NCBI GenBank assembly: GCA_029855935.1
Contig: JAGSHN010000016.1
Coordinates: 32,001 to 96,000 of the forward strand
Length of the DNA stretch: 64,000 nucleotides
Source: Candidatus Thorarchaeota archaeon
GTDB taxonomy: Archaea > Asgardarchaeota > Thorarchaeia > Thorarchaeales > Thorarchaeaceae
Reading direction: 5' to 3'
Position numbers and translations under genes: made by a program. The notes under the pieces were generated by a model. It was not told where the DNA came from and searched no databases. It was given only the letters and a program-made list of their open reading frames with translations. Positions 1 to 64,000 of this stretch are shown here, piece by piece. Positions within the stretch are counted from its first letter, which is position 1. Each line of letters opens with the position of its first letter.

Positions 1-1856
1 TTCTCTGTCTGAAAGCCCCACGTGTTCGAATAGCCGTAGATGTCGCTCCAGTTCGAGTCGAGAACGTCCACATCCCTCGCCTCAACCCAGTATCGTGGTA
101 CTGGGTCGTCAGCACCGCACTCCGGACAGCCTGCCCACTCGCCGTCATCCCTCCCGTGAATGTGGCCACATCTGCGACACTGGAGGATCAGACGGCCCTC
201 CTCTATCATCTGATCGATTCGTCTCTGAGAGTACTTCCAGTGCTTTCCGGGTGGGGGCTCCATCGTACGACCAAAGAATGTCTTGGGACGTCCCGGACCG
301 GTGGAGTCGTTCATGTGCCTCCAGAATCCCTTCCTAGGCCGTCTTCGTGGCCTGAATGGGTCGATGTAGGTGAACGCGTCAGACTTAGAGTAGATGAAGA
401 TCGTGTCGAGTCCCGAGGGGAGCCGACGAATCTCTCTCTCCATCACGTTCTTGCGGAAGCGTCTGACATGGATCTCATTTCGGAAGTTCTCGCGACCGAA
501 CAGTTCGTCCATCAACAGCCTGACCAGCATATTTCCACTGTGATCGCACCTGACCGCCATACAGCCATCCTCGGCCAACATCTGGTGTGCGATATTGAAT
601 CTGTTCTCAAGGAGTGCAACCCACGATGAGTCGTCATAGTTCACACTATAGGAGAAACCAGCATCGTAGCCCTTGTTGAACGGGGGATCGACATAGATAC
701 TCTTGATGCGTCCTCTCAGGGAGGGTAGGAGAGAACTGAGTGCTTGGTAATTCTCGCTGTGAATCAGCTGACCATCGAGCCAACTCTGCTCCGGCCCAAG
801 AGCCTCGACTATCTCTGGTTCCATATCCAAGAAGTAACGTGTGTCAACCGGGAGGTGCAGATAAGGTGAGGATTGAGGTGGGGACGTGAGAACATCAACA
901 AGAGAGGCCTCATCAAGGTCTGACCCATCCGATATAAAGCCCAGAGCAGTCCACTCGGACAGTTGGTCTTTGAACCCTGGATGCCGCACAAGAGTATGAA
1001 TCAGATTGGGACGGGACTCGATCATTCTATCGAGCGATATCACATAGTGCGATTCTATGACAGTCCGTGGTTCGTTCCAGACCTGAACAATCTTCCTCTC
1101 AAGTGGAACGATGGCGCGTATCAGACGAGTGGCAAGTTCTTTGACTGATTGCCACAGGTCCCAGTCAGGCTCGCAGGGTTGTCCGTGGGCTTGCCCTAAG
1201 AGCCATTGGTTCAGCAGCCGTAGGAGCAGGTCTTCTGGGTCTTTGGCCAGAAAGCAGTCGGAGGTCGCCTGTTTCTCGAAGATGCGTACTGCGCGTTCGA
1301 CTGCGTCGCTTGAAACGGAGAGACCGGACCTCCGTAACTCATCTACGAGATTCCGGAGTGTCTTTCGACCAGACCGAACACAACTCACCCGCAGTGCAAT
1401 GGTTGAGTCCTCGACGCTGTCAACGGTGTATACAAACTTCGGAGCAGCCGGAACACTGTCGAGTCTTTGCATTAGAAAATCAAACCGAAGACCGTCGACC
1501 GTCACGCTGAGGTCTGAAACACTGGGAGGGTTCTTGGTGAAATAGAAGTGGCGTGCTAGTCTTAGTGGATGTTCATCGAACATCTTGCAATGATTCTCGA
1601 TGACGTGCGGGAATCGTCCGTTCAGCAGTAGGTCAAGAGCAGTACGAAAGAACTCTGTCACGGCCCTGAGAATGGCTTTGCGGCAAGAGGGCGAATGAAC
1701 CGCTAGACCGCTGAGCATCTTTGCGATAACAGGTTTCACACACGTGAGATAGTGTTGGTGGCGGAGGTGCAGGAGGCGAAGTGGGCCGGCAGCGCCTTGT
1801 AGAGATGCCCCTTCAAAGGACTCACACATTGTTGCAAGAAACAAATCCTCGGCCAC
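1..1856 (-). CDS. Site-specific adenine DNA methyltransferase (type III Mod-like, N4/N6 family), 3' end runs off the window
   Basis: Not in the ORF track. Manual translation of the minus strand gives an open frame from GTG 1856 (or ATG 1829) to the edge, containing LPVDTRYF, LIHSENYQAL, IYVDPPFN (catalytic motif IV, about 677-698), LMDELFGRENFRNEI and DSNWSDI. Confidence 0.9.
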   Translation of the reverse strand, partial: MAEDLFLATMCESFEGASLQGAAGPLRLLHLRHQHYLTCVKPVIAKMLSGLAVHSPSCRKAILRAVTEFFRTALDLLLNGRFPHVIENHCKMFDEHPLRLARHFYFTKNPPSVSDLSVTVDGLRFDFLMQRLDSVPAAPKFVYTVDSVEDSTIALRVSCVRSGRKTLRNLVDELRRSGLSVSSDAVERAVRIFEKQATSDCFLAKDPEDLLLRLLNQWLLGQAHGQPCEPDWDLWQSVKELATRLIRAIVPLERKIVQVWNEPRTVIESHYVISLDRMIESRPNLIHTLVRHPGFKDQLSEWTALGFISDGSDLDEASLVDVLTSPPQSSPYLHLPVDTRYFLDMEPEIVEALGPEQSWLDGQLIHSENYQALSSLLPSLRGRIKSIYVDPPFNKGYDAGFSYSVNYDDSSWVALLENRFNIAHQMLAEDGCMAVRCDHSGNMLVRLLMDELFGRENFRNEIHVRRFRKNVMEREIRRLPSGLDTIFIYSKSDAFTYIDPFRPRRRPRKGFWRHMNDSTGPGRPKTFFGRTMEPPPGKHWKYSQRRIDQMIEEGRLILQCRRCGHIHGRDDGEWAGCPECGADDPVPRYWVEARDVDVLDSNWSDIYGYSNTWGFQTE

Positions 1857-2122
1857 TCCAACCACGGTCCACAGACTTCAGCCACGTTCCATCAACCCAG
1901 CCGCTCCTATTAACCTCACTGAATCCGTTCCTTGGGGCATCTTGGCGAGTCTATGTCTTCTTTGTGCCCAGAATATGGTCATAGTAGAAGAGGACTATGC
2001 AAGAACTGCTCATCTCGTCTGAGTCAGGTTGCCAGCCACTGTGACTATCGCCTATTCCTGGTTATGATTCCCGGGGAACTCGGATGAACGTCTGAACATA
2101 GACGTACCTACACGGCCAGTAG

Positions 2123-2824
2123 TCATCCAAGTCGCTTTCCGCAATTGGAGCAATACTTGGCTGCCATATGATTGATTTGAGCACCGCAATAGGGACAGTT
2201 CGCGCCCTGAGATTCGGGTCCCAGCGCGTATGGTCCCAGAGGTCCATCGGACCCCTGATGAGTTGTTACTTGTGGCCTAACTGAACGTGAAGCCTTTCGT
2301 CTATTGGCCGTTGCCGGCACGCATACTGCGACGAGAAATATGATTGCAGAAAGAACTCCAACAACGGATGCTATGACCAACGGGATGTTCTCTGGTGTTG
2401 AGGAAACATACAGCAGCGCAATCGACCCCTCCACATGTCTGCGAGAGAACCCATCATTGTTAACTAGGACAAAGACCCAAGTATCCGTGTAGGGAATCTC
2501 AAAACTGCCGGAGTGACTCTCTACATTGTACCTCACATAGGCAACATTAGTACTGTTGCCAGTTCTCCACATCTGGTAGCTGTCCCAGTCGCAAATGAAA
2601 AAGTCCACGCCGCCACCGTTGGTGACTTCAAAGCTCCATAGAATCTCGTGGCCCACTAGGGCTTCCCAACACAAGGCATAGGACCCAGGGGCATCAATCC
2701 ATATGTCAATCATTTCCGTCGGCGACCATCGAACGGGATTGTTGCATTCAACAGAACCTGCTACCACTGAGACTGCCCCCGAGGGCAACATCAACGCAAG
2801 TATGAGTACAAGACCCATTCGCAT
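2123..2824 (-). CDS. Single-pass membrane protein: signal peptide, GOLD/emp24-like domain, TM helix, C-terminal double zinc ribbon
   Basis: Start moved to MRMGLVL (GAGGGG upstream). Beta-rich segment WSFEVTNGGGVDFFI...GSFEIPYTDTWVFVLVNND, TM helix LVIASVVGVLSAIIFLVAV, then CPYC...CSNC. Confidence 0.65.
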   Translation of the reverse strand: MRMGLVLILALMLPSGAVSVVAGSVECNNPVRWSPTEMIDIWIDAPGSYALCWEALVGHEILWSFEVTNGGGVDFFICDWDSYQMWRTGNSTNVAYVRYNVESHSGSFEIPYTDTWVFVLVNNDGFSRRHVEGSIALLYVSSTPENIPLVIASVVGVLSAIIFLVAVCVPATANRRKASRSVRPQVTTHQGSDGPLGPYALGPESQGANCPYCGAQINHMAAKYCSNCGKRLG

Positions 2825-3082
2825 AGTAGACCCCTCAAGAGACACATTGTTCTGGCCAGCATTCATTAGATTTCCTGCGCACACAATATGAATAGGTTGC
2901 GCCAAGAATACTGAGTCGTAACCGCAAGTGAAGACGCCACGTGTGAATCATTCTGCTCCGACAAGAATACCCGCAAGCACGCCGAATCCGTGTAGCAGAC
3001 CTCTTGTAGCAGTAGCGTTAAATAGCGAACACCCGCAACCTGCACCGCCCGAGGCTACAACAACACACGGGGTCTGCACAGA

Positions 3083-4336
3083 ATGGTCACAACAATGATC
3101 ATGCAACGTATGAGCGTTGCCATGGAGTATGGCGTCATTCTAAAGTGGCTCAAGAAGGAGGGCGACAGAGTCAAGGCTGGAGACCCCGTGGTCGAGATAT
3201 TCGGTGAGAAGAACGAGTTCGAGCTCGAGGCCCCGGCCGATGGTGTCATTCTGAAGATTCTTGCTGATGTCAACGACGAGATACCCATCAGTGAACCGAT
3301 TGCGATAATCGGCGAACCTGGGGAGGAGATACCTGATATCCGACCCAAGAAGCTCAATGCACCTGAACCTGCCACTGCGGCTGTCGCTTCGCAGGCTCCA
3401 CAGCGCGAGGTCTCGCCGCCGGCCACGACAGCTACTGCTCCGAGTCAGAGTGCAACCAGTATGTTGCCCGGTGGCAGAATCAAGGCCTCTCCCCGGGCCA
3501 AGAGACGCGCGCAGGAGCTGGGTGTGGACTTGGCAACAGTTGTTGGCACAGGTCCAGGTGGCCGGATAGTGGAACGCGATGTTGTGGCGGCTGCCAGAAG
3601 TTCGCAGAGCGTCACAGTACCGACGGGTGCGGTCGAGGACACGCGTGAGGTCGCATCGGTTGAGGTTCTCTCACCTCTGCGGCGTACCATTGCTCGCCGG
3701 ATGTCCCAGAGCTGGGAGCATCCTCACATCACTATGATCACTGAGATTGACATGACAGAGGTCGTGGCCCTGCGTGAGGAGATCAATGAGCGCGCAGAGG
3801 CCGAGCTAGGGATCCGTGTGTCCTTCAATGACATCATCATCAAGGCCGTCGCTGATGTACTAGAGCGCTTTCCGAGGTTCAACGCCGCACTCGATGGGAA
3901 TGAGCTCAGAATCTACAAGGACATCAACATTGGCGTCGCCGTGGCAACTGAGAACGGGCTGGTTGTACCGGTAGTCAGGGCGGCCAACAAGAAGTCCATC
4001 ACGCAGATTGCGCAGGAGACAAAGGTCCTTGGCAAGAAGGCCCGTGAGGGGACGCTCACTCCTGAGGACCTGAGCGGCGGCACATTTACGGTCTCCAACC
4101 TGGGGCCCTTCAATGTAGATCTCTTTATTCCGGTCATCAATCCCCCAGAGACCGCGATACTCGCTCTCGGTCAGATAAGGAAGAAGCCTGTCGTCGTGGA
4201 TGACGAGATAGTCATCCGACACACGATGATGGCGAGCTGTGCGGTCGACCACAGGGTCCTCGACGGCGCACCTGCAGGCCAGTTTCTCGCGGCGCTGAAG
4301 GAGACCCTCGAGAATCCGTTCTTCTTGAAGATATGA
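3083..4336 (+). CDS. 2-oxoacid dehydrogenase E2 (dihydrolipoamide acyltransferase)
   Basis: Lipoyl domain, Ala/Pro-rich linker, peripheral-subunit-binding domain (ASPRAKRRA...GTGPGGRI) and catalytic DHRVLDG. Confidence 0.95.
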   Translation: MVTTMIMQRMSVAMEYGVILKWLKKEGDRVKAGDPVVEIFGEKNEFELEAPADGVILKILADVNDEIPISEPIAIIGEPGEEIPDIRPKKLNAPEPATAAVASQAPQREVSPPATTATAPSQSATSMLPGGRIKASPRAKRRAQELGVDLATVVGTGPGGRIVERDVVAAARSSQSVTVPTGAVEDTREVASVEVLSPLRRTIARRMSQSWEHPHITMITEIDMTEVVALREEINERAEAELGIRVSFNDIIIKAVADVLERFPRFNAALDGNELRIYKDINIGVAVATENGLVVPVVRAANKKSITQIAQETKVLGKKAREGTLTPEDLSGGTFTVSNLGPFNVDLFIPVINPPETAILALGQIRKKPVVVDDEIVIRHTMMASCAVDHRVLDGAPAGQFLAALKETLENPFFLKI

Positions 4337-4447
4337 GTCCGGCCTGAGATGGAAAGATGGACCGCCACACGGGACTCAATGGACTGAGAGTCTTGGGCCG
4401 GAGTCCTTATCTGGTGGGAAGTAGACTGAGTCACAAGAGAGGGCACG

Positions 4448-5275
4448 ATGTTGGCGTGGCGTCTAATTGATGATGGAGAGGTAGACATCTTCAGAAGTCT
4501 GTCCGTTGAGGAGGCTCTTGCCCGTGTCAACGTGGACCGGAAGACAAAGATCAACACGCTGAGGTTCTGGGTATCAGGGCCGGCTGTTGTGCTGGGACGA
4601 TTTCAGTGCTGTCACAAGGAGGTCAATCTTCGCTTCTGTTGGGAGAATGGCATCGCCATTGCCCGACGTTTCACTGGTGGTGGCACGGTCTATCATGACA
4701 AAGGGAACCTCAACTTCGCCCTGTGTATGGACCAGTCGCGGCCCTACGTCCCAAAGACTCTGCCGGAGCTGTACTGGACCTTTGTGGGCGGCATAGCAAG
4801 CGTACTTCAGGAGCTTGGAATCGCTGCCATATTCGACTCGACACGGTCCTGTCTTCGTGTACGCGGCAAGAAGATCACGGGGACCGCAGGCTGGATAAAA
4901 CGGGGAGTGTCATTCATCCACGGCACGCTCCTTGTGGATGCGAATCTCGAGCAACTGTCGATGGCCCTAGATGTTCCTGCAGGTCAGCCAATCTTTCTTA
5001 GAGAGCCCAATCTCCATCGTTGTATGGAGAGTAAGCGCGACGTGGTCACAACGATTGAACGAGAGATGGAGACTCCGCCAACGATGGATGAGATAAAGTC
5101 GGCGGTAGTGAGAGCCGTCAGCAGGATCTCTCATGAGCCCATCGAGCATGGGCCTCTCGCCGACCTTGAGAGGGAGGCTGCAGAGGCTTTATATCGGGAC
5201 CGCTACTCAAGGGCTGAGTGGAACTTGGGCTATCCCCTTCAAGACACCATATCAACCCCCAGGGAGAGCTTGTGA
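4448..5275 (+). CDS. lplA: Lipoate-protein ligase A, catalytic domain only
   Basis: RRFTGGGTVYHD.GNLNF, GKKITGTA and HGTLL motifs; adjacent to E2. Confidence 0.9.
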   Translation: MLAWRLIDDGEVDIFRSLSVEEALARVNVDRKTKINTLRFWVSGPAVVLGRFQCCHKEVNLRFCWENGIAIARRFTGGGTVYHDKGNLNFALCMDQSRPYVPKTLPELYWTFVGGIASVLQELGIAAIFDSTRSCLRVRGKKITGTAGWIKRGVSFIHGTLLVDANLEQLSMALDVPAGQPIFLREPNLHRCMESKRDVVTTIEREMETPPTMDEIKSAVVRAVSRISHEPIEHGPLADLEREAAEALYRDRYSRAEWNLGYPLQDTISTPRESL

Positions 5276-5625
5276 TGACCGACGTGGAGAAGACGCTGAA
5301 GAGTTTTATGAAGCATTTTGGTGCCCTGAACAGGGACATCCCGGACACGAGGAACGCCTTCACGGACCTACTGAAGACGGTCCATGTCGATGGCGCGCTC
5401 CCGGCGAAGTTCAAGGAGATCATCTGCATCGTGGCATCGGTGCTTGCTCCCTGTGAGCCCTGCATCGTCTACCACACCAAGAAGGCCCTTGAGGCTGGTG
5501 CGACGCGTGAGGAGATAATGGAGGCCTGTGGTGTGGCTATCACGATGGGTGGAGGTCCTGCGGTGTCGCATATCTCTGTTGTGCAGGACGCCCTTGACGA
5601 ATGGGCTCCTCGCAAGAAGAAGTAG
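5275..5625 (+). CDS. Carboxymuconolactone decarboxylase / AhpD-like protein
   Basis: Start MTDVEK overlaps the lplA stop (TGATG). Motif KEII...CEPCIVYH...A.EAGATREEI.EA...MGGGPA with a CxxC pair. Confidence 0.9.
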   Translation: MTDVEKTLKSFMKHFGALNRDIPDTRNAFTDLLKTVHVDGALPAKFKEIICIVASVLAPCEPCIVYHTKKALEAGATREEIMEACGVAITMGGGPAVSHISVVQDALDEWAPRKKK

Positions 5626-5636
5626 TTTACTTCGTT

Positions 5637-6680
5637 CTAGTCGAGGTCTGTGAACAGCACCTTGATTGCCTTGCGGGACTCCATATAGTCGAATCCTTGC
5701 CTCCACTCATCCAGACTGATACGATGAGTGATAAGTGGGCGCACGTCAATCTGCCGTGATGCCATCATCCGTAGAGTGGTCACCCACGTCGACGGCAATG
5801 TGCCCCAGGTGCCGAGGACTCTGAGCTCCTTGGTCACAATATCGTCGAGATTCACCTCGATAGGCTTGCCTTGTAGTCCGATGAGTGATATGTTTCCGGC
5901 GACCCTGACAAACTCGAAGGCCTGTCTGCGTGCTGGGCCCGCTCCTGAGGCCTCCACAACAACGTCAGCTCCGAGGCCTTCTGTGTACTCGCGGACGATC
6001 TCGACTGCGTCTGGTTCCGCCTGAACATCAATTGTGAGGTCTGCTCCCAGTCTCTCTGCAATGTCCATCCTCCATTTGTCTGACGTGACACCAGTGACGA
6101 TGACTCTTGAGGCTCCCATCGCCTTGGCAATCTGCACTGATAGGAGCCCCGTTGTCCCCGGCCCCTGCACGAGAACGGTGTCACCTGGCTGGATGGGAGT
6201 GCACTCCACTAGAGTGTGGACGACGCAGGCCGTGGGCTCTGCAACCGCGGCCTCCTCAAGGGTGACTCCCGACGGCACCCTGTGGACTATATACTCAGGT
6301 ACCACCATATATCGCGCAAATGCCCCGTTGGCACGGGACACTCCAAGAATACGCTTGTCCGATGCGGTACATCGGTTCATATGTCCAGTCTTGCAGTGAA
6401 AGCACTGCCCACAGTACGCAGTCGCCGGCCCTGTGACACGGTCTCCCTCGTTGATGTTTTCGACACCGTCGCCGACCGCAATCACTTCGCCGGCATATTC
6501 GTGTCCCATGATGATAGGCGGAGTGTAGAAGGCGGTGTCGTGCTTGATATGTACGTCAGAGCCGCAGATACCGGCTGCCGCTATACGGACGAGTACCTCT
6601 CCCCTTCTAGGTCTTGGATCGGGTACCTCGCGTATCTCCAGATTGCCGGGCCCTCGCGCAGTCTTCATCAGGCCTCTCAA
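5637..6680 (-). CDS. Zinc-dependent medium-chain alcohol/polyol dehydrogenase
   Basis: ICGSD, GHEYAGEV, CGQCFHC...C structural zinc site and QGPGTTG nucleotide-binding loop. Confidence 0.92.
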   Translation of the reverse strand: MRGLMKTARGPGNLEIREVPDPRPRRGEVLVRIAAAGICGSDVHIKHDTAFYTPPIIMGHEYAGEVIAVGDGVENINEGDRVTGPATAYCGQCFHCKTGHMNRCTASDKRILGVSRANGAFARYMVVPEYIVHRVPSGVTLEEAAVAEPTACVVHTLVECTPIQPGDTVLVQGPGTTGLLSVQIAKAMGASRVIVTGVTSDKWRMDIAERLGADLTIDVQAEPDAVEIVREYTEGLGADVVVEASGAGPARRQAFEFVRVAGNISLIGLQGKPIEVNLDDIVTKELRVLGTWGTLPSTWVTTLRMMASRQIDVRPLITHRISLDEWRQGFDYMESRKAIKVLFTDLD

Positions 6681-6891
6681 GAACGCTTACCTCGGTTCGG
6701 CAGCAGAGTCGTACCACTATAGAATGTTATGGGTTGTGGTCAGGGCCCCGCACAGTCTTCACCAGATGGTCGCCATGAGAGAGGTGAATAGAACAGGTCC
6801 TCCCCCGTTGACGCATATCTTGTCCGAGCCCGAAACACGTTATCGGGTCATCCACTCTCTCAATGTGACCCCGCTCTTGAGAGAAGCCTGT

Positions 6892-7167
6892 TCACAGGAG
6901 CCTGAGGAGTGATGGGGGCTCGTGGCCCTCGTCGACGGGTTGTACCTTGAAATGCGGCCCCTGTTCATTTCGCAGGCGTGAGGCTGTGTGTGCTCCCACG
7001 AATCTCTTCCTAGTGTCTGCCTTCTGCCCCTGCCATATGTAGATTGATCTGCTGTCAGAGTCGACAATGCATAGCACTTTTTCCGGACTCAGAGCCTTCC
7101 GTGTGAGCTCTATCTTGAATGAGGTGCCGTCGTCTCTCATCTCTAGGGCTTCGGTCAATCCGTTCAC
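6892..7167 (-). CDS. Single-domain gelsolin-like protein
   Basis: LSPEKVLCIVD...IYIWQGQKA...KRFVGA..A..L...VDEGHEP..LL matches the gelsolin repeat consensus. Confidence 0.8.
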   Translation of the reverse strand: MNGLTEALEMRDDGTSFKIELTRKALSPEKVLCIVDSDSRSIYIWQGQKADTRKRFVGAHTASRLRNEQGPHFKVQPVDEGHEPPSLLRLL

Positions 7168-7281
7168 TCATCCTGTGTCTGCTGTTGTATCACTCTTGAA
7201 CTGTCGTGTTTTGACAGCTATACTGATTCTCTGGCAGTCGGACCCTTTAATGCTCCTATGCTTCGCCCTCGAAACTTCGCC

Positions 7282-7641
7282 TCACAAGCGCTCGAGTCTG
7301 GCGTGCACAACACCACCGCAGTAGGCACACTTCGCCTCCAGAGGACCAATCCAGTCTATGTCCTCAGGCGAGAGTGTTGCTCCACACGACGGGCACTTGG
7401 ACGGTAGCCGAACTGTGCGAATCTCAGAGGCACCCTCGGCTCTCGTCCATCTTGACCTTGGGATGGCGGACTCAGGTGCCTCCATCACGAAGGACCCGAT
7501 GGCGCTCATTGCGTCCTGCGAGACTCTTCCAAAGAACTTGAGAGCCAGGCATGCAGCCATCGCGAAGACAACAATGACGATGATGATGGCAACGGTCATC
7601 ATGGTCTGAATACCATAGAACCACGTGAATGGTATCTGCAA
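7282..7641 (-). CDS. Small membrane-anchored zinc-ribbon protein
   Basis: TTG start after AGGTGA, N-terminal TM helix, C-terminal CPSCG...CAYCG. Confidence 0.75.
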   Translation of the reverse strand: MQIPFTWFYGIQTMMTVAIIIVIVVFAMAACLALKFFGRVSQDAMSAIGSFVMEAPESAIPRSRWTRAEGASEIRTVRLPSKCPSCGATLSPEDIDWIGPLEAKCAYCGGVVHARLERL

Positions 7642-7785
7642 GGATGTTATCACCTTTCCTGTGGGTTGAATGGGTCTGCATCCGATTATCTTATTTACTT
7701 TGTTCATTGCCCGCGGACTCACAATCTACAGGTCCCTCACCAAATCTGTACTGATGGCCGCACGGACCAAGACCGGTGACAAACG

Positions 7786-8505
7786 ATGGCTCACGAAGAT
7801 CTCGCCGAGAGGTACGCCCCCATCCTGCACTTTCATCCTGACGAGGGAAGATGGTGCTGCTTTCCATCGGATGCCGAGCACATCTACAGCAAGTTTCATA
7901 ACGACTGGTCGTCGTTCACGAGAGATCTCTCACCAAAGACTCTCAACAGTTCAGCGCCCTGCTATTACGAGGTCTTTGAGCACGACGGCTGGACCCAGAT
8001 TCGGTACTGGTTCTGGTACAACTACAATAGGTTTCCTGGAGGTCACTTCGGCTTCGGCGATCATCTCGGCGACTGGGAACACGTGGAGGTCCGGCTGTAT
8101 CCCGAACTGAACGGTGGTGTGACACTGTGGCTCCTGTCGAACCATCTCACAGCCCGCCTTGGGTCCCGACCAGGAGGCTATGTGCTACCGGGATTGGCTC
8201 CCGAGCCGCTCGCAATCGAGGCTGATCAAGTTCACGTGTGGGTCGCCCTCGGCTCGCATGCCAACTATCCGTCGCCCTTGAGCCGACCCAAGTGCTTTCT
8301 GAAGTTCTGGTGCGACCGTATCAGTGACGGCGGCCCCGTCTGGCACACGGAAACAAATCTCGTCTCGCTCAGGGAGACGAACTTCTATCACTTCAAGGGA
8401 CGATGGGGCGATGAGAAGGCGCCACGCAGTCCGACGAATGGCTACAACAACCCGTGGAGGAACTCAACACACAGCCAACCCGTCCCCCTCTCAGACATCA
8501 CCTGA
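7786..8505 (+). CDS. Vps62-related protein
   Basis: YAPILHFHPDE, YWFWYNYN, GDHLGDWEHV, ALGSHANY and FKGRWG motifs. Confidence 0.8.
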   Translation: MAHEDLAERYAPILHFHPDEGRWCCFPSDAEHIYSKFHNDWSSFTRDLSPKTLNSSAPCYYEVFEHDGWTQIRYWFWYNYNRFPGGHFGFGDHLGDWEHVEVRLYPELNGGVTLWLLSNHLTARLGSRPGGYVLPGLAPEPLAIEADQVHVWVALGSHANYPSPLSRPKCFLKFWCDRISDGGPVWHTETNLVSLRETNFYHFKGRWGDEKAPRSPTNGYNNPWRNSTHSQPVPLSDIT

Positions 8506-8521
8506 ACATTCTCCGCGGCCA

Positions 8522-10105
8522 TCACGCGACGGGAGAGTACCCCTTTCTCAGAACCGTATCAACGGCCTGGTCCCACTCTCTCGGATAGTCCTGATTGTAG
8601 TGCGTCCCCCTGCTCTCACGGCGCATCCGGGACATCCTGACTATGAGTTCCGCCACAACGGCGATGTTTCTCAACTCAACCAGGTCCGGTGTGATCTTGA
8701 AGTCCCAGTAGAACTGCTCTATCTCCCTTCGGATGAAGTCTATCCGATTCCGTGCCCTGATGAGCCTCTTTCGCGATCTCACTATGCCTACGTAGTTTGT
8801 CATTATGCGTCGTATCTCATCCCACGTGTGCGATATAACAATGAGCTCATCGGGATCCGTGGCCTCACCCGGGTCCCACGGACGGATCTCGTCTGCGCGG
8901 ATTGGTCTGTCGAGCATCTCAGATGCGGCAAGCGCAGCATTATGTCCCACAACCAGTCCCTCAAGCAGCGAGTTTGAGGCCATCCTGTTCGCTCCATGGA
9001 ATCCCGTACAGGCGGTCTCTCCGACGGCGAACAGCCCCTTGATGTCCGTTCGTCCCGCGATGTCCGTCTTGACGCCACCACAGCAGTAGTGTGCTCCCGG
9101 GACGACGGGTATCGGTTCCGATGTTATGTCGATGCCGGCCTCAAGACACCTCCTATAGATGACGGGAAATCTGTTCTTAATCCAGGCAGAGTCCTTGAAA
9201 GATATGTCGAGATAGACGTGGTCGGCCCCCGTTCGTTTTAGCTCGGCATCGATGGCACGAGCAACAATGTCACGCGGCGCGAGTTCCGCGTCTGGATGAT
9301 ATCGTGGCATGAAGCGTTCTCCGTCTGCTCCAAGCAACACTGCTCCCTCGCCGCGCAGGGCCTCTGAGATCAAGAATGAGTGTACGCGATGGTGATAGAG
9401 GAGCGTCGGATGGAACTGGATGAACTCCATGTTCATTATCGAGGCACCCGCCCGATAAGCCATTGCGATACCATCCCCCGTGGCGTGAGGCGGATTGCTG
9501 GTATACAGAAAGACCTTGCCCACCCCTCCAGTCGCGAGTACGGTCACGCGAGAGGCGAATCGTCTGATCTCTGCACTCTCTGTGTCGAGCACATAGGCCC
9601 CGAGAACCTCGTTGTCTCTCACAACAAGGTTGACCGCCATATGGTTCTCAAAGATGATGATGTTCGGCTCCTGTCTGACGGCGCTGGCAAGAGCCTCCTC
9701 GATGTCCCTCCCGGTGTGGTCCTTGACGTGAAGGACTCTTCTGTGACTGTGACCACCCTCTAGACCGAGATCGAACTCGTCGGATCCCTCTGCCTTGCAG
9801 AACTCGACCCCCAGCTCGCTGAGCTGACGGATGCGCTCGGGAGCGGCCCTGACGATTGCCTCGACAACACCACGATGACAGAGCCCGCAGCCGACTCTGA
9901 GAGTGTCGTGGATATGGGCCTCGAAGGAGTCCTCCGGAGAGACTACTGCCGCAATACCGCCCTGTGCAAGGGATGTGGCGGTGTCTGTGAGCCCCCTCTT
10001 GGTGACAATGGCCGCAGTCCCGTGACGTGACGCTTCGAGCGAGAAGATCAGTCCGGAGATACCACTGCCTATCACCAGGAAGTCAGACTTGATGACATCG
10101 TTCAT
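8522..10105 (-). CDS. nadB: L-aspartate oxidase
   Basis: True start MNDVIKSD (GAGGGG upstream). GSGISGL, AQGGIA, EGGHSHRR, QFHPT, SEALRGEG, ELAPRDIV, HGANRMASNSL and RESRGTH motifs. Confidence 0.95.
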   Translation of the reverse strand: MNDVIKSDFLVIGSGISGLIFSLEASRHGTAAIVTKRGLTDTATSLAQGGIAAVVSPEDSFEAHIHDTLRVGCGLCHRGVVEAIVRAAPERIRQLSELGVEFCKAEGSDEFDLGLEGGHSHRRVLHVKDHTGRDIEEALASAVRQEPNIIIFENHMAVNLVVRDNEVLGAYVLDTESAEIRRFASRVTVLATGGVGKVFLYTSNPPHATGDGIAMAYRAGASIMNMEFIQFHPTLLYHHRVHSFLISEALRGEGAVLLGADGERFMPRYHPDAELAPRDIVARAIDAELKRTGADHVYLDISFKDSAWIKNRFPVIYRRCLEAGIDITSEPIPVVPGAHYCCGGVKTDIAGRTDIKGLFAVGETACTGFHGANRMASNSLLEGLVVGHNAALAASEMLDRPIRADEIRPWDPGEATDPDELIVISHTWDEIRRIMTNYVGIVRSRKRLIRARNRIDFIRREIEQFYWDFKITPDLVELRNIAVVAELIVRMSRMRRESRGTHYNQDYPREWDQAVDTVLRKGYSPVA

Positions 10106-10365
10106 GTTCTCAGTTCCCCTCTGTCTTTCAGTACGGCTGTGGCAGAGGCCCATCGGGTGTCGAAGATGGGTATACCAGCATTGGCTCGTTCTGTGAGGCG
10201 TTCGGAATGTAAGGTTTTGGGACGGCGGGTCTGTGGAGAATTGCATCCCCGACGACAGCAATCTTTTCAAGGGGGTTTGCCCGGTACCGTATCCCCCGCG
10301 TGGTGTTGTAGTATGAATGATGATTGTTTGATAACTCATAGTACAATTTGCACACTTACGCAGCA

Positions 10366-10398
10366 TTATAAGCAATTGACATAGCGCATCCGATGCGC
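10366..10398 (+). promoter_or_regulatory. TATA box (TTATAA) followed by a perfect inverted repeat GCGCATC-C-GATGCGC
   Basis: TTATAA at 10366-10371 and inverted repeat at 10384-10398, between the divergent nadB and longin genes. Confidence 0.45.
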
Positions 10399-10417
10399 AA
10401 GCAGGGGACAACTAGAG

Positions 10418-11380
10418 ATGAATATTGAAGGCGTAGTGATATTCGAGGCCAAGTCTGGAATCCCACTGTTTACTAAGATGAAGGGCAAAACTGACCCCAT
10501 GTTGTTCACCAGTTTCATAACCGCCGCGCGACACTTCTCGTCCGAGCTGTCACTCGGCGGACTATCCTCCTTCGCCACAGACGAGAAAGTAGTGTTCCTC
10601 GCCCAAGGAAAGAAAGTTGTCACGGCATTGATCACTTCGAAGAGCCAGGAGTTCCAGGAGACTCTTGAATTCGCCTCGGAGCTCGGTCAGGTCTTTGAGT
10701 CAAGGTATGAGATACCCGAACGACCACAACCGCACGCGTATTTGGACTTCAAGCCCGTTGTTGATGAGATGCTGCGAAAGGTCCGTGACCCGTTCCTCCG
10801 ACGTGTCGCGAGATTCGCCCATCAGGAGTACGGTGGCGAGGTCTCCACCAAGGCGAAGCTCACTAAGCGGAACGGCTCCGTGGGGACTGTTGACATAGTC
10901 GTCAGCCACGTGAAGAAGTCGGAGTGCGACTCTGACAGATTTGACGAGCTGGCAGTTCTCAACCTGTCGCAGAACTATACGTTTGTCAAGGCCATCGACG
11001 ACATTGCCAGTCGGGGGGCGGTGATCGACTTCATAGACTCAGTCGATAGCTATGGTGTCCGGGTGATCAAGAAGGATGAGATGAGGTTCTTGCCCTACTT
11101 CCCATGCCGGGCAGTCATAGTGGCGCGCGACTATGCGGAGGATGTCCTTGAGTATATTGAACGACTACCAAAGGATGACCAAGGCCCGTATATCGATGGC
11201 TCTCATGTCCTTGCAGGTCTGAGGAGGACAGGTTCTCTCCGCGATCTCAGATGCCACGTCGAGCTCTGGAAATGGCGCGACAACGGCTACCCCGTTCGTG
11301 TGGTCCCTCCACCGACGAATGAGGGCAGTTCTGCACACGCTGGCGAGCACTCCGCAATGGCATCGTCGGGTCATCTGTGA
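10418..11380 (+). CDS. Longin-domain protein with a C-terminal restriction-endonuclease-like (Mrr-type) fold
   Basis: N-terminus SGIPLF...DPMLFTSFITAARHFSSEL...F..RY...F..VVDEML resembles Asgard longin domains. C-terminus has the pattern VDIVV...FVKA...VIDF...AVIVARDY...VELW. Confidence 0.6.
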   Translation: MNIEGVVIFEAKSGIPLFTKMKGKTDPMLFTSFITAARHFSSELSLGGLSSFATDEKVVFLAQGKKVVTALITSKSQEFQETLEFASELGQVFESRYEIPERPQPHAYLDFKPVVDEMLRKVRDPFLRRVARFAHQEYGGEVSTKAKLTKRNGSVGTVDIVVSHVKKSECDSDRFDELAVLNLSQNYTFVKAIDDIASRGAVIDFIDSVDSYGVRVIKKDEMRFLPYFPCRAVIVARDYAEDVLEYIERLPKDDQGPYIDGSHVLAGLRRTGSLRDLRCHVELWKWRDNGYPVRVVPPPTNEGSSAHAGEHSAMASSGHL

Positions 11381-13722
11381 TACGTTACGACAACATTGGT
11401 GGACAACGGGACTATCCTCAGACAAGGAGCAACAGGGCTCTCCATCCTGTCCACTATGCTTCCACCATAGGCCTTGAACGTGTTCAGCTGTCTGCTATAG
11501 GGAACATAGACAAGAATCTCCTCTGGGAGAGACTCGCTGTTGACCTCTATCTGAAACTGGTTCATGCTGCTCCCAACAGAGACCTCCACCCTCCCATATG
11601 TCGTCGGGACATTCCATATCCGGACCTCGCGTTTGGTTGTGAACCACTCCTCTGGAATGGCGCGGAGCAATACGAGTACACCATTCTGCTCACATACGAG
11701 CATCTCGGAGGCGGCCAGCACCAGTCCTATTGCCGACCTCAGTACGCATCCCACCGTGATTGGTGTTGTGTTATTCTGCGCCGACTCGTCCGACAATGTG
11801 TGGTATCTTGAGATACCCTCAAAGATGTCCTCTGCGAGTGCCTCAACTCTGTCTCTGTCGCTGCGGAGGACGTTCAGATGAAAGAGCCTGAACCGGAGCC
11901 CCGGGATCAGGTGGCGAACAGCCTGCAGTCTGTCTTCTCTCGCAGCCTGCAGTAGTCGTTCTGTGGACTTGGTGACATCATCAATCAGATGTCTTGTTAG
12001 GGCACCACGCCCCAGAAGGATGACGCTGTCTGTCACTCTCATCAAGTCGCTCACGATGTAGGGGTTGAGGCTGACCGCCCTCAGCCGAATCCCTATTCGC
12101 TCAATTGCATCTTGAAAGATCCTGTCTACCCACTCACTGGTGCCATCAAGCCTCTCAGCTGCGCCGTGGCTGCCGACCCGTCTGAGGAGAGCCGCGAGGC
12201 GCCTTGCAGTGATGACCGTCCACACGGTGTCTATCAGCTTACGGATCGTTGGCTCCTCACCAGATGTTGTTCGAGGCGGGCTGCCGACGGTCTCCTCGTC
12301 ATACGATTCGACTGTTTCTCCGGACCCATATACGGTTGGAGTGGTTGTTTCCTCACCCCTCTGAGTTGAGAGTTGAGTCTCTGTGCCAGTTCTCTCGTCG
12401 TTTCCTGCAGGAGGCCGAGCAATTCTTCGCAGCTCACCGACGAGACGCTCGGACAGACTCTCCAGAGGGATGCCTGCTGAGTCGAAGACTCGGAGGTCAG
12501 GGAGATACATGTGGGTCTGGAGAATCGCCCATATGACTGGCATTCTGTTCACGAGGCCCTCCGACTTGCAACGAGCCACTTCGGCAAGGACTCTCCGTGT
12601 AACATCAGCCAGCACGGTGGACGCGCCCGTACGCGCCAGAGCGAGAATCAATCCCGCGAGTTCTGTTTCGGAGAGGTCACACAGACTCGACTCTGAGGCT
12701 GGCAATGCGTGCGACATGATCACGGCCTTTGCTTGAGTGATTGCGTCTTGGACACCGCTGTTGGGCAGTATCACGCCCACTGTATTGTCCATCAGGTCGA
12801 ACCATCGCTCCACGGTGGCATGACGCATCTCAGGCGTCTTTGCATATTCGGGGGCATCTCTTGCTATGAGACTGAGAGGCTGGACGAAGAAGATGATCAT
12901 TTCGCCTGCGGGACGCAAGTCCAGATCGTATCTCAGTACTGCTGTTGCCAAGCCTCTTGGTGTGCGTATCTCATTGTCTTCTCTCTCCGTCTGTGCCGTT
13001 ATCTCGTCAATCAGTGATGAGCTATCGGCCCAAGCGAGGAACACAGTATCAGGAGATGCATCAGACTCAACGGCTACTGCGCCATTTGCAACTAGTCTTC
13101 TCAGTAGCGCGTCGTACTCTATCTCCACCAACGGCTCTATGCCATGAATAGAGAGAGGGCGCAACGCCGCGAAGAATGTGAAGCCTACATTGTCCAGTGA
13201 CTTGTTCGACACATGTACCTCGTTGTACAATGCCGGTCTACCATCATCCTCGCCGTAGTATATGTGCCTGATGAACTCTACAGGACCGACCTGCTTCGAC
13301 CAGACGAACACCTGGTCCTCAATGGACGGGCACTCCAGCACAGCCTCCTCGCATAGCGCCGGGAACAGCACCTCTCCATCCTCACCAAGGAGCCAGAAGT
13401 CAAGGCCACCGCATCCCTCAAGGCCCGTTGTCAGTCCGGCCGAGTCGGAGTGTCCGACGCCACGGCCTCCCGCTCCTCCAATCGGTACCCAATCCGCCTC
13501 TGTTCCGTTCACGAGGCACTCGATACCATCATCCGGCCGTATGCGCGTTGCCCATCTGGGTTTCATCCACGGCTGGGTTGTCGGCGAGAGGAGGAGACGC
13601 GCATTTAGTCTTCCTCTGATCTCCTCCACGTATCTTGTTGTACTCTCTCCTCTCGGGGGGAGTTCGATACGATGCGCCCGTGCCACGCTCTCAAGGCGTG
13701 CCACATAGTCCTCCGTGAACAT
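11371..13722 (-). CDS. Six-hairpin glycosidase-like protein, probably degenerate
   Basis: N-terminal beta-sandwich, helical centre with a low-complexity insertion, and C-terminal LVLLRAIPEEW...NVPTTYGRVEV typical of the beta domain that follows (alpha/alpha)6 barrels. Confidence 0.5.
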   Translation of the reverse strand: MFTEDYVARLESVARAHRIELPPRGESTTRYVEEIRGRLNARLLLSPTTQPWMKPRWATRIRPDDGIECLVNGTEADWVPIGGAGGRGVGHSDSAGLTTGLEGCGGLDFWLLGEDGEVLFPALCEEAVLECPSIEDQVFVWSKQVGPVEFIRHIYYGEDDGRPALYNEVHVSNKSLDNVGFTFFAALRPLSIHGIEPLVEIEYDALLRRLVANGAVAVESDASPDTVFLAWADSSSLIDEITAQTEREDNEIRTPRGLATAVLRYDLDLRPAGEMIIFFVQPLSLIARDAPEYAKTPEMRHATVERWFDLMDNTVGVILPNSGVQDAITQAKAVIMSHALPASESSLCDLSETELAGLILALARTGASTVLADVTRRVLAEVARCKSEGLVNRMPVIWAILQTHMYLPDLRVFDSAGIPLESLSERLVGELRRIARPPAGNDERTGTETQLSTQRGEETTTPTVYGSGETVESYDEETVGSPPRTTSGEEPTIRKLIDTVWTVITARRLAALLRRVGSHGAAERLDGTSEWVDRIFQDAIERIGIRLRAVSLNPYIVSDLMRVTDSVILLGRGALTRHLIDDVTKSTERLLQAAREDRLQAVRHLIPGLRFRLFHLNVLRSDRDRVEALAEDIFEGISRYHTLSDESAQNNTTPITVGCVLRSAIGLVLAASEMLVCEQNGVLVLLRAIPEEWFTTKREVRIWNVPTTYGRVEVSVGSSMNQFQIEVNSESLPEEILVYVPYSRQLNTFKAYGGSIVDRMESPVAPCLRIVPLSTNVVVTYHR

Positions 13723-13978
13723 ATGGCGAAACCGTCCGATGGTAGATACATGGGAGGCAGTGTCCTCTGGATATTTATCTGTCGTGTGTGTCTAGCAATG
13801 CATTGGTGACACCGGAGGAAACGGAGAAGGTCCGCCACCTTCTGGTCCTGTCACCGCCACGCTCGATATGCACCCTCCGGACTGCTAAAAACTCTTAATA
13901 ACATTCAGACGGTGGTGGCCTGCGAGAAGCTCTGTGAGAGGCACGGTGGTCATTCTCGCGCCCAATGAGGTCTGATGT

Positions 13979-15163
13979 ATGGCTGAGTACCTGAGGAAGC
14001 CCTCACGACGGATAACAAATATGATTGCCAAGGAACTTAGGCTGATAGTCAAGGACCGCGTTGCCATCTTTCTCATCTTCTTGCTGCCCGCTGCCCTGAT
14101 TGGAATGCTGTGGTACGTGTCGAACCAACAAGAGATGACTCTCGGCCCCCACGGTGGCGGATCCTCATCCTCGGAGGAGACCGTCACGACCAACGTCACG
14201 GAGGTCCAGACTGGTGTGGTTCTGGGCATCATCGACCGTGACACGACCCGTACGTATGATGGCCCCGATCTGTCAGAGAATTTCACTCAATATCTCAATA
14301 TGACCGTCGACGAATTGATAGTGTACAATGACACGGACGAGGCTGTCCGAGATCTGTACAGGGGGCGTATCGACGGGTTTGTCGTCATACCGGACGGGTT
14401 TGAGGCTAACCTGACCGTCAATGAGCCCACTTACGTCGAAGTCCATGTCGATGCCACCGACCTCACGACCCAGAGCACAGTTCAGGGCATTGTCCAGTCC
14501 GCTGTCGTGTGGTTCAGAGCCTCCAAGTTCTGGATACGGTCGGAAGTCTTCCCCGATCTACGTATCGAGTTCGCTCCGGAGGGCGACTTTGTGGAGACTA
14601 TATTTGGCGGCTTCATAGTCATCATATCCAGCTACCTTGGCATTGCAATGACCTCTGCACAATCCATTGTCGGTGACGCCCCTCTCCGACGAATGCTTCT
14701 CACCCCGACCAACCGCCTTGAGGTGATACTCGCAAAGGTCACAGCCTATGTCCTCATCGGCTTCTTTCAGTCACTGCTTCTCATCACGTTGTGGGTTGTA
14801 GCCTTCAATCTCAATCTCAGTACGGGCTTTGGAACACTCGTCATCATCATGAGTCTGTGTGCGCTCACAGGGTCGACGACGGGAATCCTGATCTCGTCAA
14901 TCGCGTCCACGCGCCTTCAGGCCAATCAGATGTTTCTGTTTGTCATGTTTGGCACAATGATACTCTCGGGCTTCTTCATCGACGTTGGCATACTTGACGA
15001 ATTCCTACCATTGAATCAGGGCCTGAAACTACTCATCGACACGGCCTTCAAGGGACTGTCTCTCCTAGAGGTGAGCACGCGAATCATCCGTCTGTTAGTA
15101 TTCTCAGTACTTGCCACCTTGGCCGCTACGGTGATCTTCTCCAAGAAACCGACGCTGGGGTGA
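13979..15163 (+). CDS. ABC-2 type exporter permease with a large extracellular domain
   Basis: IAKELRLIVKDR, TM1, extracellular loop with IPDGF and N-x-S/T sequons, RMLLTP..RLEVILAK, five further TM helices. Confidence 0.92.
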   Translation: MAEYLRKPSRRITNMIAKELRLIVKDRVAIFLIFLLPAALIGMLWYVSNQQEMTLGPHGGGSSSSEETVTTNVTEVQTGVVLGIIDRDTTRTYDGPDLSENFTQYLNMTVDELIVYNDTDEAVRDLYRGRIDGFVVIPDGFEANLTVNEPTYVEVHVDATDLTTQSTVQGIVQSAVVWFRASKFWIRSEVFPDLRIEFAPEGDFVETIFGGFIVIISSYLGIAMTSAQSIVGDAPLRRMLLTPTNRLEVILAKVTAYVLIGFFQSLLLITLWVVAFNLNLSTGFGTLVIIMSLCALTGSTTGILISSIASTRLQANQMFLFVMFGTMILSGFFIDVGILDEFLPLNQGLKLLIDTAFKGLSLLEVSTRIIRLLVFSVLATLAATVIFSKKPTLG

Positions 15164-15181
15164 GCAACCAGAGGTGATCAT

Positions 15182-16861
15182 ATGGTCGTAAGAAGCGAAC
15201 TGCCTGCATCCGAACTCCCCGAGCGCCCCTCCTTTGTCGAGGAGGCCTACTTCTCGGGCGCCCGCATAGGTGATGCAATCGACTGGATTCACGAGCGAAG
15301 GGATCGCGAGATACACTGCGAGATAGAGGGCACCCTCACCAGAACAGGGCAGCGCGTCAAGTTCCGGGGACGTGTGCTGAGAGCGAAGAAGGGCATGCTC
15401 TCACGTCAGATTGCTGTCCTTGTGGAGAGCGACCTTCGGCAACGTGCGACTGACGAGCTGGATAGGGTTCTCACTGTGGGCAGCAACACCACGACCTCTC
15501 AGGATGTCGCGGCCACGCAGATAACACTTCAGAACTATCTCAAACGCGACATGGCGGGTGACCTGTTCTTCAACGGGTCCGAGCTCCAGGATGCCGCTAA
15601 GGAGGTCAGCAAGTTCCTGAAGGCTCATCGTGTTGCATGCACCGTGTGGGGGCAGAGGCTGTCTGACAGAACACCTATGATGATAGAGGGAATGATAATC
15701 GGCGCGTCAGTCAGTCCGGCACCAGTGCTACCAGAGGGCGTGCTGGAGGTCCGCGTCGAGGCGGAGGAGACGGGCGAGTCCAAGATCTATATCGTCGCGC
15801 AGCCACAGTTTCTCTTTGGTCCGCGTTCCGACCCCAATCTCACGGTCATTGCGCGCAAGGTCTACATCCGTCCCTATGCGTGGGTGGAGGCCCCCGCCTA
15901 CCGCAATGTCCTTGAGGCGCGTAACCTGACTGTGACAGTCAAGGGAGGAAAGAAGATAATCGAGAACGTGACATTCTCTATCAGGGAGGGCGAGATGCTG
16001 GCAATCATTGGTGAGTCAGGTGCGGGCAAGTCCACAACAGTGAAGGCTCTCATAGGCGATATCCCCAGTACTGGTGTGGCGCGAATAGCTGGTATCGACT
16101 CTAGGAACGCTCAGAAGGTGCGCTACTTCTTTGGCTACTGTCCTCAGGACCTCTCCTACATGTACGAGACGTTCACTCCGCTGGAGAACATAATTGCCTT
16201 CGGGAAGCAATACGACATCCCCGAGTACCAGCTGATTCGCGACGGCAAGACGCTGCTGCGCGACTTTGGAATAATTGAAAAGGCGAACAGCCCGACGAGG
16301 GAGCTCAGCGGTGGCCAGCAACGCCGTGTGTCAATTGCAATAGCGCTTGTCCATCGTCCCAAGGTTCTTCTGATGGACGAGCCAACCAGCGGGCTCGACC
16401 CTGACAATCGTAATGAGCTGTGGCAGTATCTCGACTATATCAACAAGGAATACGGGACATCCATGGTCGTCATCACACACTATCCTGCCGAGGCCGAGTT
16501 CTGCGACAAGGTAGCGGTCTTTATGAGAGGCAAGAGTCTCGTGGCCTTCGGCAGTCCTGCACGGCTCAAGGAGTCCCTTCCGAACCGCGGTTTCGCCGTG
16601 GGCATTGTCCTTGAAGAGGTCCACCCCAGGGCGCGCAAGGTACTGGAGAGTGTGGAGGGGGTGCGTTTCGTGCTACAACGCGGAGAGCTACTGAAGGTCT
16701 TCACGGAGGAGCCACTGGAAGAGGTCGCGGAACGGTGTCTGAGTGCGCTCGAGGAACATGAGATACCTGTCAAGATGGTCAAGACAAGGTCCATAGCGGA
16801 TATGGTCGACTACTACATCGCCATAACACGTGGCTTGGTCACCGGGATAATAGAGAAGTGA
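15182..16861 (+). CDS. ABC ATPase with a duplicated N-terminal TrmB-C-terminal-like domain
   Basis: GESGAGKS, LSGGQ, LLMDEP and ITH motifs are intact. The roughly 235-aa N-terminal extension consists of two similar units. GAGGTGA precedes the start. Confidence 0.9.
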   Translation: MVVRSELPASELPERPSFVEEAYFSGARIGDAIDWIHERRDREIHCEIEGTLTRTGQRVKFRGRVLRAKKGMLSRQIAVLVESDLRQRATDELDRVLTVGSNTTTSQDVAATQITLQNYLKRDMAGDLFFNGSELQDAAKEVSKFLKAHRVACTVWGQRLSDRTPMMIEGMIIGASVSPAPVLPEGVLEVRVEAEETGESKIYIVAQPQFLFGPRSDPNLTVIARKVYIRPYAWVEAPAYRNVLEARNLTVTVKGGKKIIENVTFSIREGEMLAIIGESGAGKSTTVKALIGDIPSTGVARIAGIDSRNAQKVRYFFGYCPQDLSYMYETFTPLENIIAFGKQYDIPEYQLIRDGKTLLRDFGIIEKANSPTRELSGGQQRRVSIAIALVHRPKVLLMDEPTSGLDPDNRNELWQYLDYINKEYGTSMVVITHYPAEAEFCDKVAVFMRGKSLVAFGSPARLKESLPNRGFAVGIVLEEVHPRARKVLESVEGVRFVLQRGELLKVFTEEPLEEVAERCLSALEEHEIPVKMVKTRSIADMVDYYIAITRGLVTGIIEK

Positions 16862-16868
16862 TTCCACA

Positions 16869-19800
16869 ATGCGGTCACGACCCTCCTCCCATCTCACATC
16901 ATCGGCATACACGTGTGCGGCCCTCATGCTCCTTGTCATGGTCGCCTTGAGTGGCACAGTTTCAGTTCCCGTCGTTGCAAGCGTGACGGGTTCGATGGCT
17001 CATTCGGACGTTCTGCCCCAGCGGCCTGTCGACAAGATTGACCCGCGTCTTCTGAATCTGTCAGACCCGTCTGAGCCAGTCAACGTTCTGGTGAAGTACC
17101 GGGACGAGATTGGGGCTGTCAAGGCCGCATCGGCCATTGAGACAATCTCCCGGATTGGTGAGCTCAGACAGGTGTATGATAGTCTGTCCATGGCCAGCGT
17201 GCGGATAGTCGCTGGCGACCTGCCGCGCTTGGCCCGTGAGCGTGTGGTCACGAAGATCTGGGCCGACGAGCCTGTGCATATTATGTCCCAATATCCCCCC
17301 GCGTGTTCGGCGCCATCATCGCAGGGCTCTGACAACTATGCTCCGCTGATAGACCAATTGGGAGCAAGACAGCTCTGGGAGCAGGGCTACAACGGCACCG
17401 GGGTTGTCGTCGCTGTTCTTGACACGGGAATCGACTTCACGCATCCAGATCTTGATGACTTTGATGATAATGAGAGCACGCTCGATTCAAAGGTCACGGC
17501 CTACGCATCTTTCGTCGAGGCTGACACCCTACCTGTGGACATCCTAGGTCATGGCACCTTTGTCGCGTCTGTCATCGGCGGCACAGGCAACAAGTCCGCG
17601 GGACTCTATGCTGGTGTCGCACCGGGCGTGTCGCTTCTCGCCGCAAAGGTCACGCTCGGCGGAATGCTCACGGTTCCCAGCTGGGTCGTATCTGGCATAG
17701 AGTGGGCGTGCAGTCGGGGCGCCGACATAATAGTCATACCGTTCAACACCTTCGGTGCGCCGGGAGATGCAATCTCCGAGGCGGTCCGATGGGCGGCAGA
17801 GAGAGGGGTCCTGGTGATTGCTGCAGCAGGAGATGATGGTCCTGACTATCTCACGATAATGTCACCCGGTGGATCCCGTGAGGCTCTCACCATTGGTGCC
17901 TACGACTCTCAGACGGGAACCATACCATCCTTCTCTGGCCGTGGTCCATCCTTCGAGATGATGGCCAAGCCCGATCTTGTGGCGCCCGGAGTGGGGATTG
18001 TCGGTGCAAAGGTGGGTGCTGGACTGTCACAGGCTGGGTTTGGCGGGTTTGACCTCAGCAGTGTGGGCGAGATCTCTACCATAGTGGGAGGCACTAGCGT
18101 CGGTGAGGCCATCGATGACTACTACGTGATTGCCGACACAACGGCCGCGGCAGCCGGTGTCGTGGCTGGTGCTGCTGCCATCCTGCTCCAGGCATTTGAT
18201 CGGGCCACTCCAATAGTGGTTGGAAATGTTCTCCGGGACACGGCACATCACCTCCCCTATGGCGCCAATGATGCCGGAGCGGGGCTCGTCGACCTCCCAG
18301 CCGCGTTTTCCTATCTCAGCAAGATGCAGTCCCCAGTTGAGCCGCGCATTCGCACGACGGGGACCCCGCTGCTTGCGACGGGTATTGTGGTGGCCGATAG
18401 CGATGGTGCGACAACAACCGCGCTGCTGAGCAGTTATGGTACGATGGTGGCCGTGCTGAGAACCACCGACGACAACACGACATCAATCCATCTGATGATG
18501 GGCACGCTCTCGCTTCGATGGAACAACCTCGACCCAATCAGTCTGATGATGTTTGACGTGGAGAGAGAGATGCATCAGGTGTACACATCCTCTCCTCCCG
18601 ATGGCTACAGCCGGTATGTTGGTGTCATCTCGTACGAGGACACAGTCTTTGTGATACTGGTCGTCGAGGCGTACAATCTCACTCTGACCACTACACAACC
18701 GCTCACAGGCTTCAAGATTACGCCAATTGTGCTCAATCTGGGTCAGGAGCCCATCACCAATGTGAGTCTGTTTCTCTCGTACTCTCTGGACCTGTTCCTC
18801 GACGGACGTGACGACCACGGCAAGTATGCTCTCAACAATCAAGAGGTGTTCGCCTACGGCCAGTCTGAGGACTATGAGAACTTCTATTTCGGGTTCAACT
18901 CGAGTCGCCCGTTCGGGGCCTTTGAGGTGGGCAACTCGTCGGACATAGGCGACCATGTGACCGCAGACAACCTGACAGGTTCGACGACCTTCGATGGCAC
19001 TGTGGGACTTGCGGCCAGGTGGGACTTTGGAGAGATTGCCCCCACAGAGACGTCAAACGTCACAATCGTGCTGGGCTTTGGTGACAACAGGACCATGCTC
19101 GATGCCTCCATTGACATGTTATGGTCGCTCAAGCCGTCGCCTCAATTTCGCCAGCAGGGCGACCTGATGGTGGTGTCGGCTGACATACCGCGGGTCGTGT
19201 CGCCAGGGCAGACCTATCACTCGAGTGCTATTGTGATGAATGTCGGTGTTGATCCATCACCTGTTGTTGCCGCGATGATTGTGGGGAACGTCAACTCTTC
19301 GACCTCAGGGACGCTGTTCTCCAGCTTCTGGAGCGAGGATGAGCTGGCGCCCTTCCACGCAATCCGTCTCGATGCTGAATGGACACCTGAACATGCCGGG
19401 ATATTCTCGGTGGCATGGGTGACGGCTCCAACGGTCGCCTCGGCAATCAGCCTGTTTGTCAGCCCAGCGACTACACTGCTCGCGAGTGGTGCCGGCCTTC
19501 TTGACGACTTCCTCGTCAGGGATGTCTTCGTCGGTACTCCTCTTCCATCCACCTCAGTGTTCCCACGGACTCTGCCGTGTGCCCCATTCGACCTGAGATT
19601 TCCGGGCGACTTCGGAATGTTCGGCTTCATGCTCACGACCACGGTGCCTCTCGGGAACCTCACCATCCAGAAGTACGGTAATGCGACGGAGTGGGGCAAC
19701 TTCTCATTGACGCCTGCTGAGAGTGTTGATGGCTACTATAACTTCTCGCTCATTGCGTTTGTCCCTATCATTACGATGGACGGATATCACGAGTCGGACT

Positions 19801-21326
19801 TCGTGGTGTCGACGGAGGTCGGCTGGACCACCAACATATCATTGAGATGCGTTGTGGACTACCCCCGCAGCATGTACTTCCTCGACTCGGCTCACGGAAC
19901 TGGTTTCGGCGCTCTTGGGTTTGGTGCCGAAGAGAGTAATACAACGAGTGCTGCTGGTCTTGGTGGCGGCGAGTCCGGTGGGGGGATTGGTTTTCCGCTG
20001 GCGGAGGTTGGATCGGAGACGACCGCACGTGTTGCAGCCGAGGACCGGTCGACAGACGAGATATCACTATCGTCGCTGTCGTCTGTTCAAGACCTCTTCG
20101 AGACCCTGCGATTCACGACCTTCTCGGGCCTCGCGGGACTCAAGCGTATGATGGGCGATGCGGGCATCGACTTGATGGAGCTACCCGGTATGGCCTTCTC
20201 AGAGGACCTCTCAATGTTTGTCTCGGGAATGGTCATTCTTCGCCCGCAGTGGGGCTTCAACTCGACGGAGATCGAAGCCATACGCGACTTCGGAAGGAAT
20301 GGTGGACGCCTGATCATCGCAGGCGACACACCCGAACGCGCAAACCTCACCTCTCTGAACGAGGTACTGAGTCAGTTTGGGTACGTAATGAACGGGACAC
20401 ACGATGCGGAGAATACGACAGAGGTGGCGGCGGACTCTCTGCTCGGTCACGGGGTTGACTGTGTATGGCTCGGTGGCGGTACCTTCATCCAGAATAATCA
20501 GTCGTTTGGACAGGTCTTCCTCGGGGGTCGACCTGTCATACTCCTTGATGAGAGTCGTCCTGAGGTGGCACTCTTCGGTTCCTCTAGGCTGTTTCTCAAT
20601 AGCCACCTCAACGAGTGTAACAACTCGATTCTATTTCGCAATCTGATTGAATATCTGCTCACTAACACACTCTCGTGCGAAACAACGCTTGCCGAGAATA
20701 CGACATCATACCCTGTCGGCAGGAGTGTGTTCCTGAACCTGTTGGTTCGAGACTACTATGGGCGTCCTGCGAACGATCTGACCGTGGTCATCGTGTTCCA
20801 GCTACCAAACGGCAGTGACGCGTACTTCTATGCCGGCTTCGTGGAGAATGGTCTCTACTCGTCCCAGTTTGCCCCGAGCTACTGGCGCGATGAGGGACGG
20901 ATAAACGGGATATTCCTCATCCTGCGAACGGAGGACTACGCGGGAACCTTTGCGAGTATCAGCTTCTCCTTCTATCGACCCCCCACCAATCCGCAGCCGA
21001 CCAGCGGTGGCAGGGTACTCACCATGCCACAGATTGCGACAATCACGGGAGTAGGCGTCTTTGGTGCAGTCACGGTCGGCCTGGCGTGGAACCGGGCCCG
21101 AAGACGAAGACGGCTGAGAGTCCCCATAGTCGACGAAACACTCGCGCAGGACATTGACAACATGCTCAACCAGCTACTGGCCGCCTTCGTACAGATTGAG
21201 GAACTGATCCGGCAGCCTGGGATGGAACGTGTCGAGAAGGTGGAGACAATCCGTGGGATGATGGACCTCCTGCATAGAGCCCTTGAGGAGTTTGAGAGAA
21301 TAAGTGGGAGGATTGGCGGTGTCTGA
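16869..21326 (+). CDS. Membrane-anchored S8 subtilase-like protein, probable pseudoprotease, with GIFT-like and Ig-like domains
   Basis: Signal peptide, propeptide, VLDTGID, GHGTFVA, AAGDDG and KPDLVAPG. The GTSMA position reads TTAAA. GIFT-like segment P...F...EIEAIRDF..NGGRLII.GD, C-terminal TM helix and basic stop-transfer. Confidence 0.85.
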   Translation: MRSRPSSHLTSSAYTCAALMLLVMVALSGTVSVPVVASVTGSMAHSDVLPQRPVDKIDPRLLNLSDPSEPVNVLVKYRDEIGAVKAASAIETISRIGELRQVYDSLSMASVRIVAGDLPRLARERVVTKIWADEPVHIMSQYPPACSAPSSQGSDNYAPLIDQLGARQLWEQGYNGTGVVVAVLDTGIDFTHPDLDDFDDNESTLDSKVTAYASFVEADTLPVDILGHGTFVASVIGGTGNKSAGLYAGVAPGVSLLAAKVTLGGMLTVPSWVVSGIEWACSRGADIIVIPFNTFGAPGDAISEAVRWAAERGVLVIAAAGDDGPDYLTIMSPGGSREALTIGAYDSQTGTIPSFSGRGPSFEMMAKPDLVAPGVGIVGAKVGAGLSQAGFGGFDLSSVGEISTIVGGTSVGEAIDDYYVIADTTAAAAGVVAGAAAILLQAFDRATPIVVGNVLRDTAHHLPYGANDAGAGLVDLPAAFSYLSKMQSPVEPRIRTTGTPLLATGIVVADSDGATTTALLSSYGTMVAVLRTTDDNTTSIHLMMGTLSLRWNNLDPISLMMFDVEREMHQVYTSSPPDGYSRYVGVISYEDTVFVILVVEAYNLTLTTTQPLTGFKITPIVLNLGQEPITNVSLFLSYSLDLFLDGRDDHGKYALNNQEVFAYGQSEDYENFYFGFNSSRPFGAFEVGNSSDIGDHVTADNLTGSTTFDGTVGLAARWDFGEIAPTETSNVTIVLGFGDNRTMLDASIDMLWSLKPSPQFRQQGDLMVVSADIPRVVSPGQTYHSSAIVMNVGVDPSPVVAAMIVGNVNSSTSGTLFSSFWSEDELAPFHAIRLDAEWTPEHAGIFSVAWVTAPTVASAISLFVSPATTLLASGAGLLDDFLVRDVFVGTPLPSTSVFPRTLPCAPFDLRFPGDFGMFGFMLTTTVPLGNLTIQKYGNATEWGNFSLTPAESVDGYYNFSLIAFVPIITMDGYHESDFVVSTEVGWTTNISLRCVVDYPRSMYFLDSAHGTGFGALGFGAEESNTTSAAGLGGGESGGGIGFPLAEVGSETTARVAAEDRSTDEISLSSLSSVQDLFETLRFTTFSGLAGLKRMMGDAGIDLMELPGMAFSEDLSMFVSGMVILRPQWGFNSTEIEAIRDFGRNGGRLIIAGDTPERANLTSLNEVLSQFGYVMNGTHDAENTTEVAADSLLGHGVDCVWLGGGTFIQNNQSFGQVFLGGRPVILLDESRPEVALFGSSRLFLNSHLNECNNSILFRNLIEYLLTNTLSCETTLAENTTSYPVGRSVFLNLLVRDYYGRPANDLTVVIVFQLPNGSDAYFYAGFVENGLYSSQFAPSYWRDEGRINGIFLILRTEDYAGTFASISFSFYRPPTNPQPTSGGRVLTMPQIATITGVGVFGAVTVGLAWNRARRRRRLRVPIVDETLAQDIDNMLNQLLAAFVQIEELIRQPGMERVEKVETIRGMMDLLHRALEEFERISGRIGGV

Positions 21327-22317
21327 GGAGGCAGAGGGACCCCCGGTCCAGAGGGACATTGAGGTGCGGCACCTCAAGGTGAGGTTCGGCCGGTTCTACG
21401 CACTCAGAGGCGTGTCCTTCTATGCCAACAAGCGCGAGTTCCTCGGAATAATCGGTGCCTCGGGTGCTGGAAAGACAACCGTCCTGCGTGTCCTCACCGG
21501 CCAGGTCAAGCCCACCTCGGGGAAGGCGTACGTCAGTGGCTACGATGTGACGAAGCGCCGCGACCTGATCAGCCTGCTTGTGGGGTACGTGCCCCAGATT
21601 GAGCACCTGAGTCTGTACTTCGACTTCAGCGCGCTACAGAACGCACAGTTCTTCGGTCGATGCTTTGGGATGCGCCCGCCGGAGATTGAGGAGCGCGCCC
21701 GCAGCATCCTCACGATTCTCGGCTTCGACGAGGAGTTGATGACGAAAAAGGTCTCCCGCCTGTCCGGCGGCGAGAGGAAGAGGGTGTCAATCTGTCTGGG
21801 CCTGATACATAATCCTCCCGTTCTGCTTCTCGACGAGCCCACGACCGGTCTTGATGCTCATCTCCGACACGAGACGCTCAACTATCTAAAGGAGCTGAAC
21901 TATGAGTTCGGCACCACCATGGTGATAATCAGTCACGACTTGGAGATCGTGGACTACTGCTCAAGGGTCGTCCTGCTTGAGAACGGGCTGGTCAGCCAGT
22001 TTGGAACGCCTCAGGACCTGATTGCAAGCCTGCCGGGTAAGGGTGAGAGCCTGAAGCTTGTTCTCTCTGCTCTCAACCCCACAATCGAGGAGCGAGTTCT
22101 CAGTATACCTGGTGTGAAGTACGCTGCGAACGCGGGTCGGAACACACTGAAGCTCTTCCTTGACGATCCAGCTGAGAATATGCTTCCGATAGTAAGACAT
22201 CTGAACGAGATGAGAATCCCCTTTGAGGAGGTGTCACTTGTTGAGGCCGACTTCTTCGACTACTTTCAGGTGAAGCCGTGGAAGAAGTCCCAAGAAACAG
22301 GAGAGAGTGCCGTATGA
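21304..22317 (+). CDS. ABC-2 type ATPase
   Basis: GASGAGKT, LSGGE, LLLDEP and ISHD motifs. Overlaps both neighbours; the exact start (21304, 21313 or 21319) is uncertain. Confidence 0.93.
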   Translation: MGGLAVSEEAEGPPVQRDIEVRHLKVRFGRFYALRGVSFYANKREFLGIIGASGAGKTTVLRVLTGQVKPTSGKAYVSGYDVTKRRDLISLLVGYVPQIEHLSLYFDFSALQNAQFFGRCFGMRPPEIEERARSILTILGFDEELMTKKVSRLSGGERKRVSICLGLIHNPPVLLLDEPTTGLDAHLRHETLNYLKELNYEFGTTMVIISHDLEIVDYCSRVVLLENGLVSQFGTPQDLIASLPGKGESLKLVLSALNPTIEERVLSIPGVKYAANAGRNTLKLFLDDPAENMLPIVRHLNEMRIPFEEVSLVEADFFDYFQVKPWKKSQETGESAV

Positions 22318-25300
22318 GACCACAGTACTTGTTCATTACAGTCATAGCTGTCTGCGTCATTCTGACAATCGGGGCGCCGCAGAGCCGCCATCCCGTTGCG
22401 GCAGATATGCCGCTAGGAGTGGCCCCTGCAGTCCCATCCGCGCTAGCACCCTATCATGTCGCTCTCGTCTGGTCGAACAATACAGGCTCTCAGGTCGTGG
22501 ATGTCGTCATCGACAACTTCGATGCTGATGTGTACCTTGAGACTGCAGTTGTAACACAGAATGGCTCGCTGTTCCTCTTCGACCAAGATGGATCGAGACT
22601 AGGTAGTCTCTCTCTCGGGGCGACGCCGTACGAGGTCATCGCTGTCGATGCTGATGGCGTGGGAACATCCGAGATTGGTGTGGCCACATCTGCTGGTGCA
22701 CTTGTGGTCGATGGTTCCCTCACTGTGGTCACAAACATCACCCTTCCTGACGCAGCCCACACAATTGCGGCAGTGGCACTCGACGGTTCAACTCCTGATG
22801 AGCTGGTGATGGGTTGTGACGATGGCCATCTCTACGCGTATGGCGTCAACGCGTCTCAGCTGTGGAACTACACGTCAAATGCAGCGGTCCGTCTCTTGGT
22901 TGCGGGCGATGTCGATGGTGACTCCGAGGACGAGATGCTCATCGCCTCATCACTGCGTCTACTCTCACTCGTCGACGACACTGGCGCTGAGGTCTTCAAT
23001 CAGACCTATCCCTACTCGATCAAATCACTGGCAATCGGTGATCTTGTGGGCACCGCGCAGCCGGAGCTGGTGACAGGCGACTCGGGAGGCAGAATTCGCG
23101 TACTGATGGCGAATGGTACACTCATCACCACACTGACCGAGGCCGACTCTGTCACCGTACTCGCTGTTGGCGAGCTTGTCACTGGGGCTGGGTCAAGAGT
23201 TGTGGCAGGTCTTGCCGATGGTGAGATGCGCGTGTACAATGGCAGCCTCTCACTTCTGTGGAATGTGACGGCAGTAAACAGTGTGCGCACCATCACACTT
23301 GCGGACATAGGCGGACAGACGAACAATCAGATACTGATGACGGAGGGCGATGTTGCTCACATCTACAACGCAACAGGATACTCTATCTACGAGCAGACCC
23401 TTGTTGGCCTCTCGGGTGCGGTCGCGGTCGGCGACCTCGATGGGGATGGTGCCAGCGAGTTTGCTCTGGGTCTCTCCTCGGGAGCTATTCAGGTCTACGG
23501 ACGTGACTCAGACCGGGACCGTCTCGCTGATGCACGAGAGACGCTGATTGAGGGCACGGCATGGAACGACCGGGACACGGACGATGATGGCCTCTGGGAC
23601 GGGGACGAGGTACTCGACTATGGTACTGACCCGTTGAGCCCAGACACGGACTCCGATGGCCTGACGGACTTTCAGGAGGTCATCACATACGGGACGGACC
23701 CAAACGATCCCGACAGTGATGGCGACAATCTGACGGACTATCAGGAGGTCTACCTTGGAACGGACCCGAACCGTCGTGACTCGGATGGCGACGGACTGAC
23801 CGACTTCGAGGAGAACAACATCACAAGGACCGACCCACTTGTGACCGACAGTGACGATGACGGAATCAACGACGCTCAGGACGACAACGACGGTGATGGG
23901 CTGACAAACCTGCAGGAGGTACGGATCACTCACACAGACCCGAACGATGTGGACTCAGACGGTGATGGGACATCGGACTACTATGACGATGAGGATGGCG
24001 ACAACCTCGCAAACTGGAAAGAGATCTCCGTGGGTTCCGACCCACTCGACCCCGACTCGGATGATGACGGTCTGCTCGATGGAGAGGAGGTAAAGACGTG
24101 GAAGACCTCCCCTCTTCAACAGGACACCGATGGCGATCAGCTCACGGACTTCGAGGAGGTGCGCATCGTCCACTCCGACCCCCTGTCCTCGGACGGCGAT
24201 GACGACGGGCTGAGCGACTATGACGAGTACGTCACGTACGGCACGCTACCGCTCAATCCCGACACCGATAATGACTCCCTCCTTGACGGCGAGGAGGTCA
24301 ACACCTATCATACCAATGCCACGAATCCCGACACAGATGGTGATGGAATCAGTGACGGGGACGAGGTCCTCGTCTGGAGGACCGATCCCAATACGAATGA
24401 CACCGACCTCGACGGACTGTCTGACTTTGACGAGATAACAGTGTATCATACTAATGCTACACTTGTGGACACGGACGGTGACGGTCTTGACGACGGTGCG
24501 GAGATTCTCACGTGGCATACAAATGCCACCTCGGTCGATACTGATGGTGATGGCATTCTTGACAAGGACGAGGTGGACCGCTATCCCACATTCAATGCCA
24601 CCAACGCTCACACATTCAATGCCACTGTGAACGACTACGACTGGGACTCGGACGGTGACAGGCTCACAAACGGGCAGGAGATATACCTCACACGGACCGA
24701 CCCGCTAGAGGCTGACACCAATGCGGACGGGACGACAGACGACCTTGAGGACTCCGACTTGGACGGACTGACCAACTACGACGAACTCTTCATCACGCAC
24801 ACAGAACCGCGGACGCCTGACACCGATGGCGATCAGGTCAAGGATGGCGATGAGGTGAACGTCCTTGGCACCTCACCACTGGACACAGACACGGATGATG
24901 ACTCGATCAGCGACTATGACGAGGACTTTGATGGCGACGGACTGTCGAACGGTGTCGAGCTCTACAAGACCAACACGGATCCGCTTGACACCTATACACA
25001 CGGAGTGGGCCAGCCACGCGACGACCAGTATGACGGTGATGGTGACGGTCTTCCCAACTGGTTCGAGGTCGAACGGACAGGCACCGACCCTCTGTACAAC
25101 GATACAGATGATGACGGTGTCCTTGATGGCTATGAGGACCTTGACAACGACAATATGACCAATCTCGAGGAGTTGGCGGCACACACTCTACCGCTTGACC
25201 CTGACACTGACAATGATGGTCTCTCTGACTGGGAGGAGACACAGCTGTCGCACACCGACCCGCTTGACCCTGACACCAACGACAATGGTATTTCAGACGC

Positions 25301-28300
25301 GCAGGACGACGAGGATGGCGACGGGCTCACGAACCTTCAGGAGATCCGCACGTATGGTACCAATGCCACATTGTGGGACACCGACGGTGATGGGTTGCGT
25401 GATGGACTTGAAGTCGACGTTGGACTGAATGCCACCAACGTTGACACCGATGGTGATGGTCTCTGGGACGGCTATAGGGACGCTAATCATAATGGCAGGT
25501 ACGATAAGGGCGAGATTGGTGAGGATGTTGATGGGGATGGCGTCGTCGACCCTGGGGAGACCGACCCGCTCAACAGCGACACCGACAATGACGGTCTTGA
25601 GGATGGAAGGGAGGTCCTCATTGGTACCGACCCGCTCGACCCCGATGTCGACAATGACGGCCTGCTTGATGGCGAGGAAGTCGACACGTACGGCTCTTCC
25701 CCGCTGCTAAACGACACAGATGGCGATGGACTCGACGACTACACTGAGGTCAGGGTGACGGAGACCGACCCGACCGACCCGACCACTCACGCTGGCGTCT
25801 CTGACTACGACTACGACTCAGACGGTGATGGTCTGACGAATGGCGCAGAGATTGATCAGTACGGCACCTCGCCAGGCGATATGGATACTGATGACGACGG
25901 TCTGTCGGACTACGATGAGGTTGTTGTATACGACTCTGACCCGCTTGCAAACGACACCGACGGGGATGGTGTCGATGACTTCAAGGAGGTCCAGTACGGT
26001 TCTGACCTCAACAAGAGGGATACAGACGGCGACGGTCTGGATGACTATGTGGAGATCGAGCTCCTGGGGACCAATGCGACACTGTACAGTACCTACAACA
26101 ACGGCACATCCGACTTCGACCTCGATCTTGATGGTGATGGTCTGAGGAACGGTGTTGAGATCTACGGCTATGGCTCCAATGCTACCAACCCGGATACAGA
26201 TGGTGACGGTCTCAACGACTATGTTGAGGTGAAATTGGCCGGGACCTCTCCGACCGATCGAGACACAGACGATGACGGTCTCTCAGACTACGACGAGTAC
26301 ACAGTGTACGGGACATCCCCTGTGAGGGTGGACACAGACTCAGACGGTCTAGACGACCGCTACGAGATCTCCATATCTCTGACTTCGCCACTGAAATGGG
26401 ACACCGATGGTGACCAGTTGAGCGACTACGACGAACTGAACACATACGGTAGTGATCCGAACTCTGCTGACACCGACGGTGACGGCATCAATGACAAGAA
26501 GGAGATTGATCTTGGCACTAATGTCAACTCCAATGATACCGACGGAGATGGTCTGAGCGACTGGGAGGAATGGAAGGTCTACGGTACCGACCCGACAGAG
26601 GCCGATGAGGACAACGACGGCCTGAACGACAAGGAGGAGATAGAGTACGGCACAGATCCACAGAACCCGGACTCGGACTTTGATTCTCTCACCGACGGGG
26701 AGGAGGTCAACACGTACGGCACCTCCCCGACTGATGCGGACACCGATGATGACAAGATAGCCGACAATGACGAGATCTGGAACAGTCATACCTCCCCCAC
26801 CTCGGCCGATACCGACGGTGATGGGATCAGGGACGACCTCGATGACGAGGATGCCGACGGGATCAACAACTTCCTCGAGATCTACCTCTACGAGACCAAC
26901 TGCACTCTCTTCGACACTGACGGTGACGGTCTTGGTGACGGTTACGAGATCTTCACCAGCAAGACTGACCCACGCTCTGCAGACACCGACGGAGATGGTC
27001 TCGGGGACTGGGAGGAGCTGTTCAGATACTTCAGCAATCCAAACAGCCTCGACACTGATGGCGATGGCCTGAGCGATGGTGATGAGGCGCTCACATATCA
27101 CACGCTTTTGAACAACACGGACACAGACGGTGATAGTCTGAGTGACTATGACGAGATCAAAGTCTTTGAGACTGATGCTCTACAGTGGGACACTGATGGC
27201 GATGGTCTCTCTGATGGCGACGAGCTGAACAAGTTCAACACCGACCCGCTGGATGCTGACACCGACAATGACCTGCTCACAGACTATCAGGAGATTGCCC
27301 TCGGCACGGACGCGAGGGACAGTGACACAGATGACGACGGGCTGACAGACTATCAGGAGAATAACCAGACGCTCACGGATCCGTTGCGGTACAGCACGCA
27401 GGACAATGGCATCTCCGATGCGGACTGGGATATGGACAATGACACGCTGACCAATCTGCAGGAGATCAGCCTGACAAAGACCAATCCACGGCTGAATGAC
27501 ACGGACGGTGATGGTATCATCGACGGTGCTGACGATGAGGACCGAGACCTTCTGACAAACTATCAGGAGTGTGTCCTGACCAAGACCGATCCACGCGACA
27601 AGGACACAGATGACGACGGTGTATCAGACTACAATGATGATGAGGACGGAGACGGGCTCAGCAACGGCGCAGAAGTATGGGACTATCTCTCTGATCCCCT
27701 CAAGACCGACACTGATGGGGACGGACTCAATGACTATGATGAGGTGATGACCTATCTGACGCAGGTCCGTAATCCTGATACTGATAATGACCTGCTCCCG
27801 GATGGCGACGAGGTCCACGAGTACGGCACGTCGCCGCTCTTGAACGACACAGACTCCGACTCGCTGTCCGACTACGAGGAGGTCTTTCTCACGGACACAG
27901 ACCCGACGAGGAACATGACCCACAGTGGCATACTCGACTCAGAGTGGGACTCTGATTACGATGGACTGAGCAACTACGTCGAGCTGCGGGTCTACAACAC
28001 AACACCTCTCGACCCCGATACCGATAACGATGATCTGCTCGATGGTGAGGAGGTCCAGCTGGGAACAGACCCGCTGAACAGTGATACCGACAACGACTCC
28101 CTGCTTGATGGTCTGGAGGTTCGACAATACGGCACCTCACCGCTTCTGAACGACACAGATGGTGACGGACTGTCTGACTGGCGCGAGGTGACGGTATTTC
28201 ATACCAATGCAACGGCCGTCGACACTGATGGCGATTGGCTCTCAGACTATGATGAGGTCTACGTGTACAATACCGATCCCAATGATCCCGATGATGACGG

Positions 28301-36430: not shown

Positions 36431-37372
36431 CTATACCACCGGGATCTCACCCGCTGGAGGCTCGACGACTGTCCCTCCCTCAACGTCCTCGACGTAGATC
36501 TTTGTCAGGACAATGAGTATTGCCGGGAATCCCAGCAGTATCCAGAAGAGCCACACTGCTATGGCCCACAATGCAACACCCGCGGCCACAGGCACAAAGG
36601 CCATCATATGAGCCCCACTGCTCCACATCGGAGCGGTACCCCACCACGATGTTGCGACCAAGCGGAAGGGCAGGAACGTCACGATGTAGATTAGAATCAC
36701 TGCTGCCCAGAGCCCGAAGACACGCTCAGTGTGCCTTCGTGCCGTGCTCAGGGAGGTCTCAACTGCCTCTCTGACTGAGAGACCTGCGACAACGCCTGGC
36801 ATTGTCATTGACATCAGTCCGAGGGTCAGAAATGTCCAGAGGTACGAGAACACTGTGAGCACTGCAGACATTGATGGCGATATGGAGCCGTAGTAGAGGA
36901 AGACTCCAGCCCAGACAATCAGCTGTGGCAGCACAATCACGAGAGCAAGGGCAAAGCCTGCACCCAAGAGTGGTACGAACCTGTGACGTAGCCATCCGAG
37001 CGAGCTCTCAGCACGTGTTGTCCCCTCAGTGACGGCCTCACGTGTCATCCCAAAGAGCGCACCAACAAGTGTGAAGCACAATGTTGCAAGCAGAAGTGTC
37101 ACGGTTATTCCCAGTACGGTGAACTGCGGTAGGTTCTCCCAGAACCACATAGGCATTGCCTCATCCCAGTGCGCGCCATACTCGCCCCAGTGCATCATGG
37201 GACCTATCCACAAGCCCCAGGTGGCCAGAGCCACAGGAATGACCACTGCGGCTATCATTAGTCCCCCGATTATGACCAGTGCAAGGAACGCCAAGAAGTA
37301 GCTGACCACGTTGTTCTTGGCGACCTTGAGGCCATACCGAAGGTCGTTCACGAGATTGTTGAAATCGGTCAT
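36431..37372 (-). CDS. Multi-pass membrane protein, first gene of a four-gene operon
   Basis: Start MTDFNN after GGTGA. GALFGMTREA...W.RHRFVPL...SMTMP...S..TAR...RVF. Confidence 0.8.
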   Translation of the reverse strand: MTDFNNLVNDLRYGLKVAKNNVVSYFLAFLALVIIGGLMIAAVVIPVALATWGLWIGPMMHWGEYGAHWDEAMPMWFWENLPQFTVLGITVTLLLATLCFTLVGALFGMTREAVTEGTTRAESSLGWLRHRFVPLLGAGFALALVIVLPQLIVWAGVFLYYGSISPSMSAVLTVFSYLWTFLTLGLMSMTMPGVVAGLSVREAVETSLSTARRHTERVFGLWAAVILIYIVTFLPFRLVATSWWGTAPMWSSGAHMMAFVPVAAGVALWAIAVWLFWILLGFPAILIVLTKIYVEDVEGGTVVEPPAGEIPVV

Positions 37373-37388
37373 CACTATCACCAAAGAC

Positions 37389-37438
37389 GTCAAACGTTTG
37401 ATATTTGACAAACGTTCTATCGTTTGTCGCAATTTAAA
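37389..37438 (-). promoter_or_regulatory. TATA box with two downstream palindromic operator-like sites
   Basis: TTTAAA at 37433-37438; GACAAACG-N6-CGTTTGTC at 37407-37428; TCAAACGTTTGA at 37390-37401. Confidence 0.7.
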
Positions 37439-37556
37439 CATTGTGGCATGGTATTGCACCCTCCCATCAACCGCGATTGAGATGAATAGGATGTGGCCTC
37501 CGAGGTCCACGCCGTGTGAGATAAAAAGTCAGGCCTCTCTGACATCGTGAGACACC

Positions 37557-38216
37557 TTGAGAATCCCTCCACTTCACGACCTTCACATCCACACGGACTT
37601 CTCAGATGGCTCCTCCGAGATTGAGGACGTAGTGCAACGTGCGAACGAGCTGCGTCTTGGTGCAATAGCCATCGCGGACCACTTCTGGCCCTCGATTGGC
37701 GGTCGTCCTGGTGGATGGAAGATAATTCAACGTCGCAGGGAACGTATTGTGGAGCTCCGGGAGGAGTATCCACGTCTACTGATTCTTGATGGGGTGGAGG
37801 TGGACATCCAGTCCGACGGCACACTGGCGCCAGTGGCAGGCGGTCTCGATCAGTTTGACCTGGTGATAGCATCCGTCCACTTTCGGTGCGATTCGAGACA
37901 ATGGGCCGCGACAATCAGGCGACTTGTGGAGCGCGACAGGTTTCACGTCCTCGGTCACTGGGACGGCTACCTCGGCTCGTATCGCCGTGAGGATGGGGAG
38001 ATAGTCGCGTCAACGCTGGCAGAGACCAGTATTGCCATAGAGTTGAACACGAGGTACGGCATAGACCATCCAGAGTTTCTCGAACTGGCTCGTGATGCGG
38101 GCTGTGTGTTTGCTCTTGGCAGCGACTCTCACGTGGTTGACACAGTTGGTGATATTGCCGAAGCAAGGTCCATAGCGAGGACCATGGGACTGCCATTGCT
38201 TGAGGAGCTGAGCTAG
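37557..38216 (+). CDS. PHP-domain phosphoesterase
   Basis: DLHIHTDFSDG, IADH, GVEVD, ASVH, LGH and GSDSH motifs. Confidence 0.92.
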   Translation: MRIPPLHDLHIHTDFSDGSSEIEDVVQRANELRLGAIAIADHFWPSIGGRPGGWKIIQRRRERIVELREEYPRLLILDGVEVDIQSDGTLAPVAGGLDQFDLVIASVHFRCDSRQWAATIRRLVERDRFHVLGHWDGYLGSYRREDGEIVASTLAETSIAIELNTRYGIDHPEFLELARDAGCVFALGSDSHVVDTVGDIAEARSIARTMGLPLLEELS

Positions 38217-38227
38217 GTGTCCAGTAG

Positions 38228-39412
38228 TCAACTCCGGCGTTTCATCAGAAGGACTATTCCGGCGACTCCCGCCATTGTGGCGAGAGATCCTGCCATTATG
38301 GCCCATTGGTCGAGTGAGGGTGCTGGCGGGACGACTACGACCATGACGGTATGGTGTGAGGAGTTTCCCTCCCAGTCCTCGACCAGAATGGTGATGTTGA
38401 CCTCTCCCAGTCCGTGCCGCACTACCCGATATCGTACCGTATCGTTCACCAAGACTGCTGGTGCAAAAATAGCGCCATTGACAATCACTCTGTATCGTTT
38501 CGGGAAGTGATCGTGCACGGTCCACGTGACGATAATCTTCGCCAGTCCAGAATCATTGGCCTCGATGATGATCTCTCTCTGACCGCTCACCTCAGGGGGT
38601 GTGTCATCTACGAGTTGTCTGGGAGCGCGGTCAGACGAACTCGCGGGACCCGGAATGTCATACTCGTTTCCTGGCGTCCAGTCGTGCCACCGGTTTCCCG
38701 TGCCCTTTCCGTCATCCCACAGGTTGTACGTCCCGGAGTCGTAGGCGTTCGTTTCGCTGTCCCCGGCCTCGCTGTAGCCGTTCCATCCGATGCTGTTATC
38801 GTAGATCTGATTGTGATGGGCGTTGTACAGGGCTACGCCATATCGTGAGTTACCGAATAGCCAATCTCCCACGACACTGCTCTCATTGCAGTTGTCAAGA
38901 ACGATGCCCTGCGTGTTGTGATGTATCTGATTCTTCCTGATGGTCGACCTGAGAGACGAGATCGCCCATACCCCGGTCCCGCACACCGCTATCCTGTTGG
39001 AATCCACAGTCACATCTGTCGAGTTCGTAATCTGAATTCCAGCAGTACCAAGCTGAATCGTGTTGTTGCTGATGACCCCGCCTGTGACGTTGCACAACTC
39101 GATGACAGCGGTCCGTCCGCCGATGAGAGTACAATCCCTAATGATGAAGTGGGCGCGTGTGTTCATGACTGTGATGCAGAAATCATGCCCATTGATTGTC
39201 AGTCCCGCGATGACGTAGGGATTCTCCTCAGTCCCCGAACCGGGCCACTGGGCAAGACCACTATCGTCTAGGATGAGAATCTGCGAGTCGGCGGCTGTCG
39301 ACGGATGTGATGATAAGACTGAGCCACCTTGTACACGTGGCACGAGGAGTGACATCGTCATAAGAATAGCAATGGCGACCGCAACGGTTGGTTGAAGATG
39401 ATTGTGAATCAA
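38228..39412 (-). CDS. Surface protein with a right-handed beta-helix (NosD/CASH-like), Ig-like domain and C-terminal TM anchor
   Basis: WPGSGTEENPYVI, repeated GI.L..S....I..N.I units, GNRW and a TM helix followed by KRRS. Confidence 0.85.
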   Translation of the reverse strand: MIHNHLQPTVAVAIAILMTMSLLVPRVQGGSVLSSHPSTAADSQILILDDSGLAQWPGSGTEENPYVIAGLTINGHDFCITVMNTRAHFIIRDCTLIGGRTAVIELCNVTGGVISNNTIQLGTAGIQITNSTDVTVDSNRIAVCGTGVWAISSLRSTIRKNQIHHNTQGIVLDNCNESSVVGDWLFGNSRYGVALYNAHHNQIYDNSIGWNGYSEAGDSETNAYDSGTYNLWDDGKGTGNRWHDWTPGNEYDIPGPASSSDRAPRQLVDDTPPEVSGQREIIIEANDSGLAKIIVTWTVHDHFPKRYRVIVNGAIFAPAVLVNDTVRYRVVRHGLGEVNITILVEDWEGNSSHHTVMVVVVPPAPSLDQWAIMAGSLATMAGVAGIVLLMKRRS

Positions 39413-39530
39413 GATACTCGCCTACACCTTGGTCTATGTCGTCCTATGGGAGATGGCCCGCTTCGAGGTCGCATGGACCGTGGCATTGCGTGCCTTCGGA
39501 ACAGACGATATAAGTTGAGACACAAAAGTC

Positions 39531-40388
39531 TTGGCGATGGCGATGTTGACCCGGTATTCAGCACGTGTCGTGCGTGTCCGTGTGGGTTCTGACCTCCAGA
39601 CCGCTATCAAGAAGGGCATCACTGCCCTAGACCACGAAGCGGCCTCCCTTGTCCCGGGCAAGACGTTCACCATCAAACCAAATCTCAACAGTGCTGACCC
39701 GTATCCGGCGTCAAGTGATCCTGCCTTCGTCCGTGCCCTGGGTGAAGTCCTACTTGATATGGGTGCGGCCAATCTCAGGCTTGTAGAGTGTTCGATGCTC
39801 GGCGTGAGGACAAGGGATGTTGCTACGAAGACCGGTATGATGTCTGTAGCCGAGGAGCTGGGTACGGAGATTGAGTTTCTTGATGAGGGCGAGTGGATAG
39901 AGCAGACGGTTCCTGGCGGAAGGTATCTTCGGCGTGTGCGGGTCGGAGACGCTCTGCTGAGGGCTGAGAACATAGTTCTTGCGCCGTGCCTCAAGACCCA
40001 CAAGTACGCGCGTTTCACCGGGGCTATGAAGCTCTTTGTAGCCTCTATGCGCAAGCGGGACAGAATACTTCTTCATGCACGTCACCTTGAGGAGAAGATT
40101 CCCGAACTTGCCTCGCTCTTCCATCCTGTACTGATAGTGATGGACGCCCGCAAGGTCTTCGTCACTGGTGGTCCCTTCTCGGGAAGAGTCGAGTCGCCTG
40201 GACTGGTCATAGTCGGGACCGACATGGTTGCTGTGGACGTGGTCGGTGTCAGAGTGCTGCAGCGGTATGAGGCAAAGAATCGGTTGGACGTGGATGCCTG
40301 GGAACTGCCGCAGATTAGGAGGGCCGTCGAGCTTGGTATGGGCGTTGTATCCGATGATCAGATAGAGCTCCTTGACATCGAGGCCTAG
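39531..40388 (+). CDS. DUF362 family protein
   Basis: IKPNL, LKTH...FTGAMK and GTDMVAVD motifs. Confidence 0.88.
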   Translation: MAMAMLTRYSARVVRVRVGSDLQTAIKKGITALDHEAASLVPGKTFTIKPNLNSADPYPASSDPAFVRALGEVLLDMGAANLRLVECSMLGVRTRDVATKTGMMSVAEELGTEIEFLDEGEWIEQTVPGGRYLRRVRVGDALLRAENIVLAPCLKTHKYARFTGAMKLFVASMRKRDRILLHARHLEEKIPELASLFHPVLIVMDARKVFVTGGPFSGRVESPGLVIVGTDMVAVDVVGVRVLQRYEAKNRLDVDAWELPQIRRAVELGMGVVSDDQIELLDIEA

Positions 40389-40390
40389 AA

Positions 40391-41011
40391 TCAGACCTCT
40401 CTGCCGTCGTCATCCGTTGCCGGGACCATTGCCGGCCCGTCTATGACCACCGCATTGGTGCCATTCAGCATGAGGAAGCGACGCAGGTACTGTTCGTTGG
40501 ACAGTTGCAGGAGTACGATGCCCTTCCCTCTGTCAATCTTCAGCACGACGATCGCGCGCTCAAGAGCCCTCGGCAACGCAGAATACGCAACGAGGCCAGC
40601 CATCGACAATATCATGCCTGCAAGCAGTACGGCCGGAATCAGCACAGGACCGCCATAGCGAAGTGCCCGAATGGTTGCAAGGCTGAAGAACAGGATGGGA
40701 TACATCAGAATGAAGAATGCGACGGCCGCGACAAGCTTTGTTGTGGTCGTCCTCACACTGTGAGCGTGCATCTCACATACAGGGATGAGGAATGCCACCA
40801 TCCTATGAGGCTGGACTGTGGGTACGTGAGGACTGAATCCAGGTTGCCAGCTGGGATGGACGTTTGTGCTCTCAGAGGGCGCATCTGTCTCGGCAACCGT
40901 GAGTACTACTAGATCTTCAGGCTCCCCTAGACAGACAGGACAGGCCTCGGGCCATTTCAACTCAGAGAGTTTGCATCTCACTGTAGGGGCATTCTGTCGG
41001 CGCCACCTCAT
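40391..41011 (-). CDS. Membrane protein with a CxxC...CxxH zinc site and two TM helices
   Basis: WPEACPVC and IPVCEMH, then two hydrophobic helices. Confidence 0.7.
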   Translation of the reverse strand: MRWRRQNAPTVRCKLSELKWPEACPVCLGEPEDLVVLTVAETDAPSESTNVHPSWQPGFSPHVPTVQPHRMVAFLIPVCEMHAHSVRTTTTKLVAAVAFFILMYPILFFSLATIRALRYGGPVLIPAVLLAGMILSMAGLVAYSALPRALERAIVVLKIDRGKGIVLLQLSNEQYLRRFLMLNGTNAVVIDGPAMVPATDDDGREV

Positions 41012-41031
41012 GCAGAGATCTCCTCAGCCGC

Positions 41032-41424
41032 CTACGAGGAGTTCTTCTTCTCGTCCTCAGGCGGCATTATCACAATCTGGATGCTGGTGTGAGGTTTTCC
41101 CTCGCTGTCAGCGGCGTCGAAGGTGTCGAAGGCCATCTGGTAGATGAATCGTTTCTCCCGCTTCTTGATCTCGTGTGCGACGCGGACGGAGAGACCAACA
41201 CCTTTGAAGCCGTAGCCTCTGATGGCCACCATCCTACGGTCGTTCTTGACAAGATTGTGGACAGTGGCAGCTATCTTGCCGACATTGATGCGGCCAGCAC
41301 CTGGTGCTATCTCCAGCAGTACGTAGTCACTGGTGGGATAGACCTCCACCTCATTCTCCATCGTGATTGCAACTACCTCGTCGCCCACTCGAAGCGGCTC
41401 GGGAATCCTATCGTGGAGTGACAT
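41032..41424 (-). CDS. Divergent Alba-like nucleic-acid-binding protein with an N-terminal extension
   Basis: Start MSLHD after GGTGA. VAIRGYGFKGVGLSVRVA and DT...EGKPHTSIQIVI parallel the Alba motifs IKARG.AI..AVDVA and S.IEI.L. Confidence 0.6.
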   Translation of the reverse strand: MSLHDRIPEPLRVGDEVVAITMENEVEVYPTSDYVLLEIAPGAGRINVGKIAATVHNLVKNDRRMVAIRGYGFKGVGLSVRVAHEIKKREKRFIYQMAFDTFDAADSEGKPHTSIQIVIMPPEDEKKNSS

Positions 41425-41565
41425 GTCGATCACCCTTCTGGGCGGTCTCTGGTTGTGGTTGTGAACCTGACGCCATCGCTTATGATTGCGCAGATTGTTC
41501 ACGCAATGCCACTATCTTGCCCGTTATATACTCTGAGGAAAGGGTGAATCCGGAGAGGAACGGCA

Positions 41566-42546
41566 ATGGAACGCAAGAAGACATACGCGCTGACGGTCGC
41601 CGTCATCGTGGTGGCCTCTGCGGCCCTTGTGGCACTGTGGTACCCGACGACGACCACGGATGTGCGAATCGGCTATCTCTCACAGGATCTTCATCAACTT
41701 GCTCTCAGAGTGGCCTTTGTCAAGGGCTGGTTCCAGGAGGCCGGTCTGAACGTGGAACTCGTACAGTTTCAGAACGGCGCATATGAGATGGATGGTTTTC
41801 TAGCAGGGCAGATAGACATGGGCTATCTTGGTGTCGCGCCGGCCCTCACGAAGTCGATAAGCCAGAACATATCAATCACAGTTCTCGCTGCTGCGAATCT
41901 GGAGGGCTCTGCGCTGATGGTGATGAAAGAGGAGTATGATGCAGGACGCATAACTCAGGTCAGTGACCTTGTTGGAAAGACGATTCTCCAGCCAGGTCCG
42001 TCCACTGTGCAGAACTTTCTGCTGCGTCTTGCGCTGAACCAGTCAGGTCTCTCTGTTGACGATGTCTTTCTGGAGACTGCAAGGGTACAGGACATGGGAA
42101 TCTCTCTGACGGCCGATAGACCTGCCTTCATCGCGTGGGAGCCATTCCCGGCGTTGGCCCAGGCCGAGGGTCAGGCCGTCCCTCTGCTGTTGTCGGGAGA
42201 CATATGGCCACGTCATCCGTGTTGCGTGGTGGCAAGTGGCAACACTTTCCTTGACGCCCACCCCGACATTGTTCAGAAGGTGGTAGAGATCCACAAGCGG
42301 GCCGAACAGTGGATTGTCAACAATCCTAGTGAGGCCCTTCAGATCGCCATCGATTGGCTCGGCATAGACCCCACTCCTGTCGAGACGGCATTCAACCGCA
42401 TCATCTACGACTTCAACGTGAATCGTACTGGTGTGGAGAGGTATCTGAGGTTCCTGATTGACCAGGGCCTGGTCAATATGGACCCCGGCAATGTCGATGG
42501 GTTCCTCGACTCCTTCATCGACACGTCATTCCTCGAGTCTGCCTGA
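41566..42546 (+). CDS. Nitrate/sulfonate-type ABC substrate-binding protein
   Basis: TM anchor, VRIGYL, GYLGVAPA, AWEPF and HPCCV motifs. Confidence 0.9.
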   Translation: MERKKTYALTVAVIVVASAALVALWYPTTTTDVRIGYLSQDLHQLALRVAFVKGWFQEAGLNVELVQFQNGAYEMDGFLAGQIDMGYLGVAPALTKSISQNISITVLAAANLEGSALMVMKEEYDAGRITQVSDLVGKTILQPGPSTVQNFLLRLALNQSGLSVDDVFLETARVQDMGISLTADRPAFIAWEPFPALAQAEGQAVPLLLSGDIWPRHPCCVVASGNTFLDAHPDIVQKVVEIHKRAEQWIVNNPSEALQIAIDWLGIDPTPVETAFNRIIYDFNVNRTGVERYLRFLIDQGLVNMDPGNVDGFLDSFIDTSFLESA

Positions 42547-42588
42547 GCGACAGACACAAAAGATGGAGATGGCTCCGAGCGGACTGAG

Positions 42589-43416
42589 ATGCTGGACTCA
42601 CAGGTCGAATCTGAAAGGAGGCCCCAAGAGACCTCTCGCGCGTTGAACAGACAGATCCGACGACTGGTCATTCGGGGTCTTCTCCCATTTCTTATCGTAC
42701 TCGGTATCTGGCAGCTCGTCGCGTACCTTGCCCAGGGGATTGGACTTGTTGATGTCGCCACCGCGTTCGTCCGCCTGGTGGTGCAGGGCGACGCTGACGG
42801 TCGCACGCTTGGTCAACACACCGCCATGAGCGTGTATCGTGTCACGCTCGGATTCTTGGCCGCCATTGTGACGGGCGTGCCACTAGGCATAGCTGTGGGC
42901 AGATACAAGGTGGTGGACGCGATACTGGGACCAGTCATAGATGCCATGCGTCCCATCCCTCCCATTGCTTGGATACCACTGTCCATCCTGATGTTCCGCA
43001 CGAATATCACCGGTGCGCAGGTCTTCATCATCTGGATTGGCGCCTTCTTTCCAATTCTCATCAACACAACTGCGGGCGTCAAACGAACGGATCCCGTGCA
43101 TCTCGATGTGGCCCGTACGTTCGGTGCCACAGAGCGTCAAATACTCACGAAGGTGGTCCTACCGTCGGCCGCCCCTGAGATCTTCGCCGGTTTCCGAATC
43201 GGCTTTGGTATCGGCTGGATGTGTCTGGTGGCGGCAGAGATGATCGGCGGTGGTCTGGGCCTCGGCTATCTCGTGATAATCGCGGAGCAGCTCGGCCGGA
43301 CTGGCGAGACAATATCAGCGATGCTTGTCATAGGCGTGATAGGCTTCATCATAAGCTATGTCTTCCTGCAGATTGAGCGCAGGCTTCTCAGATGGAGGCG
43401 TGAGGTCTCTATCTAG
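42589..43416 (+). CDS. Nitrate/sulfonate-type ABC permease
   Basis: RPIPPIAWIPL, EAA-loop-like DVARTFGA, and LVAAEM. Confidence 0.93.
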   Translation: MLDSQVESERRPQETSRALNRQIRRLVIRGLLPFLIVLGIWQLVAYLAQGIGLVDVATAFVRLVVQGDADGRTLGQHTAMSVYRVTLGFLAAIVTGVPLGIAVGRYKVVDAILGPVIDAMRPIPPIAWIPLSILMFRTNITGAQVFIIWIGAFFPILINTTAGVKRTDPVHLDVARTFGATERQILTKVVLPSAAPEIFAGFRIGFGIGWMCLVAAEMIGGGLGLGYLVIIAEQLGRTGETISAMLVIGVIGFIISYVFLQIERRLLRWRREVSI

Positions 43417-44198
43417 GCCCCCTGACGCGCAAGGGCCTTCTCCTGTTCGACTCTCAGTGTATCAAGTATTCTTGCCCTATACTCCAGACACTGAGGGCTT
43501 GCACGCTTTCGTGGCCTCGGAATCTTCACGACGTACTCGTCGATTATCCTTGCAGGAACGTTGCTGAGGAGAAGTATGCGGTCCGACATAAAGACGGCCT
43601 CATCGACATTGTGTGTCACGAATATGACAGTCGAGCCTGTCTCCTGCCAGATTCTCAGAAACTCCTCCTGCAGGTAGTTCCTTGTCTGCGCATCGAGATT
43701 GGACAGTCCCTCATCGGCAACGAGGATGTCTGGAGAGGTCACGAGGCTCCGTGCCAACTCGGTCTTCCTCGCTTGCCCGCCTGAGATCTCGTGTGGCAGG
43801 TGATTCTCAAGTCCACGCATTCGAATCAGGTCGATCATCCTGTCCGAGAGCTGTCTTCTCTCCTCAGGCGGGACACCACGTATCTCAAGGCCGAACTCTA
43901 TGTTCTCACGGACAGTCCGCCACGGAAACAGGCTCTCCTGCTGGAAGATGTATCCAACACGGCTATGTCCGATCCCGACCACCTCACCGTCTATCATCAC
44001 CTCGCCCTCATCAGGCTCTAGCAGGCCCGCGACTATCTTTAGCAGCGTCGTCTTGCCACATCCCGATGGCCCTACAATGCTGAGGAACTCTCCCTCACGC
44101 ACTGTGAAAGAGATGCCATCGAGCACCCGCAAGACACCGTCGTCGTTCTCGAATGACTTGACTATGCCCCGAACGGTGAGCTTTGGTCGACCAGACAT
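43413..44198 (-). CDS. Nitrate/sulfonate-type ABC ATPase, convergent with the permease
   Basis: GPSGCGKT, FQQ..LFPWRTV, ISGGQ, VADE and VTHNVDEA motifs. Confidence 0.92.
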   Translation of the reverse strand: MSGRPKLTVRGIVKSFENDDGVLRVLDGISFTVREGEFLSIVGPSGCGKTTLLKIVAGLLEPDEGEVMIDGEVVGIGHSRVGYIFQQESLFPWRTVRENIEFGLEIRGVPPEERRQLSDRMIDLIRMRGLENHLPHEISGGQARKTELARSLVTSPDILVADEGLSNLDAQTRNYLQEEFLRIWQETGSTVIFVTHNVDEAVFMSDRILLLSNVPARIIDEYVVKIPRPRKRASPQCLEYRARILDTLRVEQEKALARQGA

Positions 44199-44337
44199 AG
44201 CCTGAGCCCTTTCAGAGTCTGTCTTATATGCTACGCTGTGGTCGCCGCGACTTCTCTCCGCCGTCTATGATGGTTCTGTGTAGTGCTCAAACCGGACTCG
44301 GCCTGTACTCACGAACGGGTAAGTCCGGGGTCGACCC

Positions 44338-44790
44338 TCATTCTGCGGGCGGGGATGGGACGGAGAACTCTCTCCAAGTGGCAATGACTGGGATGATGAC
44401 GAGTAGGAAGATCACCACATTCAGTATGACATTGATCCATACGGCGAAGAACATCGAGTAGCCAGTGTCGATGACGAACCAGAGGATGAGGCCTGAGAAC
44501 AGGCAGTCTCTTGCCCATCTCTCCCTTCTCTTGAATGGATACCGCGCTATGAACGTGGCAAACACGCCCCATCCAGCGACGGTAGCTCCCCATGCGCCAA
44601 AGACCCATCTCTGGAACATAGACACTCCCTCTGATGTGGTCTGGGAGCCAAAGAAGACGCTATTGATGCTTGTGTCAAACACGTTGAACACTATCGTACC
44701 ATTGAGGAATGCCATAAGCAGCCCAAAGAGTGTTATGATGACTCCGACGATGATCAGCCATCTCTGCCATAGATCGAATCCTGTCTTCAC
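44338..44790 (-). CDS. Four-TM membrane protein of unknown function
   Basis: Four hydrophobic helices; probable GTG start at 44790. Confidence 0.7.
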   Translation of the reverse strand: MKTGFDLWQRWLIIVGVIITLFGLLMAFLNGTIVFNVFDTSINSVFFGSQTTSEGVSMFQRWVFGAWGATVAGWGVFATFIARYPFKRRERWARDCLFSGLILWFVIDTGYSMFFAVWINVILNVVIFLLVIIPVIATWREFSVPSPPAE

Positions 44791-45163
44791 CCCTTCTCTC
44801 CTCTCAACAGTGAATGCTGTGTACAGCGACATACCCCGACAGACCACCGCCACGGCCGTGTGGGCACATTAGACAGTCTTGACGTACATCCTCATAAGTA
44901 TGGCGAGTTCGCGCACCGAAATACAGATACCCCTTGGTATGTTGTTCATTCTTGAGGACCCTGATATCGTCAGACAAGGTGGTATGCGCCTTGTGTAGGC
45001 TCCTGCTCCTCCGAGGGGCTGATGGTGAAGATTGTGGGTGCGGTGATGGCAAGCGCACAAAGTACAAAAGGTTCTCGACAACGGAGATAGACTGAAGTCG
45101 GTGATGTTTAACGTACCATCAACAAGGTGTGGTACAGACCGATAGATTGGAAGGTATGTCGAA

Positions 45164-54619: not shown

Positions 54620-55852
54620 TCACGGACCGACCACTGCAAGGCTCTTGAGATAGCCTCTTCCTATCTTGAACACCATCGGCAAGAAGTCCGTGAACAATCG
54701 CATCACCGTGGCCACACTGATATGACCCTGCACAATCTCGTTGAGCGTCGCTGCATCGAGCTCCCGGAGTACAATCTCCGCAGCCTCAAGGGGGTCATTG
54801 AGCATCGAATATCTTGACACAGCCCACATCCCCCTTCCGGTATTCTGAATGTTCCACGCAAGCTTTGACCCTCGGTACTCCTTCTCGTACTTGTAGACGC
54901 TTCGTCTGGAGAAGTCGTCCTGTTCCACCATCCTCTGTGCGTGCTGGGCGAGCAGAGATCCCGCGTGCAAGCAGGTGGTGACGCCTCCGCCAACAATCGA
55001 CGAGACCTGCCCTGCTGAGTTACCACAGAGTGCAACACCCGCATCGGTGAATCGTGGTATCAGACCCGCACAGGGGACCACCCCGCCATTGGCGCCCACG
55101 ATCTTCGCATCACGGGTCTCCTCGTGGGTCCTCATATACTTCAGCAGAACCTCTCTCATCGGGGGTAGACTGTGCCACTCGGAGCCCGTTGTTGGCACGC
55201 GTCCGATCCCGAGGTTGACCTCGGTCTCGCTTCGCGGATACAACCAGAGATAGCCAAGTCCCACATCACGCCCAACATAGAAATAGGCAGTCTCGGGATC
55301 GATGTTCTTGCAGTTGGCGAGCTTGAATCTGATGCCATATGAGAGTAGCCACTTTGGGTGAGTGAAACCAGCGGTCTCGGAGACTCGGCTGAAGGATCCG
55401 TCCGCACCAACCGTCAGCGATGCCTTCACAGAATCTGCACCACGGTTGTAGGTCACACCCGTGACCTGTCCGTTGTCCTTGGTCACCGAGTCTACTCTGG
55501 CGCCAAACCTGAACTCCGCTCCATCAGCCACAGCCCTCTCGTACATCAGTTCCTGGCACCTGTCCTCATCGAGCAGGTACGAGTTGCCAAGCAGTCTTCG
55601 GTCCACAGCAATACTTGCTCCGGTGTCGAGACTCGCCCCCACAATGGCAGAGAACTTGTTGCCAACATACTCCGAGTCAGGTCTCACACGGAGAAGCCTC
55701 AATGCCTTGTCGGTGACGAGCTCTCCCATCAGAGAGTCGGTGACCTTTGCGCGCTTCTCAAGAACGACTGTCTTCAGTCCTCTCGCGGCGGCCTGTTCAG
55801 CAGTCTTGAGGCCTGCCGGGCCAGTCCCAACAACGGCGACATCATACTTCAT
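54620..55852 (-). CDS. Geranylgeranyl reductase family flavoprotein
   Basis: YDVAVVGTGPAG, VGADG, GYLWLYP...VNLG and G.SAGQV....GGG motifs. Confidence 0.85.
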   Translation of the reverse strand: MKYDVAVVGTGPAGLKTAEQAAARGLKTVVLEKRAKVTDSLMGELVTDKALRLLRVRPDSEYVGNKFSAIVGASLDTGASIAVDRRLLGNSYLLDEDRCQELMYERAVADGAEFRFGARVDSVTKDNGQVTGVTYNRGADSVKASLTVGADGSFSRVSETAGFTHPKWLLSYGIRFKLANCKNIDPETAYFYVGRDVGLGYLWLYPRSETEVNLGIGRVPTTGSEWHSLPPMREVLLKYMRTHEETRDAKIVGANGGVVPCAGLIPRFTDAGVALCGNSAGQVSSIVGGGVTTCLHAGSLLAQHAQRMVEQDDFSRRSVYKYEKEYRGSKLAWNIQNTGRGMWAVSRYSMLNDPLEAAEIVLRELDAATLNEIVQGHISVATVMRLFTDFLPMVFKIGRGYLKSLAVVGP

Positions 55853-55995
55853 CCAGCTGGCACCTTCCGCAGTGGTCGCTCCACGGCAAAGAATGACGCT
55901 ATTATCTCTTTTCCATAGAGGCTGTAGTTCCGAGCAGATTAAAAGGAAGATCTGGTGCTGCGATTCGCGAGCTGGAATATCTTGAGGCTAGAGGA

Positions 55996-56853
55996 ATGAA
56001 GGCCCGGACGATTGTCTACGCTGTGTATCTCATTCTATCCATATTCGTGAGCATTACGGTAGCGGCGTTTCCCGCGATCGTTCTGTTCCTGATCTTCTTC
56101 AATCTTATCGACTCTATTGTGGCCAGTGTGATACCTCCTCTCAATCTGATTCGTGATGCGGTTCTGGCGCTACTTGGTACTCTTCTGCCTCAGTTCTTCG
56201 CCGATCACTTCTGGTTCTTTGTGCTGCTAGTTCCGGCGTTGCTCACCTGCTATGCGATATTCTTGGGCATCCTCCTTGTGATGTTCAGACTCTCCCGGCG
56301 AGGTCTTCCCTATCTCGAGGACGGCTACTACCCGATGGAGACAGAGGAGTGGATGCTCTACGAGTTCTACGAGGTCTACTACGTGATCTTTCCGTACTTT
56401 GCGTGGTTCTTCAGCGTCTTCCTTGACACTCGTCCAAGGCATGCTCTCTTTGGTGCAAAGATAGGCAAGAACACGGTCGTGGGAAACGGTCGCCTGTTCA
56501 ATCCCGAGCGGACGATCATCGGTGACAACTGCTTCTTCGGATATGATGCCATACTCAGCGGACACGTCTATGAGGGCGGTCGCCTGTATCTGAAGACGGT
56601 CAGGCTGGGAGATAATGTGACTGTAGGGGCCAACTCGGTCATCCTGCCTGGGGCCGACATAGGCGACAATGTGATCATTGCTGCGAACAGCACGGTGCCC
56701 AAGAATCGCGTCATCCCGCCCAACAGCATCTGGGTACATGGCAAGGCAATCCCTCGCAAGAAGAAGGAGGAGCTGCCTGAAGAGGTGGCAACAGAGCTGG
56801 AGGCCACTCTGCCCGCTGTGGAACCGGAGGACGAAGAGGATGTCGGTGAGTGA
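55996..56853 (+). CDS. Membrane-bound hexapeptide-repeat (left-handed beta-helix) acyltransferase
   Basis: N-terminal TM helices, then FGAKIGKN...IGDNCFFGYDAILSGH...LGDNVTVGANSVILPG. Confidence 0.85.
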   Translation: MKARTIVYAVYLILSIFVSITVAAFPAIVLFLIFFNLIDSIVASVIPPLNLIRDAVLALLGTLLPQFFADHFWFFVLLVPALLTCYAIFLGILLVMFRLSRRGLPYLEDGYYPMETEEWMLYEFYEVYYVIFPYFAWFFSVFLDTRPRHALFGAKIGKNTVVGNGRLFNPERTIIGDNCFFGYDAILSGHVYEGGRLYLKTVRLGDNVTVGANSVILPGADIGDNVIIAANSTVPKNRVIPPNSIWVHGKAIPRKKKEELPEEVATELEATLPAVEPEDEEDVGE

Positions 56854-56912
56854 GTCTAGTTCATATACGGAGGAGCCCCTCGGACACCTGATAGATGGCG
56901 GTGGTGGACAGG

Positions 56913-57311
56913 ATGATCCTATTGATGTTCCACCTTGAGAGCTTCTGGTATCGGCCGAACGAGGCTGAGACTGGTGTGCGGGATGAGCACAGGTTTGGCG
57001 AGTCGGTACTCGTCTGGATTCAGGCAGAGGAGCGGGACCATAAGAACCGCATTGCTGTTCTCAGGAAGATGGTCAAGAACATCAAGTGGCTTGCCCAGAA
57101 GGTCGGCTGCAACCGAATCATCCTTCACTCCTTTGCTCATCTTGGCACGAGCAAGGCCGATCCGGAGTTTGCGGATGCTCTCATCGAGGAGGTGGCGAAC
57201 AGGCTGAGGGAGCGAGGTTTTGAGGTTCACATAGTCCCCTTCGGGACGTTTCACGAGTTTGCGATGCACGTGAAGGGCCCCTCCCTTGCAAAGGTGTTTA
57301 AGACATTCTGA
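56913..57311 (+). CDS. Free-standing archaeal-type threonyl-tRNA synthetase editing domain (DTD-like fold)
   Basis: M.LLMFH, HSFAHL, PFG.F.EF.MHVKG.SLA motifs; start at 56913 after GGTGG. Confidence 0.85.
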   Translation: MILLMFHLESFWYRPNEAETGVRDEHRFGESVLVWIQAEERDHKNRIAVLRKMVKNIKWLAQKVGCNRIILHSFAHLGTSKADPEFADALIEEVANRLRERGFEVHIVPFGTFHEFAMHVKGPSLAKVFKTF

Positions 57312-57341
57312 GCCGAGAGTATCGTCAGGAACAGGCTGACG

Positions 57342-58763
57342 GTGACTATGACGGACAAGGAGAAGACGTACACACCAAGGGGTTATCAGCGCTATCTTCT
57401 TGAGCGGATTGAGGCCCTGAGGGGAACGAACCTGCTGCTTGAGCTCGACTGCGGACTGGGCAAGCGCTTCATCACACACCAGCTCGTGGTCGAGAGATTC
57501 CCGGAGTCTAGGTTCATAATCGTCGTTCATTCCTCGTCCTCACTGGCCGAGACCGTAGAGTACCTTCAGCAGGCCTATGGGGGGCTCGAGTCGGACCTTG
57601 GGGAGCTCTCCTCCCGCGTACCGTCACGTCTTCGGCCGCGAGTGCTTGACGAGAAGCGCGTCATTGTGACCACCCCGCAGATACTCGCGAGGATGTTGCA
57701 GACTCACTACGAGTTGTTTGAGGACTTCCGAATCCTGCTCATCAACGAGGTCGACACTATTGTGCGCCGGAGCGGCGGACGTACCAATCTGGTCTATCCT
57801 TGGCCAACGATACTCTCTCTGTTGGGAGACCGATGGATCATCGGGATGAGCGGAACTCTGCGAGACGACCATGCTGTCTTCACTGACGAGCAGGTGGAGA
57901 TACGACGCGAGCTGTTGACGCTACAGCAACACATCCCGGAGTCTGTCGTCATCACAATGGAGGAGCTGTACGGCACGGATGTCGGAGAATACGTCGAGCC
58001 GACCCTGATACAGGTCGAGCGAGTCGCTGACAGTCGCATCCGGTCAATCTCACGAGTGCTCGACGAGCTAATTCGTGACACGAGAGAGCAGATCGGCATG
58101 GAACTCGAGGATGATGGTCACCAGGACCTCATCGCTGATGACCCCCGGCGCGTTCATCTGATGCTGGAGCGACTGCCAGTTTCAGACGAGTTGAAGAGCA
58201 GGTACATGCACCTGCTGATGCTGCGCAAGTACGTATTTGCAATGCCTCCGCGGCAATTCCTCCGGATGTTCCATGGCCACTATCTGCATCACTACTTCAA
58301 CCTCTCCGACCTCTCACGGATACTCCCCTCGATATCGACGAAGGCTCAGCGGGTACTCGATATCGCGCTCGCTCATAGCAAGACTGTGGTGCTGACTTCC
58401 TATCTTGAGATGGTGTCCCAGATCGCTGGCCTGCTCAAAGATGCTGGACTGACCGTGCTGACGGTGACAGGTCGGACGAAGAACAAGGGCGAGGTCCTGC
58501 AGAGGTTTCGCGAGAGTCCCGAGGTGAACGTCCTCGTGATGTCGCCTGTTGGAGAGCGCGACCTCGACATTCCCAACGCCGACGTCATGGTGGTCTGCGA
58601 CACGATCAATACTGTGAAGACGATGTATCAGAAGTTCAAGCGGACGCGCGGCGGCCGTGTCGTTATTCTGGTCTACGAGGGCACATCCGAGGAGCGGAAG
58701 GTCAGACGACTTGTGAGCACACTTGTCGAGAGGTATCCCTGGTCGACAGCGACCACAGAGTGA
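57342..58763 (+). CDS. Superfamily 2 helicase-like protein (Hef/FANCM-like) with degenerate motifs
   Basis: PRGYQ, DCGLGKR, VTTPQ, INEVD, MSGT, VGERDLDIP and QKFKRTRG. Confidence 0.8.
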   Translation: MTMTDKEKTYTPRGYQRYLLERIEALRGTNLLLELDCGLGKRFITHQLVVERFPESRFIIVVHSSSSLAETVEYLQQAYGGLESDLGELSSRVPSRLRPRVLDEKRVIVTTPQILARMLQTHYELFEDFRILLINEVDTIVRRSGGRTNLVYPWPTILSLLGDRWIIGMSGTLRDDHAVFTDEQVEIRRELLTLQQHIPESVVITMEELYGTDVGEYVEPTLIQVERVADSRIRSISRVLDELIRDTREQIGMELEDDGHQDLIADDPRRVHLMLERLPVSDELKSRYMHLLMLRKYVFAMPPRQFLRMFHGHYLHHYFNLSDLSRILPSISTKAQRVLDIALAHSKTVVLTSYLEMVSQIAGLLKDAGLTVLTVTGRTKNKGEVLQRFRESPEVNVLVMSPVGERDLDIPNADVMVVCDTINTVKTMYQKFKRTRGGRVVILVYEGTSEERKVRRLVSTLVERYPWSTATTE

Positions 58764-58827
58764 CTCTCCCGCGCCTAAGACATGAGGCTGCCTCCACCAG
58801 CTGGGCAACGCTCATAGGTCATTATTA

Positions 58828-58833
58828 TTATAA
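58828..58833 (+). promoter_or_regulatory. Probable TATA box for acpS-fkbH-ACP
   Basis: TTATAA in an AT-rich patch about 32 nt before TTG 58865. Confidence 0.55.
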
Positions 58834-58864
58834 GTGCCATTCAGGGACCTGTCCGTGAATCGCC

Positions 58865-59317
58865 TTGGAAGCAGAGCGCACAGACAATGATCCGATAGTT
58901 GGTACGGGCGTCGATATTGTCCAGATCTCCCGTCTGAGACGGATTGACCTAAAGGCGCCGTTCTATCGGAGAGTATTCACCACCCGAGAGATGGAGTACT
59001 GCAAGAGATTTGACGATCCGCTTCCCCATCTGGCTGGGGTATTCGCAGCCAAGGAGGCTGTCTGGAAGAGTATCTCCCACCTATCCCCTCCCGCTCTCTC
59101 TGGCATAGAGATTCTACACGACCCACCCGGGCGTCCTCAGGTGCATCTGTCCGGCCATGTTGACTGCAGAGTCCATCTCAGTATCTCCCACTCTGGCGAC
59201 TACGCAGTGGCAGTGGCCATTGCCGTCGATTCCGAGATGGGCATCGATGGCGACTATGCGAGCAGGCTCGCGTCGCTCGTCACGGACCTGATCCAGTCGA
59301 AGGAGGTCCCCCGATGA
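58865..59317 (+). CDS. acpS: Holo-ACP synthase (AcpS-type phosphopantetheinyl transferase)
   Basis: GTGVDIV, FT..E..YC, FAAKEAVWKS, G.P and SISHS..YAVA motifs. Confidence 0.95.
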   Translation: MEAERTDNDPIVGTGVDIVQISRLRRIDLKAPFYRRVFTTREMEYCKRFDDPLPHLAGVFAAKEAVWKSISHLSPPALSGIEILHDPPGRPQVHLSGHVDCRVHLSISHSGDYAVAVAIAVDSEMGIDGDYASRLASLVTDLIQSKEVPR

Positions 59318-61149
59318 ACGATTCCGCTGACAAGCTCACAACTCTTCTTGAGACGGTCAGACAGGACCCATCGTATCTCAATCTATGGAGTGCGTACCGC
59401 CGCATTCGCGCCATGGGTCTTCCGGAACCCACTGACGAGAAGACCGCCGTCAGGCTTGCAATCATAGGCTCATCTACCCTTGAGCCGCTGGCCGCCTGCA
59501 TAGACGTCAAGATCCGGCTGGAGGGGCTCACCCCCGTGACCTACGTGGGCGGCTTCAATACATTTCGTCAGGAGGCACTGGACAAGTCCTCGGCACTGTA
59601 TGCTCACAGGCCCAATGTTGTTGTCCTCAGTGTTGACGCGTGGTCGCTGCTGAGTCAGACATTCCTTGCCGAGTTTGTCCGAATGGACAAGGCGCAGAGG
59701 GGGCAACATGCCAAGGCGATTGCCAGTGAGGTCATCGATGTTGCTCGTGCCATCGAACAAGAATCATCTGCGCTGGTTCTTGTCAACAACTTCATTGTCC
59801 CCGTGTTCTCCCCTGTCGGCATAGTTGACAGCAAGCAGGAAATTGGTCTGCGCGAGTTCTTCAGGCGTGCCAACAGTCTTCTCGAGGAGGCGTTCAGGGA
59901 CAGTAGCAGGGTCTTCGTGGTTGACCTCGACGCAGTGGCCTCTCAATTTGGAAAGAGGGACACCATAAACTGGAACACGTTCTATCGCGGAGGAATTCAG
60001 TTCAGCGAGTCCTTTATGCCCGTGCTTGCGGACGAGTACCTGCGCTATGTCCGAGCATTGAAGGGCAGGTCGAAGAAGTGCATTGTACTGGATCTGGACA
60101 ATACACTCTGGGGTGGCATAATCGGTGAGGATGGTATCGAGGGCATCCGGCTCGGTCCCACCTCCCCCGGCGCGGAGTACCTCGACTTTCAGAGAGTGCT
60201 TCTCAGTCTGTACAATCGCGGGATAATCCTCGCAGTCAACAGCAAGAACAATCCTGATGATGCCCTCAAGGTGCTGAGAGAGCATCCCTACCAGCTACTG
60301 AGAGAGGAGCACTTCGCAGCACTGAGGATCAACTGGCAGAATAAGGTTCAGAATCTCATAGAGCTCGCTCAGGAGATCAACATTGGTCTCGACAGTATGG
60401 TGTTCATCGATGACAGCCCTCAGGAGCGAGCGCAGGTCCGACAGGCGCTGCCAGAGGTACTTGTGGTCGACCTCCCGGAGAATCCACGACTCTACAGGGC
60501 CACACTCGAACGGCTCAACGTCTTTGATGTGCTATCACTGACCCCCGAGGATATGCGCAGAGGGGAGATGTACGTCGGCAAGAGAAAACGCGCCGAGTTG
60601 CAGCAGAGTGCTGCGTCCCTTGAGGACTTTCTACGGACCCTCCAGCTCCGCGTGGAGATAAAGCTGGCCGACGACTTTGACATGCCACGTGTGGTCCAGC
60701 TGATTGGCAAGACCAACCAGTTCAATCTGACGACCCGGCGCTATACTGATGCCGAGGTGCGCGGGTTTCGTGAGAGCCCTGATGTCCGGGTGTACAGGAT
60801 GGCTGTGAGCGACAGGTTCGGGGACGAGGGGATTGTTGGTGTGGCGATAGTCAGGAGCGAGAAGGACGCTTGGGTGATCGACTCGTTTCTGATGAGTTGC
60901 AGGGTCATCGGCCGGAATGTCGAGACTGCCTTTCTTGCCAAGATAGCCTCTGACGCACGCGAGAACGGTGTCCGGCGGCTGATTGGTGAGTACATCCCGA
61001 CCAAGAAGAACGTCCCGGCGAGGGATCTCTACGAACGACACGGCTTTGAGCTCATCGGTACAGATGAGGACGGTGTCACACGATGGCAGCTCGATCTGTC
61101 GACCTCCACTATTGAGGTGCCAGAATACATAGAACTTGTCGAGGAGTGA
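59314..61149 (+). CDS. fkbH: FkbH-like glyceryl transferase/phosphatase (N-terminal extension, HAD-IIIC, GNAT-like domain)
   Basis: DLDNTLWGG, SKN, FIDDSP.ER, KTNQFNLTT, DRFGD.G and FLMSCRV with the Cys. ATGA overlap with acpS. Confidence 0.95.
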   Translation: MNDSADKLTTLLETVRQDPSYLNLWSAYRRIRAMGLPEPTDEKTAVRLAIIGSSTLEPLAACIDVKIRLEGLTPVTYVGGFNTFRQEALDKSSALYAHRPNVVVLSVDAWSLLSQTFLAEFVRMDKAQRGQHAKAIASEVIDVARAIEQESSALVLVNNFIVPVFSPVGIVDSKQEIGLREFFRRANSLLEEAFRDSSRVFVVDLDAVASQFGKRDTINWNTFYRGGIQFSESFMPVLADEYLRYVRALKGRSKKCIVLDLDNTLWGGIIGEDGIEGIRLGPTSPGAEYLDFQRVLLSLYNRGIILAVNSKNNPDDALKVLREHPYQLLREEHFAALRINWQNKVQNLIELAQEINIGLDSMVFIDDSPQERAQVRQALPEVLVVDLPENPRLYRATLERLNVFDVLSLTPEDMRRGEMYVGKRKRAELQQSAASLEDFLRTLQLRVEIKLADDFDMPRVVQLIGKTNQFNLTTRRYTDAEVRGFRESPDVRVYRMAVSDRFGDEGIVGVAIVRSEKDAWVIDSFLMSCRVIGRNVETAFLAKIASDARENGVRRLIGEYIPTKKNVPARDLYERHGFELIGTDEDGVTRWQLDLSTSTIEVPEYIELVEE

Positions 61150-61152
61150 ACG

Positions 61153-61395
61153 TTGACGGACGACATTGACGCGAAGATCACCGAGATAGTGTCAAAGGTC
61201 CTGCTGCTGGACGAGGACAAGGTGACCGACACCCTGCGGCGCAAGGAGTACGAACCGTGGGACTCGATGGCGCATCTCATTCTTGTCAGTGAGGTTGAGA
61301 ACGAGTTCGGCATCTCCTTCACCGACGATGAGGTCGTGGAGATATGGACCGTTGGCGACCTTCGGCGGATGGTCACTGAGAAGGTCCATCGCTAG
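61153..61395 (+). CDS. Acyl carrier protein, FkbH-associated type
   Basis: 80 aa, acidic, WDSMAHL phosphopantetheine site, VENEFGI and TVGDL; starts 3 nt after fkbH. Confidence 0.93.
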   Translation: MTDDIDAKITEIVSKVLLLDEDKVTDTLRRKEYEPWDSMAHLILVSEVENEFGISFTDDEVVEIWTVGDLRRMVTEKVHR

Positions 61396-61858
61396 ACCCG
61401 TCGCTGGCCCGGCGTGTGTCTGGGTGGTCAAGTCTCTGGATCACTCGTGCTGGGTTGCCCGCCACCATCGTCCACGGGGGCACATCACGGCTCACCACGG
61501 CACCCGCGGCCACGATGGCCCCACGGCCAATCCGCACTCCTGGAAGGATGATGGCCCCACTTGCTATCCACGCCCCATCCTCTATGACCACCTTCTTCGG
61601 AGGCTGTCGGTAGGCGCCGCTCATTCTATGGTAGGGACTGGTGCCGGAATGGGCCATTATCTGCACGCCAGGACCGATTGAAACCCAGTCTCCAATCTCG
61701 ACGAGGTCTGGATGCTCGCTGTCAATCTGAACAAGATAGCCCACGAACACACCCTTCCCTATCTTGACACCGCATCTCCTGTGCACGGCCGCTCGGAATT
61801 GCCAGAAGGGTGCGAGCCACGCCAGTATTCTCAGAATCCGCCCCACTATCTTGCCCAT
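61373..61858 (-). CDS. Hexapeptide-repeat O-acyltransferase (YvoF / maltose acetyltransferase-like)
   Basis: Amphipathic N-terminus, GVKIGKGV, ID..HP.LV.IGD, IMAH, ILPGV.IG and DVPP...VAGNPARVI. Confidence 0.9.
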   Translation of the reverse strand: MGKIVGRILRILAWLAPFWQFRAAVHRRCGVKIGKGVFVGYLVQIDSEHPDLVEIGDWVSIGPGVQIMAHSGTSPYHRMSGAYRQPPKKVVIEDGAWIASGAIILPGVRIGRGAIVAAGAVVSRDVPPWTMVAGNPARVIQRLDHPDTRRASDGSSDGPSQ

Positions 61859-61862
61859 CTCT

Positions 61863-62747
61863 CTATCCTCCCTGTGCCATCTGATATCGCCACAGCTGCC
61901 TTCGTAGATAGTCCGAGAAGACCCAGTTGTCGATATCGCCCGTCAAGAGGAGACAGAATGAGGCATCACTGGGCCATCTGCCGTGCGAACGCCACCGAAG
62001 GACGGCCTCGGAGGGGGTTGGTGCCCAGGCTCCACGTCCAATCGCATGTTCGACGGCCCCCTCCAGACAGCCGACGTACCTTTTCTGCCCCATCCTAATT
62101 GGGTGGAGGTCGAACATCAGGACACCGCCTTGTGCCGCTGCGGAATCAATCTCCAGAATCAGACGTTGTGTCACCTGTTCAGGGGTCATCTTCAGTGTGT
62201 CAATCATCCGGTCGTCGCTCCACACGCTGAGAGGGATGTAGGTGACCGACGAGGGTCCTCCCCCCACAGTCACGTGAAAGAAGTGACGGCGCCGACGATG
62301 TTCCGGTCGGTAGCCGAGACCCCCGTCCCAGAGTAGACCTGCTCTCTCAAGCATCTGCGGCATGTCGTCGGTGTAGTTGTCGTAGGGTGCCCTGAAGCCT
62401 CGAACCGTGACACCGAGTTGTCGCAGTGTTCGAAGGCTCATCTGCAGGTCCCTCTCGCGTTCCTGTGCCGAGACGCGCGGATAGCGAATGTGGATGTAGC
62501 CGTGACTGGCGACCTCATGGCCCTCGCGCTCGATCCATCTCGTGAGGTCCGGGCGCATTGCTGCCACTGCAGCGACGACGGGGAAGGCGAATCTTGCTCC
62601 GTGCTTGTCCAAGACATCGAAGGTGTTCGACAGAATCTCCTCGAACGATATCCTGTGTAGTCGGTACATTCTGAGGAACTGAATGGGGGCTCTCAGCCCC
62701 CATCTGTGGAGAAGTTGTCGAACATACTCCGTGCCGGTCAGCATCAC
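61863..62747 (-). CDS. Polysaccharide deacetylase (CE4/PuuE-like), apparently circularly permuted
   Basis: GHEVASHGYIH, GFRAPY and DLHP motifs; the TxDxD strand (WP...LLTGDID) lies at the C-terminus. Confidence 0.85.
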   Translation of the reverse strand: MMLTGTEYVRQLLHRWGLRAPIQFLRMYRLHRISFEEILSNTFDVLDKHGARFAFPVVAAVAAMRPDLTRWIEREGHEVASHGYIHIRYPRVSAQERERDLQMSLRTLRQLGVTVRGFRAPYDNYTDDMPQMLERAGLLWDGGLGYRPEHRRRRHFFHVTVGGGPSSVTYIPLSVWSDDRMIDTLKMTPEQVTQRLILEIDSAAAQGGVLMFDLHPIRMGQKRYVGCLEGAVEHAIGRGAWAPTPSEAVLRWRSHGRWPSDASFCLLLTGDIDNWVFSDYLRRQLWRYQMAQGG

Positions 62748-62827
62748 GACCCCATGCCTGTGGTCTTCGTATGAGTCGGCGCGGGGCCGGAATTAAGGCT
62801 TGTGGGCGCTCCCGTCTGACTACCCCA

Positions 62828-63739
62828 TCACGGGACGTAGACGAAGGCCGACGCCAGAAGCCGGAGAATCGGGTCCACGAGGCTCCTGTCGAGGTGGCCC
62901 CAGACATAGTTGCACATTGCGATGAACTCTTCCGTGCGGAGCTCAGCATCGGACTTGCCGCCAACAATCTGCTTGGCCATCTTGACAAGCGTCTTCACAA
63001 TGTTCTTTGCATCCCTGTGGTCGCCCAGTATCTTCGTTGTTTCCTGCTCAATGTGCTGGATTCGGCTCTTGATGCGGATGTCTGCAATCTCGTCGCTACC
63101 CAGTGACTTGACGAGGTCCATCAGGACATCGAGTATGCCGTTGTGCAGCCCGGCAATGACCGCCTCCACCTCGTATGCTGTGAAGCGGATTTCCTCTCCG
63201 TCTACGTTCAGCGACCACTTCAGATCGCTGCTTCTGACGAGGTCGAACTGGCGTCCGTCGATGGTTATGTGTTCCTCAAAGTATCTGCTCTCCACACTGC
63301 TCTGAATGGACATCTTGAGGATTGCCGCCTCGGTGACCTTGATCGGTGCTCTCTTGTCGCCGCTTCTCAGCTCCAAGCAGAGATCGTCCTTCGGAGTGAT
63401 CTTTCTGACATAGTCTGACGCAGGCGCGACCTCCACCGGCGGGAGATTCTTCAGAAGCGATGCGAGGTTCCGGACCTCCTCCTCGGTCAGGAGATAGGTC
63501 TGCCTATCGCCTGATATCTTGATGCTACCATCCTCGGTGCGTTCGAAGATGATCTTGTTGCCACCACCCACGTTGGTGGTCTTACGATATTCCTGTCGGT
63601 AGTTGCGCACAGTCTGAGCCAGCTTCTCCAGTGCCGCAGCCACCATATGGGCCTCTCCATACCCTATGGTGATCTCGCCAGCGCTGTCGGTGGCGCGACC
63701 CAGCCCAACAGCTCCATCTCTCCTTATCTTGACGTACAT
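62828..63739 (-). CDS. Hypothetical protein with four beta-beta-beta-alpha repeats and a helical C-terminus
   Basis: Start moved to MYVKIRR; long ORF with an internal repeat pattern. Confidence 0.7.
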   Translation of the reverse strand: MYVKIRRDGAVGLGRATDSAGEITIGYGEAHMVAAALEKLAQTVRNYRQEYRKTTNVGGGNKIIFERTEDGSIKISGDRQTYLLTEEEVRNLASLLKNLPPVEVAPASDYVRKITPKDDLCLELRSGDKRAPIKVTEAAILKMSIQSSVESRYFEEHITIDGRQFDLVRSSDLKWSLNVDGEEIRFTAYEVEAVIAGLHNGILDVLMDLVKSLGSDEIADIRIKSRIQHIEQETTKILGDHRDAKNIVKTLVKMAKQIVGGKSDAELRTEEFIAMCNYVWGHLDRSLVDPILRLLASAFVYVP

Positions 63740-63910
63740 CTTGAGTAACCACTGTGCCAGAGGCCACGGCTGTAAAAAACTGTTGTGACGACGGAGTGTC
63801 CAGTCCATTGCAAAAATGAGTTCTGGAGGAGGTCGGTCCCTCTGCCGCCACTGTGACAGGCGCTCAAGAGGCGGCTCCTCCCACAGAGACTGTTCGTACT
63901 ACTATTGCGA

Positions 63911-64000
63911 CTATATGCCGTCCTTGACATCAAACTTGAGTAGTCCGGCCTCTTTGGTCTTGATTGCAATGTCTATCTTGTGGTCTCCGGGCGATAGCTG
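63911..64000 (-). CDS. 3' end of a hypothetical protein entering from the right edge
   Basis: Open frame QLSPGDHKIDIAIKTKEAGLLKFDVKDGI ending at TAG (63911-63913). Confidence 0.55.
   Translation of the reverse strand, partial: QLSPGDHKIDIAIKTKEAGLLKFDVKDGI

What the first reader, a model, noticed from the sequence alone, without database searches (positions are those of the whole stretch)
54620..62747. Candidate glyceryl-ACP dependent lipid or envelope modification system in an Asgard-like archaeon
Seen: a coupled acpS-fkbH-ACP cassette with intact motifs and its own TATA box. It is flanked by two hexapeptide acyltransferases (one membrane-bound), a geranylgeranyl-reductase-like flavoprotein and a deacetylase. 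The window has no ketosynthase, FkbI/FkbK-type dehydrogenase, O-methyltransferase or MBOAT. Established: FkbH proteins load glycerate from 1,3-bisphosphoglycerate onto holo-ACP; archaea generally lack ACP-based fatty acid synthesis; Bacillus YvoF is a hexapeptide enzyme that O-acetylates an isoprenyl-glycerol ether. Inference: glyceryl-S-ACP is passed directly by the hexapeptide enzymes onto an isoprenoid ether lipid, or onto a de-N-acetylated surface glycan (an acetyl-for-glyceryl swap). Caveat: the genes lie in several transcription units and two unrelated-looking genes interrupt the cluster.
Basis: partly seen in the sequence, partly recalled or inferred. Interest (0 to 1): 0.88.

Follow-up and report, generated by a model that had tools for sequence, protein, structure and literature searches.

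The report
Archaeal carrier-protein sugar-acylation gene cassette
A Thorarchaeota (Asgard archaeon) genome carries a five-gene cassette holding its only acyl carrier protein; the cassette most likely swaps an acetyl group on an amino sugar for a three-carbon glyceryl group, and the neighbouring "lipid" genes do not belong to it.

Summary
Comparative genomics redraws the unit.

**The functional unit** is five genes at 58865-62747: AcpS, FkbH, ACP, a small hexapeptide (LbH) acyltransferase and a CE4 deacetylase.
- They stay together in every Asgard locus examined, across four gene orders and several families.
- They are present or absent as one block in Thorarchaeal genomes.
- They include the genome's only carrier protein and the family's only phosphopantetheinyl transferase.

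**Not part of the unit:** the GGR-like flavoprotein, the membrane LbH protein, the helicase, the ThrRS-editing protein and the 326-aa protein. These are a family-wide syntenic backbone, also found in genomes without the cassette.

**Best reading (about 0.55):** FkbH makes glyceryl-S-ACP. The CE4 enzyme de-acetylates an amino-sugar acceptor, and the small LbH enzyme re-acylates it from ACP.
- Unrelated bacteria place FkbH-ACP next to CE4 or PIG-L deacetylases, N-acyltransferases, NeuB and glycosyltransferases.
- The co-fold of ACP with the LbH trimer passed its controls.

The acceptor is unknown, the biochemistry is untested, and I found no publication on it in archaea. The scan has already reported this cassette on other DNA, including another Thorarchaeota genome.

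The lipid-modification reading is not supported.

The parts
58822..58835 (+). TATA-like element upstream of acpS
   Evidence: ATTATTATTATAAG lies about 30 bp upstream of the acpS start. This rests on sequence only; the promoter was not tested.
58865..59317 (+). AcpS-type 4'-phosphopantetheinyl transferase (150 aa)
   Evidence: PF01648 scores 58 bits and TIGR00556 scores 74.5 against a cut-off of 45.35. It overlaps fkbH by 4 bp. Within the family, PF01648 matches over the cut-off lie beside FkbH in cassette genomes, apart from two weak extra hits elsewhere.
59314..61149 (+). FkbH-type loader (611 aa): N-terminal FkbH_N domain, HAD-IIIC phosphatase domain, C-terminal GNAT-like domain with catalytic Cys
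   Evidence: TIGR01686 scores 326 bits against a cut-off of 146.65. D260/D262 and S528-C529-R530 are invariant in 25 homologues at 34-46% identity. PDB 3SLR matches residues 44-409. Thorarchaeal orthologues are 62-78% identical.
61153..61395 (+). Dedicated acyl carrier protein (80 aa), Ser38 in the WDSM motif
   Evidence: PF00550 scores 25.2 against a cut-off of 20.8. It is the only PP-binding domain in the genome. The WDS(M) motif is kept in 17 of 18 orthologues.
61373..61858 (-). Small LbH (hexapeptide) acyltransferase (161 aa); proposed glyceryl-ACP-dependent transferase
   Evidence: Hexapep scores 54 bits. The nearest solved relatives are GAT/MAT sugar O-acetyltransferases, followed by QdtC/WlbB sugar N-acetyltransferases. 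It lies beside FkbH in all 20 Asgard loci and in L058, in four arrangements. Orthologues occur only in FkbH-positive genera. The co-fold with ACP scored 0.65 against a best control of 0.00. H70 is invariant.
61863..62747 (-). CE4 (NodB-fold) deacetylase (294 aa) whose Asp-x-Asp motif sits at the C-terminus
   Evidence: PF01522 scores 57.6. The AF2 model has pLDDT 89, and the top Foldseek hits are PuuE-like CE4 proteins 3rxz, 3s6o, 1z7a, 3cl6 and 3qbu at E 4e-10 to 6e-9; ArnD 8t0j is also hit. Invariant residues are H82, H86, R119-P121-Y122, D178-D179, D213-H215 and C-terminal T269-G-D271-I-D273-N. Orthologues occur only in genera that have FkbH. The subfamily returned only 174 database hits; every source name shown among the 120 listed is Asgard.

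Best explanation
The five genes form one self-contained carrier-protein acylation cassette.

1. AcpS converts apo-ACP to holo-ACP.
2. FkbH takes 1,3-bisphosphoglycerate, removes the phosphate with its HAD domain, holds glycerate on Cys529 and passes it to the ACP thiol, giving glyceryl-S-ACP.
3. The CE4 enzyme removes an acetyl group from an acceptor. The acceptor is most likely the N-acetyl group of a hexosamine on a nucleotide- or polyprenol-linked glycan precursor.
4. The small LbH trimer docks holo-ACP at a subunit interface and transfers the glyceryl group to the freed amine, or possibly to a hydroxyl.

The net result is an acetyl-to-glyceroyl swap. The logic matches LpxC/LpxD and NodB/NodA/NodF.

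What is shown: gene content, motifs, co-conservation, block presence/absence, and the absence of other ACP users.

What is inferred: the substrate of FkbH, the donor of the LbH enzyme, the substrate of the CE4 enzyme, and the acceptor.
For: (1) Co-location despite rearrangement. All five genes are adjacent in 20 of 20 Asgard loci from three families, in L058 and in a Hodarchaeota locus. Four orders occur:
- acpS-fkbH-acp converging on LbH-CE4;
- CE4-acpS-fkbH-acp with LbH on the opposite strand downstream of acp;
- the same operon with LbH (and the VOC gene) divergent upstream of CE4 (family f13, Hodarchaeota);
- CE4-LbH-fkbH-acp with acpS on the opposite strand.

(2) Shared phyletic pattern within the family. 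FkbH, CE4, small-LbH and AcpS orthologues occur in the same genera (g1, g2, g4-7, most of g11, g13, g16). They are absent from g3, g8, g9, g10, g12, g14 and g15.

(3) Clean block absence in six cassette-less genomes.

(4) No other use for the ACP. There is one PP-binding domain, no true ketosynthase and no MBOAT in a 97%-complete genome.

(5) FkbH catalytic residues are invariant, and the NCBIfam score is twice the cut-off.

(6) Independent convergence elsewhere. In unrelated bacteria and archaea, FkbH-ACP is followed by:
- a canonical CE4 (Omnitrophota);
- a PIG-L/LmbE de-N-acetylase (Nitrospinota);
- an AAC(3)-like N-acetyltransferase fold (a candidate-phyla-radiation bacterium, Staskawiczbacteria);
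- a GNAT;
- NeuB;
- GT2 plus PMT_2 glycosyltransferases.

LbH genes are also frequent neighbours. Two non-homologous deacetylase families in the same position argue for a de-acetylate-then-re-acylate logic on amino sugars.

(7) Co-fold of ACP with the LbH trimer. The score was 0.65 and the best of 3 controls 0.00. That mark was reached by 58 of 80 solved complexes and 2 of 110 mismatched pairs. The runs share at least 84% of contacts and the partner pLDDT is at least 84. ACP residues 37-43, including Ser38, sit at a subunit interface near the C-terminal end of the beta-helix. From my own knowledge of GAT/MAT structures, this is where the nucleotide end of CoA lies.

(8) Literature. C. jejuni 11168 makes N-(di-O-methylglyceroyl) pseudaminic acid and has an fkbH-domain gene, cj1302, in its flagellin glycosylation locus. 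A strain in which cj1302 is a pseudogene lacks that glycan (PMC7099621). Removal of the acetamido group followed by methylglyceroyl substitution was proposed for that system (PMC3068675).
Against: - No biochemistry exists for any member of this cassette type.
- The small LbH's nearest solved relatives use acetyl-CoA and O-acetylate sugars. Neither ACP use nor N-acylation can be read from its sequence.
- Solved LpxA-ACP and LpxD-ACP complexes exist, so the co-fold pass may partly reflect likeness. It was also run with my own alignments and three copies, unlike the calibration.
- No glycosyltransferase, flippase or sugar-nucleotide gene lies next to the cassette in Thorarchaeota. AglB adjacency is seen only in other lineages (family f11 and L058), which share upstream synteny and so are not independent.
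- All five proteins look cytosolic, so a soluble small-molecule acceptor is equally compatible.
Confidence: 0.55

Rival explanations
1. Same five-gene cassette and glyceryl-ACP donor, but the product is not a surface glycan. The acceptor is a soluble cytosolic molecule, such as an amino-sugar-based solute, thiol-like cofactor or other metabolite. Alternatively the LbH enzyme makes an O-glyceroyl ester and the CE4 enzyme acts at another step.
For: - None of the five proteins has a predicted membrane segment under the simple hydropathy scan used, which does not test for signal peptides.
- Neighbours of the cassette are unrelated and variable in Thorarchaeota and in family f13/Hodarchaeota loci (MFS, hydrolase, caspase, TPP enzyme, PurH).
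- The nearest solved LbH relatives are O-acetyltransferases.
- The mycothiol and bacillithiol pathways use the same de-acetylate-then-acylate logic on a soluble GlcNAc conjugate (own knowledge).
Against: - In bacteria and other archaea the homologous FkbH-ACP cassettes sit inside glycan loci (GT2, GT4, PMT_2, NeuB).
- In family f11 and L058 the cassette abuts aglB/STT3.
- The small LbH has a conserved amphipathic N-terminal segment. From my own recollection this is typical of enzymes acting on lipid-linked sugars such as WcaF/WbbJ; I did not test it.
Confidence: 0.2
2. The LbH and CE4 genes are an ordinary acetyl-CoA-dependent acetylation/de-acetylation pair that merely travels with acpS-fkbH-acp. 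Glyceryl-ACP is consumed by an unidentified enzyme encoded elsewhere.
For: - The LbH profile matches acetyl-CoA-using GAT/MAT enzymes best.
- In Thorarchaeota the two pairs lie in separate, convergent transcription units.
Against: - In L058 the LbH gene sits inside the operon between CE4 and fkbH. In family f11 the CE4 gene sits directly upstream of acpS on the same strand.
- All five genes share one presence/absence pattern.
- No other candidate ACP client (ketosynthase, MBOAT) was found in the genome.
- The co-fold places ACP Ser38 at the LbH subunit interface, with score 0.65 against a best control of 0.00.
Confidence: 0.1
3. Glyceryl-ACP is passed by the hexapeptide enzymes, including the membrane-bound one, onto an isoprenoid ether lipid, with the GGR-like flavoprotein as part of the same system.
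For: - The GGR-like gene and the membrane LbH gene lie within 4 kb of acpS in this and most Thorarchaeal genomes.
- Both LbH proteins give weak hits to the YvoF-type model NF058585 (55.7 and 72.7 bits).
Against: - Both NF058585 scores are far below the cut-off of 300.
- The GGR-like protein (80 of 85 genomes) and the membrane LbH protein (75 of 85) occur in all or nearly all genera, including those with no FkbH, ACP or AcpS. They cannot depend on glyceryl-ACP.
- The two genera found to lack the membrane LbH protein (g2, g6) both have the cassette.
- Neither gene accompanies the cassette in other Asgard families.
- The cassette is absent as a block from an otherwise identical backbone.
Confidence: 0.05
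4. The module supplies a polyketide-type building block, such as methoxymalonyl-ACP, a tetronate or a lactate starter.
For: All biochemically characterised FkbH/ACP pairs work in such pathways (own knowledge; papers listed).
Against: - There is a single carrier domain in the genome.
- The ketosynthase model gives only weak hits to part of itself, in roughly 390-430-aa frames that I read as thiolases.
- No FkbG/I/K-type genes lie beside the module in any Asgard locus.
Confidence: 0.02

Closest known systems
FkbH/OzmB-type glyceryl-ACP loaders with their dedicated ACPs (methoxymalonyl-ACP, tetronate and trans-AT PKS starter pathways; NCBIfam TIGR01686)
   Same: Same domain architecture: FkbH_N, HAD-IIIC and a C-terminal Cys domain. 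The DxDxT and SCR residues are invariant. A small dedicated ACP is encoded immediately downstream.
   Different: There is no ketosynthase, no FkbI/K/G tailoring genes and no PKS or NRPS anywhere in the genome. The cassette stands alone in an archaeon with its own PPTase, and it pairs with an LbH transferase and a deacetylase instead of a synthase.
Lipid A LpxC/LpxD and Nod-factor NodB/NodA/NodF steps (de-N-acetylation of a GlcNAc unit followed by N-acylation from an acyl-ACP)
   Same: The proposed logic is the same. The enzyme classes match in part: LpxD is an LbH enzyme that uses acyl-ACP, NodB is a CE4 deacetylase and NodF is a dedicated ACP.
   Different: This is not a member of either pathway. 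The acyl group here is a C3 hydroxy acid made by FkbH, not a fatty acyl chain. The small LbH lacks the LpxA/LpxD C-terminal ACP-binding domain. The CE4 is a distinct subfamily seen only in Asgard-labelled sequences, with its Asp motif at the C-terminus.
Bacterial glycan loci that produce N-glyceroyl or N-(di-O-methylglyceroyl) nonulosonic acids (C. jejuni NCTC 11168 flagellin locus with fkbH-domain gene cj1302; Tannerella forsythia Pse5Am7Gra)
   Same: An FkbH-domain gene sits in a sugar-modification setting. A glycerate-derived N-acyl group replaces an acetyl group. An acetamido-removal step has been proposed (PMC3068675, PMC7099621).
   Different: The enzymology is not established there either; the Gra gene is called 'elusive' in PMC6120980. 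The window's genome has no NeuB, so the acceptor is not a nonulosonic acid. The proposed deacetylase differs: CE4 here, against an aminopeptidase-like Cj1295.
Dlt D-alanylation system (DltA, DltC carrier, DltB MBOAT, DltD)
   Same: A dedicated carrier protein delivers a small acyl group to a cell-envelope polymer.
   Different: There is no MBOAT in the genome and no adenylating ligase. Loading is by FkbH, and transfer is by a soluble LbH enzyme.

Membership tests
FkbH family (NCBIfam TIGR01686 / HAD-IIIC TIGR01681) | Score above the curated cut-off of the FkbH-domain model | tested here: met
   TIGR01686 scores 326.2 bits against a cut-off of 146.65. TIGR01681 scores 76.2 against 35.75.
FkbH family (NCBIfam TIGR01686 / HAD-IIIC TIGR01681) | HAD DxDxT nucleophile motif and C-terminal catalytic Cys | tested here: met
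   D260-L-D262-N-T and S528-C529-R530 are invariant in a 25-sequence alignment at 34-46% identity.
FkbH family (NCBIfam TIGR01686 / HAD-IIIC TIGR01681) | Loads a glyceryl group from 1,3-bisphosphoglycerate onto its cognate holo-ACP | not testable with these tools
   This needs an in vitro assay looking for +88 Da on holo-ACP.
Acyl carrier protein (Pfam PF00550) | Model score above cut-off and a phosphopantetheine-attachment Ser in a DSx motif at the start of helix II | tested here: met
   The score is 25.2 against 20.8. W36-D37-S38-M39 is conserved in 17 of 18 orthologues.
AcpS-type phosphopantetheinyl transferase | PPTase domain model above cut-off; AcpS equivalog model above cut-off | tested here: inconclusive
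   The domain model TIGR00556 scores 74.5 against 45.35, so that test is met. The equivalog model TIGR00516 scores 51.3 against 59.8, so that test is not met. The size (150 aa) and motifs fit the AcpS type.
Carbohydrate esterase family 4 (NodB-fold deacetylases, PF01522) | Model above cut-off, NodB fold, His-His and Arg-x-Pro-Tyr motifs | tested here: met
   PF01522 scores 57.6 against 23.1. The AF2 model has pLDDT 89, and Foldseek hits CE4 structures at E 4e-10. H82, H86 and R119-A-P121-Y122 are invariant.
Carbohydrate esterase family 4 (NodB-fold deacetylases, PF01522) | Asp-Asp (TFDD-type) motif 1 on the first strand at the N-terminus | tested here: not met
   No conserved acidic pair occurs at the N-terminus in 18 orthologues. 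An invariant T-G-D-I-D-N follows the last predicted strand at residues 264-274. Sequence tests of a circular permutation were inconclusive. The 3D geometry was not checked.
YvoF-type heptaprenylglyceryl phosphate O-acetyltransferase (NF058585) | Score above the curated cut-off | tested here: not met
   The small LbH scores 72.7 and the membrane LbH 55.7, against a cut-off of 300.
GAT/MAT-class LbH sugar acetyltransferases | Hexapeptide-repeat beta-helix with a catalytic His; acetyl-CoA as donor | tested here: inconclusive
   Hexapep scores 54 bits. The best PDB matches are SACOL2570, LacA and Maa at E 1e-18 to 1e-23. H70 is invariant. The donor cannot be read from sequence; context and the co-fold point to ACP.
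Methoxymalonyl-ACP / tetronate / PKS pathways | Ketosynthase or FkbG/I/K partners and further carrier domains | tested here: not met
   PF00109 gives only weak hits to part of the model, which I read as thiolases. There is a single PF00550 domain in the genome. No such genes occur in 20 Asgard neighbourhoods.
Dlt-like MBOAT-dependent envelope acylation | MBOAT membrane acyltransferase | tested here: not met
   PF03062 is absent from the 97%-complete genome.
Digeranylgeranylglycerophospholipid reductase (flanking gene 54620-55852) | Score above the subfamily or equivalog cut-offs, and functional linkage to the cassette | tested here: not met
   TIGR02032 scores 127.7 against 158.8, and NF041160 scores 121 against 780. 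The gene is present in 80 of 85 family genomes whether or not they carry the cassette.

The most novel reading that the evidence does not exclude
The only acyl carrier protein of these Asgard archaea does not serve lipid synthesis. It serves to N-glyceroylate a hexosamine of the dolichol-linked N-glycan precursor handled by their eukaryote-like AglB/STT3. This would be a previously unknown ACP-dependent tailoring step in archaeal N-glycosylation, using a circularly permuted CE4 deacetylase.
Probability: 0.2. Interest if true: 0.75.

Novelty: new variant of a known kind. Interest (0 to 1): 0.58.

Why it matters
- ACP and AcpS genes in Asgard genomes can be misread as traces of bacterial-type fatty-acid synthesis, which bears on the 'lipid divide'. 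Here they prove to be a dedicated, dispensable tailoring cassette, present in about half of Thorarchaeal genomes and unrelated to lipid genes.
- The cassette, together with its bacterial cousins in glycan loci, offers a concrete and testable genetic route to N-glyceroyl amino sugars. Published work on Tannerella calls the genetic basis of that modification 'elusive' (PMC6120980).
- It gives glycoproteomic studies of Asgard archaea a predicted mass signature to look for.
- The CE4 protein, with its Asp motif at the C-terminus, is a compact case for studying permutation of the NodB fold.

Tried and rejected
- **Lipid system including GGR and the membrane LbH:** rejected on phyletic and synteny data.
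- **326-aa gene (62828-63808) as a sixth member:** rejected. It occurs in 82 of 85 family genomes, including cassette-less ones.
- **VOC/glyoxalase gene as a core member:** it sits beside the cassette in families f11 and f13, in Hodarchaeota and in Thorarchaeal genus g11. It is absent from the cassette in the window's own genus, where only a weak family-wide paralogue exists on contig C19. I treat it as an optional accessory.
- **Nonulosonic acid as acceptor:** no NeuB in the genome.
- **aglB adjacency in this genome:** the only STT3 lies on another contig.
- **Sequence tests of the CE4 circular permutation:** Smith-Waterman and hhalign comparisons of native against permuted sequence, run against canonical CE4 proteins, gave equal scores and were uninformative.
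- **Expression:** no RNA holder was listed. The only run holding the DNA is a hydrothermal-vent metagenome that is probably its source.
- **Literature:** no paper in the library links FkbH to archaea or glyceryl-ACP to glycans.
- **L060 LbH against the window's small LbH:** 39% identity over 92 residues, which is generic LbH similarity and not evidence of orthology.

Full report
**Observation.** The window is contig C28:32001-96000 of a 2.97-Mb, 97%-complete assembly. Its FkbH protein has 62-78% identical orthologues labelled Candidatus Thorarchaeota. The only public run holding the DNA is a hydrothermal-vent metagenome.
- a GGR-family flavoprotein (54620-55852, minus strand);
- a 285-aa LbH protein with a hydrophobic N-terminal 100 residues (55996-56853);
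- a stand-alone ThrRS editing domain;
- an SF2 helicase;
- AcpS (58865-59317);
- FkbH (59314-61149; TIGR01686 scores 326 bits against a cut-off of 146.65);
- ACP (61153-61395);
- a 161-aa LbH acyltransferase (61373-61858, minus strand);
- a CE4 deacetylase (61863-62747, minus strand).

acpS, fkbH and acp are translationally coupled, and so are CE4 and the small LbH gene. The two units converge with a 23-bp overlap. A TATA-like element lies about 30 bp upstream of acpS. The catalytic residues of FkbH (D260, D262, C529) and Ser38 of ACP are conserved.

**Which genes belong together.** I fetched about 20 kb around FkbH in 20 Asgard genomes from three families.
- In all 20 loci, CE4, AcpS, FkbH, ACP and the small LbH are adjacent.
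- In families f11 and f13 (FkbH 46-50% identical) the order is different. CE4-acpS-fkbH-acp lie on one strand, with the LbH gene on the other strand. In f11 it lies downstream of acp; in f13 it lies divergently upstream of CE4.
- A further archaeal contig (L058) has CE4-LbH-fkbH-acp, with acpS opposite. Its CE4 and LbH are orthologues at 42% and 61% identity.
- A Hodarchaeota locus also carries all five.

The GGR-like gene, the membrane LbH gene, the ThrRS-editing gene and the helicase accompany FkbH only inside the window's own family.

**Phyletic test inside the family (86 genomes, 16 genera).**
- Orthologues of FkbH, CE4, the small LbH and the AcpS family occur in the same genera. All are absent from g3, g8, g9, g10, g12, g14 and g15.
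- The GGR-like protein (80 of 85), the membrane LbH protein (75 of 85) and the 326-aa protein next to CE4 (82 of 85) are family-wide.
- The only two genera found to lack the membrane LbH protein (g2, g6; one genome each) have the cassette.
- In six cassette-less genomes the backbone reads GGR, membrane LbH (missing in one of the six), (ThrRS-ED), helicase, 326-aa gene. The helicase abuts the 326-aa gene there, so the five genes are missing as one block of about 3.9 kb.

The flanks are backbone synteny, and the cassette is an insertion/deletion unit within it.

**No other use for the carrier protein.** The genome has one PP-binding domain. The ketosynthase model gives only weak hits to part of itself, in frames of roughly 390-430 aa; it also rings in all control archaea, which is why I read the hits as thiolases. 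There is no MBOAT and no NeuB. PPTase genes in the family occur only beside FkbH, apart from two marginal hits.

**The deacetylase.**
- The CE4 subfamily is narrow. It returned 174 hits among 5.8 billion proteins; of the 120 listed, every one that carries a source name is labelled as an Asgard lineage.
- An 18-sequence alignment shows invariant H82, H86, R119-P121-Y122, D178-D179 and D213-H215. It also shows an invariant C-terminal T-G-D-I-D-N, while the N-terminus has no acidic pair.
- The AF2 model (pLDDT 89) ends with a confident strand at 264-269. It matches PuuE-like CE4 structures at E 4e-10, and also ArnD, which de-formylates a lipid-linked amino sugar.
My sequence-level permutation tests were uninformative, and I could not inspect coordinates.

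**The transferase.**
- The small LbH is closest to GAT/MAT sugar O-acetyltransferases, then to sugar N-acetyltransferases such as QdtC and WlbB. H70 is invariant.
- It lacks the C-terminal domain that LpxA and LpxD use to bind ACP (own knowledge).
- A co-fold of three LbH copies with ACP scored 0.65, against 0.00 for the best of three controls. That mark was reached by 58 of 80 solved complexes and 2 of 110 mismatched pairs. The runs share at least 84% of contacts, and the partner pLDDT is at least 84.
- ACP residues 37-43, including Ser38, contact LbH residues 117 and 131-142 of one subunit and 105, 121-124 and 136-138 of another.
- This supports binding but does not show it. LbH-ACP complexes have been solved, and the job differed from the calibration.

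**Relatives elsewhere.** The FkbH family is very large, with 15,527 clusters at 50% identity. Among 80 named loci, most have an ACP immediately downstream and roughly a quarter have an LbH gene nearby. The genes following FkbH-ACP include:
- a canonical CE4 (Omnitrophota);
- a PIG-L/LmbE de-N-acetylase (Nitrospinota);
- an AAC(3)-fold N-acetyltransferase (Staskawiczbacteria, a candidate-phyla-radiation bacterium);
- a GNAT (Phycisphaerales);
- MaoC dehydratases (Nitrososphaerales);
- NeuB (Melioribacter);
- GT2, GT4 and PMT_2 glycosyltransferases.

Two unrelated deacetylase folds and three unrelated N-acyltransferase-type folds recur beside the same loader inside sugar loci. This is the strongest comparative argument for a de-acetylate-then-re-acylate route on amino sugars.

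In a maximum-likelihood tree the Asgard FkbH proteins form one clade (SH-aLRT 99). Other archaeal FkbH proteins are scattered among bacteria. No root or direction of transfer can be inferred.

A VOC/glyoxalase-fold gene is a sixth member in f11, f13, Hodarchaeota and Thorarchaeal genus g11. It is not a member in the window's genus.

**Literature.**
- I found no paper on FkbH in archaea and none linking glyceryl-ACP to glycans.
- N-glyceroyl pseudaminic acid is known in Tannerella forsythia, and its gene is called elusive (PMC5378307, PMC6120980).
- C. jejuni 11168 makes N-(di-O-methylglyceroyl) pseudaminic acid. Its flagellin glycosylation locus contains the fkbH-domain gene cj1302. A strain with cj1302 as a pseudogene lacks that glycan (PMC7099621).
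- Removal of the acetamido group before methylglyceroyl substitution has been hypothesised for that system (PMC3068675).

**Earlier findings of this scan.** The scan has reported the same kind of cassette before on other DNA. These include another Thorarchaeota genome (e1-5236724), a Bathyarchaeia genome next to aglB (e1-2412164) and several bacteria (for example e1-1426221). Those are AI notes, not independent evidence. My tests reach a similar reading and add three things: the block presence/absence result, the exclusion of the flanking genes, and the co-fold.

**Verdict.** The unit is a five-gene ACP-dependent acyl-swap cassette, not a lipid system. The donor chemistry is well founded by homology. 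The deacetylase-transferase coupling is well founded by comparative genomics. The acceptor remains unknown: a glycan precursor is favoured and a soluble metabolite is not excluded.

Noticed in passing
window 54620-56853: The GGR-family flavoprotein and the membrane-anchored LbH protein form a divergent gene pair. It is conserved in nearly all Thorarchaeaceae genomes (80 of 85 and 75 of 85), independently of the FkbH cassette. The LbH part weakly resembles the C-terminal domain of Pls/PosA synthetases (TIGR02353, 54.7 bits against a cut-off of 423) and YvoF. The pair may be a lipid-related unit of its own.
   Followed up: partly
L034:8722-8958 (genome G322): The ACP orthologue reads W-D-A-M where all 17 others have W-D-S-M. 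The phosphopantetheine-attachment Ser is therefore replaced by Ala in that assembly. This may be a dead carrier or a sequencing or assembly variant.
   Followed up: no
L042:6890-7294, L043:12458-12940, L046:11095-11502, L044:5044-5460: A VOC/glyoxalase-fold gene of 134-160 aa accompanies the cassette in families f11 and f13, Hodarchaeota and Thorarchaeal genus g11. It is missing from the cassette in the window's genus. It may epimerise or otherwise modify the ACP-bound acyl group.
   Followed up: partly
window 62828-63808: A 326-aa protein with no Pfam or NCBIfam match is present in 82 of 85 family genomes. It always flanks the helicase or the cassette. Its function is unknown.
   Followed up: partly
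window 45164-47506: A 780-aa protein combines FG-GAP/BBSome-like beta-propeller repeats with a C-terminal Ras/Rab-like GTPase domain (Ras, 157.8 bits). It is an Asgard-type eukaryotic-signature protein.
   Followed up: no
L052:2447-5707 (window 64447-67707, beyond the window end): A 1086-aa protein has a TrmB-type winged helix at its N-terminus followed by a long apolipoprotein-like helical region (PF01442, 109 bits).
   Followed up: no
G342:C47:80872-82368, G353:C32:12350-13861, G355:C10:60339-61847, G348:C336:1187-2680: Some Thorarchaeal genomes carry a second, distant FkbH paralogue (30-33% identity) elsewhere. One has a weak PPTase hit nearby (G353:C32:16152-16373). Their contexts were not examined.
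   Followed up: no
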